A DNA stretch of 64,000 nt from Verrucomicrobiia bacterium (GCA_035516795.1 DATIZX010000055.1:21412-85411); one strand, 5' to 3'; positions 1 through 64,000 are shown, counted from the first letter of the stretch. Notes: generated by a model not told the origin, from the letters alone. Program-made: numbers and translations.

Positions 1-527
1 CACCGACCCGGAAAGGCAATCAGCATCCAACCATCGTTCCCTACGAGACGTTCAAAGCCCGTGACCGTTACTTCAATTTGGCAGTCGGCAACGACCGGCT
101 GTGGCAGCAATTCTGTGACCTCATCGCAAAGCCGGATCTCAAGACGCACGAGAAGTTTGCTACCAATCCGCAACGCGTTCAGAATCACGCGGAGTTACTT
201 CCCATTTTGCAGAAGGTGTTCGCCGAAAAACCTGCCGACCACTGGCTGGCGCTCTTCGAAAAGAATGGCATCCCTTGCGGCCCGATTTTTTCCGTCGCCG
301 AGGTTCTGGAACATCCGCAGGTTCAGGCCCGCGAAATGGTCGTCGAGCGCCCACATCCGAAACTTGGCAAGGTGAAGATGACCGGCGTGCCCGTTAAACT
401 TTCGGACACCCCCGGAGAGGCAGGTATCGCACCGCCTCTGCTCGGTCAGCACACGGACGAGGTGCTGGGCGAATTGGGATACAGTGCTGACGACATTGCG
501 GGCCTCAGGAAGGCGGGCGCGATATGA
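1..527 (+). CDS. CoA-transferase family III (CaiB/BaiF-like), C-terminal fragment; gene begins upstream of the window
   Basis: ORF 78..527 is open back to the window edge. The translated sequence matches the conserved C-terminal region of family III CoA-transferases. Its stop overlaps the next start (ATGA). Confidence 0.75.
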   Translation, partial: PTRKGNQHPTIVPYETFKARDRYFNLAVGNDRLWQQFCDLIAKPDLKTHEKFATNPQRVQNHAELLPILQKVFAEKPADHWLALFEKNGIPCGPIFSVAEVLEHPQVQAREMVVERPHPKLGKVKMTGVPVKLSDTPGEAGIAPPLLGQHTDEVLGELGYSADDIAGLRKAGAI

Positions 528-919
528 TCCAGGGAATCGACCACATCGGCATTGCCGTCAAAAGCATCGACGAAGCGAAAAAGTTCTGGGTCGATACGCT
601 CGGCTTGAAATTGACGCACGTCGAAGAGGTGCCCGAGCAGAAGGTGCGCGTCGCGATGCTGGAAGCGGGCGCGGCCACCATTGAATTGCTCGAACCGACT
701 TCACCTGACAGTCCCGTGGCCAAGTTCATCGAGAAACGGGGTGAGGGCCTGCATCACGTGACACTGCAAACTGATCAGTTGGCCGAGTGTCTGAAAGCGC
801 TTAGGGCAGCGGGCGTGAGTTTGATCGACGAAAAGCCGCGCGTTGGCGCCGGCGGCTCCCGCATTGCTTTCCTGCACCCGAAATCCGCCCACGGCGTCTT
901 GATTGAATTGTGCGAGTAA
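524..919 (+). CDS. methylmalonyl-CoA epimerase (VOC/glyoxalase-fold)
   Basis: 131 aa. N-terminus HIGIAV...FW, and the EGLHHV and LHPKSAHGVLIEL motifs, are typical of methylmalonyl-CoA epimerase. Translationally coupled (ATGA) to the upstream CoA-transferase. Confidence 0.75.
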   Translation: MIQGIDHIGIAVKSIDEAKKFWVDTLGLKLTHVEEVPEQKVRVAMLEAGAATIELLEPTSPDSPVAKFIEKRGEGLHHVTLQTDQLAECLKALRAAGVSLIDEKPRVGAGGSRIAFLHPKSAHGVLIELCE

Positions 920-1068
920 CTACGCCATCGCTGAACGCCGCCTGAGGTCACGTGGCCTGCAAGATTCGGGCGCGGGAACCCGTACTTGATTTCTCTCCGC
1001 TCACAGATGTAGTATCAAGCTGCGCGTTGATTCAATAAAAGTAACACAATCATTCCCGGAGGTTCATC

Positions 1069-2454
1069 ATGTCACTCCTGATCAAGAACGGCAACGTCAT
1101 CACCGCCAGCGAGAACTACGTCGCTGATATTTTCTGCGAGGGCGAACAAGTCACCCGCATCGGCACCGGCCTTGAGGCGCCGCCGAATGCCACCGTCATC
1201 AATGCCACCGGCAAATACGTGTTCCCCGGGTTCATCGATCCGCATGTGCATATTTACCTGCCATTCATGGGTACGTTCTCCAAGGACACACACGAGACGG
1301 GCAGTAAAGCGGCACTCGTGGGCGGGACCACGACAATCATCGAAATGGTCTGTCAGGCGAAGGCGGAACAACCGCTCAAGGACGGCTTTGAACTCTGGCT
1401 TGGTAAAGCGCAGGGCCACAGCGCCTGTGATTTCACGTTCCATCAGACGGTCTCCCGGCTGGACAAAGAAGCCGAAGGACAGATCGCCGAAATCGTCAAG
1501 GCCGGCATTGCCAGCTTCAAGATTTTTCTCGCGTACAAAGGCGCGTTCAGTCTCACCGACGAAGAGCTGTATCACACCATGCGGTTGGCCAAAAAACTCG
1601 GTGTCATCGTCACCGCACATTGCGAAAACGCAGACCTCGTATTGGAATTACAGAAGAAACTGCTGAGCGAAGGTAAAACCGGTCCCGAATGGCATTACTG
1701 GAGCCGGCCGCCACGCGTCGAGGCCGAGGGCGTGCATCATCTGGCAACATTCGCCGAGATGCACGGCACGCACATTTACACGGTCCACACCAGTTGTGAA
1801 GAATCGCTTACCGAAGCCATGGCGGCGAAGGCACGCGGCGTGAAGATTTGGGTCGAGACGCTCATCCAATATCTCGTGCTCGACAAGAGCTACGCCGAAT
1901 TGCCGAATTTCGAGGGTGCGAAGTTTGTCATGTCGCCGCCGTTACGCGACAAGAAGAACCAGGAAATCTATTGGAACGCGCTGCGGCAGCGCTTCGTCAG
2001 CACGGTTGCGACCGACCACGCCCCGTTCGATTACAAGACGCAAAAGCCGATGGGTAAAGACGATTTCACCAAGATTCCCAACGGCATTCCGTCGCTCGAA
2101 GACCGGGTGAATCTCCTCTACACGCACGGCGTCTGTGAGGGTCGGCTCGACCTGAATCAGTTCGTGGACTGCGGCAGCACGCAGGCGGCGAAGCTGTTCG
2201 GTTTATTCCCGCGCAAAGGCACGATTGCCATCGGCAGCGACGCTGACCTCGTCGTCTATGATCCCAAGTACAAGGGCAAGATTTCTGCCAAGACGCAGAT
2301 GATCAACGTGGACTACAGCGCGTTCGAAGGCTGGGAGATCAAAGGACGCCCGAGCGTCGTTACTGTCCGCGGCGAAGTCGCTGTGAAAGACGGTAAGTTT
2401 GTTGGCCAACCCGGTCGCGGCAAACTTCTGAAACGCGAGCCTACGCATTTCTAG
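1069..2454 (+). CDS. dihydropyrimidinase / D-hydantoinase (cyclic amidohydrolase)
   Basis: 461 aa with the GFIDPHVH metal-binding motif, a carboxylated-Lys region and overall hydantoinase architecture. GGAGG RBS lies 8 nt upstream. Confidence 0.85.
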   Translation: MSLLIKNGNVITASENYVADIFCEGEQVTRIGTGLEAPPNATVINATGKYVFPGFIDPHVHIYLPFMGTFSKDTHETGSKAALVGGTTTIIEMVCQAKAEQPLKDGFELWLGKAQGHSACDFTFHQTVSRLDKEAEGQIAEIVKAGIASFKIFLAYKGAFSLTDEELYHTMRLAKKLGVIVTAHCENADLVLELQKKLLSEGKTGPEWHYWSRPPRVEAEGVHHLATFAEMHGTHIYTVHTSCEESLTEAMAAKARGVKIWVETLIQYLVLDKSYAELPNFEGAKFVMSPPLRDKKNQEIYWNALRQRFVSTVATDHAPFDYKTQKPMGKDDFTKIPNGIPSLEDRVNLLYTHGVCEGRLDLNQFVDCGSTQAAKLFGLFPRKGTIAIGSDADLVVYDPKYKGKISAKTQMINVDYSAFEGWEIKGRPSVVTVRGEVAVKDGKFVGQPGRGKLLKREPTHF

Positions 2455-2641
2455 GCGGTGGCTGCGGTTCGTCTGGCTGGCATGCAGCACTGTTGGCAGT
2501 GTCGCGTGTGGACGTTGCGGGTTTCCTGTAGCGCAAGCATTGCGAGTAATAACTCGTTGTACCCGTTCCGTTCTGGAGCGGAACGCGTCGGCACCCTGGC
2601 GGAACGATCACACGGGTTGTGTACGCGTTGGTCCCTGTGAC

Positions 2642-3412
2642 TCACTTCATCATTTCTGCGAGCGCGGGCTGCATGGCATCGGCCCAGATTTGATATCCCT
2701 TTGCGTTGGGGTGCAGCAAATCGGGCATAATGCTTCCGGGGAGCGTGCCATCCGCCTCAAGGAACTCCGGCCCAATATCCAGGAACTTCATCATTTTGCC
2801 GTCATCCAGCTTGGCCAGCGCCGTGTTGATCACCGCGACCTGGGCGCGTTGCGGGTCGTCGACAACTCCGCGCGGAAAAATCCCGAGGAGTAGAATCTTT
2901 GTCTCGGGCAGTCGAGCACGCAAACCTTTGACGACGGCAGTGACCCCTTCAATGACCTCAGGAATGCTGTTGCGGGGTTTGCCGTTCCGCTCCTTACCGG
3001 TATTGTTGGTGCCGATCATCAGCACGACAACCTTGGGCTTGAGACCGTCCAGTTCGCCATGCTGCAGGCGCCAAAGCACGTGCTGCGTGCGGTCACCGCC
3101 GATACCGAAGTTGGCGGCATGCAGTGGCGCATAACACTTGTTCCAAACATTCGAGCCTCGGGTGCGCCAGCCATCGGTAATCGAATCGCCCAGAAACAGA
3201 AGATTGATGCCACCCGCTTTGGTAAGCACCAGAAATCCTTCGTGACGCTTCAGCCATTTCGCATCGCGCGGCACAGGAATGATCGCCGTGTTGCCGGCAA
3301 GGACTTCCGACGGCTTAGGGGGAAGGTCGGCAGGACTTTGAGCAGTTGCCACCGTGAAGGCTGAGATCGTGGAGAAAAGGAGAATGGAAGAGAGCAAACG
3401 TAAAGCTTTCAT
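2642..3412 (-). CDS. secreted SGNH/GDSL-family hydrolase (PAF-acetylhydrolase-like esterase)
   Basis: 256 aa with an N-terminal signal peptide, a GDSIT block (FLGDSITDG), GTNN, and a C-terminal DxxHP (LLHPN) catalytic motif. Confidence 0.8.
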   Translation of the reverse strand: MKALRLLSSILLFSTISAFTVATAQSPADLPPKPSEVLAGNTAIIPVPRDAKWLKRHEGFLVLTKAGGINLLFLGDSITDGWRTRGSNVWNKCYAPLHAANFGIGGDRTQHVLWRLQHGELDGLKPKVVVLMIGTNNTGKERNGKPRNSIPEVIEGVTAVVKGLRARLPETKILLLGIFPRGVVDDPQRAQVAVINTALAKLDDGKMMKFLDIGPEFLEADGTLPGSIMPDLLHPNAKGYQIWADAMQPALAEMMK

Positions 3413-3475
3413 GCGGTCATCCTAACATTTTGGGGGAAAAGAGACGACCAGGTTTCACGATTGCGGCTCGCGCCT

Positions 3476-4099
3476 TTATTTCAGAAGCAACCGGAGTAAT
3501 TGAATGGCAACGCTCACCGCCGCGTCAGGACCGTTCTCAGAACCCGGGAAGAGCCACAAATTGCCGGTCCGCCCGACTGGCGGAAGACAGTCTTGCATCA
3601 GATCCAGATCGCCTTCTCGTTCCAGCTTCATGGCACGTTCGCTGTGATAATTGCTCTTGGCCAACGCCAGGAGCATATTCTGCAATTCGTTGGCGTCGAG
3701 CCACACCAGTGCACACGAATCGCAGCGGTCGATCTGAATCGCGCCGAGGCTCATGTAACCATATTTCTCCATCACTTTGCCGCAATCCGGGCAATGCAGG
3801 GCGGTCTCATTTTGCCAACCTTCAAGGGCATGAAACTGCATCTCCTCAGCCTGTTTCTCTGAAACAGAATGCCAGCTCGATTCCAGGATTCGCACCAAAT
3901 CCGGGTGCGCCAATAGCAGGCCACGACCCGCCTGACAGAGCCGAACCTGAATCGTGTCAACCTGCGCGGTCTCGAGCGTCTTTTGGCACCGAGGACAACA
4001 GGCGCTCACACTTTTCTCCCGAATTTCTTCTCCAGTTCCGCGTACGAAATCTGGATCATCGTCGGGCGTCCGTGCGGACAGGTGTAAGGCAGGTCGCAT
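3476..4099 (-). CDS. protein with two TFIIB-type zinc-ribbon domains (COG3809-like)
   Basis: Two repeats of CPxC...CxxC...W(L)D..EL..(L/M). The annotated ATG overlaps mutL by 94 nt. An in-frame GTG at 4009 would give a 4-nt overlap and is the more likely start. Confidence 0.5.
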   Translation of the reverse strand: MRPALHLSARTPDDDPDFVRGTGEEIREKSVSACCPRCQKTLETAQVDTIQVRLCQAGRGLLLAHPDLVRILESSWHSVSEKQAEEMQFHALEGWQNETALHCPDCGKVMEKYGYMSLGAIQIDRCDSCALVWLDANELQNMLLALAKSNYHSERAMKLEREGDLDLMQDCLPPVGRTGNLWLFPGSENGPDAAVSVAIQLLRLLLK

Positions 4100-5832
4100 T
4101 GGTGGAGCTGCTGGAGCAGCGCGCGCAGTTCCTCGCCGCGCAGGGGATCGTGCGCCTTGACCGCGTGACGGCAGACCGTTGTGGCGATCTTATCCTCACC
4201 GAGTCGACGCGCGTGAATTTGCTCACCGGTTTGCCGTAACTCATCGACGATGTCACGAAATGTTTGCGCGAGATTGGCCGTCGGAAAATACGGGGGCAAA
4301 GCATCAATAAGAAACGTTCGTTCGCCGAACTCGTTCACGCCGATGCCAAGCTTCTGGAGCACTTTCTCATTTGCCTGCAGGAACGCGGCGTCACGCGCAT
4401 CGAGTTCGAGCGTCAAAGGGAGCAACAGCTTCTGCGAGGGTGCCGAATCGGTTTCGAGTTCCTTGAGCATCTTTTCGAACAGGACGCGTTCGTGGGCAGC
4501 ATGTTGATCCATCAAGACCAAGCCTTCCGGAGATTCCAGCAGCACGTAGAGTTGCCCGATTACACCGACCACGCGCCAACCACCCTCAGCGGCGGGGACT
4601 TCGGCCGGAGTTTCAACCGGCGGCTCGAAATCCGACTGGATATAGTTTCGGCTGCCTCCAGCCAATTCCTCCGGTGCGGCTACTTCGCCAGGGACCGCTG
4701 CAGTTGCTGCTGGTCCGCTGGAAACAGCGGACCCTACAACTGCTCCGCCGGGGACGGCAGATACTACATCGATTCGCACTGGTCGCACTTCGCCTTTCGG
4801 TTCGAGCGCGGTGCGCACGGCGTCGATCACGGCCTGTCGCACGGCGAATTCGTCGCGGAAACGCACTTCACGTTTGGCAGGATGAATGTTTACGTCCACC
4901 AATTCCGGATCGATATCGATAAACAGGAATGTGACCGGGAATTTTCCTTTCATCAGTGCGGTGTGATACCCCTCAAGCAGAGCGTAGTTGATGCCCTTAC
5001 TTTCGACCGGACGGCGGTTGACGAACAAATGCTGTTGGCTGCGATCGGACCGGCTCACACCCGGTCTGCCGATGAAGCCAGAAACCTGAATGGCAGATGC
5101 GACTTTCGGCGACGTGCTGGTCGCCCCGACTCTCGCCTCGAGGCTCCCACAAGACAAGCCTACCGGCACCAATTGTTCCACCAGTTGTGCACCGTTGAGT
5201 TCGCGCAGTCGATCGGGCAATTCTTTCGTCGGCGCGAGATTGAAGGTTTCGCGGCCATCAATGACGAGCTTGAACGCCACGTTGGGATGTGCCAGCGCGC
5301 ACAAGGTCACGATGTGCTCGATGTGCGCGGTTTCCGTGGGCAACGAGCGCAGAAACTTACGGCGGGCCGGCAGGTTGAAGAACAAATTGCGTACTTCGAC
5401 GACGGTACCCTCCGCCGCGCCGACGTCGATCACCGAAAGAATCTTACCGCCTGCAATTTCGATTTGTGTGCCGTTGAGCGTCCCGCGTTCCCGGCTGCTG
5501 AGCGTGAACCGGGACACCGCGGCGACGCTGGGAATGGCTTCGCCGCGAAAACCGAGCGAGGTGATGCTGTGCAGGTCCTCCGCTTTGGAAATCTTGCTGG
5601 TCGCGTGCCGTTCCAGCGCCAACAGCGCGTCGTCGCGTCCCATGCCGCACCCGTCATCAGAGACGTTGATGAGGGAGCGTCCTCCATTCTTGATCGTGAC
5701 ACTGATACGCCCTGCGCCTGCGTCCAGCGAGTTTTCAACCAGTTCTTTAACCACCGATGCCGGACGCTCGACGACCTCGCCGGCCGCGATTTGGTTGGCC
5801 ACCTGTTCGGGTAGTAGTCGAATCCGGTTCAC
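4006..5832 (-). CDS. mutL: DNA mismatch repair protein MutL
   Basis: 608 aa. N-terminal GHKL ATPase motifs (QIAAGEVVERPASVVKELVENSLDAG, DDGCGM, GFRGEA) and a C-terminal dimerisation domain. Confidence 0.9.
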   Translation of the reverse strand: MNRIRLLPEQVANQIAAGEVVERPASVVKELVENSLDAGAGRISVTIKNGGRSLINVSDDGCGMGRDDALLALERHATSKISKAEDLHSITSLGFRGEAIPSVAAVSRFTLSSRERGTLNGTQIEIAGGKILSVIDVGAAEGTVVEVRNLFFNLPARRKFLRSLPTETAHIEHIVTLCALAHPNVAFKLVIDGRETFNLAPTKELPDRLRELNGAQLVEQLVPVGLSCGSLEARVGATSTSPKVASAIQVSGFIGRPGVSRSDRSQQHLFVNRRPVESKGINYALLEGYHTALMKGKFPVTFLFIDIDPELVDVNIHPAKREVRFRDEFAVRQAVIDAVRTALEPKGEVRPVRIDVVSAVPGGAVVGSAVSSGPAATAAVPGEVAAPEELAGGSRNYIQSDFEPPVETPAEVPAAEGGWRVVGVIGQLYVLLESPEGLVLMDQHAAHERVLFEKMLKELETDSAPSQKLLLPLTLELDARDAAFLQANEKVLQKLGIGVNEFGERTFLIDALPPYFPTANLAQTFRDIVDELRQTGEQIHARRLGEDKIATTVCRHAVKAHDPLRGEELRALLQQLHQCDLPYTCPHGRPTMIQISYAELEKKFGRKV

Positions 5833-5947
5833 GGCGTGCAGTGTAGCGCCGCAGGATTTTCTTTTCCAAGGCTAAACCAAACCGTGACGCAGCATCGCTT
5901 GACCCTCGTTCTGGCGGAGGGTAAGATTGCTGCGCCGATTCGGGATG

Positions 5948-6025
5948 GTGGCTGTAGCTCAGCCTGGTTAGAGCCCCAGATTGTGGATCTGGTTGTCGCG
6001 GGTTCGAATCCCGTCAGCCACCCCA
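5948..6025 (+). tRNA. tRNA-His (anticodon GTG) with encoded G-1 and CCA
   Basis: Manual fold: acceptor GTGGCTG/CAGCCAC plus an extra 5' G paired to discriminator C (His-specific). D-stem GCTC/GAGC. Anticodon stem CCAGA/TCTGG with loop TTGTGGA, giving anticodon GTG. T-arm GCGGG-TTCGAATC-CCGT. 3' CCA encoded. Confidence 0.85.
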
Positions 6026-6263
6026 TCCTTCACTCGAACTTGGGCTTCTTGATACAAACCATTAAAAGCACAATCACTTGCAACGGTTCTAACACCCTCT
6101 TTATCTTTAAAAGTAAATCCCCTTGGACTCAAAACCGCGAGCAGACGTTTCTTCGGTTCAACTGATAACTGAGAATAGAACGACTTCGCGTCACTCGTTC
6201 AGTGACGCTTTTGCAGCCACAGACTGGTTGCGAAGTCTTGCATGGCGAACCACCTTTTCCATC

Positions 6264-8657
6264 CTAATCGCGGTGCAGTTTGGACCACGGTGCAGCAAAG
6301 GCAGCGACACCGGTTAGGAAAAGGCTGAGAACCGAAACAACGATTCCAAGTCTGAGGACCGGCGGCGAGAAATGGACGACGATTCGACCGCTACCCGGTT
6401 CAGGAATGACCAGACCCTGAAATGCGCCGAAGACCTCCACAATCTTCAGGCGTCCATCGTTCGCCACCCACCCGGGATAAAATGACTGAGAGACGAAGAT
6501 GATGCCCGGCTGACTAACCTTGTATTTGAGGGAATAGGTTTCGGGACGCGCGGTCTTGAACTGAACTACATCCGCCGCAATGGGCCTTTGCCGGAACTGT
6601 GCCTGCTGGCGCAGCGTCTCAGTGCCCACCGGTTTTACGACAGCGATTTCGTTGTTCCAATCAATCGTGCACCGTTCCAGTTCGCCGAGAAGGGTCGTGC
6701 GGGAATCCGATTGATGAATCCGGGAGAAAAACTTCGCGCGGGGGAGAGAGTTGGTGATGATGTCGACCCACGAATTACCTTGGGAGTCGAATTCAGTGGC
6801 CAGCGCAACGTTTTGGATGCCCAGTTTGGCTGCGCGGTTGGTGATGTTTTGGAATCTGGCAACGGAGTCCAGATAAAAACTCGTGTAGCCTTCCGGAACT
6901 TCCAAAAAATCGTGGAAATAAGCGAGGTTTCGCGGGCAGGTCAGTTCTTCTCGGACTTTGTCTCGAATGATTTGCGCGAAACGAAAGGGGTGGTACTGCC
7001 GGTGATAATCTTGAATGAAAGAGAGCAGTTCACTGCTTTGCGGATAAAACACATCGGGATTCTCTGCGCCGCATTGAAAATCCGCATATGAATGGTAAAA
7101 ATCGACGAACAAAACCAACGGGATAGCCCAGAGACAAAACGTTTGGCCCCAGCTTCTTCGCACGTGCGTAGTCCCGTGGACGGCCAACGCGCAGAGTGCG
7201 CCTGCGGCGAGCGCGAACAACGATTCGTGCAGCGCCCAGCTCAATTTATCGGCATCACTGAGGCCAACTCCAAAGTGTTTCCCCCAGGAGAATAATACGA
7301 GACAAAGGCAGGCACACACTGCTGCCGGTAACCACGCCGGCCAGAATCGGGAGACTGCAGCAGGATACTTCAAAAACTCAATGGCTTGCGCGCAGAGGAC
7401 CGCGGCCGCAAAGGTGGCAACACAAGACATCTTCGCCGGTCCACGGAACAGGGAGGCGCCGGGGAGGCTGTAATACAGGGCTTGGAACAAGCCGCCATAT
7501 CGTCCCAACATAAACCAGACGCTGGCGAGCCATACGACGAGAAAAAATCCGACGGCGGCTTTCTTTTCGAGACATCTCCAATTAAAGAGCAGCAGAAAAA
7601 TTGAGATCCAAAACAGTTGACCGGCGTAAGCGCCGAATTCCCAATACTGCCAATAGCCGGTCTGGGCTCGATAGGTCCCGGTTTGCATGACCGTCGGGCT
7701 GCGACGATCGTAGCCCCAGAAGGCACGCGGCGAGCCACCATCCAGGGACTCTCCGAAAAATCTCGGCACCAAGAGGGTTAAGAGCTGATCGCGGGGCAAC
7801 GATGTGTCCGCAACTGTGACAAATGGCTGTCGTGAACGGCCTGTGTGCGACCAGTTTTGTATGGCCGGCAACACCATCACGGCGCCCAAACCAACAACCA
7901 GCAGGAACGTTGCAATCAGTCGCGGAATTTCCACTGTGGCAACCTGCCATATCGTTGCCCGCCAGTTCGCAGCAACTTTCCGCCGCGAGCACCAACTGCG
8001 GTACAACCAATAAGCGGCAACCAGGTACCAGCAATAAACGGTGGTTTGCTGATGACCTGCCAATAGCGACATCAGCGCGGCGCCGACGAAGCCCAGCCAT
8101 GCCCAGCGCCCCCCACGCTCGGTCAATCTGTGCACACACATTAATTGCAGCGGAAGCCACACGTACACCTGAATCATCACGAAGTTAACAACCCTCAAGG
8201 AAGGGAAGCCGGAAAGACTGAAAACGAGCGCACCAGTCAATCCGGCAATGGGGCTGAGCTTGAGCTGTTTCAGAAACAAGTACATCAGGACGCCGCCCAA
8301 AGCGTAATGCAGGATAATGTATCTCTGATAAACCAAGAACGGCAAACGCCCATTGTGCACGAACGGAACCAAGAGCCATTGGAGCGGATAGAACACCGAC
8401 ATCTGTGGATCAGAATAAAAGGGCATCCCGTCGTGTACCCCTGGAAACCACAACGGAAACCGGCCGGCATGGATCGCCCGGGCGAAGTAGTTGATCCCGG
8501 GATAAAACTCCGTCAGTGTGTCCTCCCATATGAAGTGTGTCCCCATGAGGAAATCCCGATAGAAGAATGCCACGAACCCCATCAAAACGGCGATGGCGAT
8601 AACGTCAGGAATGGCTGGCGCAGGTTTTTCTTTCCCCAATAGCAGAGCCTTGCGCAT
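6264..8657 (-). CDS. YfhO-like polytopic membrane protein (putative membrane glycosyltransferase family), paralog 1
   Basis: 797 aa with many predicted TM helices. Conserved N-terminal block (FYRDFL..G..FIWEDTLTEFYPGINYFA...RFPLW.PGVHDGMPFYSDPQ) is shared with the downstream paralog. Confidence 0.65.
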   Translation of the reverse strand: MRKALLLGKEKPAPAIPDVIAIAVLMGFVAFFYRDFLMGTHFIWEDTLTEFYPGINYFARAIHAGRFPLWFPGVHDGMPFYSDPQMSVFYPLQWLLVPFVHNGRLPFLVYQRYIILHYALGGVLMYLFLKQLKLSPIAGLTGALVFSLSGFPSLRVVNFVMIQVYVWLPLQLMCVHRLTERGGRWAWLGFVGAALMSLLAGHQQTTVYCWYLVAAYWLYRSWCSRRKVAANWRATIWQVATVEIPRLIATFLLVVGLGAVMVLPAIQNWSHTGRSRQPFVTVADTSLPRDQLLTLLVPRFFGESLDGGSPRAFWGYDRRSPTVMQTGTYRAQTGYWQYWEFGAYAGQLFWISIFLLLFNWRCLEKKAAVGFFLVVWLASVWFMLGRYGGLFQALYYSLPGASLFRGPAKMSCVATFAAAVLCAQAIEFLKYPAAVSRFWPAWLPAAVCACLCLVLFSWGKHFGVGLSDADKLSWALHESLFALAAGALCALAVHGTTHVRRSWGQTFCLWAIPLVLFVDFYHSYADFQCGAENPDVFYPQSSELLSFIQDYHRQYHPFRFAQIIRDKVREELTCPRNLAYFHDFLEVPEGYTSFYLDSVARFQNITNRAAKLGIQNVALATEFDSQGNSWVDIITNSLPRAKFFSRIHQSDSRTTLLGELERCTIDWNNEIAVVKPVGTETLRQQAQFRQRPIAADVVQFKTARPETYSLKYKVSQPGIIFVSQSFYPGWVANDGRLKIVEVFGAFQGLVIPEPGSGRIVVHFSPPVLRLGIVVSVLSLFLTGVAAFAAPWSKLHRD

Positions 8658-8669
8658 GCTTTAAAGCGG

Positions 8670-11129
8670 TTAGCCGCCCGAGAGGTCAGCGCTCGATCGA
8701 TTCGGGGTGCTGGTTTCGGTTCGCCCTATCTGCATGCCCATCAATGCGCGCGCCGGTTGGAACGCGAGTAAGATCACGACTATCATGCTGAAGAGCGTAA
8801 TTGCGATTCCCCATTTGAGCACCTGCGGCGAGAAACGCAAATGGATTTGGCCGGTTCCCGCTTGGGGAATGACAATGCCTTGGAATGCGCCAAAAGTCTC
8901 GATCAGTTGGTGGTGAGGACTTACCCCCCAACCCGGGTAAAATGTTTGCGAAATGAAGATGACCCCGGGCCGACTCACATTGTAGGTAATCAGATTGCTC
9001 TCGGGCGTGAGGCTCTCAAATTGGATCGAATCGTTGGTGCTCGCTTGTTGGCCATGCTCGTCCTCGTTCCCAACATCGAAACCGGGCATCTCGCAAACGG
9101 CTACTTCGTTTCGCCAGTCAAATTCGTCTTGAGCCAGCGCGTGTCGCAATTCATCTGGTGAATCGAAGTAACGGACTCGCGAAAAGAACCTGGCACGCGG
9201 GAATGAATTGGTCCGCGTGCCCAGCCAGTCCCTGCCCTGGGCATCTCGTTCCATGGTCACGCGGATATTTTGGATGGCAATCTTGGCTTCCTCATTGGTA
9301 ATCCCTTGAAACTGGGCGACCGAATCCACGTAAAAACCGGTATAGCCTTCGGGAACTTCCAAGAAGTCATGGAAATACGGAAGATTTCGAAACGTTGCGA
9401 TTTCCTCCCCAATTTTGCCGCGGATGATTTGTCCGAAGCGAAAGGGGCCGCGTTTTTCGCGATACTCCTTCAAGAGTACCAGCAGGCGGTTGCTCTTTGG
9501 ATAATACTCGTCCGGACTCACGCGGCCAGAATGGAAACTCCCATACGCGTGCTGGAAATCGACGAACGAAATCACGATCGCGGCACCCAGGCAAGTGACC
9601 TGCATCCGGCTCCGCTCGATCCAGGCTGTGCCGGTCATCGTCAGGGCGCAAATGATAATCACGCCCAACGCATACAGGGTTTCGTGCCGCGCCCAAAGGA
9701 GCCTCTTGGTGTCATGCAATCCTACAGCCAGATGTTCCCCGCCGACGAACAACGCCAAGACCAGGCACCCATACGCTGCTGCCGGCAGAAACAGAGGCCA
9801 GGTTCGTAACCGCGTCCCGCGTCGTTGTAAGAGCAAATTGATCGCGTAAGCAGTCAACATCCCCGCAGCCAGTGCAGCCACAGAAGTCATTCTCGCCGCC
9901 CCGCGAAACAGGGCTGCGCCGGGCACGAGATAATAGGCGAGATTGAACAAACCGCCGTATCTTCCAAGCGCGAACCACATGGCGCCAAACCAGGCAACCG
10001 TGAAAAACCCGACGGTCCCTTTGTCCGTGACTCGCTTCCAATTAAATAGGATGAGGAGCAATGCCAACCAGAAGATTTGTCCGACATAGGCCCCGAACTC
10101 CCAGTACTGCCAGTAACCCGGCCCGGCATTTACCGGGTGGAGACGCCGGACATTGGGGCTCTGGGGATCGAATCCCCAAAAGGTCACGGGCGGTGTTACG
10201 TCAGCCGTAGTTGTAGTGCCGAAGAAGTTGGGCACAAAGAGAGTGAGCAATTCATGGTACGGCAATGACGGGTCAGCGATTTCCTGGAAGGGCAGCTTCG
10301 GACGCCCGGAAAGCCACCAGTTTTGTATCGTGGGGAGTACCATGATCGCCGCGATACCGAAAACCAATGCGTACGCGGCGAGCTGTCGTGGAAGCTCGAC
10401 ATGGGCCAACCGGCACAGAGCCACTTTCCATGACCGATCGTCCTTGTGGTGATGCCGCAGGGAGAGATACAGCCAATACGCGATGACCAGATACCACCCA
10501 TAAAGCGTCGTTTGCGGAAATCCTGCAACGAGCGACATCAGCATGGCACTTAACAACCCCAGCCACGCCCACCGGCTGCCGGAACTTGTGAGACGATGGA
10601 CAAGAAGAAGTTGCAGCGGGAGCCAGGCGTACACCTGAATTTTCACGAAACTCACGACCATTAGCGACGCGAAACCTGAAAAGCAGAAGACAAGCGCGCC
10701 GCCCAGGGCCGCCATCGGATCGAGCTTGAGCTGCTTGAGAAACGCATACATACACAGGCCCGCAAATAGGTAGTGCAAAACGATGTATCTCTGGTAGACC
10801 AGGAACGGCAACCGTCCATTCTGCACGAAGGGAATCAACAGCCATTGCGGCGGATAGTAGACGGCCATTTCCGGGTCCGAATAGAATGGCATCCCATCAT
10901 GAACCCCCGGAATCCAGAGGGGAAACCGGCTCGCCTTGATCGATTTGGCGAAGTAGTTTACGCCCGGGTAAAACTCCGTCATGGTGTCATCCCAAATGAA
11001 ACCGCGGCCCGTGAGAAAATCCCAATAGAAGAACGTCAGGAATAATGCCAGGACCGCTACCGCCAGGACATCAGGAGCGATTCGTCTGAGACGCTGTTGA
11101 TCGAATGTCGGAGTCTCTTCCATCGACAA
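8670..11129 (-). CDS. YfhO-like polytopic membrane protein, paralog 2 (tandem duplicate)
   Basis: 819 aa. Strong colinear similarity to 6264..8657 along the whole length. 12-nt spacer to paralog 1. Confidence 0.65.
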   Translation of the reverse strand: MSMEETPTFDQQRLRRIAPDVLAVAVLALFLTFFYWDFLTGRGFIWDDTMTEFYPGVNYFAKSIKASRFPLWIPGVHDGMPFYSDPEMAVYYPPQWLLIPFVQNGRLPFLVYQRYIVLHYLFAGLCMYAFLKQLKLDPMAALGGALVFCFSGFASLMVVSFVKIQVYAWLPLQLLLVHRLTSSGSRWAWLGLLSAMLMSLVAGFPQTTLYGWYLVIAYWLYLSLRHHHKDDRSWKVALCRLAHVELPRQLAAYALVFGIAAIMVLPTIQNWWLSGRPKLPFQEIADPSLPYHELLTLFVPNFFGTTTTADVTPPVTFWGFDPQSPNVRRLHPVNAGPGYWQYWEFGAYVGQIFWLALLLILFNWKRVTDKGTVGFFTVAWFGAMWFALGRYGGLFNLAYYLVPGAALFRGAARMTSVAALAAGMLTAYAINLLLQRRGTRLRTWPLFLPAAAYGCLVLALFVGGEHLAVGLHDTKRLLWARHETLYALGVIIICALTMTGTAWIERSRMQVTCLGAAIVISFVDFQHAYGSFHSGRVSPDEYYPKSNRLLVLLKEYREKRGPFRFGQIIRGKIGEEIATFRNLPYFHDFLEVPEGYTGFYVDSVAQFQGITNEEAKIAIQNIRVTMERDAQGRDWLGTRTNSFPRARFFSRVRYFDSPDELRHALAQDEFDWRNEVAVCEMPGFDVGNEDEHGQQASTNDSIQFESLTPESNLITYNVSRPGVIFISQTFYPGWGVSPHHQLIETFGAFQGIVIPQAGTGQIHLRFSPQVLKWGIAITLFSMIVVILLAFQPARALMGMQIGRTETSTPNRSSADLSGG

Positions 11130-11144
11130 GGCTTGCGAACGATT

Positions 11145-12257
11145 TCAAACGCGTGCGACACGCCAGAGCAGCCACAGACCCAGCAATTCGAAAAGCAAAT
11201 CTGGTGACCAGAGAATCGCTTCCGGGTACAGGTAGGGACGACTCTTGAGCGTAGCGGCCACAACGGTAACAAAATAAAACAAGAGCGCCAACCCGAGGCT
11301 AATCGCGATGCCGACGGAAGTTTCGCGCCGGCTCGTCTTCAGACCGAGAGGGATGCCAATCAGGGTGAACGCCAGACAAGCGACAGCTCCGGCCACCCGT
11401 TGGTGAGCTTCCATCAAGGCGGCTGCCGGATAAATGCCCCGTTCGCGCAAGCCGCGAATCTCTTCGCACAATTCGGAAAATAGCAGATCGCCGAGTTGGC
11501 GCGAGGCGTGCGCCTGTCGCAAGGCGCTGCTCAGGTCCAACTCGATCGGATACCGCCGGGCGGTGGTGCCCGGCCTGATCTTGCTAATATTGGTCGGGTC
11601 TTTGGGATCGCGGAGGTCGCTGCGCACGTTGTACAGATCGAGCAACAATTTGTGCTCGGCCGGCCGGGTGGTCACGATCCCCTTTTCCGCCCGCAGACTC
11701 TGCTCGACGTTGTTGTGTTCATCGAGCTTGTACAGCATGACGTCTTCAATCACGTTTCCCTTTTTTCGGCCCACGTAAATCACATAACCGGGAAAATCTT
11801 TGATGTAGGTTCCTTCTTTGATCAATGACATGGGCCGCTCGGAGCCGAGCCGCACGAACATGGTCTTGAATTGAAAACGGGACCAAGGGGCGACCGTGGC
11901 ATTGATGAACAGACACACGAGGCTTACGATTGTGGCCAGGAGAATGATGGGGGCGACGATTTGTCCGAGGCTTACGCCACTGGCGCGCAGCGCCGTAATC
12001 TCGTTGTCGGCGCTCATTCGTCCGAATACCAGCAACGCGGTCGCCAGCATCGCCATCGGCAGTGAAAAGCTCAGCACGTTGGGCAACACCAGCAGGATAA
12101 ACATGCCCACCACATCCAGGCCCACATCGCCGTTCACCAGCAGATCACTGAGTTGTCTCAAGATTCGCGCCAGCAAGAGCACGAAGGTGAACACGCCGAT
12201 CGTAAAAAACAACGTGATGACCGCCTGGCGTGTGATATACTTCGGTAGAATTCTCAT
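11145..12257 (-). CDS. LptF/LptG-family LPS export permease (YjgP/YjgQ)
   Basis: 370 aa. N-terminal 3 TM helices, a periplasmic beta-jellyroll region and C-terminal TM helices, consistent with LptF/G family. 15 nt upstream of YfhO paralog 2 on the same strand. Confidence 0.8.
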   Translation of the reverse strand: MRILPKYITRQAVITLFFTIGVFTFVLLLARILRQLSDLLVNGDVGLDVVGMFILLVLPNVLSFSLPMAMLATALLVFGRMSADNEITALRASGVSLGQIVAPIILLATIVSLVCLFINATVAPWSRFQFKTMFVRLGSERPMSLIKEGTYIKDFPGYVIYVGRKKGNVIEDVMLYKLDEHNNVEQSLRAEKGIVTTRPAEHKLLLDLYNVRSDLRDPKDPTNISKIRPGTTARRYPIELDLSSALRQAHASRQLGDLLFSELCEEIRGLRERGIYPAAALMEAHQRVAGAVACLAFTLIGIPLGLKTSRRETSVGIAISLGLALLFYFVTVVAATLKSRPYLYPEAILWSPDLLFELLGLWLLWRVARV

Positions 12258-12262
12258 TCGCT

Positions 12263-15100
12263 GTGTGTACGACTAGCAACTTTTCCGTTCCAACGCCACG
12301 CAAAAGCTCTCTCAATCGTTTGGCCGAGGCGCTGGCCGAATGCTGCCGCACACAGTTGCTGCGCGAAAAATGGCTGTTGGTTCCCTCCTACCGCGTGGGG
12401 CAGCAATGGTTGGATGTGGTGGCTCGCGCTGGCCAGCCCGTGGTCAACGTCCACCTGAGAACTCTAGTGGCTCTTGCTCTGGAATTGGCCGGGCCCTCAC
12501 TCGCCCGAGACGGACTGCGTCCGCTCTCGCCACTCGCTCGCTTCGTCACGATAGGACGGGTGTTGCAGCAACATCGCGAATTTGACTACCTCGGCTCTCC
12601 TCCGGTCGGTCTTTCTCGGATTCAACAACTCGCCGCTACGCTGAGCGACTTACGATTGGCCGGATTGGGCCCGGACGATCTGGAACGAGTTCCATACGAA
12701 GCCGCTCAGAAGGGGCGCGACCTCATCGGCTTGCTCCGCGCTTATCTGGATCGATTGCGTCAGGATAAAATCGCGGATGAAGCCGACGTGTTGCGTCGGG
12801 CGTTGGCGGCAAACCTCAAACAAGACGTTCTTGTGCTCGTGCCCGACGACCTCGAACTCCCCGCGCTCGGAAAAAAGCTGATCGGCGGAATTCCTGATTC
12901 GCAACGAATCGAGCTACCCGTTGATCCTCCGTCCAGCCGAAGCGTCGACGACGTGTTTCGCGCCCTGGGCGAAACCAATGAAGTGCGGGGAGTATTGCGG
13001 CGTTGTCTGGCCAATGGCTGGCCACTCGATCAGGTCGAAATGGTCTCCACGGATTCCGATCTTTACGGCGGACTCAGTTATGAAGTCGCGGCGGCTTTGC
13101 ATCGTGAAGACTCTGTCACATTCGCCGACGGCATTCCCGTCCGCTACTCAAGGCCGGGGCGTGCGCTAACCGCGTGGCTGGCCTGGCGTCGCGCCGACTT
13201 CCCGCAGTCGTCGCTGGTAGCGATGGTCCGTGATGGACTCATCACAATCACCGAAGAAGTTTCGATTGCCCGTCTGGCTGGTGTCCTGCGGATCGTGCCG
13301 GTCGGCTTCGGACGCGAGCGCTACATGGCAAAGCTGGACGAATTTATCACCGGACTCACGCGCCAGTTTGCCGACGCGGATGAAGAACGCCGCCCTCATC
13401 TGGCACGTCGTCTCGAAATCGCGCGGTTGCTCCGTCCGATGATTGACGGTTTATTGCAGACCGCCAGCGGCCCATTGCTTTCGGATGCAGCCGTGTTTCT
13501 GCGGAACCATGCGCGCTGCGCTACCGAACTGGACAACAATGCTCGACAAGTGCTTCTCGAACGGATTGACGAAATGAGCCTGCTGCTGGCTCAGAACGAG
13601 ACCGCTCCCGTTGACGAGTCGGAATGGTTGGAAATGCTCGCGCGGGAAACACACGTTCTCGGTTCGGGTCCGCGTCCCGGTTGTCTCCACGTTGCGAGTA
13701 TTTGGTCTGGCGGTCATTCGGGCCGGCCCCACACGTTTATTCTGGGCCTGGACAGAGGACGATTTCCGCCAGCGGGCGGGCAGGATCCGGTGTTATTGGA
13801 CGAAGAACGACGATCGCTCTCGAATCATCTTCCGACTTCCCGCCAACAACGGGACCGAGTGCTGCAGCGATGGTCGGAGTTGCTCGCGCGTTTGCGCGGC
13901 CGCGCCACACTGAGTTATTCCTGTCGCAATCTGGCGGACGACTCCGAAATGTTCCCCAGCAGCGCCGTCCTTCAGCAACTCCACAATCCCAAAGAATTGC
14001 CGAATGCCATGGCACTCGCGCCGTCGCATGCCGAGGAAAGTTTGGATGGAACCGAATGGTGGCTGTGGCGCTTATGCGTGGACCGACCCGTACGTGCGCC
14101 GCTGGCGCTACTGGGCGAATGCTTCCCGCGCTTGGGACGTGGGCTGCAGGCTGCGCGGCAGCGTGCCAGCGAAGCATTCACAGCCTACGATGGCTTCGTA
14201 CCCGAAGCCGGGCCGAACCTCGATCCGGCTGGATTCCCCGACCGTCTGTTCTCGCCCAGTCGGCTGGAAACACTCGGCGCGTGTCCGCTGCGGTACTTCT
14301 ATCAGTATGCGTTGGGATTGGAAGTGCCGGACGAATTGGAGATGGATCCGCATCGCTGGCTACCTCCCGCCGAATCCGGGCAATTGCTGCACGAAGTGTT
14401 TTGCCGGTTCCTGCGCGACGGTGGAAAGCTGACGGACATTTTGCAGGAGCGGATCGAGCATTTTCGGAAAAAGTTTCCTCCGCCGAATGCCGGCGTATTT
14501 CGTCGCGAGTGCCGGGAGTTGGAACGCGCCGGGCGTATCTTTTTGGCGGAAGAGGAAGAATTACATTCGCACTGCCGGCCGCTGGACTTCGAGAGAGAGA
14601 TTAGTGACGTGCCGCTGCGCTTGCCGGACGGCACAGCCATTCACGTTCGGGGACGTATCGATCGCGTGGACGAAATGGATGGCGAACTCGCGCTGTGGGA
14701 CTACAAAACCGGCAGTACGTTTCGTTTTCGCGATACGCGCAAAGATCCGTTCGCGCAAGGCCGCGTGCTGCAGCACGCGCTGTATCTGGCGCTGGCCGAA
14801 GCTTATTATGGTCGGTCCGTCGCGCAGTTTGGTTATTTCTTTCCAACGGAAAAAGGGCGCGGCGAACGGTTGGTCTTCACGCCCGCTCAACTCGCGGACG
14901 CGCCCGGCCTTCTCGCGCGGCTGCGGCAACTGATCGCGCGCGGCGCCTTCCCGGCCACCAACACGGTCGCCGACTGCGCGTTTTGCGATTACCAGGCGGT
15001 TTGCGGCGACGTCGAAAACACAATTGCCCACAGCAGCCAGAAACTGGCGTCAGCCACCAATGACGTTTTGCAGCCGTTCCGGCAATTGCGTCTCCCATGA
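12263..15100 (+). CDS. AddB/RexB-like PD-(D/E)XK nuclease subunit of a helicase-nuclease (no Walker A; C-terminal Fe-S Cys cluster)
   Basis: 945 aa. C-terminal nuclease motifs (ALWDYKTG) and the CAFCDYQAVCG cysteine cluster are typical of AddB-type Fe-S nuclease domains. Overlaps the addA start by 4 nt. Start codon uncertain (only 6 nt from divergent lptFG). Confidence 0.7.
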   Translation: MCTTSNFSVPTPRKSSLNRLAEALAECCRTQLLREKWLLVPSYRVGQQWLDVVARAGQPVVNVHLRTLVALALELAGPSLARDGLRPLSPLARFVTIGRVLQQHREFDYLGSPPVGLSRIQQLAATLSDLRLAGLGPDDLERVPYEAAQKGRDLIGLLRAYLDRLRQDKIADEADVLRRALAANLKQDVLVLVPDDLELPALGKKLIGGIPDSQRIELPVDPPSSRSVDDVFRALGETNEVRGVLRRCLANGWPLDQVEMVSTDSDLYGGLSYEVAAALHREDSVTFADGIPVRYSRPGRALTAWLAWRRADFPQSSLVAMVRDGLITITEEVSIARLAGVLRIVPVGFGRERYMAKLDEFITGLTRQFADADEERRPHLARRLEIARLLRPMIDGLLQTASGPLLSDAAVFLRNHARCATELDNNARQVLLERIDEMSLLLAQNETAPVDESEWLEMLARETHVLGSGPRPGCLHVASIWSGGHSGRPHTFILGLDRGRFPPAGGQDPVLLDEERRSLSNHLPTSRQQRDRVLQRWSELLARLRGRATLSYSCRNLADDSEMFPSSAVLQQLHNPKELPNAMALAPSHAEESLDGTEWWLWRLCVDRPVRAPLALLGECFPRLGRGLQAARQRASEAFTAYDGFVPEAGPNLDPAGFPDRLFSPSRLETLGACPLRYFYQYALGLEVPDELEMDPHRWLPPAESGQLLHEVFCRFLRDGGKLTDILQERIEHFRKKFPPPNAGVFRRECRELERAGRIFLAEEEELHSHCRPLDFEREISDVPLRLPDGTAIHVRGRIDRVDEMDGELALWDYKTGSTFRFRDTRKDPFAQGRVLQHALYLALAEAYYGRSVAQFGYFFPTEKGRGERLVFTPAQLADAPGLLARLRQLIARGAFPATNTVADCAFCDYQAVCGDVENTIAHSSQKLASATNDVLQPFRQLRLP

Positions 15101-18100
15101 AAGCACCGGATCAAAAGCAACGCGCATTGATTGAAACCCGGCTCGATGCCACGGTGCTGGTCGAGGCGGCCGCTGGCACAGGCAAGACCACCGCCATGGT
15201 TCACCGCATGCTCGCGCTGGTAAAAGCCGGTCGCTGCCGAGTCGAGGAGATGGCTGCGGTGACGTTCACGCGTAAAGCGGCCGCGGAACTGCAAGAGAGA
15301 TTTCAAGCTGAACTGGCGAAGGTAGACGGACGGGACGCCGAGCCATGCTTTATCGGCACGGTCCATTCCTTTTGCGCGCGACTGCTGCGAGAGCGTCCCG
15401 TGGAAGCGGGCGTTGATCCATCGTTCGAGGAATTGGATGAGGAGCGGGACGCGCGTCTGCGGGAACGGGCCTGGGAAACCTTCGGCAACGAACTTTTTGC
15501 TAGCGACGATCCCGTGCTCGATGAACTGGAACGACTCGGCTTGACGCTGCCGGAACTTCGCGAGGCATTCCTGCAGTTTGCGGATTACCCGGATGTGGAT
15601 GAATGGCCTGCGCCCGCGGTGTCGGCGCCGCCGTTGAAGCCGGCGGTGGAAGCGTTGCGCGACTACGCCGAGCACATGAAAGCCGTTTTGCCGGCGGAGC
15701 ACGGTACGGATGAATTGTGCAGCCTGTTCCGCCGCGTCTTGCGGATGGTGCGGTCCCGCGACCTGAGTCGGCATTCTGACGTGGCAGAAATCTTCGAGCC
15801 CATCAAGCCGGAGCGAAAATGCACCCACAAGAATTGGCCGGGCGGCAAGGAACAGGCATTGCGTGAACACGAACGCTGGGACCGGTTCGCCATGGAAGTG
15901 GCCAAACCGTTTCTGGACGCCTGGCGGACACATCGGTATCCGACCGTGCTGAAAGTACTCCAGCGGGCGCGAGATGTTTACGACCGGCAACGACAGGCAG
16001 CGCATGGGTTGAACTTTCAAGATTTGCTGATGCGTGCTGCCGCCTTGTTGCGCGACCATCCTGAAATCCGCCGCTATTTCCGCCGGCGGTTTACCCACGT
16101 GCTGGTGGACGAATTCCAGGACACGGATCCGGTTCAGGCCGAAGTGCTGTTGTTACTCACGGCAGATAATCCAGACGAACGGGACTGGCGCAAATGCCGG
16201 CCGATGCCCGGCTCGCTGTTCATTGTGGGGGATCCGAAACAGTCCATTTACCGCTTTCGTCGCGCCGACATTGTGACTTACAACACTGTTAAGAACATCA
16301 TTGCCAGCACGGGTGGCTTGTGTGTCACGCTGGCGGCCAATTTCCGTTGCGCCGAGCCTTTGGTGGATTGGGTGAACGCGACCTTCAGGACGGGGAGGTT
16401 TTTCCCTGAAACCGCGGATGATTTTTCTCCCCAATATGTGCCTCTGTTGGTGGGTCGTGAGGACGTTTCCAAAGCGCCCGGCGTTTTCAGGATGATCAGC
16501 ACCGTGGCCAAAACCAAGCAAGATGACGTGGCCGCATACGAAGCCGATTTCCTGGCGCGTCATATCCGTGCCGCAATCGACAAAGGCGAGAGACGGCCGG
16601 GGGATTTTCTCGTTATCACCAGAACGAAAAAGCGCCTCAATGTGTATGCCACCGCGTTGCAGCGTCTCGGTATTCCGTACGAGGTGACGGGTGGAGGTTC
16701 TCTGAATGAGGTGCCGGAACTCGGTTTGTTGTACACCGCATTGCAGGCGGCGCTTGAGCCCGACAATCCCGTGGCACTGGTGACAGCGTTGCGTGGTGAA
16801 TTATTCGGATTGAGCGATCAGCAGTTATACGCTTACCGGAACGCAGGGGGACGATTCGATTTCCGTCATCCTGTTGGCGATGGTTTTTTTCAAGATGCGT
16901 TCGCCGCTCTTTCGCGGTATGCCGACTGGCTCATCAATCTGGCGCCGATTGTGGCGATCGACCGTATTGCCAGCGATCTTGGTCTGGTTCCACGGGCCGC
17001 TGCTGCAGTTGGAGGCGACGTCCAGGCCGGCAGTCTTGGCAAAGCCATCGAATTGCTCCGCAGCGCCCAAGCCGACGCGCCGACCGCTACGGAATTGGTG
17101 TCGCAGTTGGGCCGGTTGCTCGATCAGGCCGAGCAATATGATGGTGTCCGCGCCACTTCGCCGGCGGAGTCTGTTGTGCGGTTGATGAACTTGCATAAAG
17201 TCAAGGGTCTTCAAGCGCCGGTCGTGTTTCTGGCCGATCCGTCCGGCGCCTCGGAACACGCAGTGAGACTTCACGTGGACCGGAGCCGAAGCCGCGTCAC
17301 CGGCTACGTGGCGTTGTATGGCGAAACGAATGCATGGAGACAGGCTCCTCTACTGGCGCATCCACCAGATTGGGAATCGTTGGTCGCGCGGGAAGAGCAG
17401 TTTCAGGCTGCCGAGAATCACCGCCTGCTCTACGTCGCCGCCACACGCGCTCGGGATCAATTGGTTGTTTCGCTGCGCCGCCAGCGCGTGGAAGTCAATC
17501 CATGGCAGCCGTTGGAAATCAAACTGGACTCCGCCCCCCAACTGCCGGATCTTGGACCCCAGCCGGCACCGCCGGTCGAAAGCGTGAGCGTGGCAACTAA
17601 TGACGTTATCAAGGAAATGGATCAGATTCGCGGTCGCTGGGAAACAACGCTGGCCTCGACGTATCTCTCCCACGCCGCGAAGCAGGTCAGTTTTCCGGGT
17701 ACGCCAGTGGCCCCGCGCGATGAAACGAGAGGAGTGCGCTGGGGCGGCGTGATCCATTCCTTGTTGCAGGCCGCGATGAGCGCGCCGCAGACCCACTGGC
17801 CGGCGCTGGCTCCCGCCTTGCTGGAAGCTGCGGATTTGGACGGCTCGCTTGTCCAAGAAGCTGTGGAAACTGCTCGCAAGGTCATGAAGTCATCGGTCTG
17901 GCAACGGGCGATGCACAGCCAGCAGCGCTTTAGCGAATTACCATTTGTCGCACTCGGCGCCAACGACGGAGCCTTGGTGCGTGGCGTAATCGATCTCGCG
18001 TTTGAAGAGGCGGAGGGATGGGTCTTGGTGGACTACAAGACGGATCGGGCCTCGGAGCGGGAGTTGGATAAACTTGTGGAGAAGTATCATCTGCAGTTGG

Positions 18101-18201
18101 ACGCGTATCGCGCCGCCTGGACACAAATCATGCGGCAGCCGGTGAAAGAAATGGGTTTATATTTCACGCACCCGGACCGGTATTTGACGGTGGCACTATG
18201 A
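15097..18201 (+). CDS. AddA/RecB-like UvrD-family helicase with C-terminal PD-(D/E)XK nuclease
   Basis: 1034 aa. Walker A AAAGTGKT, UvrD/Rep helicase motifs (VDEFQDTD, FIVGDPKQSIYRFRRAD) and a C-terminal nuclease domain (VLVDYKTD). Confidence 0.85.
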   Translation: MKAPDQKQRALIETRLDATVLVEAAAGTGKTTAMVHRMLALVKAGRCRVEEMAAVTFTRKAAAELQERFQAELAKVDGRDAEPCFIGTVHSFCARLLRERPVEAGVDPSFEELDEERDARLRERAWETFGNELFASDDPVLDELERLGLTLPELREAFLQFADYPDVDEWPAPAVSAPPLKPAVEALRDYAEHMKAVLPAEHGTDELCSLFRRVLRMVRSRDLSRHSDVAEIFEPIKPERKCTHKNWPGGKEQALREHERWDRFAMEVAKPFLDAWRTHRYPTVLKVLQRARDVYDRQRQAAHGLNFQDLLMRAAALLRDHPEIRRYFRRRFTHVLVDEFQDTDPVQAEVLLLLTADNPDERDWRKCRPMPGSLFIVGDPKQSIYRFRRADIVTYNTVKNIIASTGGLCVTLAANFRCAEPLVDWVNATFRTGRFFPETADDFSPQYVPLLVGREDVSKAPGVFRMISTVAKTKQDDVAAYEADFLARHIRAAIDKGERRPGDFLVITRTKKRLNVYATALQRLGIPYEVTGGGSLNEVPELGLLYTALQAALEPDNPVALVTALRGELFGLSDQQLYAYRNAGGRFDFRHPVGDGFFQDAFAALSRYADWLINLAPIVAIDRIASDLGLVPRAAAAVGGDVQAGSLGKAIELLRSAQADAPTATELVSQLGRLLDQAEQYDGVRATSPAESVVRLMNLHKVKGLQAPVVFLADPSGASEHAVRLHVDRSRSRVTGYVALYGETNAWRQAPLLAHPPDWESLVAREEQFQAAENHRLLYVAATRARDQLVVSLRRQRVEVNPWQPLEIKLDSAPQLPDLGPQPAPPVESVSVATNDVIKEMDQIRGRWETTLASTYLSHAAKQVSFPGTPVAPRDETRGVRWGGVIHSLLQAAMSAPQTHWPALAPALLEAADLDGSLVQEAVETARKVMKSSVWQRAMHSQQRFSELPFVALGANDGALVRGVIDLAFEEAEGWVLVDYKTDRASERELDKLVEKYHLQLDAYRAAWTQIMRQPVKEMGLYFTHPDRYLTVAL

Positions 18202-18896
18202 TCAAAGTGGATTTGCACATGCATTCCGGCGAGGATCCGGAAGACGGCTTGCGTTATCCGGCGACCGCGCTGGTGGACAAGGCTGTCGAGCTTGGATTTG
18301 GCGCCATTGCGATCACGTTGCATAGTAAGGTGCTCGAAGATGAGCGGGTCTTCGACTACGCCCGTAAGAAAAGGCTGCTGCTGATTCGCGCGGCGGAATG
18401 GAATCTGGAGCGCGTAGATGTGTTGCTCTACAACATCACGCAAGCCGAGGCCGAGAAGATCCACACCTTCGCGGATTTGCGGGCCTTCAAAAAAGATCGG
18501 GGGGACGACCTGCTGATCGTGGCTCCGCATCCTTATTATCCGATTGGCCACAGCCTGAAAGGCAAATTGGAGCGTCACATTGATTTGTTCGATGCGATTG
18601 AGTACTCCCAAGTTCACCTGCCTTGGTTGAATCCCAGCAAGCGGGCTGAGGTCATTGCGCGGAAATATCACAAGCCAGTTATCGCCAATTCGGACACGCA
18701 TAGTCTCTGGATGTTTGGCCGACACTATACGGACGTGGATGCCGAGCCAACGATGCCTTCGATCTTTCTCGCGATCCGAGAGAATCGCGTCGAGTGGCAT
18801 AGTCCGCACATTTCCGTCTGGGAATGTCTGCGGATGTTCGTGTTCGATCCCTTGCTCGTGCGCAGATGCGGCAAGACTGTCAACAGCTTCGATTGA
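18198..18896 (+). CDS. PHP-domain phosphoesterase (polymerase/histidinol-phosphatase fold)
   Basis: 232 aa. N-terminal DLHMHS metal-binding motif, with internal His/Asp motifs (HPYYP, NSDTHS). Start ATG overlaps the addA stop (ATGA). Confidence 0.7.
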   Translation: MIKVDLHMHSGEDPEDGLRYPATALVDKAVELGFGAIAITLHSKVLEDERVFDYARKKRLLLIRAAEWNLERVDVLLYNITQAEAEKIHTFADLRAFKKDRGDDLLIVAPHPYYPIGHSLKGKLERHIDLFDAIEYSQVHLPWLNPSKRAEVIARKYHKPVIANSDTHSLWMFGRHYTDVDAEPTMPSIFLAIRENRVEWHSPHISVWECLRMFVFDPLLVRRCGKTVNSFD

Positions 18897-18953
18897 AGCA
18901 TCCGGTTCGCTCATGCAATGCCGAACCCATCCCCTGCGGTCTTGAGGTAAACT

Positions 18954-19017
18954 GATCGCCGCGGCGTTTTTGTAGTGTCCCAAAAAAATCCGAGATCTCA
19001 TTGCTTTTTTTTGGACA
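18954..19017 (+). terminator. putative terminator region: GC palindrome CGCCGCGGCG + T5, followed by a 13-bp A/T-run inverted repeat hairpin
   Basis: Seen directly: cgccgcggcgttttt at 18957-18971. tgtcccaaaaaaa (18977-18988) and ttttttttggaca (19005-19017) form an inverted repeat around a 16-nt spacer. Located between the PHP gene and mscS. Confidence 0.3.
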
Positions 19018-19175
19018 TTGTCCCACTGCTGGAGATATTGTTAAGAATCGTTCTGAAGCAGGCTGATCGGGGCCGGCGAGCGCAGTCGGAACGAAGGCGG
19101 AGACAATCCGCCTCTCTGCCGGGTTGATCTGGTTGAGGAGAGACGTAAAACCTAAGTCTTTCAGGCGATTCAAGC

Positions 19176-20780
19176 ATGATGCATACACGGCCAATAATCG
19201 AATGGAAATGGCGGAAGGGCGCACGCTGCGCTTTTCTGGTGTTCGTGGTCGCCTGGCTATGCGCACCGCTCGAAATCAGAGCCTGGGCTGCCGATACAAA
19301 TAATGGGCAGCAATCGGCAATTACCTCAACGGCGGCGTCAGGCCCCGCCCAGACGGCGCCCAAAGAGGCGCCCGCCTGGCAGAAACGACTGCAAGATTTC
19401 CGAGCGATGCTAACCCCGGTTCTCGGCCCGTGGATCAAGACACGACTATTCCTGGGGATCAGTTGGCTGCAAATCCTGCTGTCCGCGGGCGCGCTGGTGC
19501 TCGCAGCGATTGTCGACCTGATCTTGCGTTTCCTGCTACGTCGTCAGATTCGACGGGAGACCGCCCGGCCAAGTACTGAGAGAAAACGTTTCTCTTGGAT
19601 CAAGCCCGCGCTGGAGGCCACCGTCGCGCCGCTGGTTTTATTCGTTTGGATTTGGGGACTCTACGCGGCCTTCTCAATTCTCTTCGCCCATCTGGAAGGC
19701 GAGCAGACCACGTTTGTTTTGAATGGTCTGGCCTGGCTCAACGAGGCCGGAGAAATCGTAGTGCTTTTCTGGTTCCTGTTTCGCATGGCCAATGTTGCGG
19801 ACGAGGAATGGAAGAAGTGGGCCGCGTCCACCACGAGCAAGTGGGACGACATCATCGCGGCGGTGGCCGGACGCGCCGTACGCCTGATTTTGCCGTTGGT
19901 GGCCGCCATTTTGATTCTTCCGACTTTGCACATTTCGGCCGCGTCCCACGAGGTGTTTAAGGAAGGCATGAGCCTGCTGCTGATTTTCGCGGTGGGCTTC
20001 ATCCTCTACGAAATGGTCAACGCAGTCGAGCAAGCCGTCCTCAATCAGTACCGGATCGACGTAAAAGATAACCTCGAAGCGCGCAAGGTATACACCCAGG
20101 TGAAAGTTCTGAAGAAAGTGGCGATCGTGGTCATCGCCATCTTCACCGTGGCCTCAATGCTGATGGTGTTCGACTCCGTCCGGCAATTGGGCACGAGCAT
20201 TCTGGCGTCGGCTGGCATCGCCGGCATCATTTTGGGATTTGCCGCGCAACGCAGTCTCTCCACCTTGTTGGCGGGACTGCAGATCGCGATTACGCAACCG
20301 ATCCGCCTCGACGACGTGGTGATCGTGGAAAACGAATGGGGACGCATCGAGGAGATTACACTTACCTACGTCGTCGTACGCATTTGGGATTTGCGGCGAC
20401 TGATCGTGCCCATCAATTACTTCATCGAAAAGCCGTTTCAGAATTGGACTCGCGTCAGCGCGGATTTGTTGGGCAGTGTAATGTTATACGTGGATTACAC
20501 CGTGCCACTGAAGGCGTTGCGCGATGAATTGGATCGGCTCCTGGAAAACTCCAAACGCTGGGATCGCAAAGTGAAGGTCATCCAGGTCACCGACGCCAAG
20601 CTGAACGGAATGGAAGTACGCGTGTTGGTAAGCGCACCCGACGCGTCCACGGCGTGGGATCTGCGGTGCGAATTGCGCGAGAAACTGATCGATTTCGTGC
20701 AACGCAATTATCCGCAGAGCCTGCCGCGGATGCGTGCAGAAATTCTCGATCTGAGGCTGGCAAAAGCTGGAGCGGCGTAA
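19176..20780 (+). CDS. MscS-family mechanosensitive channel with long N-terminal periplasmic/TM extension
   Basis: 534 aa with signal peptide and multiple TM helices. Conserved MscS pore/beta-domain (GIAGIILGFAAQRSLSTLLAGLQIAITQPIRLDDVV...GRIEEITLTYVVVR). Confidence 0.8.
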   Translation: MMHTRPIIEWKWRKGARCAFLVFVVAWLCAPLEIRAWAADTNNGQQSAITSTAASGPAQTAPKEAPAWQKRLQDFRAMLTPVLGPWIKTRLFLGISWLQILLSAGALVLAAIVDLILRFLLRRQIRRETARPSTERKRFSWIKPALEATVAPLVLFVWIWGLYAAFSILFAHLEGEQTTFVLNGLAWLNEAGEIVVLFWFLFRMANVADEEWKKWAASTTSKWDDIIAAVAGRAVRLILPLVAAILILPTLHISAASHEVFKEGMSLLLIFAVGFILYEMVNAVEQAVLNQYRIDVKDNLEARKVYTQVKVLKKVAIVVIAIFTVASMLMVFDSVRQLGTSILASAGIAGIILGFAAQRSLSTLLAGLQIAITQPIRLDDVVIVENEWGRIEEITLTYVVVRIWDLRRLIVPINYFIEKPFQNWTRVSADLLGSVMLYVDYTVPLKALRDELDRLLENSKRWDRKVKVIQVTDAKLNGMEVRVLVSAPDASTAWDLRCELREKLIDFVQRNYPQSLPRMRAEILDLRLAKAGAA

Positions 20781-21055
20781 CCTTCGGCTTCCGGTGGCTG
20801 GCCGTGGCCGAAAGAACGGTGCTGTGTTGGTTCCGTGGGAAACCGTAAAGGCGTTGGAAAAGATCGTGGGAAAACCGATACACGACAATTGTCGAGGGCG
20901 TCTCGCCGGCTGCCGACGGCGGACAGCTTCCGCTGAGACGGTCGCGCACAGCACGTTGCCGGCTGCCGAGGGGCGCGCTTTGTCGTTTGGCGGGACGGGG
21001 ATCGATGCGACTCTCTGTCTATGGAAACATCTGATCAGGGGAGGAGTAAAAAGTC

Positions 21056-24000
21056 ATGACGGCGCCCCGTCAACTTCGTAACGGTTTGACACCCGATCCG
21101 CACTGGTACAAGAGCGGGGTGATCTACGAACTGCACGTCCGTGCCTTTTACGACTGCGATGGTAATGGCATTGGCGATTTCCGCGGGCTGACCGAGAAGC
21201 TGGACTACCTCAAGGAACTCGGGGTGACCGCGCTTTGGCTCCTGCCGTTTTATCCATCGCCTCTCAAGGACGACGGTTACGACATCGCGGATTATTGTGC
21301 CGTGCATCCGATGTACGGCACGTTGGCAGATTTCAAAATGTTTCTGCGTGAAGCGCATCGCCGCGGATTGCGGGTCATCACAGAATTGGTATTGAATCAC
21401 ACTTCGGACCAACACGCCTGGTTTCAGCGGGCCCGTCGCGCCAAGCCCGGCAGCCGCCAACGTGACTTCTATGTCTGGAGCGACACGACGGGCAGGTACA
21501 AAGACGCTCGCATCATCTTCAAAGACGTCGAGTACTCGAATTGGACTTGGGACGCTGTCGCCAACGCCTACTACTGGCATCGTTTCTTTTCGCACCAGCC
21601 CGATCTCAATTATGAAAATCCCGAAGTTCACAAAGAAATGCTGAAGGTTGTGGATTTCTGGTTCGATCTGGGTGTGGACGGGCTGCGCCTGGATGCTGTC
21701 CCGTATCTTTACGAAAAGGAGGGGACCAGTTGCGAAAACCTGCCGGAAACGCATGCGTTCTTGAAGAAACTCCGTGCCCACGTGGACGGGAAGTATCGTG
21801 ACAGGATGTTGCTCGCCGAGGCCAATCAATGGCCCGAAGATGCGGTAGCTTATTTCGGTCAAGCGCCGGGCGACGAATGTCACATGGCGTATCATTTCCC
21901 ACTGATGCCCCGATTATTCATGGGTTTGCGGATGGAAGACCGCACGCCGATTGTGGACATTCTCGAACAAACACCCGCGATTCCCGAAGCCTGCCAGTGG
22001 GTGTTATTCCTGCGCAATCACGACGAACTAACCCTCGAGATGGTGACCGACGAAGAGCGCGATTACATGTACCGCATGTACGCCAAAACACATCAGGCGC
22101 GGCTTAATTTGGGCATCCGTCGTCGCCTGGCTCCGTTGTTGGGAAACGACCGCAAGCGCATCGAATTGCTCAATGCGCTTCTGTTTTCTCTGCCCGGCAC
22201 GCCATCCTTGTACTACGGGGATGAGATCGGCATGGGTGAAAACATCTTCCTCGGCGACCGCAATGGCGTGCGCACGCCCATGCAATGGAGTTCCGATAAG
22301 AACGCCGGTTTCTCGCGTGCCAACCCACAGGGTCTGTATCTGCCGATCATTTACGACCCCGAATATCATTACGAAGCGATCAATGTGGACGCACAAGCGA
22401 AAAACCCGCATTCGCTGCTGTGGTGGATGCGGCGGCTGCTCGCTCTGCGCAAACGCTGGCGCGCGCTGGGCGAAGGTCGGTGTGAATTTCTGCGTCCCGA
22501 GAACCGCAAAATCCTCAGCTATATTTTGCGTCACGAAGACGAGACCATTCTGGTCGTGGCCAATCTCTCGCGATTCGTGCAACCGGTGGAGTTGGAATTA
22601 TCGGCTTTCAAAGGCATGGTACCGACGGAGTTGTTTGGTCGGACCAGGTTTCCAGTGATCGCCGACCGCCCGTATTTCCTCACGCTTAGTCCGCACGCGT
22701 TTTATTGGTTTTCGCTGGAATCGCGACCTGTAGCGATCGTCCAGGCGTCGGTTCCTGCCGGCCACCAAGATGAACCGCGCGTCCTCGAGGTGGCAGACGA
22801 ATGGGCGCTGGTGCTCGCCGAAAAGGAACGGGCGCAGCTCGAAGCCTTGTTGTCGGCGTGGCTGCCCGCACGACCTTGGTTTATCGCCAAGGGAAAAACC
22901 ATCAAAGCGGTTACCATTGGAGAGTCCATTCCCGTACCGTGCGGCGCCGACACAGTTTTACTGGTGCTGGCGCAGGTCGAATACGTGGAAGGCGATACCG
23001 ATCTTTACTCATTGCCGTTGGCCTTTGCCCGGGGCGACGAGGCCGCCCTGCTTCGCCAGGACACTCCTTGGTTCATCATTTGCGGCCTGAGAATATTGGC
23101 GACGGGAGAGAGCGGCGTCCTTTATGACGCGGTGGGCAGCAAGACTTTTGCGCGGACATTGCTGGAATTGATCTCTGGCCGCCGGCGCATCAAAACCGAC
23201 CGGGTGGAAGTGCAGGCGCTGCGCACGCGAAATTTCCGCCGCCTACTGAACGACAACCCAGTGCCGGAGCCAATTGTTGGGAAGTTGGAGCGAAGCAATT
23301 CCTCCATTATTTTCGGCGATCGTTTCATCTTGAAATTGTTTCGCCGTCTCGACACGGGCACAAATCCGGACCTGGAACTCACCTGGTTTCTTACGGAACA
23401 GAAATTTCCGCACGCCCAGCAATTGGCCGGTGCCCTGGAGTTGTGCGGTCTCGCGGACGAACGGATCAGTCTGGCGATTCTCAATGGATTCATTTCCAAT
23501 GCGCGCGGCGCTTGGGAATACACCCTCGACGGGCTCGGCCGGTATTACGACCGCGTCCTCACCTTTGTGGCGGAAGGCCGTGAGGTGCCGGCAGGTCAAA
23601 CGCCGCTGGCGAGATTATTGCACGAAGAGCCGCCGGCGAAAATTGCCCAGGCGGTAGGGACCTATCTGGAATCAGCCCGCTTGTTGGGTGAGCGGACGGC
23701 CGGGATGCATCTGGCGTTGGCTGCGGGTACGGCCTATCGGGATCTGGCACCCGAACCGTTCACGCCGCATTACGTGCGTGGTCTGTTTCAATCCATGCGG
23801 AACCTCGCGACGCAAAATTTCCGCCTGCTGCGCACCCAACTCAAAACGCTGCCACCCAATGTCATCCCGCTGGCTCAGCGCGCACTGGAGCGGGAACAGG
23901 AGATCATCAGTTGCTACCGCCTGCTTTACACGCGCCGCATTACCGCGCGTCGCATCCGTTGTCACGGCGATTTTCACCTCGGGCAGATCCTCTATACCGG

Positions 24001-24424
24001 GAAAGATTTTGTCATGATCGATTTCGAGGGTGAGCCGCTCACGCCGCTCAGCGAGCGCCGCATCAAGCGTTCGGCGCTGCGCGACGTGTCCAGCATGGTG
24101 CGGTCGTTCCATTACGCGGCATGGACGGGTCTGTACGAGCATGTCCAGCGCGGTGGTGGCGACCCCCAGAGTTTGTCCAAATTTGAGCCCTGGGCGAACC
24201 TGTGGTATCAGGTGGTCAGCTCGGTTTATCTGCGAGCCTATTTGAAAGCGATGGGGCACTCGGAAGTCCTCCCTGATTCGGACGAGGAATTGCTGGCGAT
24301 GTTGCCGGCCTACCTGCTGAACAAAGCGGTTTACGAAGTCGGCTACGAACTGAATAATCGGCCGGCGTGGTTGCACATCCCGCTATTGGGCATACTGCAT
24401 TTGCTCGGGACGGAAGTGAAATGA
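21056..24424 (+). CDS. treS: trehalose synthase (maltose alpha-D-glucosyltransferase) fused to maltokinase (TreS-Mak/Pep2)
   Basis: 1122 aa. N-terminal GH13 TreS motifs (LWLLPFYPSPLKDDGYDIADY, GLRLDAVPYL, FLRNHDELT). C-terminal aminoglycoside-kinase-like maltokinase motifs (IIFGDRFILKLFRRL, HGDFHLGQIL, DFEGEP). Confidence 0.9.
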   Translation: MTAPRQLRNGLTPDPHWYKSGVIYELHVRAFYDCDGNGIGDFRGLTEKLDYLKELGVTALWLLPFYPSPLKDDGYDIADYCAVHPMYGTLADFKMFLREAHRRGLRVITELVLNHTSDQHAWFQRARRAKPGSRQRDFYVWSDTTGRYKDARIIFKDVEYSNWTWDAVANAYYWHRFFSHQPDLNYENPEVHKEMLKVVDFWFDLGVDGLRLDAVPYLYEKEGTSCENLPETHAFLKKLRAHVDGKYRDRMLLAEANQWPEDAVAYFGQAPGDECHMAYHFPLMPRLFMGLRMEDRTPIVDILEQTPAIPEACQWVLFLRNHDELTLEMVTDEERDYMYRMYAKTHQARLNLGIRRRLAPLLGNDRKRIELLNALLFSLPGTPSLYYGDEIGMGENIFLGDRNGVRTPMQWSSDKNAGFSRANPQGLYLPIIYDPEYHYEAINVDAQAKNPHSLLWWMRRLLALRKRWRALGEGRCEFLRPENRKILSYILRHEDETILVVANLSRFVQPVELELSAFKGMVPTELFGRTRFPVIADRPYFLTLSPHAFYWFSLESRPVAIVQASVPAGHQDEPRVLEVADEWALVLAEKERAQLEALLSAWLPARPWFIAKGKTIKAVTIGESIPVPCGADTVLLVLAQVEYVEGDTDLYSLPLAFARGDEAALLRQDTPWFIICGLRILATGESGVLYDAVGSKTFARTLLELISGRRRIKTDRVEVQALRTRNFRRLLNDNPVPEPIVGKLERSNSSIIFGDRFILKLFRRLDTGTNPDLELTWFLTEQKFPHAQQLAGALELCGLADERISLAILNGFISNARGAWEYTLDGLGRYYDRVLTFVAEGREVPAGQTPLARLLHEEPPAKIAQAVGTYLESARLLGERTAGMHLALAAGTAYRDLAPEPFTPHYVRGLFQSMRNLATQNFRLLRTQLKTLPPNVIPLAQRALEREQEIISCYRLLYTRRITARRIRCHGDFHLGQILYTGKDFVMIDFEGEPLTPLSERRIKRSALRDVSSMVRSFHYAAWTGLYEHVQRGGGDPQSLSKFEPWANLWYQVVSSVYLRAYLKAMGHSEVLPDSDEELLAMLPAYLLNKAVYEVGYELNNRPAWLHIPLLGILHLLGTEVK

Positions 24425-26337
24425 TCACAGTGATTCACAAACCAGCTTGGTTCAGTTCTGACGACCTGCACTGGTTTAACGAAGGGACGCATTCGCGGAT
24501 TTATGAGAAATTCGGCGCGCAGCTTACCAGCCAGAATGGAAGTACGGGCGTCCACTTTGCCGTCTGGGCCCCGAATGCGGAGCGCGTGTCGGTCATCGGC
24601 AACTTCAACAGTTGGAGCAAATCGAAGAACCTATTGCAGGCCATCGGCGCCTCTGGCGTGTGGGCGGGGTTCGTCCCCGAAATCGCGCGCGGGACGACTT
24701 ACAAATATCACATCGTGTCCCGTTACGATGGCTACGAAGTGGACAAGGCGGACCCCGTGGGATTTCGGCAGGAGACAGCCCCCAAAACGGCTTCATTGGT
24801 TTGGGATCTGGAGTATGCCTGGCAAGATCGAAATTGGATGAAGGTCCGCGGACAGCGTCAGAACCTGAGCCAACCCACCTCCATTTACGAAGTGCATCTG
24901 GGCTCTTGGATGCGCTTGCCGGAGGAAGGCAACCGCTGGCTCACGTATCGCGAATCGGCACCTCGGCTCGCCGAATACGTCCAACGGCTGGGGTTCACGC
25001 ATGTCGAGTTCTTACCCGTCATGAAACACCCATTCTACGGTTCCTGGGGTTATCAAACCACGTGCTACTATGCGCCCACCGGCCGCTATGGAACGCCGCA
25101 GGATTTGATGTATCTGATTGACTACCTTCACCAGCACGAAATCGGCGTGATTCTGGATTGGGTACCGTCGCATTTTCCTGCCGACGAATATGGCCTGGCC
25201 TATTTCGATGGAACTCATCTGTATGAACACGGCGACCCGCGCCAGGGAGTCCAACCAGATTGGCATAGTTACATTTTCAATTACGGACGCCACGAGGTGC
25301 ACAGCTTTCTGCTGAGCAACGCGTTGTTCTGGCTGGATAAATATCACGCCGATGGGTTGCGGGTAGACGCCGTGGCTTCCATGCTTTATCTGGACTATTC
25401 GCGCAAGCCCGGGGAATGGATCCCAAACCGCTTTGGTGGACGAGAAAATCTGGAGGCGATTGATTTCTTGCGACGGCTGAACGAGACCATTTATCGCGAG
25501 TATCCGGACGTGCAGACCTGTGCTGAAGAATCCACAGCTTGGCCTATGGTTTCGCGTCCGCTCTATGTGGGCGGATTGGGCTTCGGGTATAAATGGGACA
25601 TGGGGTTTATGCACGACACCCTCAGCTACTTCAGCAAGGAGCCGGTGCACCGCAAGTACCATCACAGCCAGATCACCTTCCGCGCCATGTACGCCTTCTC
25701 GGAGAATTTTATCCTGCCCTTTTCTCACGACGAAGTCGTCTATGGCAAGGGCTCTCTGCTTGCCAAGATGCCCGGGGACGACTGGCAGAGATTTGCCAAC
25801 CTGCGCCTGCTATTCGCCTACCTGTTTCTTCAGCCCGGCAAGAAGCTGCTGTTCATGGGCGATGAATTTGGCCAACGAAACGAATGGAATCACGAGACCA
25901 GTCTCGACTGGCGTTTGCTGCAATTTCCGCCGCATGCCGGCGTGCAACGATTGGTGAGCGATCTCAATCGCTTGTATCGGGGGCAACCCGCTCTGCATGA
26001 ATGCGACACGTCCCCGGATGGCTTTGCGTGGGTGGACTGCAACGATTCGGAACAGAGCACTCTCAGTTGGCTGCGACGCGGGACGCAGCCCGACGATACG
26101 GTGGTGAGTGTTTTCAATTTCACGCCGGTGGTGCGTCACAATTTTCGCGTCGGCCTCCCGCAGGGCGGTTTTTGGAGTGAATTGCTAAATACCGACGCTG
26201 CCGATTATGGGGGGAGCGGTCAGGGAAATCTCGGCGGACTCGAAGCCGCGCCGTTTTCGTGGCATGGGCAACCGAATACGTTCAGCATCACCCTGCCGCC
26301 CTTGGGTGCAGTCTGTTTCAAACGAGCCCAGTCATGA
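24421..26337 (+). CDS. glgB: 1,4-alpha-glucan branching enzyme GlgB
   Basis: GH13 branching-enzyme motifs (GVHFAVWAPNAERVSVIGNFNSW, GLRVDAVASMLY, FILPFSHDEVV). ATG at 24421 overlaps the treS-mak stop (ATGA). The listed ORF (24367) carries a non-native N-terminal extension. Confidence 0.9.
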   Translation: MITVIHKPAWFSSDDLHWFNEGTHSRIYEKFGAQLTSQNGSTGVHFAVWAPNAERVSVIGNFNSWSKSKNLLQAIGASGVWAGFVPEIARGTTYKYHIVSRYDGYEVDKADPVGFRQETAPKTASLVWDLEYAWQDRNWMKVRGQRQNLSQPTSIYEVHLGSWMRLPEEGNRWLTYRESAPRLAEYVQRLGFTHVEFLPVMKHPFYGSWGYQTTCYYAPTGRYGTPQDLMYLIDYLHQHEIGVILDWVPSHFPADEYGLAYFDGTHLYEHGDPRQGVQPDWHSYIFNYGRHEVHSFLLSNALFWLDKYHADGLRVDAVASMLYLDYSRKPGEWIPNRFGGRENLEAIDFLRRLNETIYREYPDVQTCAEESTAWPMVSRPLYVGGLGFGYKWDMGFMHDTLSYFSKEPVHRKYHHSQITFRAMYAFSENFILPFSHDEVVYGKGSLLAKMPGDDWQRFANLRLLFAYLFLQPGKKLLFMGDEFGQRNEWNHETSLDWRLLQFPPHAGVQRLVSDLNRLYRGQPALHECDTSPDGFAWVDCNDSEQSTLSWLRRGTQPDDTVVSVFNFTPVVRHNFRVGLPQGGFWSELLNTDAADYGGSGQGNLGGLEAAPFSWHGQPNTFSITLPPLGAVCFKRAQS

Positions 26338-26425
26338 GAGCATCCCGGGGAAGACCTCATCGAATTCGGAACCATCGTTTCCCATGTCACAAGGCCTGCA
26401 ATGGGAAGGCCGGGAGTAGGGTTCC

Positions 26426-28555
26426 ATGAGACGCATTTTGCCGGGCGAACCATATCCCCTGGGTGCGACTTGGGACGGCAGAGGGGTGAACTTTGCGATT
26501 TTCTCCGAGCGCGCCGAGCGGGTCGAACTCTGCCTCTTCGACTCACCCGCCTCGAGAAAGGAGTCGGTGCGGATTTCGCTTCCGGAAAGGACGGATCTCG
26601 TTTGGCATGGATACCTGCCGGGTATGCGCCCCGGCCAACTGTATGGCTACCGGGTCTGGGGCCCTTACGATCCGAAAAACGGACAACGCTTCAATCCCCA
26701 CAAGGTGCTCTTTGATCCTTACGCCAAAGCCGTCGGACGCCCACTGCGCTGGGGCGATGAGTTGTTCGGGTACCGGATTGGGGATCACCACGAAGATCTC
26801 TCGTTTGATAAACGCGACGATGCAGCATCGGCCCCGTTGGGAACCGTTGTCGATCCTGATTTCGATTGGGAGAATGACCGGCCACTGCGCCACCGCTGGC
26901 GCGATACCGTGATTTACGAGACGCACGTGAAAGGCTTTACCCGTCGGCATCCGAAAGTGCCCGAAGCGCTGCGCGGGACGTATGCCGGGTTGGTTTCGAA
27001 ACCGGCGATCGAGCATTTGAAAAACCTCGGCATCACGGCGGTGGAAATCATGCCGGTCCATCATTTCGTTGACGACCGGCATCTGCTGGAGCGCAAGCTC
27101 TCAAATTACTGGGGCTACAACACGCTCGGATTCTTTGCCTTGGAGCCTCGATATGCCTCTTCTCGAACTTCTCACGGCACGGTCCGAGAATTCAAAACGA
27201 TGGTCAAAACCCTTCATCAGGCCGACCTCGAAGTCATTCTTGATGTGGCTTATAACCATACCGCCGAAGGCAATCACTTTGGCCCGACCCTTTCGTTTCG
27301 AGGTATCGACAATACCGCCTACTATCGACTCGTATCCGGCGACCGACGCTACTACATGGATTTCACCGGCTGCGGCAACACGCTGAACATGACACATCCA
27401 CGCGTACTGCAGATCATCATGGATAGCCTACGGTATTGGGTGGTGGAAATGCACGTGGACGGCTTCCGATTCGATTTGGCGGCGGCGCTGGCGCGAGAGT
27501 TTTACGAAGTGGATCGTTTGGGAGCCTTCTTTGACATTATCCACCAAGATCCTGTTTTGTCGCAGGTGAAACTCATTGCCGAACCGTGGGACCTCGGCAA
27601 AGGCGGCTATCAGGTCGGCAATTTCCCGGTCGGCTGGACCGAGTGGAACGGCAAGTATCGCGATGCCATCCGCCGCTTTTGGAAGGGGGACAGCGGCGCC
27701 ATGTCGGAGTTGGCCACTCGTCTTTGCGGCAGCAGCGATTTGTACGAACAGAGTGGGCGCCGTCCATCGGCGAGTATCAATTTCGTCACGAGCCACGACG
27801 GGTTCACACTCGAGGACCTCGTCAGCTACGATCACAAGCACAACGAAGCCAACGGCGAACAGAATCGTGATGGGACTGACCACAATCTTTCCTGGAACCA
27901 CGGCGTGGAAGGGCTCACCGACAAGACGGCCATCCTCGATCTCCGCGAGCGCCAAAAGAGGAATTTTCTGGCCACGCTTCTTTTCTCGCAGGGTGTTCCG
28001 ATGCTGAGCGGAGGTGACGAGATGGGACGCACCCAACGCGGGAACAACAACGCCTTTTGTCAGGACAATGAACTGACCTGGTACGACTGGGATCTGGACG
28101 ATCGCCAGCGAGCGTTGCTGGATTTCACTCGCCGAATCATCCAATTCCGAAAACAACATGCGAACTTGCGCCGACGCAAGTTCTTTCAGGGTCGCTCCAT
28201 TCGTGGCTCCAGAGCCAAAGACGTCGTCTGGCTGCGGGCAGACGGCACGGAGATGACCGACAAAGAGTGGGCGGCCCGGTGGATGCGTGCCCTTGGGATG
28301 CGTCTCGATGGCGACGCTCTGGAAGTCGTGGATGCGCGCGGTCAGCGGATTACGGACAACACATTGTTGCTATTGCTGAATGCCCATCACAAAGCGGTCT
28401 CTTTCACATTGCCGAAATTTGTACTGCACGCGCGCTGGTCCATGATTTTTGATACGAACCGGCCCAATTTGAAGGAAGGGGAGCAAATCGCGGCCGGGCG
28501 AACGTCGATTATTCTCGCCGCGCGTTCCCTGATGCTATTGCGTCATGTCGACTGA
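26426..28555 (+). CDS. glgX: glycogen debranching enzyme GlgX (isoamylase-type)
   Basis: 709 aa. N-terminal CBM48 region ([18 protein letters not shown]) and GH13 catalytic motifs ([21 protein letters not shown]). Confidence 0.9.
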
Positions 28556-31067
28556 AGCCTCAAACTCCGGTTCGGTGGACTCGTTCGCGCGTGTTCCGCG
28601 TGCCACGTACCGGCTGCAATTCAATCACGAATTTACGTTACGCCAGGCGATCGAATTGGTTCCGTATCTGAATGACTTGGGCATCAGCCACCTTTATGCC
28701 TCGCCTCTGCTCAAGGCTTGTCCCGAGAGCATGCACGGCTATGACGTTTGCGATTACTCCCAGCTCAACCCAGAACTGGGAACAGAGGTGGAGTTGGAGG
28801 AGTTGGTGGCGCATTTGCGAAAGCACGACATGGGCTTGGTGCTCGACATCGTGCCGAATCACATGGGCATCAGCAGCCGCGAGAACCGGTGGTGGTGGGA
28901 CGTGCTCAAGAACGGACGCGCCAGCCGCTTTGCGGATTTCTTTGATATCGACTGGGAGTCGCCGGACCCGCGACTGCGCGGCAAAGTGCTCGTGCCGGTG
29001 CTCGGCGATTTCTACGGTCGCATCCTGCAGCGCGGCGAATTGAAGCTGGCCTACGAGCAGGGGGAAATCGTGCTCTGCTATTACGATCATCGTTTCCCCA
29101 TTTCATCCGAGACGTTGACCGTCGCGCCCGCTTCCCTTGCAGAATCGCTGGCAAAACTGAATGGGGACCTCACCGCGCTGGATGAGTTGATTCAAAAGCA
29201 GCATTACCGGCTTGCGGGCTGGCGGCATGGCAACGCGGAGTTGAACTACCGCCGCTTCTTCGATATCTCCACACTGGCCGGCATCCGCGTGGAAGACCCG
29301 CGTGTATTCGGGGCTGTCCACGCCCTCGGGCTCCGTTGGTATGCCAATGGATGGATTGACGGGTTTCGTGTGGATCATCCCGATGGCTTGCACGATCCGA
29401 CGGAGTACTTCGAACGCCTGCGCGTTGCCGCGCCGTGCGCTTGGATCGTGGCGGAGAAAATACTCCAACCCGGCGAGGTGATGCCGGAGGATTGGCCGGT
29501 CGCCGGCACCACCGGTTACGAATTTATGCGCCGCGTCACGGGCTTGTTCATTGATCCCGAAAGCGAAAAACCGTTGACCGATGTCTATGTCGAGTTCACC
29601 GGCGAGCCAACGGACTATGGTTTCGTGGTGCGCGAAAAGCAGAAGCTGGTCCTGCGTGGCCTGCTCGAGGCCGAGGTCAACTGGTTGACCCGGTTGCTCG
29701 TGCGCATTGCGGGTCGGTACTGGCGTTATCGCGATCTCGCCGAGACGGATCTTCGGGAGACCCTGATTGAAGTGACGGCGCGGCTGCCGGTCTACTGCAC
29801 GTATGTACAGGCACACCTCGGTCGCGTGCCAGACGCGGACGCAGCGGTGATTTCCGAGACGATCTCCTGGGCGCGACAACGCAGGTCGAATCTGCCGCCG
29901 GAAGGATTCGATTTCATTGAAGACCTGCTGCTGCTCCGCCTCAGCGGCGAAGTCGAGCACGAATTCGTGATGCGGTTTCAGCAACTCACCGGCCCGACGA
30001 TGGCCAAGGGCGCCGAGGACACGGCGTGTTACTGTTTCAACCGGTTGATTGCCCTGAACATCGTGAGTGGTGACCCCGGCCGCTTTGGTCTGACGCCGCA
30101 GTCTTTTCACGAACGCTGCGCGCGCGCCCGGCGGCGCTGGCCTCATTCGATGCTTACCACTTCGACCCATGACACCAAACGCAGCGGAGATGTGCGGATG
30201 CGGATCTGTCTGCTTTCGGAAATCCCGCAGGAATGGCGCACCGCGGTCGTTCGCTGGTCCACGATGAATGAGAAACATCGCCGCGGCGAGTGGCCGGACC
30301 GTAATATTGAATATTTCTACTATCAAACCCTCGTTGGCGCGTGGCCTCTGCCGTTGGAACGGGCCCTCTTGGTCATGGAAAAGGCCGCACGCGAAGCCAA
30401 GCAGTATACTTCCTGGACCCGACCAAATTCGGGATACGATTCCGCCCTGCGCGAGTTTGTGAAGGGCACGCTCGGTGACCAACAATTCATTGCCGACCTG
30501 GAGCGCTTTATGGCGAAGTTGGTCGAACCCGGCCAGGTGAACTCGCTGGCGGAACTCCTTTTGAAGCTTACCACACCCGGTGTTCCCGATATTTATCAAG
30601 GCGATGAACTTTGGGACTTCAGCTTGGTTGACCCGGACAACCGACGTTCCATCGACTTTGCAATGCGTCGCCGGCTATTGGCCGAGTTGTCCGGATTATC
30701 CGTTGACCAGGTCTGGCGTCGGCGAAACGAGGGGCTGCCCAAAATTTGGCTGCTGCAAAAGACGCTCCATTTCCGACGCGATCACCCCGAACTACTCGGC
30801 GGCGAAAGCAGTTATGAGCCGTGCTCCGCCACCGGCGCCAAAGCTGAACACGTTGTGGCCTTCATTCGTAGCGCGCGCGTCGCTACAATTGTGCCGCGTC
30901 TCGTCGTACGCCTGAAGGGCGAATGGAACGATACCAGGCTGAGCTTGCCGGCCGGTAACTGGACCAACGAACTCACCGGTGAAGCGGTCGCCGGCGGCGT
31001 CTGTCACCTGGCCGATTTGTTGAAACATTTCCCGGTGGCATTACTTTCTAGGAAAGAACGGGATTGA
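28545..31067 (+). CDS. treY: malto-oligosyltrehalose synthase TreY
   Basis: 840 aa. TreY-characteristic N-terminus ([39 protein letters not shown]) with GH13 motifs. Overlaps glgX by 11 nt. Confidence 0.9.
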
Positions 31068-32821
31068 TGCACACGTTCCGCGTTTGGGCTCCCCTTCCCA
31101 AAAGAGTGGAGCTTCTCGTTCAGGGCCGACGCTCACCAATGCAGCGGGGCCAGGATGGGTGGTGGACGGCAACTAACCAATCTGCAGCGCCGGGCAGCGA
31201 CTACGGTTTTTTCGTCGATAACGAGGGTCCATTCCCGGATCCGCGCTCCGCTTGGCAACCCTCCGGAGTGCATGCCTTGTCGCGGTTGGTCGATCATTCG
31301 GCTTTTCAGTGGACCGATGGGGGCTGGCAGGCGCCGCCACTCTCAAAAGGGATGGTTTACGAACTACACGTCGGGACCTTTACGCCCCAGGGAACATTCG
31401 CCGCCGCCATCGGGAAACTGAATCATCTGGTATCTCTCGGAGTGACTCATGTCCAATTGATGCCCGTGGTCGAATTCCCGGGGGCTTACGGTTGGGGATA
31501 TGATGGCGTCGATGTATTTGCTCCTCGACACGTCTATGGCGGGCCGAGTGGACTCAAGCAGTTTGTGGACGCCTGCCATGCGGACGGTCTGGCTGTGCTC
31601 TTGGACGTTGTCTACAACCACTTGGGACCTTCTGGGAATTATCTCGCGAAGTATGCACCCTATTTCACACGGCGCTACCACACGCCGTGGGGCGACGCTG
31701 TGAATTTTGACGGGCCAGATAGCGACGAAGTGCGCCGCTTCTTTTGTGACAACACGCTGATGTGGCTCCGCGATTATCATTTCGATGGCGTGCGCTTGGA
31801 CGCCGTGCATGCCATCAAGGACGCGTCCGCTTTCCCCTTTTTGGAGCAACTTGGACGGGAAGTAAAAGATCTGGAATCCTCGCTGGGACGGCCATTGGTC
31901 GTCATTCCGGAAAGCGACTTGAACGATCCCCGGCTTCTCTGGCCTTACGAGCACGGCGGTTTCAACCTCGATGCGCAATGGAGTGACGACTTTCATCACG
32001 CGCTGCACACGGTTCTGACGGGCGAGCGAACCGGTTACTACGAAGATTTCGGCACGTTGGCGGATGTGGCCAAGGCGCTGGAGAAGGCCTATGTTTATGC
32101 TGGGGGCTATTCCGTTCATCGTCGCCGCAGCCACGGTCGACCACCGATCGGCTTGGGCGGTAATCGCTTCTTGGGATATCTACAGAACCACGACCAGGTC
32201 GGTAATCGAGCCCGGGGGGAGCGCATCAGCCAACTCGTCAGCGTCGACCGCTTGAAGATCGGCGCGGCTTTGGTGATGACTTCACCATTCGTGCCGATGC
32301 TGTTCCAAGGGGAAGAATGGGGCGCTTCGACACCATTCCTCTATTTTACGGATCATCAGGAACCAGAACTCGCGAAAGCCGTGTGCGAAGGGCGACGCCG
32401 GGAATTCGCCGCTTTCGGCTGGAAACCAGAGGAGATTCCCGATCCGCAGGCGCCCGAAACATTTCAGCGGTCAAAGCTGAACTGGTCGGAACTTACGCGC
32501 GAGCCACACGCCGAGATTCTCGACTGGCATCGGCGTCTGATCCAGTTGCGTCGCTCCGAGCCTTCTTTGACGGACGGTCGGTTGGATCGTGTCCGTGTCC
32601 ATTTCAACGAGCAGGATCGTTGGCTGGTGGTTGAACGCGGCCCGATCAGTGTGGTCTGTAACCTTGCGGACCGATCTCAGCGAATTCCGATACGCACGGG
32701 AACACATGAGGTACTGATGGCTTCGGCCGCAGGAAATGTAGTGGCCGGCGCGAGCGCAAATTTGCCGCCGGATGCAGTTGTGATTTTGAAATCATCTGAA
32801 TCTCGGTCCGGTCTCTGCTGA
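31064..32821 (+). CDS. treZ: malto-oligosyltrehalose trehalohydrolase TreZ
   Basis: 585 aa. N-terminal E-set domain (FRVWAP...VELL) and GH13 motifs (GFDGVRLDAVHAI, YLQNHDQVGNR). ATGA overlap with treY. Confidence 0.9.
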   Translation: MMHTFRVWAPLPKRVELLVQGRRSPMQRGQDGWWTATNQSAAPGSDYGFFVDNEGPFPDPRSAWQPSGVHALSRLVDHSAFQWTDGGWQAPPLSKGMVYELHVGTFTPQGTFAAAIGKLNHLVSLGVTHVQLMPVVEFPGAYGWGYDGVDVFAPRHVYGGPSGLKQFVDACHADGLAVLLDVVYNHLGPSGNYLAKYAPYFTRRYHTPWGDAVNFDGPDSDEVRRFFCDNTLMWLRDYHFDGVRLDAVHAIKDASAFPFLEQLGREVKDLESSLGRPLVVIPESDLNDPRLLWPYEHGGFNLDAQWSDDFHHALHTVLTGERTGYYEDFGTLADVAKALEKAYVYAGGYSVHRRRSHGRPPIGLGGNRFLGYLQNHDQVGNRARGERISQLVSVDRLKIGAALVMTSPFVPMLFQGEEWGASTPFLYFTDHQEPELAKAVCEGRRREFAAFGWKPEEIPDPQAPETFQRSKLNWSELTREPHAEILDWHRRLIQLRRSEPSLTDGRLDRVRVHFNEQDRWLVVERGPISVVCNLADRSQRIPIRTGTHEVLMASAAGNVVAGASANLPPDAVVILKSSESRSGLC

Positions 32822-32897
32822 ATCCACTTGTCAGAGGTGAGGCCAAAACGTATGAGTCGAATATGCACGTTTTGAAAACGGCCCTACTCTAAGGCTT

Positions 32898-34079
32898 ATG
32901 AGGACACGTCTAATTTGTGCATGGTTTTGTTTGTCAGCGGCAAGCGTCTTCGCGGAGCCGTTCTACGATTTAAGTTTTGACGCCGCGTCGAAAAAGGCGG
33001 CGCACACGGGCAAGATCGTTTTGGTGGATTTCTACGCGACCTGGTGTGGTCCATGCCGACTCTTGGATAAACGGACCTGGACCGATGCCGCTGTGATCAA
33101 GATGCTCGAACAAGAAACCGTTGCGTTACGCATCGACGCGGAAAAGCAAACGGACCTTGCTACACGCTACCACATCGACGCCTATCCCAGTGTGCTCCTC
33201 ATTAAACCCAATGGAACAGAACTGGGGCGGTTGGTCGGTTACCGCGATCCCGAAACTTTTCTGGCCGATTTCAACGCTGCGCTTAAGGGAACCTTCCCTC
33301 CGGTCCATGTCGCACCTCTGGGAACCAACGATCCGATGGTTCGAATGGGGCAGGGCCACATGCTGGCCCAAAAGGGAAAGGATGCCGAAGCGTTGCAGGA
33401 GTATTTGTGGTGTTTTGATCACGGCAACGAAGTCAGTTCGTCTTTTGACTTGGTGCGCACCAGCATTCTGTTGGGTTACATCAAGGACTTGGGGCTTCGT
33501 TATCCTGCCGCGAAGAAGGCGATGGAAAGCGAGCGTGACGAGCGACAGGCCAAACTGCTGTCCGGCTCCGCCGATCAACATACCGTCTATGAAATCATAC
33601 AACTCAATAGCGCGCTGGATCAAAGGGAGAAGAACTTGGCGGTGTTCGATCAACTTCCATCTGGAAGCGCTGATCGAGAGTATGTTTTGCCTTTGCTCAT
33701 TGATCAGCTTTTGGGGGCTAAACGCTACGCCGATATTCTGGGCGGCAAGGACGGAAAATCTGCGTTTGCGGAGCTAGTTGACGGATACAATTACATGGTG
33801 GACACGCTGAACCCGAAGAATCCGCAGAGGGGCATGTACGAGAAATCCTATCGTAATTACACGGTAATGGCAGGCGCACACTTCTTCGAGGCCCTGGCCG
33901 GACTGAAGCGGAACGGCGAAGCCAAGGAGTTGGCGCAACAGATACTGAAGTTCGATTCGTCGAGGGCAACTCGCATCATACTGGCCGAAGCTGCAGAGCG
34001 AGCCGACAACGCCGAATTGGCGCAATACGTGAAGCAGCGGGGGATCGTCCGGAACCCGATGAGCGACCACGCCCAATGA
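32898..34079 (+). CDS. secreted thioredoxin-fold protein (WCGPC) with long C-terminal helical extension
   Basis: Signal peptide. Thioredoxin motif FYATWCGPCR. About 270-aa C-terminal region of unknown function. Confidence 0.65.
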   Translation: MRTRLICAWFCLSAASVFAEPFYDLSFDAASKKAAHTGKIVLVDFYATWCGPCRLLDKRTWTDAAVIKMLEQETVALRIDAEKQTDLATRYHIDAYPSVLLIKPNGTELGRLVGYRDPETFLADFNAALKGTFPPVHVAPLGTNDPMVRMGQGHMLAQKGKDAEALQEYLWCFDHGNEVSSSFDLVRTSILLGYIKDLGLRYPAAKKAMESERDERQAKLLSGSADQHTVYEIIQLNSALDQREKNLAVFDQLPSGSADREYVLPLLIDQLLGAKRYADILGGKDGKSAFAELVDGYNYMVDTLNPKNPQRGMYEKSYRNYTVMAGAHFFEALAGLKRNGEAKELAQQILKFDSSRATRIILAEAAERADNAELAQYVKQRGIVRNPMSDHAQ

Positions 34080-34130
34080 GACACAGATCCTCTGCGTTGA
34101 AGGTTTGGTCAAACCACCCTAACTTAAAGC

Positions 34131-35939
34131 ATGAACTTCGAATCCATCGAGAACCATGGGATTATTGGCGACCTGCAAACCTCTGCTCTGGTAGGCATCG
34201 ATGGCTCGGTCGACTTCATGTGTTTCCCGCGGTTTGATTCCCCGACCGTCTTTGCGGCACTTCTGGACAGCAAGAATGGCGGACGGTTCCAAATCGCTCC
34301 GACGACTTCGGAAGAGTTTCAGCGCAAGCAGATCTATTTCCCAGACACAAACATGTTGTTGACTCGTTTCCTATCGAATGACGGTGTGGCTGAGATCTCT
34401 GACTTCATGCCGCTCGAGCACTTGGGGCACAGCCACGATCTCGTGCGCCGTGTGAAGGTCGTGCGCGGGCAACTCCGGCTGCGAATGGTTTGCGCGCCCC
34501 GCTTCGACTATGGCCGTGCCAAGCACAAGGTGGAAAAGCGGAAGGGCGAAGTGTTGTTCATTGCCGAAGGTAAAAAGGGCATAACCTTGCGGCTGCGCGC
34601 GAGTGTTCCCGTACGAATCAAGAACGGAGATGCCATCGCAGAATTCACCTTGAAGGCGGAGGAAAACGCCTCGTTTATTTTGGAACAGGTAGCGCCGCGG
34701 CAGGAATCTCCATCCACCCAACCTGACTACATCTCGGAATCTTTCAAGCAGACAATGAATTTCTGGCAGATGTGGGCGGGACGGTCCCAGTATCGCGGTC
34801 GCTGGCGCGAAATGATCACACGGTCCGCCCTCACCCTGAAGTTGTTAACCTACGCACCGTCTGGCTCCATAGTCGCGGCTCCAACCTTTGGCTTGCCAGA
34901 GGAAATTGGCGGCCCGCGCAATTGGGATTACCGGTACACCTGGGTCCGCGACGCATCCTTCACGCTCTATGCCTTGATGCGCCTTGGCTACACGGAGGAA
35001 GCGGCGGCCTTCATGCGCTGGATTGAGGAGCGTTGCCAGGAGACGACCGCATCCAATCCGCTGCAGGTGATGTATGGAATTGACGGTCGCCGCGACCTTG
35101 CGGAGATCGAGCTGCCACATTTCGAAGGGTACCGCCATTCCAAGCCGGTGCGCATCGGTAACGCGGCGTATCGCCAACTGCAGCTCGATATCTACGGCGA
35201 ATTGATGGATTCCGTTTACATCTACAACAAATACGGCGAGCCCATCTCCTATGATTTTTGGATGAACCTCACACGACTGATCGACTGGGTGTGCGAGCAT
35301 TGGCAGGAGCCCGACGATGGAATTTGGGAAGTTCGTGGGGGCCCACGGCTGTTTCTGTATTCACGGGTGTTGTGCTGGGTGGCGATCGACCGCGGAATTC
35401 GCCTGGCGCTCAAGCGGTCGTTTCCCGCGCCGCTGGGCCGCTGGCAACGCATTCGTGACGAGATTTATCAGGACGTATATCATAAGTTTTGGAACGCGAG
35501 ATTGCGCGCTTTCGTGCAATTTAAAGGGGCCAAAACGGTGGATGCGTCGAGTCTGCTCATGCCGATGTTGAAATTCATCAGCCCGATGGACCCGCGTTGG
35601 TCCTCCCATCTGGCGACGGTAGAAAACAAGCTGGTGGAAGATTCGTTGGTGTACCGGTACAAAGTGCTCGAAGGAAGCCAGGACGGATTGCCGGGGAGCG
35701 AAGGCACTTTCACCATGTGCTCCTTCTGGTATGTCGAATGTCTGGCCCGCGCTGGCGATCTGAAACTGGCCCGGTTCATTCTCGAAAAGGCCTTTGGTTA
35801 TGCCAACCACGTTGGGCTGTATGCGGAGGAACTGGGACATTGCGGTGAGCAACTGGGCAACTTCCCGCAAGCCTTTACCCATCTGGCGCTCATCAGTGCC
35901 TGCTCGTACCTGGACCGGAAACTGGGTCCCGGCGCTTAA
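34131..35939 (+). CDS. glycoside hydrolase family 15 protein (glucoamylase/trehalase-like)
   Basis: 602 aa. N-terminal beta-sandwich plus an (alpha/alpha)6 catalytic domain, with GH15-typical motifs (NWDYRYTWVRDASF, QLDIYGELM). Confidence 0.8.
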   Translation: MNFESIENHGIIGDLQTSALVGIDGSVDFMCFPRFDSPTVFAALLDSKNGGRFQIAPTTSEEFQRKQIYFPDTNMLLTRFLSNDGVAEISDFMPLEHLGHSHDLVRRVKVVRGQLRLRMVCAPRFDYGRAKHKVEKRKGEVLFIAEGKKGITLRLRASVPVRIKNGDAIAEFTLKAEENASFILEQVAPRQESPSTQPDYISESFKQTMNFWQMWAGRSQYRGRWREMITRSALTLKLLTYAPSGSIVAAPTFGLPEEIGGPRNWDYRYTWVRDASFTLYALMRLGYTEEAAAFMRWIEERCQETTASNPLQVMYGIDGRRDLAEIELPHFEGYRHSKPVRIGNAAYRQLQLDIYGELMDSVYIYNKYGEPISYDFWMNLTRLIDWVCEHWQEPDDGIWEVRGGPRLFLYSRVLCWVAIDRGIRLALKRSFPAPLGRWQRIRDEIYQDVYHKFWNARLRAFVQFKGAKTVDASSLLMPMLKFISPMDPRWSSHLATVENKLVEDSLVYRYKVLEGSQDGLPGSEGTFTMCSFWYVECLARAGDLKLARFILEKAFGYANHVGLYAEELGHCGEQLGNFPQAFTHLALISACSYLDRKLGPGA

Positions 35940-35957
35940 ATCCCACTCCAGCCTCGC

Positions 35958-37148
35958 TTATCGTATCGCCGGGTTCTTCTTGAGATGGAAACTGGCCTCA
36001 AATGAGTTGAACAGATCCAGATACTGCTCCAGGTAACGTGTGAGCAGAAAATGATTCGCGACGGTTTTGCGGGCGCTACGACCGAAGCGTTCCCGGAGCC
36101 GCTTGTCTTTCAGCAACTGGACGACGCGTCGCACCGTCTGTTCTACCGAGGAAACAAGGAAACCGTTGACCCCATCCCGGATCTGATAACGAATGCCACC
36201 AACGTTGCCACCGACGACCGGCGTGCCTTTCCACATCGCTTCGGTCACCGTCAGGCCAAATCCTTCGCGGATGGATTTTTGCAGAATCACTGCCGCCCGG
36301 CTTTGGATGGTGTTCACCAGCGCCGTATCGTCGCCATTGGGCAAAATGAGGATCCGTTCATCACGGGCATTCAACAGCGATTCGTAGATTTCTGCGCCCT
36401 CCGGATCGTCGGAAGCGAAATTGCCGAGCATGACCAGCGCGCAATCCACTTCCTTTCGGATCAGCCGAAAGGCTTCGATGACCCCGCGCGGATCCTTCCA
36501 GGGATCGAAACGCGAAACCCGGGCGATGATGGGAAGGTCTGTCGGGATACCGTAGTACGCAAGACGCCCATCCATTTCTCGATCTTGCAGTCGCTGGTTT
36601 TTCGTGGTGAACGGATCAATGGCTGGCAGGAAAAACAGTTGCGGCGGTCTCAGTTTCCGCGCGTACTCGGGAATACCAAGGATGACGGCGTCGTGCTGCT
36701 CGATGAAGCGCGCCAGGTAGTGGGGATGAGAGAGATCGATGTGGCAACGCCAGATCCACGGCGCCCTTTTTGTATTTTTGTATAATGGCGGATAAGCGGG
36801 AGCGGCTGCGGATCGTGAACGACCACCAGATCATGATTGAAATGGTTCCGAATGGAATTCTCGAAGACGACCTTTTCGTAAATCTGGCGAACCCTGCAAC
36901 ACGCGCCAGCCGGCTTCCAGGCCGAGCCCGTTCATCAACAACGTCATCGAGGACAACAGCTCGGCAACACCTCCGCCGTAATAAGTCGAATTGATGTTGG
37001 TGAAGCGGAATCCGCGCAAGGCCTCGGCTTTGGAGAGAATTCGATCGACCGCTTTGGCACCGATGAATGGCGCGTAATCCTCAACCTTTGGCAGTTTGTA
37101 TCGCACGACAGGTCTTCCGTGAACGAGATCGGCATGTTGCCCGGTCAC
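35958..37148 (-). pseudogene. TreT-like GT4 trehalose glycosyltransferring synthase, interrupted by an in-frame TGA and an internal deletion
   Basis: ORFs 36831..37148 and 35958..36575 are in the same frame and together resemble TreT (INSTYYGGGVAELL, GLEAGWRVLQG, PWIWRCHIDLSHP, EGFGLTVTEAMWKGTPVVGG). A TGA at 36831-36833 separates them. About 30 codons are missing relative to TreT. An AT-rich patch (tttttgtatttttgtataat) sits at 36765-36790. Confidence 0.6.
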
Positions 37149-37229
37149 TACGATGGCAACTTAGTCCAACCCCAAGTTAGAAAGCAAGTGGAGTGCCCGG
37201 ACACAACAGCCTAACGTCTTCGTGGAATG

Positions 37230-38138
37230 CTATCCTTTCGTGGCTCCAGCGGTGAGACCTTGGATGATTCGTTTCTGGAAGACTACGACCAGCCCAATCA
37301 GTGGCAGCGTGCTCACCACGACCGCGGCCGCGATGGCGCCCCAGGGGATTTCATAGATGCTCCCACCGCTCAGACTCGCGACGCCGGCGGTCACCGTTTT
37401 GGCCGAGTCGCGGGTCATGAACGTCAGCGCCAGCAGGAATTCATTCCAGCAAAAGATGAAGATCAAAATGGCGGTGGTCGCCAACGCAGGCGCAGACAGT
37501 GGCATGATGATTTTCATGAGAATCTGCCAGCGATTGAATCCATCCACTTTGGCGGCTTCCTCGATATCGAGCGAGATGGTACGGAAGAACGCCGTTAGAA
37601 TCAGCGTCGCGAATGGAAGATTGAAGGTGATGTAGGGAACGATCAGCGCGATGGGATTGTTGGCCATGCCCGTTCGTCGCACCAGTTCGTACAACGGGAA
37701 AAAGAAGATGATGGTTGGGAAAAATGAAATGGAGATCAGTCCGACTTGCAGCCCTCTCGCGCCACGCACTTTAAGTCGTGAAAAACTGTAGGCCGCCATC
37801 GCGCTGACCAGCACACAGACAACTGTTGACACGCTCGAAATCAAGAAACTGTTCCACAAATAACGCGCGAACGGTTTACGGCTGAATAGCTCTTGATAAT
37901 GGCCCCAAGTCGGATGCACCGGAGCATAAATGGTGGGGATGTGAGCGATCTCCGCATTGGTCTTCAGCGAGGTGATGATCTGCCAGGCAAACGGTGCAAG
38001 ACACCACACCACCGCCAGCCAAATCAGAATTTGCTGCAGCGTCTTTTTCACATGGCCTCGGATTTTTCCACGGCGCGCTCCGTCGCCAGAGCGCGTGCAC
38101 CGCGTGTTCGCGACAGTGGCCAGTAAATCAACAGGCAA
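37230..38138 (-). CDS. carbohydrate ABC transporter permease (MalG/ThuG-like)
   Basis: 302 aa, 6 TM helices, EAA loop (EEAAKVDGFNRWQIL). Start uncertain (90-nt overlap with the upstream permease as listed). Confidence 0.85.
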   Translation of the reverse strand: MPVDLLATVANTRCTRSGDGARRGKIRGHVKKTLQQILIWLAVVWCLAPFAWQIITSLKTNAEIAHIPTIYAPVHPTWGHYQELFSRKPFARYLWNSFLISSVSTVVCVLVSAMAAYSFSRLKVRGARGLQVGLISISFFPTIIFFFPLYELVRRTGMANNPIALIVPYITFNLPFATLILTAFFRTISLDIEEAAKVDGFNRWQILMKIIMPLSAPALATTAILIFIFCWNEFLLALTFMTRDSAKTVTAGVASLSGGSIYEIPWGAIAAAVVVSTLPLIGLVVVFQKRIIQGLTAGATKG

Positions 38139-38998
38139 ATTCCGCTCGTAATCAGGAATGTCACCACGATCATCGCCGCACCGTAGCCGAAATCCAGGTA
38201 GCGCAGAAAGGTACGGTAATTGTAAATCGCAACGGTTTCAGTGGCGCCACCCGGGCCGCCACCGGTCATCACGAAGATCAGGTCGAAGATTCCAAAGGAC
38301 TGGATGGTTCGAAACAACAGGGCCAGCATGATCGACGGCATCAACATCGGCAGCGTGATTAAACGAAAGCTGTTCCAGGCGCGGGCGCCATCGATTTGGA
38401 CCGCTTCGTACAGATCCTCGGGAATGTTCTGCAGCCCGGCCAGCAGGATAATCATCATGAACGGTGTTGTCTTCCAAACGTCGGCAAAGATCACTGAGAA
38501 CATGGCGGTGGGACCGCTGCCGAGCCAGGCCACAGGGCGCGAGAGCAAGCCCAAGCGCATCATCAAATCGTTGAAGACACCAGATTGATCGTTGAAGATC
38601 CAGGCCCACGCCAAGGCGAGCACCGCCGTCGGTAACGCCCAGGGAATGAGCGTTGCCGTCCGCGCAAAGGAGCGACCGTGAAATTTCTCATTAAGCAGAA
38701 GAGCGAACCACAATCCAAGCAGTAGTTCCGTGCTGACGGCAATAAATGTGAAAACAGTTGTTGTCATCATGGTCTGCCAGTAATGCCCGTCCTTCAGCAG
38801 ACGGACGTAATTGAGCGTACCGCTGAATTGCGGATGCAAGCCGGTGCCGAGATTCTGGGTAAAGAAGCTTAACCAAAGAATTCGCAGAACCGGATACACG
38901 GCCACGACCAACACAAATATCGCTGCTGGCCATAGCATGAGATATCCAAACGCTTGGTCTTCCAAACGCATCTTCTTGTTGTGTGCGGGTGTCCTCAT
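38048..38998 (-). CDS. carbohydrate ABC transporter permease (MalF/ThuF-like)
   Basis: Permease homology begins at M226 of the listed 541-aa ORF. That ATG (38996-38998) overlaps the SBP stop (ATGA). EAA loop YEAVQIDGARAWNSFRLITLP. Confidence 0.8.
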   Translation of the reverse strand: MRTPAHNKKMRLEDQAFGYLMLWPAAIFVLVVAVYPVLRILWLSFFTQNLGTGLHPQFSGTLNYVRLLKDGHYWQTMMTTTVFTFIAVSTELLLGLWFALLLNEKFHGRSFARTATLIPWALPTAVLALAWAWIFNDQSGVFNDLMMRLGLLSRPVAWLGSGPTAMFSVIFADVWKTTPFMMIILLAGLQNIPEDLYEAVQIDGARAWNSFRLITLPMLMPSIMLALLFRTIQSFGIFDLIFVMTGGGPGGATETVAIYNYRTFLRYLDFGYGAAMIVVTFLITSGICLLIYWPLSRTRGARALATERAVEKSEAM

Positions 38999-40317
38999 CG
39001 AAGTTGAGCCATTGGAAACGCGTGGGAATCGCGGCCTTTTGAAGTCCTGGTCCGTCGCAATAGCAATCGTGTCTCGCTGGCTGCTCCGCGCATTGCCTGT
39101 TTGGGAGTGAGCCGTCCCGTTAAGGCGGCGCTGACATACCGCTGCAAAATATCGGAAGCTTGCGCGTATTGTGGCACAGGAGGACGAGGAACGGTGGTTT
39201 GCAGCACCCGATAAATGGCCTGCTGCACGGGATCGGGACTGTTCTCGTAGAAACTTTTCAGTGCCGGCTGAATGGCGGTGGCTTGGTTGATTCTGCGGAT
39301 TTGCGGCAAGGCACTGATGAATTCGCAAAACTTCCACGCTGCGTCTTGGTGGTGACTGCTTTTGGCAATGGCAAAGCCGTATCCGCCTAGGGTCGAGGCT
39401 GGTCGTCCGTCGTCCGATTTTGGCATTGGCGCCAGGCCCACCTTGCCTTTGATCGGCGATTCTTCCCGCTGCGACAGCGGCCAGACGTATGGCCAATTGC
39501 GAAGGAAAATTGCCCGCCCGCTCTGAAATAGTTGACGGCTCTGTTCCTCCGCATACGTCGTCACGCCCGGCGGCGAAATCTTCCACTTCTGCACGCAGTC
39601 GGTCAGGAACGTCAGCGCCGCCACGCCCGCAGGCTGATCGAGTCCGACCTGATCCGTGTCCGGGTTGATCCAAAATCCACCGTAACCGATCAGCACTTCC
39701 AGAAAATCACACGCCAGCCCCTCGTATTGTTTTCCCTGCCAAACAAAGCCCCAGAGTTGGGGTGGATGCTGCAATTTCTGCGAAATTTGGGCCAAATCAT
39801 CGAAGGTCGCAGGCGGTCGCTCGCCCGCCTTTGCCAGCAAATCTTTACGGTAAAAAAGCACGGCGCCGTCGATCTGTGTCGGCACACGGTAAATGCGTCC
39901 CCGATACTTGCTGCCTTCGATCGAACCGCTGATGAACCGATCCCACTCGGACGGGCTCCAGCGGTCTGTCAAATCTTCCAGCCAACCGGCCGCGGCAAAT
40001 TTCGGAATCCACACCACATCGGCGTACACCAGATCATAAGCAGACTCGCCACTGAGAAACGAGGTCGTATAAAGATCTTCGCGAGCATCGGTCGCCGTCG
40101 GTCCTTCGACGTGGTGGATCTGAATTCCCGGATTCCTTTCGTGGAACTCGGCAAACAATTTCCGCCAAATGCCGGTGGTGTCCGGCTCCATTAAAACATT
40201 CAGCACCACCACGCCTTCTGTCGATTCGGCCCTTTTTTCGCAGCCGACCAAAGACGCCGCGAACAGCAGCAACAATCCCATCCAAAACCGAGAATCCCAC
40301 GTCCTGAATCGCATCAC
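38995..40317 (-). CDS. extracellular solute-binding lipoprotein, family 1 (sugar ABC transporter SBP; trehalose/maltose-type)
   Basis: 440 aa. Signal peptide with lipobox LVGC. Family-1 SBP fold similarity. Confidence 0.85.
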   Translation of the reverse strand: MMRFRTWDSRFWMGLLLLFAASLVGCEKRAESTEGVVVLNVLMEPDTTGIWRKLFAEFHERNPGIQIHHVEGPTATDAREDLYTTSFLSGESAYDLVYADVVWIPKFAAAGWLEDLTDRWSPSEWDRFISGSIEGSKYRGRIYRVPTQIDGAVLFYRKDLLAKAGERPPATFDDLAQISQKLQHPPQLWGFVWQGKQYEGLACDFLEVLIGYGGFWINPDTDQVGLDQPAGVAALTFLTDCVQKWKISPPGVTTYAEEQSRQLFQSGRAIFLRNWPYVWPLSQREESPIKGKVGLAPMPKSDDGRPASTLGGYGFAIAKSSHHQDAAWKFCEFISALPQIRRINQATAIQPALKSFYENSPDPVQQAIYRVLQTTVPRPPVPQYAQASDILQRYVSAALTGRLTPKQAMRGAASETRLLLRRTRTSKGRDSHAFPMAQLR

Positions 40318-41366
40318 AGTTTCTCCTCGGTCTGCGAATTGAAAAAGTGGAGTCGAGATTCATCGGGCTGCAACGGAATGGCGCCGCTCCAATCGCCATG
40401 CGGCTCGACCAGAACCTGCAGCTTCTGGCCCTCAACACGCACATTCAGAACGGTGAAGGCACCAAGCGGTTCAATCACTTCTACCTTGCCCGTCAAAGTC
40501 CCCTGGCCGACACGCATGTTTTCCGGACGCACGCCGACCAGCACTTCCTTTTGTCCTTGCAGAGTCTCCAGTCGCGACCGGCTTAGCGGGATTTTCTGGT
40601 TGCCTAACTTCAGTCCGTCCTCGGTCACGCGACATTTAAGAATGTTGATGCGCGGACTGCCGACGAAGTTGGCCACGAAGACGTTCGCGGGTTGATGATA
40701 AATCTCCTCAGGTGTGCCGAGTTGTTGGACGCGGGCGTTGTAAATCACGGCAATGCGGGAAGACATGGTCATCGCCTCGGTCTGGTCGTGCGTGACATAG
40801 ATCACCGTCGCGCCGAGGTCCGCGAACAGACGTTTCAATTCCGCGCGCATTCGTTCCCGCAGAATGGCGTCGAGGTTGGAGAGTGGTTCATCGAGGAGAA
40901 ACGCCTTCGGCTTGCGAATGATGGCGCGTCCGAGCGCCACCCGCTGCCGTTGGCCGCCGCTCAACGCCCGCGGCTTGCGATCCAACAACGCTTCGATGTC
41001 GAGCAGCCGTGCGGTCTCTTTGACCCGGTGTTGGATTTCGCTCGCTGAAATTTCCCTGAGCCTGAGATTGACCGCGATGTTTTCGTAGACCGTCATGTGC
41101 GGATAAAGCGCATAACTTTGAAACACCATCGCGATGTCGCGGTCGGACGGATGCACATGATTGACCCGGCGCTCGCCGATGAAAATCTCACCGTCGGTCA
41201 CGGTTTCCAGGCCCGCGATCATGCGCAGAATCGTGGATTTCCCGCATCCCGACGGCCCGAGCAAGGTCAAAAATCCCTTGTCCTCGACTTCAAAACTGAC
41301 CGACCGAACGGGAGTGACGCCCGGTGCGAAGGTCTTGGTAAGATTATGCACGAACACCCGTGCCAT
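40314..41366 (-). CDS. sugar ABC transporter ATP-binding protein (MalK/UgpC-like)
   Basis: 350 aa. Walker A GPSGCGKST, signature LSGGQRQRVALGRA, Walker B FLLDEPLSNLD, and a C-terminal TOBE regulatory domain. Stop overlaps the SBP start by 4 nt. Confidence 0.9.
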   Translation of the reverse strand: MARVFVHNLTKTFAPGVTPVRSVSFEVEDKGFLTLLGPSGCGKSTILRMIAGLETVTDGEIFIGERRVNHVHPSDRDIAMVFQSYALYPHMTVYENIAVNLRLREISASEIQHRVKETARLLDIEALLDRKPRALSGGQRQRVALGRAIIRKPKAFLLDEPLSNLDAILRERMRAELKRLFADLGATVIYVTHDQTEAMTMSSRIAVIYNARVQQLGTPEEIYHQPANVFVANFVGSPRINILKCRVTEDGLKLGNQKIPLSRSRLETLQGQKEVLVGVRPENMRVGQGTLTGKVEVIEPLGAFTVLNVRVEGQKLQVLVEPHGDWSGAIPLQPDESRLHFFNSQTEEKL

Positions 41367-41626
41367 GGCTGTTCTCCCTTGTTAACGCAAGGCGTTTAAG
41401 CTCTGTGGGAAGCATTTTCACACAAGCAGGAACAACCCGAAAGACAAAATCCGGTTTAATCAGCCAAGCTGAAAGCTATTGGGCCCGAGAGGAGCTCGTC
41501 ATCCTTGCGGCGCGGTTCCACCTCACGGTTTTCGGAGGATCAGGAACACATGCATTCGCTCTGCCAGGGGAAGTCACTTCTCGAGTAATGCCGCAAGACT
41601 TCGGTACGATTCCCATCTCAACAAGC

Positions 41627-42028
41627 TCAGGCCGAGGAACTCCGAGCGCGGCTCAGCGTCAGTCGGCCCTGAGCCACGATTTCCCCGCCGACGCGCAAAA
41701 CGGTTTCGAATTGAGAGAGCGCCCCGAAGTCTTTCGCGAGCATCACTTCAATTTCCAGCGTCTGATCGGGCAATACCGGCTTGATGAATCGGAACTGCGT
41801 CACCGCCGCGAGAAAAGCGGCGCCCGGTTGCTGCCAAAGTACACCGGCCGCTTGCGCGGCGCATTCGATCAGCAGCACGCCCGGCATCAGGGGATTGCCG
41901 GGAAAATGGTCGGCAAAAAACGGCGCGGCCGGGTCGAGCCATTTGCGTCCGCGTCCACGTTTTCCAGCGTCAAGAACCTCGAACGCATCGATGAACGAAA
42001 ATCCGGGACCATGTGGGGTCAAGCTCAT
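41627..42028 (-). CDS. hotdog-fold 3-hydroxyacyl-ACP dehydratase (FabZ/FabA/ApeI-like)
   Basis: 133 aa. FFADHFPGNPLMPGVLLIECAAQ is the catalytic His-containing motif of FabZ-like dehydratases. Start overlaps the LolA-like stop by 4 nt. Confidence 0.7.
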   Translation of the reverse strand: MSLTPHGPGFSFIDAFEVLDAGKRGRGRKWLDPAAPFFADHFPGNPLMPGVLLIECAAQAAGVLWQQPGAAFLAAVTQFRFIKPVLPDQTLEIEVMLAKDFGALSQFETVLRVGGEIVAQGRLTLSRARSSSA

Positions 42029-42669
42029 TCTTGAGGCACCTCGAAAACTTTCTTGTCCAGCGGCTGGTTGCGGCGTACGCGATCAAAATCATAGATGATA
42101 TAGCTGTTCAGAATCAGCCCGATCCGCATCGATTGGATATCCATCGACGGCCACGTCATCACATTTTCCACCGAGCATAGCGGAAACATTTGGAGGCGGT
42201 GTTTGGGGGTCAATGTGACCGTCCTCGTGTTGTTACTGCTGCTGGTGCTCGCGTCGAACAGCCCGGCAAAATTCGTACAACCGTTTTGGAAAAAGCTCAG
42301 CAAGAACTGGACGTTCTGTGTGGGTTTCCCGTGGCGCACTTCCAACTTGTACTTGGCGAGCCGTTTCCTGTCACGCTTGATGTACAATTCGTCGCCGCGG
42401 ACCAGCACGAGTTCGGGCGCGGGATTCGTGAATACAATGGCGAGAAGATCGGGCGCCTGGTAGCAGATGTGGCCCAGGCTGACGACGTGCCGCGGTGGAA
42501 ATGTCCAATGGAACGTTTGCCGCAGATCCGCCTCGAAGGTTCGCGTCGCGACCTGATGCGCGACAAAAACGTCGGCATCGGTGTCGGCCCGGGCGAACGG
42601 TCGGTTCGCGAGCAGGATCAGGGCTGCGCCAACGGTGCGAATTGATACCATTGATCGGGATGATTGCAT
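42025..42669 (-). CDS. LolA-like outer-membrane lipoprotein carrier family protein
   Basis: 214 aa. Signal peptide followed by a LolA-like half-barrel. Gene context is typical of aryl-polyene/xanthomonadin-type clusters. Confidence 0.5.
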   Translation of the reverse strand: MQSSRSMVSIRTVGAALILLANRPFARADTDADVFVAHQVATRTFEADLRQTFHWTFPPRHVVSLGHICYQAPDLLAIVFTNPAPELVLVRGDELYIKRDRKRLAKYKLEVRHGKPTQNVQFLLSFFQNGCTNFAGLFDASTSSSNNTRTVTLTPKHRLQMFPLCSVENVMTWPSMDIQSMRIGLILNSYIIYDFDRVRRNQPLDKKVFEVPQE

Positions 42670-43508
42670 ATTGATTCTCGAAATCGGCCGGCCAGTTCGA
42701 TCGTGTGTGCGCGCACCTCGGCCTGGCGGTCAGGACCCCGCCACTTGGGCCGAAACGGCGGAAGCGCTTCCATGGCGTACTTGCCGGATGGCGTCGCCAG
42801 AATGGTGGCAGGCACGAGGGGCGCGCCTGTCAACAAGCTCAGCCAAACGGGCCCCGTAGAAAACGCCACGTTTCCATGGGGAAGCTCCAGCCAAACGGCA
42901 TCGGCGTTGCCGTGCGGGCGATCCATCAACATGGCGACGCATTTGCCCTGGGCGAGCTGATGGGCGATTTCCACAAAGCTGAACTCGTTGTCTCCGACCT
43001 CCAGCGTTTCTGCGCCCCAACGTTGACGGTAGGCGGCGCGCCACCGTCCCAGGGCCAGACTCGGCTCCGGCAACGATAACACGACCAGCGGGAGGTGAAA
43101 TTGCTCCATCAGCAAACCGCCGAGTTCAAACAACCCGGAATGAACCGTGACCAGCAACGCGCCCTTGCCGTCCGCCAATGCATTTTGCAGGTGCTCGAAA
43201 CCATGTCGCGTCTCCATCAATGCCAGCGCTTCTTCGCGGGTCCGGGCGCCGAGTTGGAAATAATCGGCCAACGTCGCCCCAAAGTTGTGAAACGTGCGCC
43301 GTACCGTTTCTTCGTGAAGGTCTGGGCCACAAACAAGCGCTAGGTTGCGGCGCAACGTCAGTTGCACGTGGGGATGGGTCCAGCGGTAAACTTCGGCCAA
43401 TCCGCGGCCCAGTCGGCGAGCGCGTCCGATTCCGAGCGCGCGCGCCAGCGCTACGCCGGCCTCAAACCAGAGAGCTCGGTAAAATGTCTGGGAATAATGC
43501 GGTTTCAA
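42618..43508 (-). CDS. lysophospholipid acyltransferase (LPLAT; LpxL/HtrB-like lipid A biosynthesis acyltransferase family)
   Basis: 296 aa with the LPLAT family fold and a conserved H(x4)D-type region near the N-terminus. 4-nt overlap with the halogenase gene. Confidence 0.7.
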   Translation of the reverse strand: MKPHYSQTFYRALWFEAGVALARALGIGRARRLGRGLAEVYRWTHPHVQLTLRRNLALVCGPDLHEETVRRTFHNFGATLADYFQLGARTREEALALMETRHGFEHLQNALADGKGALLVTVHSGLFELGGLLMEQFHLPLVVLSLPEPSLALGRWRAAYRQRWGAETLEVGDNEFSFVEIAHQLAQGKCVAMLMDRPHGNADAVWLELPHGNVAFSTGPVWLSLLTGAPLVPATILATPSGKYAMEALPPFRPKWRGPDRQAEVRAHTIELAGRFRESICNHPDQWYQFAPLAQP

Positions 43509-44761
43509 GACTCAGAGTAATCGAGCCGCGGCACGATCGGCACGCGTCGATGAATGGCACAAACGAAATGGAATAATTTGACCCGCCACCACACCTTGAA
43601 CATGCGATGAAAATTCCCGGCCAGAACCGAGTTCACGGCGGGCACCATACCCAAACCGCCCCGGGGATACATCAACACTTCAAATGCGCGATTGTCGTAA
43701 TACATTTCCACCATCTCGCGATAAACGTCCATATAGCGATGCACGTGGCGCGAATAATCTTGTTGTTCCCGGATGCTCAAAGCCCGGCCTTGCGCGTGCG
43801 CGCCGCAAATGAGCCGCGTCGCCAACTGCGCTGATTTCGTGGCGATGTGCACGCCGGACGAAAAAATCGGGTCGATGAACCCGGCCGCGTCGCCGATCAA
43901 CAGGGCGCGGTCCGTGGCCAGTTGCTCGTGATAGTAACTGTAATCGCTGGCTTTGTAGAAGGGGCTGATCTGCAGAGCCTCATTCATCCGCTGCCGCAAT
44001 TCGCGGCTAAGAGCGATCGTTTTTGCGAACCATTCTTCGACGGTGCCACCAAACCGTTTGAAATCATCGAGCGATCGCACCATGCCGACCGACATTTTTC
44101 CGTTTGTCAGGGGAATCAACCAGAACCAGCCGTCTTTGATGCGCACGATGGTGATGTGACCTTCCGCGTCGCCGGGATTTCGGTAGACGCCTTTGAAATG
44201 CGCATAGACCGCGATACGTTTCGGCAGGTTCATCGGTTTTCGGGCCACGCCCAGCGTCCGAGTAAGAAAAGCGTCGCATCCGCTGGCATCGATCAACCAC
44301 CGGCTGCGCGCCTCGCCTTCGCGGTACACTATCCGCCACTCGTCGCCATCCCGACTGACGGTTTTCGCTTCACAGCCTTCGCGCACTTCGCAACCACAAC
44401 TGGCGGCGTGGTCGAGCAAGACCTCGTCGAACCGGGCACGCTCGACCTGGAATGTCTGTCCGTAGCCGGGTACCAATCCGCGGGCGAACCAGAAACGCTG
44501 CCACCGGGACCCGTTGCCGACAAAAAACTCTGCACCGTGTTTCGGCTGGAACCCGGCCGCTTCGATCTTCGGCCACGCGCCGCTTTCTTTGAGGACATCG
44601 TTGCCAAACGGCAACAGCGACTCGCCAATGTGAAAACGTGGAAAAACTTCTTTCTCCAAAATCAACACCCGCCGACCGGCCTTGGCCAGAAACGCCCCGG
44701 CCGTGCTGCCGCCGGGCCCGCCGCCGATAACGATTGTGTCGTAAACCATCGGCGCACTCAT
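43505..44761 (-). CDS. flavin-dependent halogenase-like FAD oxidoreductase
   Basis: 418 aa. GxGxxG (VIGGGPGGS). WxWxIP motif (GWFWLIPL). FxxPxxSxG motif (FIDPIFSSG). Both of the last two are signature motifs of flavin-dependent halogenases. Confidence 0.75.
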   Translation of the reverse strand: MSAPMVYDTIVIGGGPGGSTAGAFLAKAGRRVLILEKEVFPRFHIGESLLPFGNDVLKESGAWPKIEAAGFQPKHGAEFFVGNGSRWQRFWFARGLVPGYGQTFQVERARFDEVLLDHAASCGCEVREGCEAKTVSRDGDEWRIVYREGEARSRWLIDASGCDAFLTRTLGVARKPMNLPKRIAVYAHFKGVYRNPGDAEGHITIVRIKDGWFWLIPLTNGKMSVGMVRSLDDFKRFGGTVEEWFAKTIALSRELRQRMNEALQISPFYKASDYSYYHEQLATDRALLIGDAAGFIDPIFSSGVHIATKSAQLATRLICGAHAQGRALSIREQQDYSRHVHRYMDVYREMVEMYYDNRAFEVLMYPRGGLGMVPAVNSVLAGNFHRMFKVWWRVKLFHFVCAIHRRVPIVPRLDYSES

Positions 44762-44770
44762 GGAACGACC

Positions 44771-45043
44771 CTACTGTTTTGCGCCGGGCGGTGGCTGTTG
44801 CGCCAGCCAACGACGCAGAGTACCCAAAGATTGCATGACCTGGCGCGCGACTTCCGCGTCGTTGATCACGATACCATAATGCTTCTCAATCGCCACGGTG
44901 AGTTGGAGCGCGTCCAGTGAATCCAGTCCGACACCTTTGGGGCCGAATAATGGAGTATCCTCAAGGATCTCACCAGGTTGGACCCTGAGAATACAGTTTT
45001 CGACAACCAGTTTTTTCAATTCGTCCAGAGAAATATCAGCCAT
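44771..45043 (-). CDS. acyl carrier protein
   Basis: Listed ORF starts at 45184, but ACP homology begins at M48 (MADISLDELKK...). Phosphopantetheine-attachment motif GLDSLDALQL. Confidence 0.8.
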   Translation of the reverse strand: MADISLDELKKLVVENCILRVQPGEILEDTPLFGPKGVGLDSLDALQLTVAIEKHYGIVINDAEVARQVMQSLGTLRRWLAQQPPPGAKQ

Positions 45044-45072
45044 TTGTCGAGCCTCACGCTCCTGTATGTAAA

Positions 45073-47355
45073 TTATCCGCCAGCCAAAAGCAAAGCCGAA
45101 GATTCGCCATTGAGCCCCCACACGGGTAGCAGTATTTCGCGCCGCTGGTTGCGGGCAAGTTCGGCGGCGTGCACTGTATTCCAAGCTGCCGACGCCGTAA
45201 AGGCCTCACCGTGGTAGGGAAACGCGGCTGGTGTCCCTTTCATCATTTCCCTTTCGATTTCTCCCAACCAACTATGCTGCGCGGTGTGGCAGACCGCGAT
45301 GTCCGCAGGGAAATGTGCGAAACAATCCTGCGCCGCCTGCCGGACTTCCGCGCGGGCGCGATAAGTGAAGCCACCGGCCATTTGCGCGATGCGCACCCCT
45401 TGTTGCACATTGGATTTTTGCAGTAACAACGCGGCAGCGCCTTCGCTGGGCACAAATCCCGTTCGACCGTGCGGCGGCAGCCAGCCGCCAACCGCATAGG
45501 CATCAATCGAGATCGGGTCGAGTTCGGTCGCGCCGATCACCAGGGCGTATTCGACCAGTTGATTGGCCAACCACACCTCCGCCACCCGCAAGGCGCCCAC
45601 CCAGGCCGCATCATCGCTCACCAACGAATAACAGGGCCCACCAACGCCGAGGATAGCGGCAACGTGACTCGTCGCAGAGTTAAAAACTGTTTCTGGAAAA
45701 ACATTCGGGCTGGCGAACCGCTGGCCGTTCTTCAGAATTCCTTCAAAAAACCGACGGGTCGGCACAACCACGCCCGTGTTGAAAGCCGCAACGATTCCCA
45801 GTCGGTCAGGCCGCAGCGTCGGTTCTGCAGCCATTGCCTGTTGCGCCGCACCGAGCATGAACAACGTGATGGGGCTGGCCCGTCGCACGCGCATTTCGTT
45901 CTGAAGTTTTGCCAGCGGCTCGCGCGTCTGATCCACGCAGAACACCGTGTGCTCACCGCTGGCGACGCTAAGACCTTTCATGCGTTGCGGGGTTTCCGAA
46001 GGCAGCACCGCACCCAGGCCAACGATGGTTAGCGTTGAACGGGCCTCGTGCCTGTTTGGGGCAACCACCGACAGGCGGGAGGCGTGTCCAACGTTTTCCT
46101 CATACCGTTTGAATACCAAGGCGGCATTTGACCCGCCGAACCCCAGGTTCATGGATAAGACTGCGTTCATTTCGGGGTGGCTTTCGCCAACCGCCACCAG
46201 ATTGGTTGCGACGCGCGGCTCCGGCCGCCGCACGTTCAGATTTGGCGGCAAATGACCTGACCGCAGAGCCGCAATGACGAACAGCGCTTCAATGCTGCCC
46301 GCTGCGCCCAGCGTGTGCCCGATGGCGGCTTTGGTCGAACTGATCCGAATCGATTTTGGAATTGGCGAATCAGGCTGTGCGGAATCGCCGTTTCCAAAGA
46401 CTGTGGCGAACGCCGCACATTCACTCGCATCGTTCAGCAGCGTGCCCGTTCCATGCGCGTTCACATAACTGATTTCCGACGCATCGCATTGCGCTCTTGC
46501 GAGGGCCTCTCGCATCGCTCTCACCGCCGGCGCTCCGCATGGATCCGGCTGCGTGAGATGGTGCAAATCGGTCGTATGTCCGTAGCCGGCCAACTCGCAC
46601 AGCATGTGGGCACCTCGCGCGCGAGCATGCGATTCCGATTCGAGAACCGCAAAGGCGGCCGCCTCGCCGAGCATCAGTCCGTTGCGTCCCAAATCGAACG
46701 GGCAACAACGCTCGGGGCTCATGGTTTGTAGACAGTCGAAACCCACGTAGATCAACTCGGTCAAGGCTTCAAAGCCTCCCGCCAAGACGCAGTCATGCGC
46801 GCCGGCACGAATGAGATCGGCGCCATGACCAATCGCATTGGCGCCGCTGGCGCAGGCGTTGGCGATAATGGTGATCGGCCCGCGAAAACCGAGGTGCCGT
46901 TGGAGGTCGTGGATTTGGTGATGCGCCTGATAACGCACGATGTACGGATACAATCCGGCGTTATCCTGCTGCGCCAACATGGCTCGTAGAAACTTTTCGC
47001 CCCAGGCCATCCCGCCGCCGGTCGTGCTTACGGAAAGAGGCAGCCACGCGAACTTTGATCGTCCAGCTTCGTCCAACAATCCGGCTTGCGCCAGTGCTTC
47101 CCGCGCGGCAGGCAGAGCGAGACGCGCGGCCCGCGACAACCGGGACAGTTGTTTGGGAGTGAGATCCGGAAGTCCCGGCAGTTGTGCCGACGCGGCCCGT
47201 TTGCAGCGGCATCCGGCCACATCAAACAGGGTCACCGGCGCGGCGGCGCTTTCTCCGGCGACGATTCGTTGCCACGAGGTCTGGAAATCAAAGCCCAGCG
47301 GCGTCACCGCTCCCATTCCGGTGACAACGACGCGGGTTTGGGGATGAGCGACCAT
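45073..47355 (-). CDS. fused beta-ketoacyl synthase didomain: active KS (Cys-His-His) + KS-like/chain-length-factor-like domain
   Basis: 760 aa. Domain 1 has ANACASG (active Cys), NAHGTGT and KAAIGHTLGAAG. Domain 2 (about 420-760) is KS-fold but lacks the His-His dyad, so it is CLF-like. Confidence 0.8.
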   Translation of the reverse strand: MVAHPQTRVVVTGMGAVTPLGFDFQTSWQRIVAGESAAAPVTLFDVAGCRCKRAASAQLPGLPDLTPKQLSRLSRAARLALPAAREALAQAGLLDEAGRSKFAWLPLSVSTTGGGMAWGEKFLRAMLAQQDNAGLYPYIVRYQAHHQIHDLQRHLGFRGPITIIANACASGANAIGHGADLIRAGAHDCVLAGGFEALTELIYVGFDCLQTMSPERCCPFDLGRNGLMLGEAAAFAVLESESHARARGAHMLCELAGYGHTTDLHHLTQPDPCGAPAVRAMREALARAQCDASEISYVNAHGTGTLLNDASECAAFATVFGNGDSAQPDSPIPKSIRISSTKAAIGHTLGAAGSIEALFVIAALRSGHLPPNLNVRRPEPRVATNLVAVGESHPEMNAVLSMNLGFGGSNAALVFKRYEENVGHASRLSVVAPNRHEARSTLTIVGLGAVLPSETPQRMKGLSVASGEHTVFCVDQTREPLAKLQNEMRVRRASPITLFMLGAAQQAMAAEPTLRPDRLGIVAAFNTGVVVPTRRFFEGILKNGQRFASPNVFPETVFNSATSHVAAILGVGGPCYSLVSDDAAWVGALRVAEVWLANQLVEYALVIGATELDPISIDAYAVGGWLPPHGRTGFVPSEGAAALLLQKSNVQQGVRIAQMAGGFTYRARAEVRQAAQDCFAHFPADIAVCHTAQHSWLGEIEREMMKGTPAAFPYHGEAFTASAAWNTVHAAELARNQRREILLPVWGLNGESSALLLAGG

Positions 47356-47359
47356 CGGA

Positions 47360-48811
47360 CTACGTCAGCCGCTGAAGCGCCGGGTAATATTCCCAGAGCG
47401 GACCCACCACTCCACGGTGGCGGAGTCGGTCAGACAACGGGACAAAGGACGTTGGGGGATTGCCGATGAGCCAGTTGGGGCCTTGCTGGCGGAATTCCTC
47501 CAACTGTTGCAGCAATTCCTCTTTGGTAAGAGCCGGAGAAATGTAGTAAACGGGGCGAAGCAGATCCGCGTCGGCTGACAGCAGTCCCTCGCGCACGGCG
47601 CGCGCGAACAAGGGCGTGCCGGGGTAAATGCGCATACCCGCCAGGGCAAAAATGACCGCGCCAGGCAGCCGCTTCGAATTGGCAAATGTGGTCTGTAGCG
47701 TCTCGCGGGTTTCGCCCGGCCCGCCGCAGATCAGGAAGTGTCCGTAGTGGATGCCGGCGGCCCGCGCCAGTGTGCTGGACTTCAAAATGTCTTCAAAGGT
47801 GATCGCTTTACCGTACTCCGCCAGTACCGAATCGCAGAGGCTATCGGCACCGAATTCGATATGCGTCAGTCCGGCTCGCGCCATCAAATTCATCAGCTCG
47901 GCCGTCAACCCTTTCGGGCGGAGAAAACAGGTCCAGGTCACTTCGACACCCCGCCGCAGTATGGCTTCACAAACACGGGCGATGTGATCGTTTTGCAGGT
48001 TAAAAACCGCATCGACAATAAACACGTGTTTCGTTCCCTGGCGTTGGAGCGTCATCAGCTCAGCCGCGATCGCCTCGGGCTCCCGGCGGCGGATTCGCCG
48101 ACCTTCGATCAAGGGATAGGTGCAATAACAGCACGGCATACTACAACCCCGTTGCGTCTCGATGTTCAACATGGCGCTGTGCTGTAGATAATAGTTCATC
48201 AACTCCGGTGGCCGCTCCGCTGTGAAGGCGTAAATCGGCTCCTCGGGATCACATGGGTTGACGACGATCTGATCCCCGCGCCGGTACACCAGTCCCGGAA
48301 TGCCGCTGGAGTCGTCCCCAGTGGTGATCGCCTTGATCAACTGGACAAACGCGACTTCGCCGGGACCTTGGACACCAAAATCGGCACCGCTCAACCTCAA
48401 AAGCTTTTCGGGGAAAATAGAAAACGCAGTGCCGCCGAGGACGATCGGGGAAGGGCTGCAGCTACGCACTTTATGGCTGAGTGCGATCGCATCGTCGTAA
48501 TAGGTTTCCTGGCTCTGGAACTGCACATCATCCACGTTGCGAATGGAAATCCCAATCACGTGAGGTTGGAATTCAGCGATGGCTTGTTCGAGCGGCACGT
48601 TCATCGCCTGCCGATCCACCCAGCAGGTCGTGTGGCCAGCGTGGCGGAGCGCGGATTCCAAGTGGGCCAACCCCAGCGGGAATACAGGGTATGGCTGGTC
48701 ACAGCGGTTGCTGCTGATCAATAGAACCCGTCGCGAATCCATCGCCGCATTGTAAAAACAGAACTCCTGAAAGCAATCCGTAAATTCCCTTTTCATTCCC
48801 CTCGATGGCAA
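47360..48811 (-). CDS. B12-binding domain radical SAM enzyme
   Basis: N-terminal cobalamin-binding Rossmann-like region. CxxxCxxC (CSMPCCYC). Start probably at M24 (48742). 4-nt gap to the KS gene. Confidence 0.8.
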   Translation of the reverse strand: MPSRGMKREFTDCFQEFCFYNAAMDSRRVLLISSNRCDQPYPVFPLGLAHLESALRHAGHTTCWVDRQAMNVPLEQAIAEFQPHVIGISIRNVDDVQFQSQETYYDDAIALSHKVRSCSPSPIVLGGTAFSIFPEKLLRLSGADFGVQGPGEVAFVQLIKAITTGDDSSGIPGLVYRRGDQIVVNPCDPEEPIYAFTAERPPELMNYYLQHSAMLNIETQRGCSMPCCYCTYPLIEGRRIRRREPEAIAAELMTLQRQGTKHVFIVDAVFNLQNDHIARVCEAILRRGVEVTWTCFLRPKGLTAELMNLMARAGLTHIEFGADSLCDSVLAEYGKAITFEDILKSSTLARAAGIHYGHFLICGGPGETRETLQTTFANSKRLPGAVIFALAGMRIYPGTPLFARAVREGLLSADADLLRPVYYISPALTKEELLQQLEEFRQQGPNWLIGNPPTSFVPLSDRLRHRGVVGPLWEYYPALQRLT

Positions 48812-48919
48812 ACTGTCCGAGCGCCTGGCGCCAGTAATCTTCTTGACGGCAAGTGTGGCCCGCTGTATCTGACGCCACGCAAGTTGCGCATTTCACGGCG
48901 GGAACAAATCAATGTTTGA

Positions 48920-50254
48920 ATGCCAGTAGGAAATTGCCAAATCGTGCGGAAAAGCCGTCTCGCCCAATCATGGCACGTCCTCCTCCCAGCAAGCAATCGA
49001 TCTGGGAGATTCTTGGTGTTTCTCCCCTTGATTTTCTTGGCCCTGCTAACTGCCGCTTGCCGCACATCGGCAACCCGTCAGGTTTGGGGTGTCAATCCAG
49101 CCATCGCCCGTCTCCAAGCGGGCCACAATCTTCAATCTGAAGTCGACGCGTTGGCGCAACCGCTGTTGGACAGCGGAGAGGCCTACGGCATGGTCATCGG
49201 AGTCGTCCTGCCAGACGGAACCACCCAGACGTTCTGTTATGGCCACAATGATGGTCCCGGCGATCCCCGCCCACTGAATGCCGATTCCTTGTTCCAGATC
49301 GGCTCGGTCTCAAAGGTTTTCCTCGCGACGCTGGTCGTGCGCTTGGTGGAACAAGGTCGGTTGCGCTACGACGAGACCGTTCGCAGTATCTTGCCGACCA
49401 ACATCGTCGTCAGTGCCGACGCGGGCCGCCTGACCGTCTACGAACTGCTCACGCACACGAGCGGCCTTTCCCGTGAACTCTGGTGGCCGAACCAGGTCGG
49501 TTCTGTGATTGCCTACTTCGTGTTGGGACGAAATGTTTACGCGCACCTCACCACGCCTTTTCTCTACAATTACCTGCGGGTCTGCCATCTGCACGTACAG
49601 AAACCGCCCCAGTTCAAGTATTCAAACATTGGCTTTGGTTTGCTGGCGAACCTGGTCGCGGTGAAGACGGGTCGCCCCGCAACTGATTTGATTGAGGAGG
49701 AAATCTGCCGGCCACTCAACATGACGAATTCCGTCTTCTTCCTGGACGACAAGCAGAAACGACGCCTGGCTGTTGGCCATGTCGGCAACCAAGCGTGCTG
49801 GAGATTTCGCTCGGCGCGGATGGCTCCCTGGGACATGGGCGATTTGATGCGTCCGGTGAGCGGCATGTACTCGAGCGTCAACGACCTTTTGATTTTTGCG
49901 AAGGCCAACCTGGGAATGTTGCATCTTCCCCTGGAATCCACGCTGGCCGCCACCCATCAGGTACAGATTGAAAGCGCTCGAGGCGGCGAAGCGTTCGGCT
50001 GGATCGTAAGTCGTTTCGACGAAGGACGGCAGATCCTCACCTTCAAAGACGGCATGGTTTCGGGTTATCGAGCCTACATCGGGATGGATCTCAATGCTCG
50101 CGTCGCCGTCGTGGTGCTCAACAACCAGTTCGATTGGGACGACAAGATCGGACACAATCTGCTGCTCCGTCTTGCCGGCGCCTACGGCCGGAAAAACTCA
50201 GCACTGCAAGCCCGTTCCCATCTTTCAAACACACCATTGACTCCCTCCCGGTAA
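48920..50254 (+). CDS. beta-lactamase-fold serine hydrolase (class C/PBP-like esterase family), secreted/lipoprotein
   Basis: SxxK motif (GSVSKVF), a YxN-like region and a hydrophobic signal sequence ending LTAAC. True start probably downstream of the listed ATG. Confidence 0.7.
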   Translation: MPVGNCQIVRKSRLAQSWHVLLPASNRSGRFLVFLPLIFLALLTAACRTSATRQVWGVNPAIARLQAGHNLQSEVDALAQPLLDSGEAYGMVIGVVLPDGTTQTFCYGHNDGPGDPRPLNADSLFQIGSVSKVFLATLVVRLVEQGRLRYDETVRSILPTNIVVSADAGRLTVYELLTHTSGLSRELWWPNQVGSVIAYFVLGRNVYAHLTTPFLYNYLRVCHLHVQKPPQFKYSNIGFGLLANLVAVKTGRPATDLIEEEICRPLNMTNSVFFLDDKQKRRLAVGHVGNQACWRFRSARMAPWDMGDLMRPVSGMYSSVNDLLIFAKANLGMLHLPLESTLAATHQVQIESARGGEAFGWIVSRFDEGRQILTFKDGMVSGYRAYIGMDLNARVAVVVLNNQFDWDDKIGHNLLLRLAGAYGRKNSALQARSHLSNTPLTPSR

Positions 50255-50286
50255 AACTTTAGCCTGCACCCGAGGTTTGACCCGGC

Positions 50287-51885
50287 ATGCGAGTTCTGTT
50301 GATCGCCCCACGCTTTGCCCGCAATTTGTGGACGTACGAGCGGGCGCTCGCCCTAATTGGACGCAAATCGACTCTGCCACCCCTGGGTCTGATCACGGTC
50401 GCCGCTCTCCTGCCGCAAGATTGGGAGTTCCGCTTGGTGGACCGCAATGTGAGCGAAGTCGCCCAGGCGGATTGGGCTTGGGCGGAACTAATTCTTCTTT
50501 CCGGGATGACCACTCAACGGGAGGATTTCCTGGCGCTCGTTCGCGAAGCCAAACAGCGCGGCAAGCGCGTCGCCGTGGGCGGTCCTTATCCCACCACGCT
50601 GCCGGGTGAAGTCGCGGCTGCAGGCGCCGACTATCTCGCGCTGGGTGAAGGTGAATTGACCATCCCCGCGTTCGTCGCTGCGCTCCAGCAGGGCGAGAAG
50701 GAGGGGTGTTTCAGTCCGAATGGAGAGTTTGCTGACCTGTCGCACACCGTCGTGCCCCGGTTTGATCTACTTGATCTCCGTGCCTACGAAAGCATGTCAG
50801 TGCAGTTCTCGCGCGGCTGTCCGTTCCGTTGTGAGTTTTGCGAGATCGGAGTGCTTTTCGGTTCCCGTGCTCGGGCCAAGACTCCCGCACAGATGTTGGC
50901 TGAGTTCGACCGGCTCCGCGAACTCGGTTGGCGCCGCTCGATCTTCGTTGTGGACGACAATTTCGTCGGCAACCGCGTGAAAGTCCGCGACCTGTTGCGG
51001 GAGTTGAAGCCGTGGCAAAAGCGGCACGGCTATCCCTTCACGCTCAATACCGAGGCGTCGATGGATCTGGCTTCCGACCGGGAATTGCTCGATCTGATGG
51101 CCGACTGCAATTTCAACGGTGTGTTCCTCGGTATCGAAACGCCAGACGACGCCAGCCTCAAACGGGCCGGCAAATTGCAGAACACCCGCTTGCCGCTGGA
51201 AACGGCGGTCGAGACCATCACCCGCGCCGGGCTCTGCGTCATGGGTTCCTTTATCCTTGGCTTCGACGGCGAACAACCCGGCGCCGGCGAACGGATCTGT
51301 GAGTTTATGGAGCGGACTTCCATCCCGACGACCGTGGTTTCCATGCTCCAGGCGTTGCCGCGGACGACGCTGTGGGAGCGGCTGAAGCGCGAAGGACGGT
51401 TACGTGGTGAGGACGCACGGCTGAACCTCGAAACGTTGATGAACTTCGAGCCCACCCGGCCGATGGATGAAATTGCCCGCGAATATTCCGCGGCGCTGTG
51501 GCAGATTTACGACCCGGTCCGGTTTCTCGACCGCACCTACCATCATTTCCAAATGCTCGCTCCGCCCCGTTGGGATTTGAAGGAGCGCACGCCGGACGAA
51601 CATGGTTGGCAGGACATCCGCGCCTTGCTGACACTCTGTTGGCGACAAGGAATCAAACGGCGTAGCCGCTGGAAATTCTGGCAGTACCTGTTCAGGATTG
51701 GACGGAATAATCCGCGCGTGGTCGGCCATTACATCTGTACCCTGGCCCATCTCGAACATTTCCTCTGGATCCGCAAATCCGTTCGCCATCAGGTCGAGAC
51801 CCAATTGGGTGTTCATTCGCTGCCCCAACAAGCCGCGCCACGCAAAACGAGTCCTCGCCCCGATTCACCCGCTCCGGTGATTTGA
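50287..51885 (+). CDS. B12-binding domain radical SAM enzyme with C-terminal DUF4070-like region (HpnJ-like)
   Basis: 532 aa. N-terminal B12-binding domain and CPFRCEFC (CxxxCxxC). Paralogous architecture to 47360..48811. Confidence 0.8.
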   Translation: MRVLLIAPRFARNLWTYERALALIGRKSTLPPLGLITVAALLPQDWEFRLVDRNVSEVAQADWAWAELILLSGMTTQREDFLALVREAKQRGKRVAVGGPYPTTLPGEVAAAGADYLALGEGELTIPAFVAALQQGEKEGCFSPNGEFADLSHTVVPRFDLLDLRAYESMSVQFSRGCPFRCEFCEIGVLFGSRARAKTPAQMLAEFDRLRELGWRRSIFVVDDNFVGNRVKVRDLLRELKPWQKRHGYPFTLNTEASMDLASDRELLDLMADCNFNGVFLGIETPDDASLKRAGKLQNTRLPLETAVETITRAGLCVMGSFILGFDGEQPGAGERICEFMERTSIPTTVVSMLQALPRTTLWERLKREGRLRGEDARLNLETLMNFEPTRPMDEIAREYSAALWQIYDPVRFLDRTYHHFQMLAPPRWDLKERTPDEHGWQDIRALLTLCWRQGIKRRSRWKFWQYLFRIGRNNPRVVGHYICTLAHLEHFLWIRKSVRHQVETQLGVHSLPQQAAPRKTSPRPDSPAPVI

Positions 51886-51999
51886 ACGAAAGCTTGGCAA
51901 ACCGGAAAGGCTTTTGTTCGAAGGCAAGTATTCACTTGTTTTCGAATTTCCCACGTATAGGATTGTCTCCAACTCCTACAACCCACCGGAGGAAGAACT

Positions 52000-52497
52000 A
52001 TGAAGCGTTGGATCGTATCTGTGATTCTATGTTCGACACTGGCTGCCGTAGTCGACGCCGCCTCGACGAAGGACAAACAAAAGGCTCTCGACCGGGCAAA
52101 CTATGTTGCCTATCAGGGAGAGCAACAAGCCTGGCCGACCAGCGACCAGAATGTGCCCAACACCATCGAGACCAAGCAAGGGGTAACCATTTACCGGAGT
52201 TTGCCGAGTCGCCTCTATGAAATCCTGGGCGTCATTCAGGTCACGCACGATGACAAGGTAGCCAAACGCGTTTCGGCAGCCGCCCACGCCGCCGGCGCCA
52301 ATGCAGTTCTGGTGTGCGCAGATGACGCCTTCGTGAAAGCGGGTATTACCATTCAGCCGAGTTTGGTCATCGAAGGCAAGAAAGCCAGTGGCATAACTTC
52401 CCTCACCGGTTTTCTCATCCGCTGGAAGCTGGTTCCGAGCGGTACAAGCGCTTCGCCCACTAATGGGCCCGCTACTCCGCCTGCCCCTTCGTCGTAA
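52000..52497 (+). CDS. secreted hypothetical protein (paralog family A)
   Basis: Signal peptide plus a conserved core shared with 52540..53052. Confidence 0.5.
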   Translation: MKRWIVSVILCSTLAAVVDAASTKDKQKALDRANYVAYQGEQQAWPTSDQNVPNTIETKQGVTIYRSLPSRLYEILGVIQVTHDDKVAKRVSAAAHAAGANAVLVCADDAFVKAGITIQPSLVIEGKKASGITSLTGFLIRWKLVPSGTSASPTNGPATPPAPSS

Positions 52498-52539
52498 CCT
52501 GTCGTTTGCCGCTGCTTTGCAATCCGAAACGCTGGAATG

Positions 52540-53052
52540 TCACTTTGTCGTCCAGCGAACTAGAATGGCGCACATCCGGGTGACGCGAATGGTAGGGTGT
52601 TCGTCCTTAGTCGTCAACGCCTCCGGGTGATCGAGTCGCGAAACAGTGGTCGGGCCTCGCGGATCGGGAATTTCGGCATTCTCCATTAGCTGCGGACTAA
52701 CTTTCAGTCCGGCGTCTGCAAAGGCTTTGTCACCGACAATGAGGAGCGCATCGGCTTCGATCAAACGGGCCGCCTCGACCACGTGCTTGACGGCGTGATC
52801 GCCTTCATCGCTCATCGTCCCCAGCACCTCATAGGGACGGCTCGGCAGTTTTTCATAAATGGGCAGGCCATAGCGCGTTTTAACGAGCGCGATCGGCTCG
52901 GTGGAACGTGGCCAGTCCTTCTGCTCTCCGGCATATTGCTCGTAATGAACTTTTGACAGAACTTTGGAGGGGCTGGACGCCACCAGAAGGCGACTCGGGA
53001 AAAACGCCGTCGAAACCAGTACCAAACAGATGGGAATTCTGTTCGATTTCAT
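52540..53052 (-). CDS. secreted hypothetical protein (paralog family A), convergent to previous
   Basis: Homology to 52000..52497 begins at M46 of the listed ORF (MKSNRIPICLVLV...). Confidence 0.5.
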   Translation of the reverse strand: MKSNRIPICLVLVSTAFFPSRLLVASSPSKVLSKVHYEQYAGEQKDWPRSTEPIALVKTRYGLPIYEKLPSRPYEVLGTMSDEGDHAVKHVVEAARLIEADALLIVGDKAFADAGLKVSPQLMENAEIPDPRGPTTVSRLDHPEALTTKDEHPTIRVTRMCAILVRWTTK

Positions 53053-53215
53053 GAGACAACTTCTCCTTTCTTTGAGCGGAAGTATTCCGCTAACAGCCAG
53101 CTTGGTCAAGTCGCGTGTCACCCTGTTTTCCTGAACAAACGAGCTTGTCAATATCTCTCCATGGCCTACAATCCCGTCGGATCTCAAAAATCAATCAAAC
53201 TACAGGAGAGCGAGT

Positions 53216-54073
53216 ATGAAGAAGCTGGCCTCGGTGCTTTGCGTCGTGTGTCTATTCGTCAGTTGGCTTTCGGCAACGGCGGTTGCCGCGGGAGAAAAAC
53301 TGACCAACGCCTCAGTAGTCGAGATGCACAAACTCGGCCTCGGCGATAATGTCGTAATCGAGAAAATCAAGGTTTCGGCCTGCAACTTCGACGTCGGCCT
53401 TGACGCCCTGAAGCAACTCAAGGATGACGGCATCTCGGATGCGATCATTCAAGCGATGATTGCGGTCGGCTCTCCCACCAAACCAGAAACTGCGGCTACC
53501 GTGGGCACGGTCGCCGGCGATCCCAATGACCCGCAAGCCGCTCATGAAACCGGTATCTGGTTATTCCAGCAGTTGGACGGCAAGAATAAGATGACCATGC
53601 TCACTCCGAATACATTTGATCAAGTCACCACTGGAGGTGGTTGGGGCGTCGCCTGGGGCGGCACCGCCAAGAGCCGCGCAGTTCTGCAAGGCGAGCATGC
53701 CGATCTCCAGATTCCCAGTTCCGTGCCGGTATTTTACTTTTATTTCGATAGGAGCGGCAGCAGTTTGAGCAGCGCTTCCAAAGTCGCCACTGCTCCGAAT
53801 GATTTTTCGCTGGTCCAGATGGAAATCCGCAAATCGAAGCATCAGCGGCGCTTGGAGATTGGCAAGGTCAATCTCGGCGGATCCAAGCAGGGCCTCAGCC
53901 CCAAGGTGATTCGCGCGATTCAATCCGAGAAAGTCGGCGATGGCATTTACAAAGTCACCCCGCAAGAAAACCTCAAGGATGGAGAATACGCTTTTGTTTA
54001 CAATGCCAGCCAATATGGCGGCAAGGTGTTCGACTTTGGCGTCGAAGCTGGAATGGAAGCGTCAAGGAAGTGA
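53216..54073 (+). CDS. secreted hypothetical protein
   Basis: Signal peptide and a GGAG RBS. No recognisable domain. Confidence 0.5.
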   Translation: MKKLASVLCVVCLFVSWLSATAVAAGEKLTNASVVEMHKLGLGDNVVIEKIKVSACNFDVGLDALKQLKDDGISDAIIQAMIAVGSPTKPETAATVGTVAGDPNDPQAAHETGIWLFQQLDGKNKMTMLTPNTFDQVTTGGGWGVAWGGTAKSRAVLQGEHADLQIPSSVPVFYFYFDRSGSSLSSASKVATAPNDFSLVQMEIRKSKHQRRLEIGKVNLGGSKQGLSPKVIRAIQSEKVGDGIYKVTPQENLKDGEYAFVYNASQYGGKVFDFGVEAGMEASRK

Positions 54074-54180
54074 ATTGGGCTTTGACCTGAACAACGGTCT
54101 GTTCTGTCCGAAACCGCAAAGGCGACCAGTGAAGCGAGCGTAGTCAAACGCACCGCTCGGAACAGTTTTGCGAAGTGGTT

Positions 54181-55353
54181 TTATGTGCCGGCTTCGCTGC
54201 AGCGGTATAAGTTCCACCAGATCCGCCGTTGCGACCGGAACACGACCGGCCACGGGAGCCAGCAAGCGAGCCAGGTGAGCGCTCGCAGCCCGCTCCAGCC
54301 CGCCAACACCGGCGCGTCGCGCAGCCGCGGCGCACAGCCAACTCGGGCACATAACCGGGCCGCAACCAGCGCTTCCAACAGCACCGTCACACCCAAGCCG
54401 GTCCAGGTCCACCACGCTGTCGGTTGCCACAACACCGCTCCGAGCCAGCCGAGCACGGGTGTAATGATCAACTCCGCCGCGTAGCCTGCGGGCCGACACC
54501 ACCGCACCGTCTTGTGCCAACGCAGGTAATGCAGGACGGCATCGGTCCACCGGGTTTCCGCGGACAAGGTTTCCAGTGTCACGCTGCTGATGTGGACCGG
54601 CGCGAGCCGTCGGCCCAGGAGATTGTCCTCGGCCATGCGGGCACCTAGCTCGTCCCAGGGCAGGCGCTGTTGGAGGTCGTCGGCGTCGAACAACATCGCT
54701 GCGCCAAATGCGAAACTCGGTTTGCCCCACGCCCGACAGGCCAGCACGCCGGGATAGAATTCGGCGTTTACAAACAGTGCTTCCAACCACATCGGCCGCA
54801 GCGTCACCCGGCGGATGACGTACGGACAGGTCACCAGTCCTGAGTTGGTTGCCGACTGCTCGCCGCGCAAAGTCGTCAACAATCCGGGGACTGCAATCAT
54901 GTCCGCATCGCTCCACAACCAGAGTCGCCCCTGCGCCCGACCGGCCAAAGCATGCCACCACGAGCTTTTCGGACTACGGAAGGTGGCCGGCCGCGGCTGA
55001 CACACGACCGTAAACCGCGCCTTCGAATAGCGCCGCCGCCATGCGGCAAAAATCGGTTCCCAGGCCGCGGCGTCCTGCTGTTCCACACCGAACAACACTT
55101 CCGCGCCGTCACCGGTTTGCGCAACGAAGGACTCGAGCGCGGCAACAAGTTTGGACGAAGGCACCGGCGTGCGCAACGCGCAGAGCGGTTTGAAAACGGT
55201 GAGCGTCTGGGCTGACCCGGTCGTCGGGGTGGGGGAGGCGGCACCTTCGTTTTCGGCCGTCATGCGACAGCGAACCAATCGGAGGGCGTAAATCCACCAA
55301 CCTGCGGCCAGCGCAGTCCAGCCGACCAACAGCCACTCAAGCCGCGGCCACAT
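54181..55353 (-). CDS. membrane-associated GT2-family glycosyltransferase (ceramide glucosyltransferase/HpnI-like)
   Basis: 390 aa. N-terminal TM. DxD-like SDAD, a QxxRW-like LRWHKTVRW, and C-terminal TM helices. Confidence 0.5.
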   Translation of the reverse strand: MWPRLEWLLVGWTALAAGWWIYALRLVRCRMTAENEGAASPTPTTGSAQTLTVFKPLCALRTPVPSSKLVAALESFVAQTGDGAEVLFGVEQQDAAAWEPIFAAWRRRYSKARFTVVCQPRPATFRSPKSSWWHALAGRAQGRLWLWSDADMIAVPGLLTTLRGEQSATNSGLVTCPYVIRRVTLRPMWLEALFVNAEFYPGVLACRAWGKPSFAFGAAMLFDADDLQQRLPWDELGARMAEDNLLGRRLAPVHISSVTLETLSAETRWTDAVLHYLRWHKTVRWCRPAGYAAELIITPVLGWLGAVLWQPTAWWTWTGLGVTVLLEALVAARLCARVGCAPRLRDAPVLAGWSGLRALTWLACWLPWPVVFRSQRRIWWNLYRCSEAGT

Positions 55354-56368
55354 CTGGTTTCACACGAGATGCGACACTGGCGGTGGCTGCGTCAGAATCC
55401 AATCGAAGGCGAAACCAATCGACCGCCTCGCGCACGGTGGCTCGGGCCGGACGCTGGGGCTGCCAACCCAATTCTTCAGCCGCTTTCCGGCAGGAATAGC
55501 GTGCGCGGCGCCGCGCATGGAGCGCTGTTTCCCAACACAAACGATCGTTCCCGGCGGTTTCGCCAATGGCGCCCGCCACGGCGATGATGCCCCACGGCAG
55601 GCAAATCCGTGGCGCATCTTGTGCCGTGCACCCGGCCAGCAACTGCAACAACTCGAACAGCGTCAAATGATGATGCCCCAGCAGGTAACGTTCGCCGCGA
55701 CGACCTCGTTCCGCCACGACCAGAATGCCTTCGGCCAGTTCGCTGACATTGATCACATTCAGACTCGTGTGCGTTGCGAACGGGAAGCGTCCCCGCAAAA
55801 AATCCAAAACCATTCGACCCGTGGGAGTCGGTTCCTCATCCTCGGCGCCAAGCGGCGCCACGGGGTTGGCGATGACGACGTCCAGTCCCCGCCGAGACCA
55901 ATCCAGCGCCACGCGTTCCCCGAGCCATTTGGAACGACGATAATGTTGCCCGGCCGCGACGCGCTCGGGGAAATCCCGCTCGGTGACCAGGCCGTTGCGC
56001 GACTCCAGCACGCTGCACGAACTGACGTGTACGAACCGTTCGACCCGTTGGTCCCAGGCCGCCCGCAACATATTCTCCGTGCCCCGATGGTTGGCGGCTT
56101 CCATCGAAAGCCGGTGGCGCCGGCCAAAGCGGTACAAGCCGCCCAGATGAATCACCGTCTGCACGCCGCGAGCCGCCTGCTGACAGCAGACCGGTTCCAA
56201 CAAATCGCCCACCAGAATTTCCACGCGGTCGCCAAACAATCTCCGCGCCTTGAATTCGTTGCGGCAGAGAAGCCGGACCGTGGCGCCCCGACTGAGAAGC
56301 TTGCGGACGACGAACCGCCCAATAAACCCGGTGCCACCCGTGATGAGAGTTTGCGTCGACCCATGCAT
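55337..56368 (-). CDS. NAD-dependent epimerase/dehydratase (SDR; HpnA-like)
   Basis: Rossmann motif TGGTGFIGRFVVRKLL. Start taken at M31 of the listed ORF. Confidence 0.75.
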   Translation of the reverse strand: MHGSTQTLITGGTGFIGRFVVRKLLSRGATVRLLCRNEFKARRLFGDRVEILVGDLLEPVCCQQAARGVQTVIHLGGLYRFGRRHRLSMEAANHRGTENMLRAAWDQRVERFVHVSSCSVLESRNGLVTERDFPERVAAGQHYRRSKWLGERVALDWSRRGLDVVIANPVAPLGAEDEEPTPTGRMVLDFLRGRFPFATHTSLNVINVSELAEGILVVAERGRRGERYLLGHHHLTLFELLQLLAGCTAQDAPRICLPWGIIAVAGAIGETAGNDRLCWETALHARRRARYSCRKAAEELGWQPQRPARATVREAVDWFRLRLDSDAATASVASRVKPDVAAA

Positions 56369-56390
56369 TGGGGCAGAATCTACGATAATA

Positions 56391-57110
56391 ATGCACGACG
56401 GAAAAGTGATTTTCGTGGCTGACGATTTCGGGATGGACGCGGAGACCAATCGCGCCATTCTCCACGCTCACCATCACGGGGCGCTGCAGGGGGCCAGTTT
56501 GATGATGGGACAACAGGCGACCGACGACGCGGTGCGCCGGGCTCGTGAAAATCCCTCGCTGCAAATCGGTTGGCATCTTCATCTCTGCGATTCGCAACCC
56601 GTGACGTGCCACTCGTGGCCGTGGGGCAATGCGTACGTTCAGGCAGGCTGGAGGATTGGGCTGATGCCCGGCGCGCGTCGCTTGATGCGCCGCGAAGTCG
56701 CCGCGCAATGGGAGTTGTATCAACAAACAGGCTTGCCCTGCGCGTTCGTCAATTCCCATCACCATCTTCATGCCCATCCCATGGTCTACGCCGCGCTGCT
56801 GGAAGTCTTGCCGCGACCGTTCAACGGCTGGCTGCGTCTGGGCAGGCCCTGTTTCTTTGGGCCAACTGAGAACCAGCACCTTTATAGTTGGGCGGACGGA
56901 ATTTTCATGCGGACCCGCCGCCGCCATTGTCCCTTTCGTTGCAGTGACACAATCTGGGGACTCGGGCGGACTTATCGAATGCAGGCACAGGAAGTCATTG
57001 AGGCTGTGCAACGCTTGCCCGAGGGTTTGCATGAGTTTTATTTTCATCCGCGCTCGAAGGACGATGCCGATACACAATGTTTGCTGGAGTTAAGAAAATG
57101 CGGATTCTAA
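56391..57110 (+). CDS. YdjC/ChbG-family carbohydrate deacetylase (HpnK-like)
   Basis: Characteristic N-terminus (VIFVADDFGMDAETNRAIL...G.L.GASLM) of YdjC family. Start taken at M48 of the listed ORF. Confidence 0.65.
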   Translation: MHDGKVIFVADDFGMDAETNRAILHAHHHGALQGASLMMGQQATDDAVRRARENPSLQIGWHLHLCDSQPVTCHSWPWGNAYVQAGWRIGLMPGARRLMRREVAAQWELYQQTGLPCAFVNSHHHLHAHPMVYAALLEVLPRPFNGWLRLGRPCFFGPTENQHLYSWADGIFMRTRRRHCPFRCSDTIWGLGRTYRMQAQEVIEAVQRLPEGLHEFYFHPRSKDDADTQCLLELRKCGF

Positions 57111-57892
57111 TCGCCCTGTCATTGGCCGCGGTCCTGACCGGATGCGCGACTGTTTCGCCGACTGCCGGACCCGGGCGTCCGTTCGATTTCCGACGCGACA
57201 CATTCGCGTTCCACAATGAACTCGTATTCAAATCCTCGGATCCGTCCTCGGTTTCTGGCGTCGCCACGACGCTGCAGAAATTGGAGCATCCCTACACGCG
57301 GCGTTGTTTCATCATGGCGGCCGGCGTCGTGCAATTCTGGAAACATGCGCGCTTCGATCCGTCGGCGCCGCCCGTGGCGGAGAGCGAACTGGCTCGTCGC
57401 ATCCGCGAGGTCCGCGATGACGCGGCTTGGTGGCCCGGTGAACCGCCCACCAAACGCGTCGTGTTTCCCGGATTTGCCGGCTTGCGCGACCTCAGCCAGC
57501 GCGAGGGCCGGTTGCTGCGGGCCAACATGGGCGCGGGCTGGACCACGTATTTTCATCTGCGCAAATTCCCCATGCCGTTCGTGCCTTCGCGCACCCATCA
57601 GGCGCGCTTGTGCCAGGAAGTGCGCGCCTGGCTTCGCTCAGGCCATCCCATGGTTCTCTGGCTCTATAATTTTCCCGACGTCAACATCAACCACGCCGTG
57701 ACCGTCTTCGAGGAAATCGCGCCGCCCAATCCCGATCAGATCGCCTTTCACGTCTACGACCCGAACTACACTGATGCACCGCGCACGCTCATATTTGACC
57801 GGGCCACCAGTGCGTTTTATTACGAGAAGACTTTCTATTTCCCCGGCGGGCTCGTCCACGCTCGGCAGATGTTCACCAGCTTGCTGAGATGA
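57098..57892 (+). CDS. lipoprotein, hypothetical
   Basis: Signal peptide with lipobox LTGC. No recognisable domain. Confidence 0.45.
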   Translation: MRILIALSLAAVLTGCATVSPTAGPGRPFDFRRDTFAFHNELVFKSSDPSSVSGVATTLQKLEHPYTRRCFIMAAGVVQFWKHARFDPSAPPVAESELARRIREVRDDAAWWPGEPPTKRVVFPGFAGLRDLSQREGRLLRANMGAGWTTYFHLRKFPMPFVPSRTHQARLCQEVRAWLRSGHPMVLWLYNFPDVNINHAVTVFEEIAPPNPDQIAFHVYDPNYTDAPRTLIFDRATSAFYYEKTFYFPGGLVHARQMFTSLLR

Positions 57893-58031
57893 TGGCCCGT
57901 GGCCGTTTTTGTCCGTCCTCTAGGATTCTTTCCTGTCGAAAAATCAGGTGTTTGGATAATTGACCGCTCTTGCGTCCTGCGGAAGGTTTTCATGTGTTAG
58001 GTCGCATTGCAATCGGTGAGAGGAGTCGCAC

Positions 58032-58397
58032 TTGAAGATTCGAAACGGATTGCTAACGATCGGGATACTTCTGGCAGTCATGACGCTGGCGTGTCGCGCC
58101 GATCAAGCATCCTGGTACGGGAAGGAGCATCGCGGCCGGTTGATGGCGAACGGCCACCGCTTCGATCCCGACAAGCTCACTGCGGCTTCGTGGGCGTATG
58201 ACCTTGGTACCAAGGTGGTCGTCACCCACGACGGCCGCAGCGTGCTGGTGGAAATCACCGACCGCGGCCCGGCCAAGCGGCTGGTCGAGCAGGGACGCAT
58301 CATCGATCTGAGTCGCGCCGCCTTCGCGAAGCTGGCGCCTCTCGAACTTGGCCTCATCGACGTCACGGTCAAGAAGCAAAAAGGCATTGAGCAATGA
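58032..58397 (+). CDS. RlpA-like double-psi beta-barrel (DPBB) lipoprotein
   Basis: 121 aa. Signal peptide and RlpA-family core (ASWYG...GHRFDPDKLTAA....LGTKV.VT..GRSV.V.I.DRGP). Confidence 0.7.
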   Translation: MKIRNGLLTIGILLAVMTLACRADQASWYGKEHRGRLMANGHRFDPDKLTAASWAYDLGTKVVVTHDGRSVLVEITDRGPAKRLVEQGRIIDLSRAAFAKLAPLELGLIDVTVKKQKGIEQ

Positions 58398-58416
58398 GCT
58401 TTGAGCAATGCGCTCA

Positions 58417-58557
58417 GAGGCTGTTGAAAAAGTGGTTGAACCTGCGGATCCGGGTTGTAGGCCGACTCTGTGAGTCGGCGATCCCTTCGAGAATGCCGCC
58501 GCTTCGCAGAAGCGGCCTACAGTTAGACGGCTGGAATGTGAGTTTTTCAACAGCCTC
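58417..58557. repeat. MITE-like structured repeat element, copy 1 (15-bp terminal inverted repeats GAGGCTGTTGAAAAA / TTTTTCAACAGCCTC)
   Basis: Near-identical (1 mismatch) to 61798..61933. Nested internal hairpins CCGACTC-tgtg-GAGTCGG and GCCGCTTC-gcag-GAAGCGGC, plus TGTAGGCC/GGCCTACA. Confidence 0.6.
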
Positions 58558-58700
58558 CTCAGATGTGACCGTGACATTGCTGGAAGCTTCGTGGCGTTTG
58601 GTGGTGAGCGGCATTCGGAGCTGTGCTTTATCCGTACAATCCGCGCTCTAAGACGGTTCGGTGTCGCAGTGATTCTCGTTCAGTGTTCGGCGTTCTACGT

Positions 58701-59522
58701 TCAATGTTCGACGTTCGTGCGTCTGATTGTCGCGCCCAGCTCGGCATGCGCGGCCATGAACCGTTTCACGCGGCGCGCGTCGACCGGCTTGTTCCAGCGT
58801 CCGTCCACCTTGAAGTAGGATCCCACGATGAATCCGTCCGCGGCATCGTAGAACGTGGGCAGATTCTCCGCCGTGATGCCGGAACCGAGATACACCGGCA
58901 ATCGACAATGACGTTTGGCGTCGGTGACGTCGATCAGTTGCGGCGCATCGCCGGTGACCGATCCCGTCACAATCACCGCATCGCCCCGCATAAACTCCAC
59001 CGCTTCCGCCGTCGCCGCAATGTCCACGTCGGCGGTAATCGCATGGGAACTGTGTTTCTTCTTCACGTCCGCCCAGACCTGCACGCGGTCGGCGCCAATT
59101 TGTTTCCGATACCGCAATAACTTTGCCGCCGACGACTGGATCAATCCTTCGTCGGCGACGTGGGCAAACGCGAATCCCTCGGCGCGGATGAAATCGAGCC
59201 CGGCCGTATGCGCGACGGCCATCGCTTCGAGGTTGGCGCCGGCCAACACCTGCACGCCGCAGGGTAATCCGCTGGCCTCTTTCATCGCGCGGGCAATGAG
59301 CGTCATCGCGGCGACGATCTCGGGGCCGACCTCGCCGCGGAGGTACGGCGTGTCGTGCATGTTCTCCAACATCAATCCGTGCACGCCCGCCGACCGGTAG
59401 AGTTTGGCCTCCCGCACCGCGTCGGCTTCGAGTTGCGCCAGATTGAATCGCGCCGCCGGCGTGCCGGGCAGCGCGCCCACGTGAATCATGGCAATGACAG
59501 GTTTCTTCGCTGAAAAGCGCAT
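58701..59522 (-). CDS. BtpA/SgcQ-family TIM-barrel protein
   Basis: 273 aa. BtpA family similarity (VIAMIHVGALPG..., LMLENMHDTPY, GSGITAEN). Confidence 0.65.
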   Translation of the reverse strand: MRFSAKKPVIAMIHVGALPGTPAARFNLAQLEADAVREAKLYRSAGVHGLMLENMHDTPYLRGEVGPEIVAAMTLIARAMKEASGLPCGVQVLAGANLEAMAVAHTAGLDFIRAEGFAFAHVADEGLIQSSAAKLLRYRKQIGADRVQVWADVKKKHSSHAITADVDIAATAEAVEFMRGDAVIVTGSVTGDAPQLIDVTDAKRHCRLPVYLGSGITAENLPTFYDAADGFIVGSYFKVDGRWNKPVDARRVKRFMAAHAELGATIRRTNVEH

Positions 59523-59712
59523 GACGCGGGATTATAGCCGTCCGCCGACGCGAACCAAGCCGTAAACCACGAAGTCGACCTGCTGTGGCGGGGAGGCGAA
59601 GTCTTCACCCAAAGGAACACGAATCGACGCGAAGAGGCAGCGCGCCTTTTGTTCGGAGTCTGCCTTCTATTTTCTTTCAAGATTCCAGTAGCGCTTCCAC
59701 CTTCCACCCAGT

Positions 59713-60756
59713 ATGATGGCGCCAGTGATTCAGAGAAGTATGGTGTGGTTGTTCGCTTTTGCGAGCCTGTTCTTATCGTCGGTGGCCTGGGCCGGACCAG
59801 ATCCGTTGGTGAGGCTGAAGGGTTTCAGCGAGTTTCCATCCGTCAACATCCAAGACCTCCTCAAGGGCGAGATTCTGAGCGAGCCGGGTGCGCTCATGGA
59901 CTTCAAAAACGGGATTTCGGCACAGACCTGTTACGCCGTGTTCGTGCCAGCCCAACAAGCGGCCCGAAAACTCCAACTTTGGAATCCGTCCCTTCACCAG
60001 GACTTGAAGATCTTCAAGTTTCACCCCGTCAACGAGCCCTCCGCACCGATGGATTTTCGGGACATGAGTCTGAAATCAAACCAACGCCCGATCCGCTGGT
60101 TGCTGGATAAGACGCGCGCGACAACACCAACGCAATCGGACCTGAACTTGTCAAAGGAGGAAGCCGAGCAACTGGCCGCTTGCGTGAAGAACCACCCCGA
60201 CCCTCAAGCCGTCAGCGCCTGCTGGGCGCAGTTGCTGCAGCAACGCGCGCTGGCGTTCGAGCAGCAGGGCTTCGCCGGCGTCGCGCCCTACGAAACCGGC
60301 GGCGAGACCATGTCTCCGGTAACGCAGCTTCGAACCATGTTGCGCGAGCAGCCTGCCGTCGCCACTGAATTCGCCCCGATGCTGCGAGAAAGCGGCGTCC
60401 TCGGGCAAGAGGGCAAGCTCGATCCGTTTCATTATTGGGGCATGTACGAAGCCGATCACCGCGCCGTATTGAATTTGGGAGCGGTGTATCTGCTGCCGGT
60501 GGGCAACCGCTACCAACTGATGGACGCGCAGTATTATGTCAGCGGCGTCTATTATTCATTTGTCACGCTGTACGAGGTTTGGCCCATTCAACTCGGCAAC
60601 CAGGCGGCTTCGCTGATTTGGCGAGGTGACTTCTTTGCGGCCCCTGTGCTACAGTTCACCAGTGGATTTGAAAGGCTCGCGTACGGCGCGGTCATGGTCC
60701 AGGAACTCAAGAAGGCGATTCGCGCCTTTCAAGATGACGTGAAAACGAAACCTTAA
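59713..60756 (+). CDS. secreted hypothetical protein
   Basis: Signal peptide. No recognisable domain. Confidence 0.45.
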   Translation: MMAPVIQRSMVWLFAFASLFLSSVAWAGPDPLVRLKGFSEFPSVNIQDLLKGEILSEPGALMDFKNGISAQTCYAVFVPAQQAARKLQLWNPSLHQDLKIFKFHPVNEPSAPMDFRDMSLKSNQRPIRWLLDKTRATTPTQSDLNLSKEEAEQLAACVKNHPDPQAVSACWAQLLQQRALAFEQQGFAGVAPYETGGETMSPVTQLRTMLREQPAVATEFAPMLRESGVLGQEGKLDPFHYWGMYEADHRAVLNLGAVYLLPVGNRYQLMDAQYYVSGVYYSFVTLYEVWPIQLGNQAASLIWRGDFFAAPVLQFTSGFERLAYGAVMVQELKKAIRAFQDDVKTKP

Positions 60757-60775
60757 ACACCGGTCCCCACCCGTC

Positions 60776-61681
60776 ATGACCCGTTGGTGCCCACAAACGC
60801 CAGGGGCGGCTTTCCTTCTCACGCTACTCGCCTTGCCGTTCCTCCTGTCCAACACCAACGCGGCCTCCCCCTTGATGGCCACGGCGCAGGAATTCGACGC
60901 CGACTTTGATTACGTGGCGGGCGCGCCCACGCACCTGCGGGGCGCGAACATCGGTTCCGTCGAAGAATTCAACGCGGCCGCCCGCTATGCCGTTTCCCCG
61001 GCGATTACGAAGCGCTTGCTGCTGCGGCTCGGTGCGGAATGGCAGCGCTCCGATCTGCGGGTGCCGGACAACGTCCCGCTGCCCAAGACGCTCCAACAAG
61101 CCAGCGCGATTGTCGGCCTGGACTGCCAACTCACAGACCAATGGCTCTTGCGCACGGAACTCGACCCCGGCATTTACAGCGATTTCAAGGACGTGAGTTG
61201 GCGCGACGTCAATGCGCCGTTCCTGCTCACCGCGGCGTGCGTGGTGGACGCCGATTTCCAATGGTTCGTCGGGCTGCGCCTCAACCTCTACAGCCAATAT
61301 CCCGTCTGGCCCGTGCTCGGCCTGCGCTGGAAATTCGCTGATGAATGGACCTTGAACCTGATCCTGCCGCACCCGCGGCTGGAGTACGACGTGAACGAAC
61401 GGTTGAAGCTTTACCTCGGCGGACGAGTCCAGGGCGGCACCTACCGGGTCAGCGACGACTTCGGGACCGACCACGGCGACCCCCGGCTCAACCACGAACT
61501 GTTGGATCAATATGAATTGCGAGTCGGCCCCGGCGTTTCGTGGAGACTGCTTCGCAACATGACCATCGACCTCGACGTCGGCTACATGGTTTATCGGGAG
61601 TTCAACTTCTTCGATCACCACGTTGTGCTGCGAAGCAATCCCGCGCCTTACGGCCAAATCGCCTGGCACCTCCGTTTTTGA
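60776..61681 (+). CDS. putative outer-membrane beta-barrel protein
   Basis: Signal peptide. Alternating amphipathic beta-strand pattern and a C-terminal aromatic residue (…WHLRF). Confidence 0.45.
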   Translation: MTRWCPQTPGAAFLLTLLALPFLLSNTNAASPLMATAQEFDADFDYVAGAPTHLRGANIGSVEEFNAAARYAVSPAITKRLLLRLGAEWQRSDLRVPDNVPLPKTLQQASAIVGLDCQLTDQWLLRTELDPGIYSDFKDVSWRDVNAPFLLTAACVVDADFQWFVGLRLNLYSQYPVWPVLGLRWKFADEWTLNLILPHPRLEYDVNERLKLYLGGRVQGGTYRVSDDFGTDHGDPRLNHELLDQYELRVGPGVSWRLLRNMTIDLDVGYMVYREFNFFDHHVVLRSNPAPYGQIAWHLRF

Positions 61682-61797
61682 ATGGACAGGAAGTTCTTGA
61701 CCGCGAATGCGCGCGACTGCGCAAATATTCCCTCACTCGCCGGCGCAAACGACAGCGTATCCGGCCTCTCCCTCAACCAAGGGAGAGGGAACGGTGA

Positions 61798-61933
61798 GAG
61801 GCTGTTGAAAAAGTGGTTGAACCTGCGGATCCGGGTTGTAGGCCGACTCTGTGAGTCGGCGATCCCTTCGAGAATTCCGCCGCTTCGCAGAAGCGGCCTA
61901 CAGTTAGACGGCTGGAATGTGAGTTTTTCAACG
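61798..61933. repeat. MITE-like structured repeat element, copy 2 (3' TIR truncated)
   Basis: Matches copy 1 over about 135 bp with one internal mismatch. Preceded by hairpin CCTCTCCCT-caacca-AGGGAGAGG (61763-61790). Confidence 0.6.
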
Positions 61934-62084
61934 GTTTCGTGAGGGTTGCCCCCCTTGTCGCGATGTAGCTTCATGCGAAGGCGGATGCTATACTTCGCGG
62001 CTCATGCATCTCGCGAAACGAATCATGTCCTGCAGGCGTCGAGTCACCGTGGGATTGGTTGGCCTTCGAGCGGCCAACAAAACC

Positions 62085-63176
62085 ATGCGGCTCGTAACGG
62101 CACGGTTTGCCGGCGCACCTTTGCTGCGCAGGCTAAAGCCTGCGGCTACAGTTTTGTTGGGCGCTCTTCTGCTCCTCGGCGCGGGCCGTTTGCCCGCTGC
62201 GGCGCCGGCCGACGACGAGCAAACGGGATTTCTCGCTGTCACCGATGAGAACGATTCGTTCGCCAATATGTTCGGCGACCATCAAGATCGCCATTACACG
62301 GCGGGACTCAAGATACTTCTGATGGGCGGCGACGATTTCGCCACCAACCTGACCGGGCGCCTCAATCGCCTGGAGAACTGGGGAATCGTGCCCGAAGCCG
62401 CCGACCTTGGCTGGATTATTCTCGGCCAGAACATTTACACGCCGCAAGACATCCTCAACCCGGACCCGATCCACGAAGACCGGCCCTACGCCGGCTGGCT
62501 GTACACGGGCGCCGTTTACCAGCGCCGCGGCGCGCTCGCCACCAATCTGTTCGTGATGGAGAATTTCGAGATTAACATCGGCATGGTGGGCGAGGACTCG
62601 TTGGCCGAGGAAGCGCAGAAAACGATCCATCGCTGGTGGTTTCCCGACGACATCCCGAAAGGGTGGGGGCACCAACTCCGCGACGAACCCGGCCTCGTAT
62701 TGAAGTATGCGCGTTTGTGGCGTTACTCGCCTACGACCGAAACGGCGCGGCATATGGACCTGATTCCCTACGTCGGCGGCGACTTGGGCAACGTGTTCAC
62801 CTTCGCCACCGCGGGCGCGACCGCACGCGTCGGGTTCAATCTGCCCGACGACTTCGGGATGCAGATCATCGACTCGCCCGCATCCGTCAACGGCGGGTTG
62901 ACGCGCCAGGCGCCCTCGTGGTCGGCGTACGCGTTTGGCGGAATGGCCGGCCGTTTGGTGGCGCACGACATTACGCTCGACGGCAATTCCTTCCGTGGCG
63001 GCCCGAGCGTCGAGAAGCGGAACCTGGTGGGCGACCTGAGTTGGGGCGGCGCGATCCGCTTGTTCCGTCACGTCGAAGTCGCTTACACGCACACCGAGCG
63101 GACGATCGAATTTCGCGGTCAACACGGCGACGACAAGTTCGGCTCGATCACCGTCAAAGGCATGTTTTGCTTTTAA
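62085..63176 (+). CDS. LpxR-like lipid A deacylase family / outer-membrane protein (tentative)
   Basis: Signal-peptide-like N-terminus. The VTDENDSF...DRHYTAGLKI block is reminiscent of LpxR/DUF2219 family. C-terminal F. Start taken at M28 of the listed ORF. Confidence 0.4.
   Translation: MRLVTARFAGAPLLRRLKPAATVLLGALLLLGAGRLPAAAPADDEQTGFLAVTDENDSFANMFGDHQDRHYTAGLKILLMGGDDFATNLTGRLNRLENWGIVPEAADLGWIILGQNIYTPQDILNPDPIHEDRPYAGWLYTGAVYQRRGALATNLFVMENFEINIGMVGEDSLAEEAQKTIHRWWFPDDIPKGWGHQLRDEPGLVLKYARLWRYSPTTETARHMDLIPYVGGDLGNVFTFATAGATARVGFNLPDDFGMQIIDSPASVNGGLTRQAPSWSAYAFGGMAGRLVAHDITLDGNSFRGGPSVEKRNLVGDLSWGGAIRLFRHVEVAYTHTERTIEFRGQHGDDKFGSITVKGMFCF
62127..62153. repeat. short repeat family (CGCAGGCTAAAGCCTGCGGCTACAGTT), copy 1; further copies at 63785..63811 (reverse) and 63939..63954 (partial)
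   Basis: Direct sequence comparison. Contains the palindrome CAGGCTAAAGCCTG. Overlaps N-terminal coding regions. Confidence 0.4.
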
Positions 63177-63412
63177 TCCACTGATTACACGGATTGCACG
63201 GATTCGTTTGTAGGGCGCGAATGCCCGAAGGGTTTCGCGCCTAAGCTCCGTCGTGATGCTGTTTCCAAAGACAGCGGCGCGATACCTACACCACAGGCAT
63301 CGCGCCCTACAATCATTTGCCTGCACGGCTATATCCAGATGCGCATCTTCTTCGGATTGCCTCTTGTTTTCGGTGATGCTACTTTGGACAATCATTCAAA
63401 ACAGGAGGCAAC

Positions 63413-63727
63413 ATGGGTCTTTATCTCGTCGAACACAGGCACACTGCCGAGACGTGTCCGCGTCGGAGCAAGGAGACAGTGAACCAACTGTTTACCCATC
63501 TCACGCCGTACAACGCCGCCAAGCTTGGCGTGCAAATCCTCGGCGACTGGGTGAACGACGACGAGCATCATCTCGTGTTGATTTTGGAAGCGTCCGATCA
63601 AGACACGGTGGCACGCTTCGTCAATCCGCTGGCGGCGATTGGCTCGGTGGCGATTCACCAGGGGACGGTCTGCTCGGAAGTGTCGGAGCAATGCCTGGCC
63701 GCTGAATCCAAATCCACCACAAAGTAA
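63413..63727 (+). CDS. small hypothetical protein (104 aa)
   Basis: Strong SD (AGGAGG) 6 nt upstream of the ATG. No recognisable domain. Confidence 0.5.
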   Translation: MGLYLVEHRHTAETCPRRSKETVNQLFTHLTPYNAAKLGVQILGDWVNDDEHHLVLILEASDQDTVARFVNPLAAIGSVAIHQGTVCSEVSEQCLAAESKSTTK

Positions 63728-64000
63728 AACGAATTCACAACGGTCTGCTGATTTCCATGTAGCCGCACCGTTGCCGCAGACAACAGCGGCTGACAAAACT
63801 GTAGTCGCAGGCTTTAGCCTGCGCGGGGAAGACGCACCCATAAAGGGTACGGCTACACGGAAATCGGTTTTGTTAGGCGCTCTAAGCCGAAAACTGCACC
63901 AGCAGCTTGAGACGACATGACGACGTTTTCACGGCAACCCTGCGGCTACAGTTCTGTTGGTTGTATTCGGCTTCGCCCCGCGGACCGGAACCGGTGACGG

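Follow-up and report, generated by a model that had tools for sequence, protein, structure and literature searches.

What kind of sequence is the 141-bp repeat that occurs twice in the window, by which we mean the whole 64,000-nucleotide stretch of Verrucomicrobiia DNA analyzed here, and how did its copies come to lie there? A preliminary description had proposed either a mobile miniature element or a structured small RNA or terminator module. We consider it highly probable that both repeats are a 141-bp non-autonomous IS1182-type MITE and that an IS1182-family DDE transposase recognizes their terminal inverted repeats (TIRs) as its ends. The copies, their TIRs and the target-site duplications (TSDs) that flank them were placed as follows.

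58417..58557, + strand: MITE copy 1, 141 bp, intact, with perfect 15-bp TIRs
58417..58431, + strand: left TIR of copy 1, GAGGCTGTTGAAAAA, which fits IS1182-family ends GANNCYGTTGAAAAA
58543..58557, - strand: right TIR of copy 1, TTTTTCAACAGCCTC on the + strand
58413..58416, no strand: left TSD of copy 1, CTCA, read from the sequence
58558..58561, no strand: right TSD of copy 1, CTCA
61798..61938, + strand: MITE copy 2, 141 bp, with the variant right end TTTTTCAACGGTTTC
61794..61797, no strand: left TSD of copy 2, GTGA, found as a single GTGA at the empty site of L275
61939..61942, no strand: right TSD of copy 2, GTGA

The two copies were offset by 3381 bp and were 97% identical, and the similarity between them ended exactly at the TIR tips. 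The preliminary description was right that there are two near-identical copies, that copy 1 carries perfect 15-bp TIRs (GAGGCTGTTGAAAAA and TTTTTCAACAGCCTC) and that the interiors differ at one base, which is G at 58495 and T at 61876. It had also ended copy 2 at 61933 with a truncated 3' TIR, which proved incorrect; the alignment runs to 61938 with GTGA on both sides, and the only other difference between the copies consists of three transitions in the final six bases, which read GGTTTC in copy 2 vs AGCCTC in copy 1. On the opposite strand, the right end of copy 2 is GAAACCGTTGAAAAA, which also conforms to the family consensus GANNCYGTTGAAAAA, so that copy 2 has not been disabled by truncation. 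The 4-bp TSDs on both copies had been missed in that description. When up to two mismatches were allowed, the 15-mer TIR GAGGCTGTTGAAAAA occurred three times in the window, as compared with 0.2 occurrences expected. The 141-bp element was crossed by spurious ORFs only.

The genes around the two copies were the following.

58032-58397, + strand: DPBB_1/RlpA-like gene
58701-59522, - strand: BtpA gene
59713-60756, + strand: gene with no name given
60776-61681, + strand: DUF6268 outer-membrane barrel gene
62004 (longest ORF) or 62085 (gene call in L269) to 63176, + strand: LpxR gene

Copy 1 lies between the convergent RlpA-like and BtpA genes, 19 nt past the DPBB_1/RlpA-like gene, and copy 2 follows the DUF6268 gene and its hairpin (61765-61788), 66-147 nt upstream of the lpxR start; the earlier placement of both copies just past gene 3' ends was borne out. 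Two ORFs run across the MITE copies, at 58394-58651 (+ strand, 85 aa) and 61648-61974 (- strand, 108 aa). Neither had a Pfam match, and the gene annotation of a public same-strain assembly includes both (L269:3619-3876 and L269:6873-7199); we regard them as almost certainly spurious. The spacer from copy 1 to the btpA stop contains short imperfect tandem-like units, gttcagtgttcggcgttctacgttcaatgttcgacgttcgtg (58660-58720), which are missing from the much shorter spacers of L273 and L274.

Some other repeats were also observed in the window. Two adjacent YfhO-family genes of ~800 aa each (6264-8657 and 8670-11129, - strand), which share ~73% DNA identity along parts of their sequences, explain the other long direct repeats (8002-8444 vs 10468-10910). 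Additionally, a second family of GTAG-footed palindromes, GCAGGCTTTAGCCTGC + GGCTACA, was present at 62120-62150, 63758-63766, 63789-63822 and 63936-63950 and, outside the window, at L134:7341-7447, L270:1979-2009, L271:3110-3140 and L272:2106-2136. The palindrome copy at 62120-62150 lies inside the predicted lpxR 5' end, and arms at 62094-62168 and 63782-63856 form an inverted pair around lpxR that is 75% complementary. A 107-nt version of the palindrome (63778-63884) is 89% identical to a stretch on another contig of the same MAG, and in relatives a 31-nt version directly follows the DUF6268 gene, a position occupied in the window by the MITE region.

To compare insertion sites, orthologous loci were fetched via the DUF6268 protein. 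In the relative L275, whose DUF6268 protein is ~85% identical, the site of copy 2 was empty: GGAACGGTGAGGGT ran uninterrupted, with GGAACG-GTGA-GGGT in L275 vs GGAACG-GTGA-[141 bp]-GTGA-GGGT in the window. This empty site fixes both boundaries and the 4-bp duplication of copy 2. Copy 1 was absent from the orthologous spacer between the RlpA and BtpA genes in L273 and L274, where the spacers are too diverged for the exact site to be read. At a third site, in the btpA-upstream spacer, a decayed copy was found in L271, L272 and L275, and no element was present in the window, L273 or L274. In all, three sites within one 4-kb neighborhood vary among relatives. L269, which is the same strain (99.99% identical), showed no insertion polymorphism.

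Exact look-ups identified the window proteins as HUJ09655-HUJ09698 of an NCBI Verrucomicrobiae MAG, encoded on a 105-kb contig; LpxR and BtpA gave no exact match, probably owing to the start codon chosen. The proteins flanking two further copies, HUJ10335, 10337 and 10338 in L147 and HUJ08651-08653 in L134, were exact matches to the same MAG, and both contigs carry the locus-tag prefix VL171; the MAG therefore holds at least four copies on three contigs. These copies are mutually 94-98% identical, and L140 is probably a fifth copy of the same MAG. The L147 copy, which is inserted elsewhere and has a separate TSD, carries two of the three substitutions seen in copy 2; this suggests, short of proof, that a variant master element was still mobile.

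The element was also found in other organisms. A metagenome scan for a GA-type TIR (named for the two bases that precede a 13-bp core, described below) followed by TGTAGGCC returned 21 contigs, and 15 full-length copies from unrelated loci in soil metagenomes were aligned (alignment A2). Nine of the A2 copies had perfect 4-bp TSDs, all different (CTCA, GTGA, ATGA, TCAG, TCAA, TACT, TTTA, AGAA and TAAA), and a tenth TSD, CTGA, was obtained if one mismatch was allowed in the left TIR. The sole match in the genome collection was L018, a Verrucomicrobiia MAG (81% identical, TSD TCAA). Searching plasmids with the element by blastn gave chance-level matches only, and in viral contigs a scan for the 15-mer alone yielded 120 single, chance-like matches, among which neither the element nor an IS1182 transposase was found. 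Five contigs ended inside or at the edge of the element (L121, L122, L123, L272 and L275), and contig ends inside the element are typical of a multi-copy repeat. Since independent short-read assemblies stop in it, the element is a practical cause of contig breaks.

As only 3.4 kb separates the two window copies, which are 97% identical, they might have arisen without any mobility, through the local duplication of a segment of palindromic intergenic DNA. However, the similarity stops at the TIR tips, each copy has a separate 4-bp duplication, the relative has a precise empty site, and additional copies were found in other organisms and on separate contigs of the MAG. The preliminary description had linked a segmental duplication to a lack of further copies and of conservation in relatives; copies are clearly present both elsewhere in the MAG and in relatives. 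We consider this explanation already refuted, and the probability that we leave to it is negligible.

The family to which the TIRs belong was evident from complete insertion sequences (ISs). In the Acidobacteriota locus L071, a complete 1.55-kb IS (L071:2870-4422) has the ends GTGGCTGTTGAAAAAGTC and its near-perfect inverse; at TIR length, the end reads GTGGCTGTTGAAAAA. The 463-aa protein of this IS scored 386.6 bits on the NCBIfam model NF033551 IS1182 (cutoff 270 bits) and contains the Pfam domains DUF772, DDE_Tnp_1_6 and DDE_Tnp_1. A second copy of this type of IS was found in L107. A tblastn search of plasmids with the L071 transposase returned 2037 records, many of them annotated as IS1182 family. 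Ends were read from seven plasmid IS1182 elements, for which the identity of the transposase was taken from NF033551 or from the record annotation.

ISShsp2: end GATGCCGTTGAAAAAGTCG, 15-bp end GATGCCGTTGAAAAA, TSD TCCC
Mesorhizobium loti element: end GAGACTGTTGAAAAACT, 15-bp end GAGACTGTTGAAAAA, TSD GTAC
Paraburkholderia element: end GATTCTGTTGAAAAAGTCG, 15-bp end GATTCTGTTGAAAAA, TSD GGTC
ISCfr1: end GATTCTGTTGAAAAAGTAGC, 15-bp end GATTCTGTTGAAAAA, TSD GGCC
ISEfa7: end CAGACTGTAGACAAA
Ralstonia element: end GAGGCTGTGTGAAAACG
Pseudomonas aeruginosa element (L125): one readable end GATTCTGTTGAAAAAGTAGC, then GGCC; cut by the record start

The family end is therefore GANNCYGTTGAAAAA, with a 4-bp duplication wherever the flanks were readable. 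The window TIR GAGGCTGTTGAAAAA fits this family end exactly, and the element matches the IS1182 family both in TIR architecture and in the length of its TSD, which was 4 bp in the ISs examined. We also considered IS630/Tc1 (with a TA duplication), ISL3, IS1595/IS1016 and IS5 subgroups, which were candidates drawn from remembered end sequences; these were rejected because a full IS with these ends encodes an IS1182 transposase. The IS in L071 and its neighboring MITE have only ~18 bp in common per end, and the MITEs are therefore not simple internal-deletion derivatives. The mobile miniature element put forward in the preliminary description was thus supported by the TIRs and TSDs, the empty site, dispersal within the same genome, occurrence at unrelated loci and the IS1182-type TIR architecture.

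Neither the 64-kb window nor 12.6 kb of adjoining contig sequence yielded an IS1182 transposase by tblastn, and no cognate transposase was detected in any of the metagenome loci. A large protein search reached only close relatives of the Acidobacteriota IS and no Verrucomicrobial partner, and an autonomous IS with exactly GAGGCTGTTGAAAAA ends was not recovered. As the window contains no transposase, the element would be mobilized in trans. In the mechanism that we propose, an IS1182-family DDE transposase encoded elsewhere would bind the GAGGCTGTTGAAAAA ends, the left TIR being its putative binding and cleavage site, and the bound transposase would excise or copy the element. The element would then be inserted at a 4-bp staggered cut, and repair of this cut would give rise to the 4-bp duplication (CTCA for copy 1 and GTGA for copy 2). 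The identity of the acting transposase, the continuing activity of the element and any effect on neighboring genes are inferred.

To place the element among related ones, we scanned one genome per species for GGCTGTTGAAAAA followed, after 95-125 nt, by TTTTTCAACAGCC. This 13-bp core pair was found at no fewer than 120 loci (L001-L120), in elements of 120-150 bp, as compared with a chance expectation of ~0.01 (596 Gb x 2 strands x 31 spacings / 4^26). According to the record titles, the matches listed included Acidobacteriota, Gammaproteobacteria, Burkholderiales, Bacteroidales, Planctomycetota, Nitrospirota, Desulfobacterota, Verrucomicrobiota (Verrucomicrobiia), Lentisphaerae and others. With GGCTGTTGAAAAA-bounded elements in many phyla, IS1182-family MITEs therefore appear to be far more widespread than the few published cases would indicate. 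Among the matches listed, the 13-bp core was fixed and the interiors were clade-specific and often built of palindromes; the two bases before the core were GT in 50 matches, CA in 49, GG in 14 and GA in 5, the window element being of the GA type, and target preference differed among these four end variants. Perfect 4-bp repeats outside the 15-bp TIR were present in 70 of the 123 elements examined among the matches listed, vs 3.8% in random flank pairing, and all five GA-type elements listed had perfect repeats, each different. Insertion of the listed CA-type elements was mainly at YTAR. In one GA subgroup among the listed matches, insertion was at GGCT/AGCC beside GTCCGCTTCT-like flanks.

A preference was also visible in the flanking sequence. 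Relative to the start of the TIR, TCA stood at positions -11 to -9 in 16 of 30 flanks, vs 0.28 per position elsewhere. Flank and TSD together read GTCAAC-GC-NNNN, which resembles the element's own end, TTCAAC-AG-CCTC, and IS1182-type elements appear to select target sites with end-like sequence (the motif GTCAAC-N2-NNNN). End-to-end tandems were observed at L071:2870-4570, where an IS1182 element is followed by a MITE after a 3-4-bp spacer, and at L137:5697-5860, where a MITE is followed by a solo TIR after a 4-bp spacer; these tandems suggest insertion beside existing ends. The Mesorhizobium IS lies at the center of a 26-bp palindrome, and the IS1182-family element IS1272 is reported to target inverted-repeat structures (PMC5678879).

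Between its TIRs, the element contains two inner hairpins, and its hairpin motif is GTAGGCCG.

58456..58479, + strand: inner hairpin h1, TGTAGG + CCGACTC-tgt-GAGTCGG + C, GTAG-footed and REP-like
58498..58521, + strand: inner hairpin h2, GCCGCTTC-gcag-GAAGCGGC + CTACA, h1-like in inverted orientation

Folding of the two strands, a check that had been suggested previously, gave predicted energies of -68.5 and -65.1 kcal/mol, both far more stable than shuffled sequence (z = -6.3 and -7.5). The minimum-energy fold was a single long hairpin, which results from the inverted-repeat design and in which the two inner palindromes pair together. The three-way structure of the preliminary description stood only in part: its three complementary segments are present, but the helices overlap by 2 nt, and the best fold with a three-way junction reached -59.4 kcal/mol, 9 kcal/mol weaker than the minimum of -68.5 kcal/mol. 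Across the 15 members of A2, mean pairwise identity was 92-97% in the TIRs, 95.5% in h1, 87% in h2 and 55-63% in the three spacers; the pattern used in the A2 scan fixed one TIR together with eight bases of a single hairpin foot, so that identity in those parts is biased, and left the remaining hairpin bases free to vary. In L137 and L128, the hairpin is kept with different stem sequences. The two GTAG-footed hairpins are conserved parts of the element, and they are conserved like the TIRs, which would not be expected under a model with TIRs only; the spacers, in contrast, have diverged to a nearly random state.

A structured small RNA or a terminator/attenuator module would explain both this conservation and the position at gene 3' ends by function. 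The very stable predicted fold of either strand and the conserved internal hairpins agree with such a module, as does the location of both window copies downstream of + strand genes in the same orientation. However, an Rfam scan of 56000-64000 at E <= 1 gave no match overlapping either copy, neither copy had a promoter-like or terminator-like consensus, and no U-tract followed the hairpins. Compensatory changes were found in 2 of 43 predicted pairs (covariation term +0.17), where the A2 covariation is uninformative, the family being too young or too constrained. The TSDs and the unrelated loci indicate that mobility explains the distribution of the copies, and an effect at the RNA level would be a by-product, as has been proposed for MITEPye1 (PMC11578231). 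We therefore set aside this half of the preliminary description as very improbable. The Rfam scan also returned a match to PtaRNA1 (RF01811) inside btpA (59446-59494, - strand; 23.3 bits vs a gathering threshold of 47, E = 0.36), which is probably due to chance.

GTAG is the hallmark of RAYT-recognized REPs, and h1 and h2 each have a GTAG(G) foot, a 7-8-bp stem and a 3-4-nt loop and are arranged head to head. The element could accordingly be viewed as a REP/REPIN, that is, a GTAG-footed palindrome doublet spread by RAYT (TnpA_REP, an HUH tyrosine transposase), with its IS1182-like ends being incidental or a second mobility route. The conservation of h1 and h2 (87-96%, vs 55-63% for the spacers), the retention of the hairpin with different stems in L137 and L128, and the further GTAG palindromes in the window (62120-62150 and 63789-63822) are consistent with this origin. 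In contrast, the movement of REPs and REPINs leaves neither TIRs nor a target duplication, both of which are present here, and the boundaries of the empty site fall at the TIR tips. Within the window, h1 and h2 occurred only in TIR-bounded elements, and ~1.1 Mb of fetched loci contained one apparent solo h1 (L140:6373), which is preceded by the TIR-like GGAACCGTTGAAAC. No RAYT-like ORF was detected in a weak search with an approximate E. coli-type query. We regard spread by RAYT as improbable.

An integron attC site was also considered and rejected. Both attC sites and the element have sizes within 57-150 bp, imperfect inverted repeats, a variable center and a wide phylogenetic spread. However, the core order of the element is reversed (GTTGAAA...TTTCAAC vs RYYYAAC...GTTRRRY), its last core position is off the attC consensus, and TSDs are present; there is also no cassette array, and three ordinary genes separate the two copies, which lie at a distance of 3.4 kb.

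The IS1182-type MITE was then compared with known systems. In Paracoccus yeei, the intergenic MITEPye1 (ISfinder; Front Microbiol 2024, PMC11578231) combines 18-bp IS1182-like TIRs and 4-bp direct repeats (DRs) with a long stem-loop. Like the element, it is small, ORF-less and intergenic, with 4-bp direct repeats, a predicted long stem-loop, IS1182-type TIRs (those of ISPye18), a low copy number per genome and presumed mobilization in trans. By description rather than by sequence, the two differ in host, which is an alphaproteobacterium for MITEPye1 and belongs to Verrucomicrobiota here, and no conserved GTAG-footed internal hairpins are reported for MITEPye1, unlike the element studied here. 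The MITEs of ISMac2 (IS1182) in Methanosarcina acetivorans are 160-169 bp long, one type having 4-bp DRs (Kamoun et al. 2013, PMC3852290). They resemble the element in having an IS1182-family partner, multiple copies and, in that type, 4-bp DRs, and are set apart, again by description, by the archaeal host and longer inverted repeats (25-26 bp).

Among autonomous elements, ISShsp2, ISCfr1, the Mesorhizobium loti element and the L071 IS have the same 15-bp end architecture GANNCYGTTGAAAAA and a 4-bp duplication, and the Mesorhizobium end GAGACTGTTGAAAAA differs from the TIR of the element at one base. In contrast to these 1.5-1.6-kb IS1182 ISs with a 450-470-aa DDE transposase, the element is 141 bp long and has no ORF, and nothing is in common beyond ~15-18 bp per end. 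REPINs and REPs are similar to the interior of the element in having head-to-head GTAG-footed palindromes able to form one long hairpin, whereas the element has DDE-type TIRs and 4-bp TSDs, and no free-standing hairpins were found in the window.

A literature string search for the TIR core returned unrelated primer matches only, and with Rfam also negative, the sequence family appears to be undescribed. The preliminary description nevertheless overstated the novelty of the element, as its kind is known: IS1182-derived MITEs with 4-bp repeats have been published, and the element therefore belongs to an already known kind. It is a newly seen family, in soil Verrucomicrobia, of an ordinary kind of mobile DNA.

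The value of this finding lies mostly in annotation. The element accounts for the spurious 85-aa and 108-aa ORF calls and for short-read contig breaks in this population, and it can serve as a clean marker by which recent transposition is traced in an uncultured lineage of Verrucomicrobiae. Additionally, the conserved hairpins and the TIR-like target preference bear on how the poorly studied IS1182 family works. The hairpin module might serve as a further site of recognition, by a RAYT-like protein or a host protein, for instance; it could be a structure required for IS1182-type transposition; or it could be an RNA or DNA element retained by the host. It is conceivable, albeit rather unlikely, that the hairpins are a functional module and that, together with the end-mimicking target choice, they constitute an undescribed layer of IS1182-family biology; if so, this layer would be common to the MITE superfamily across many bacterial phyla.
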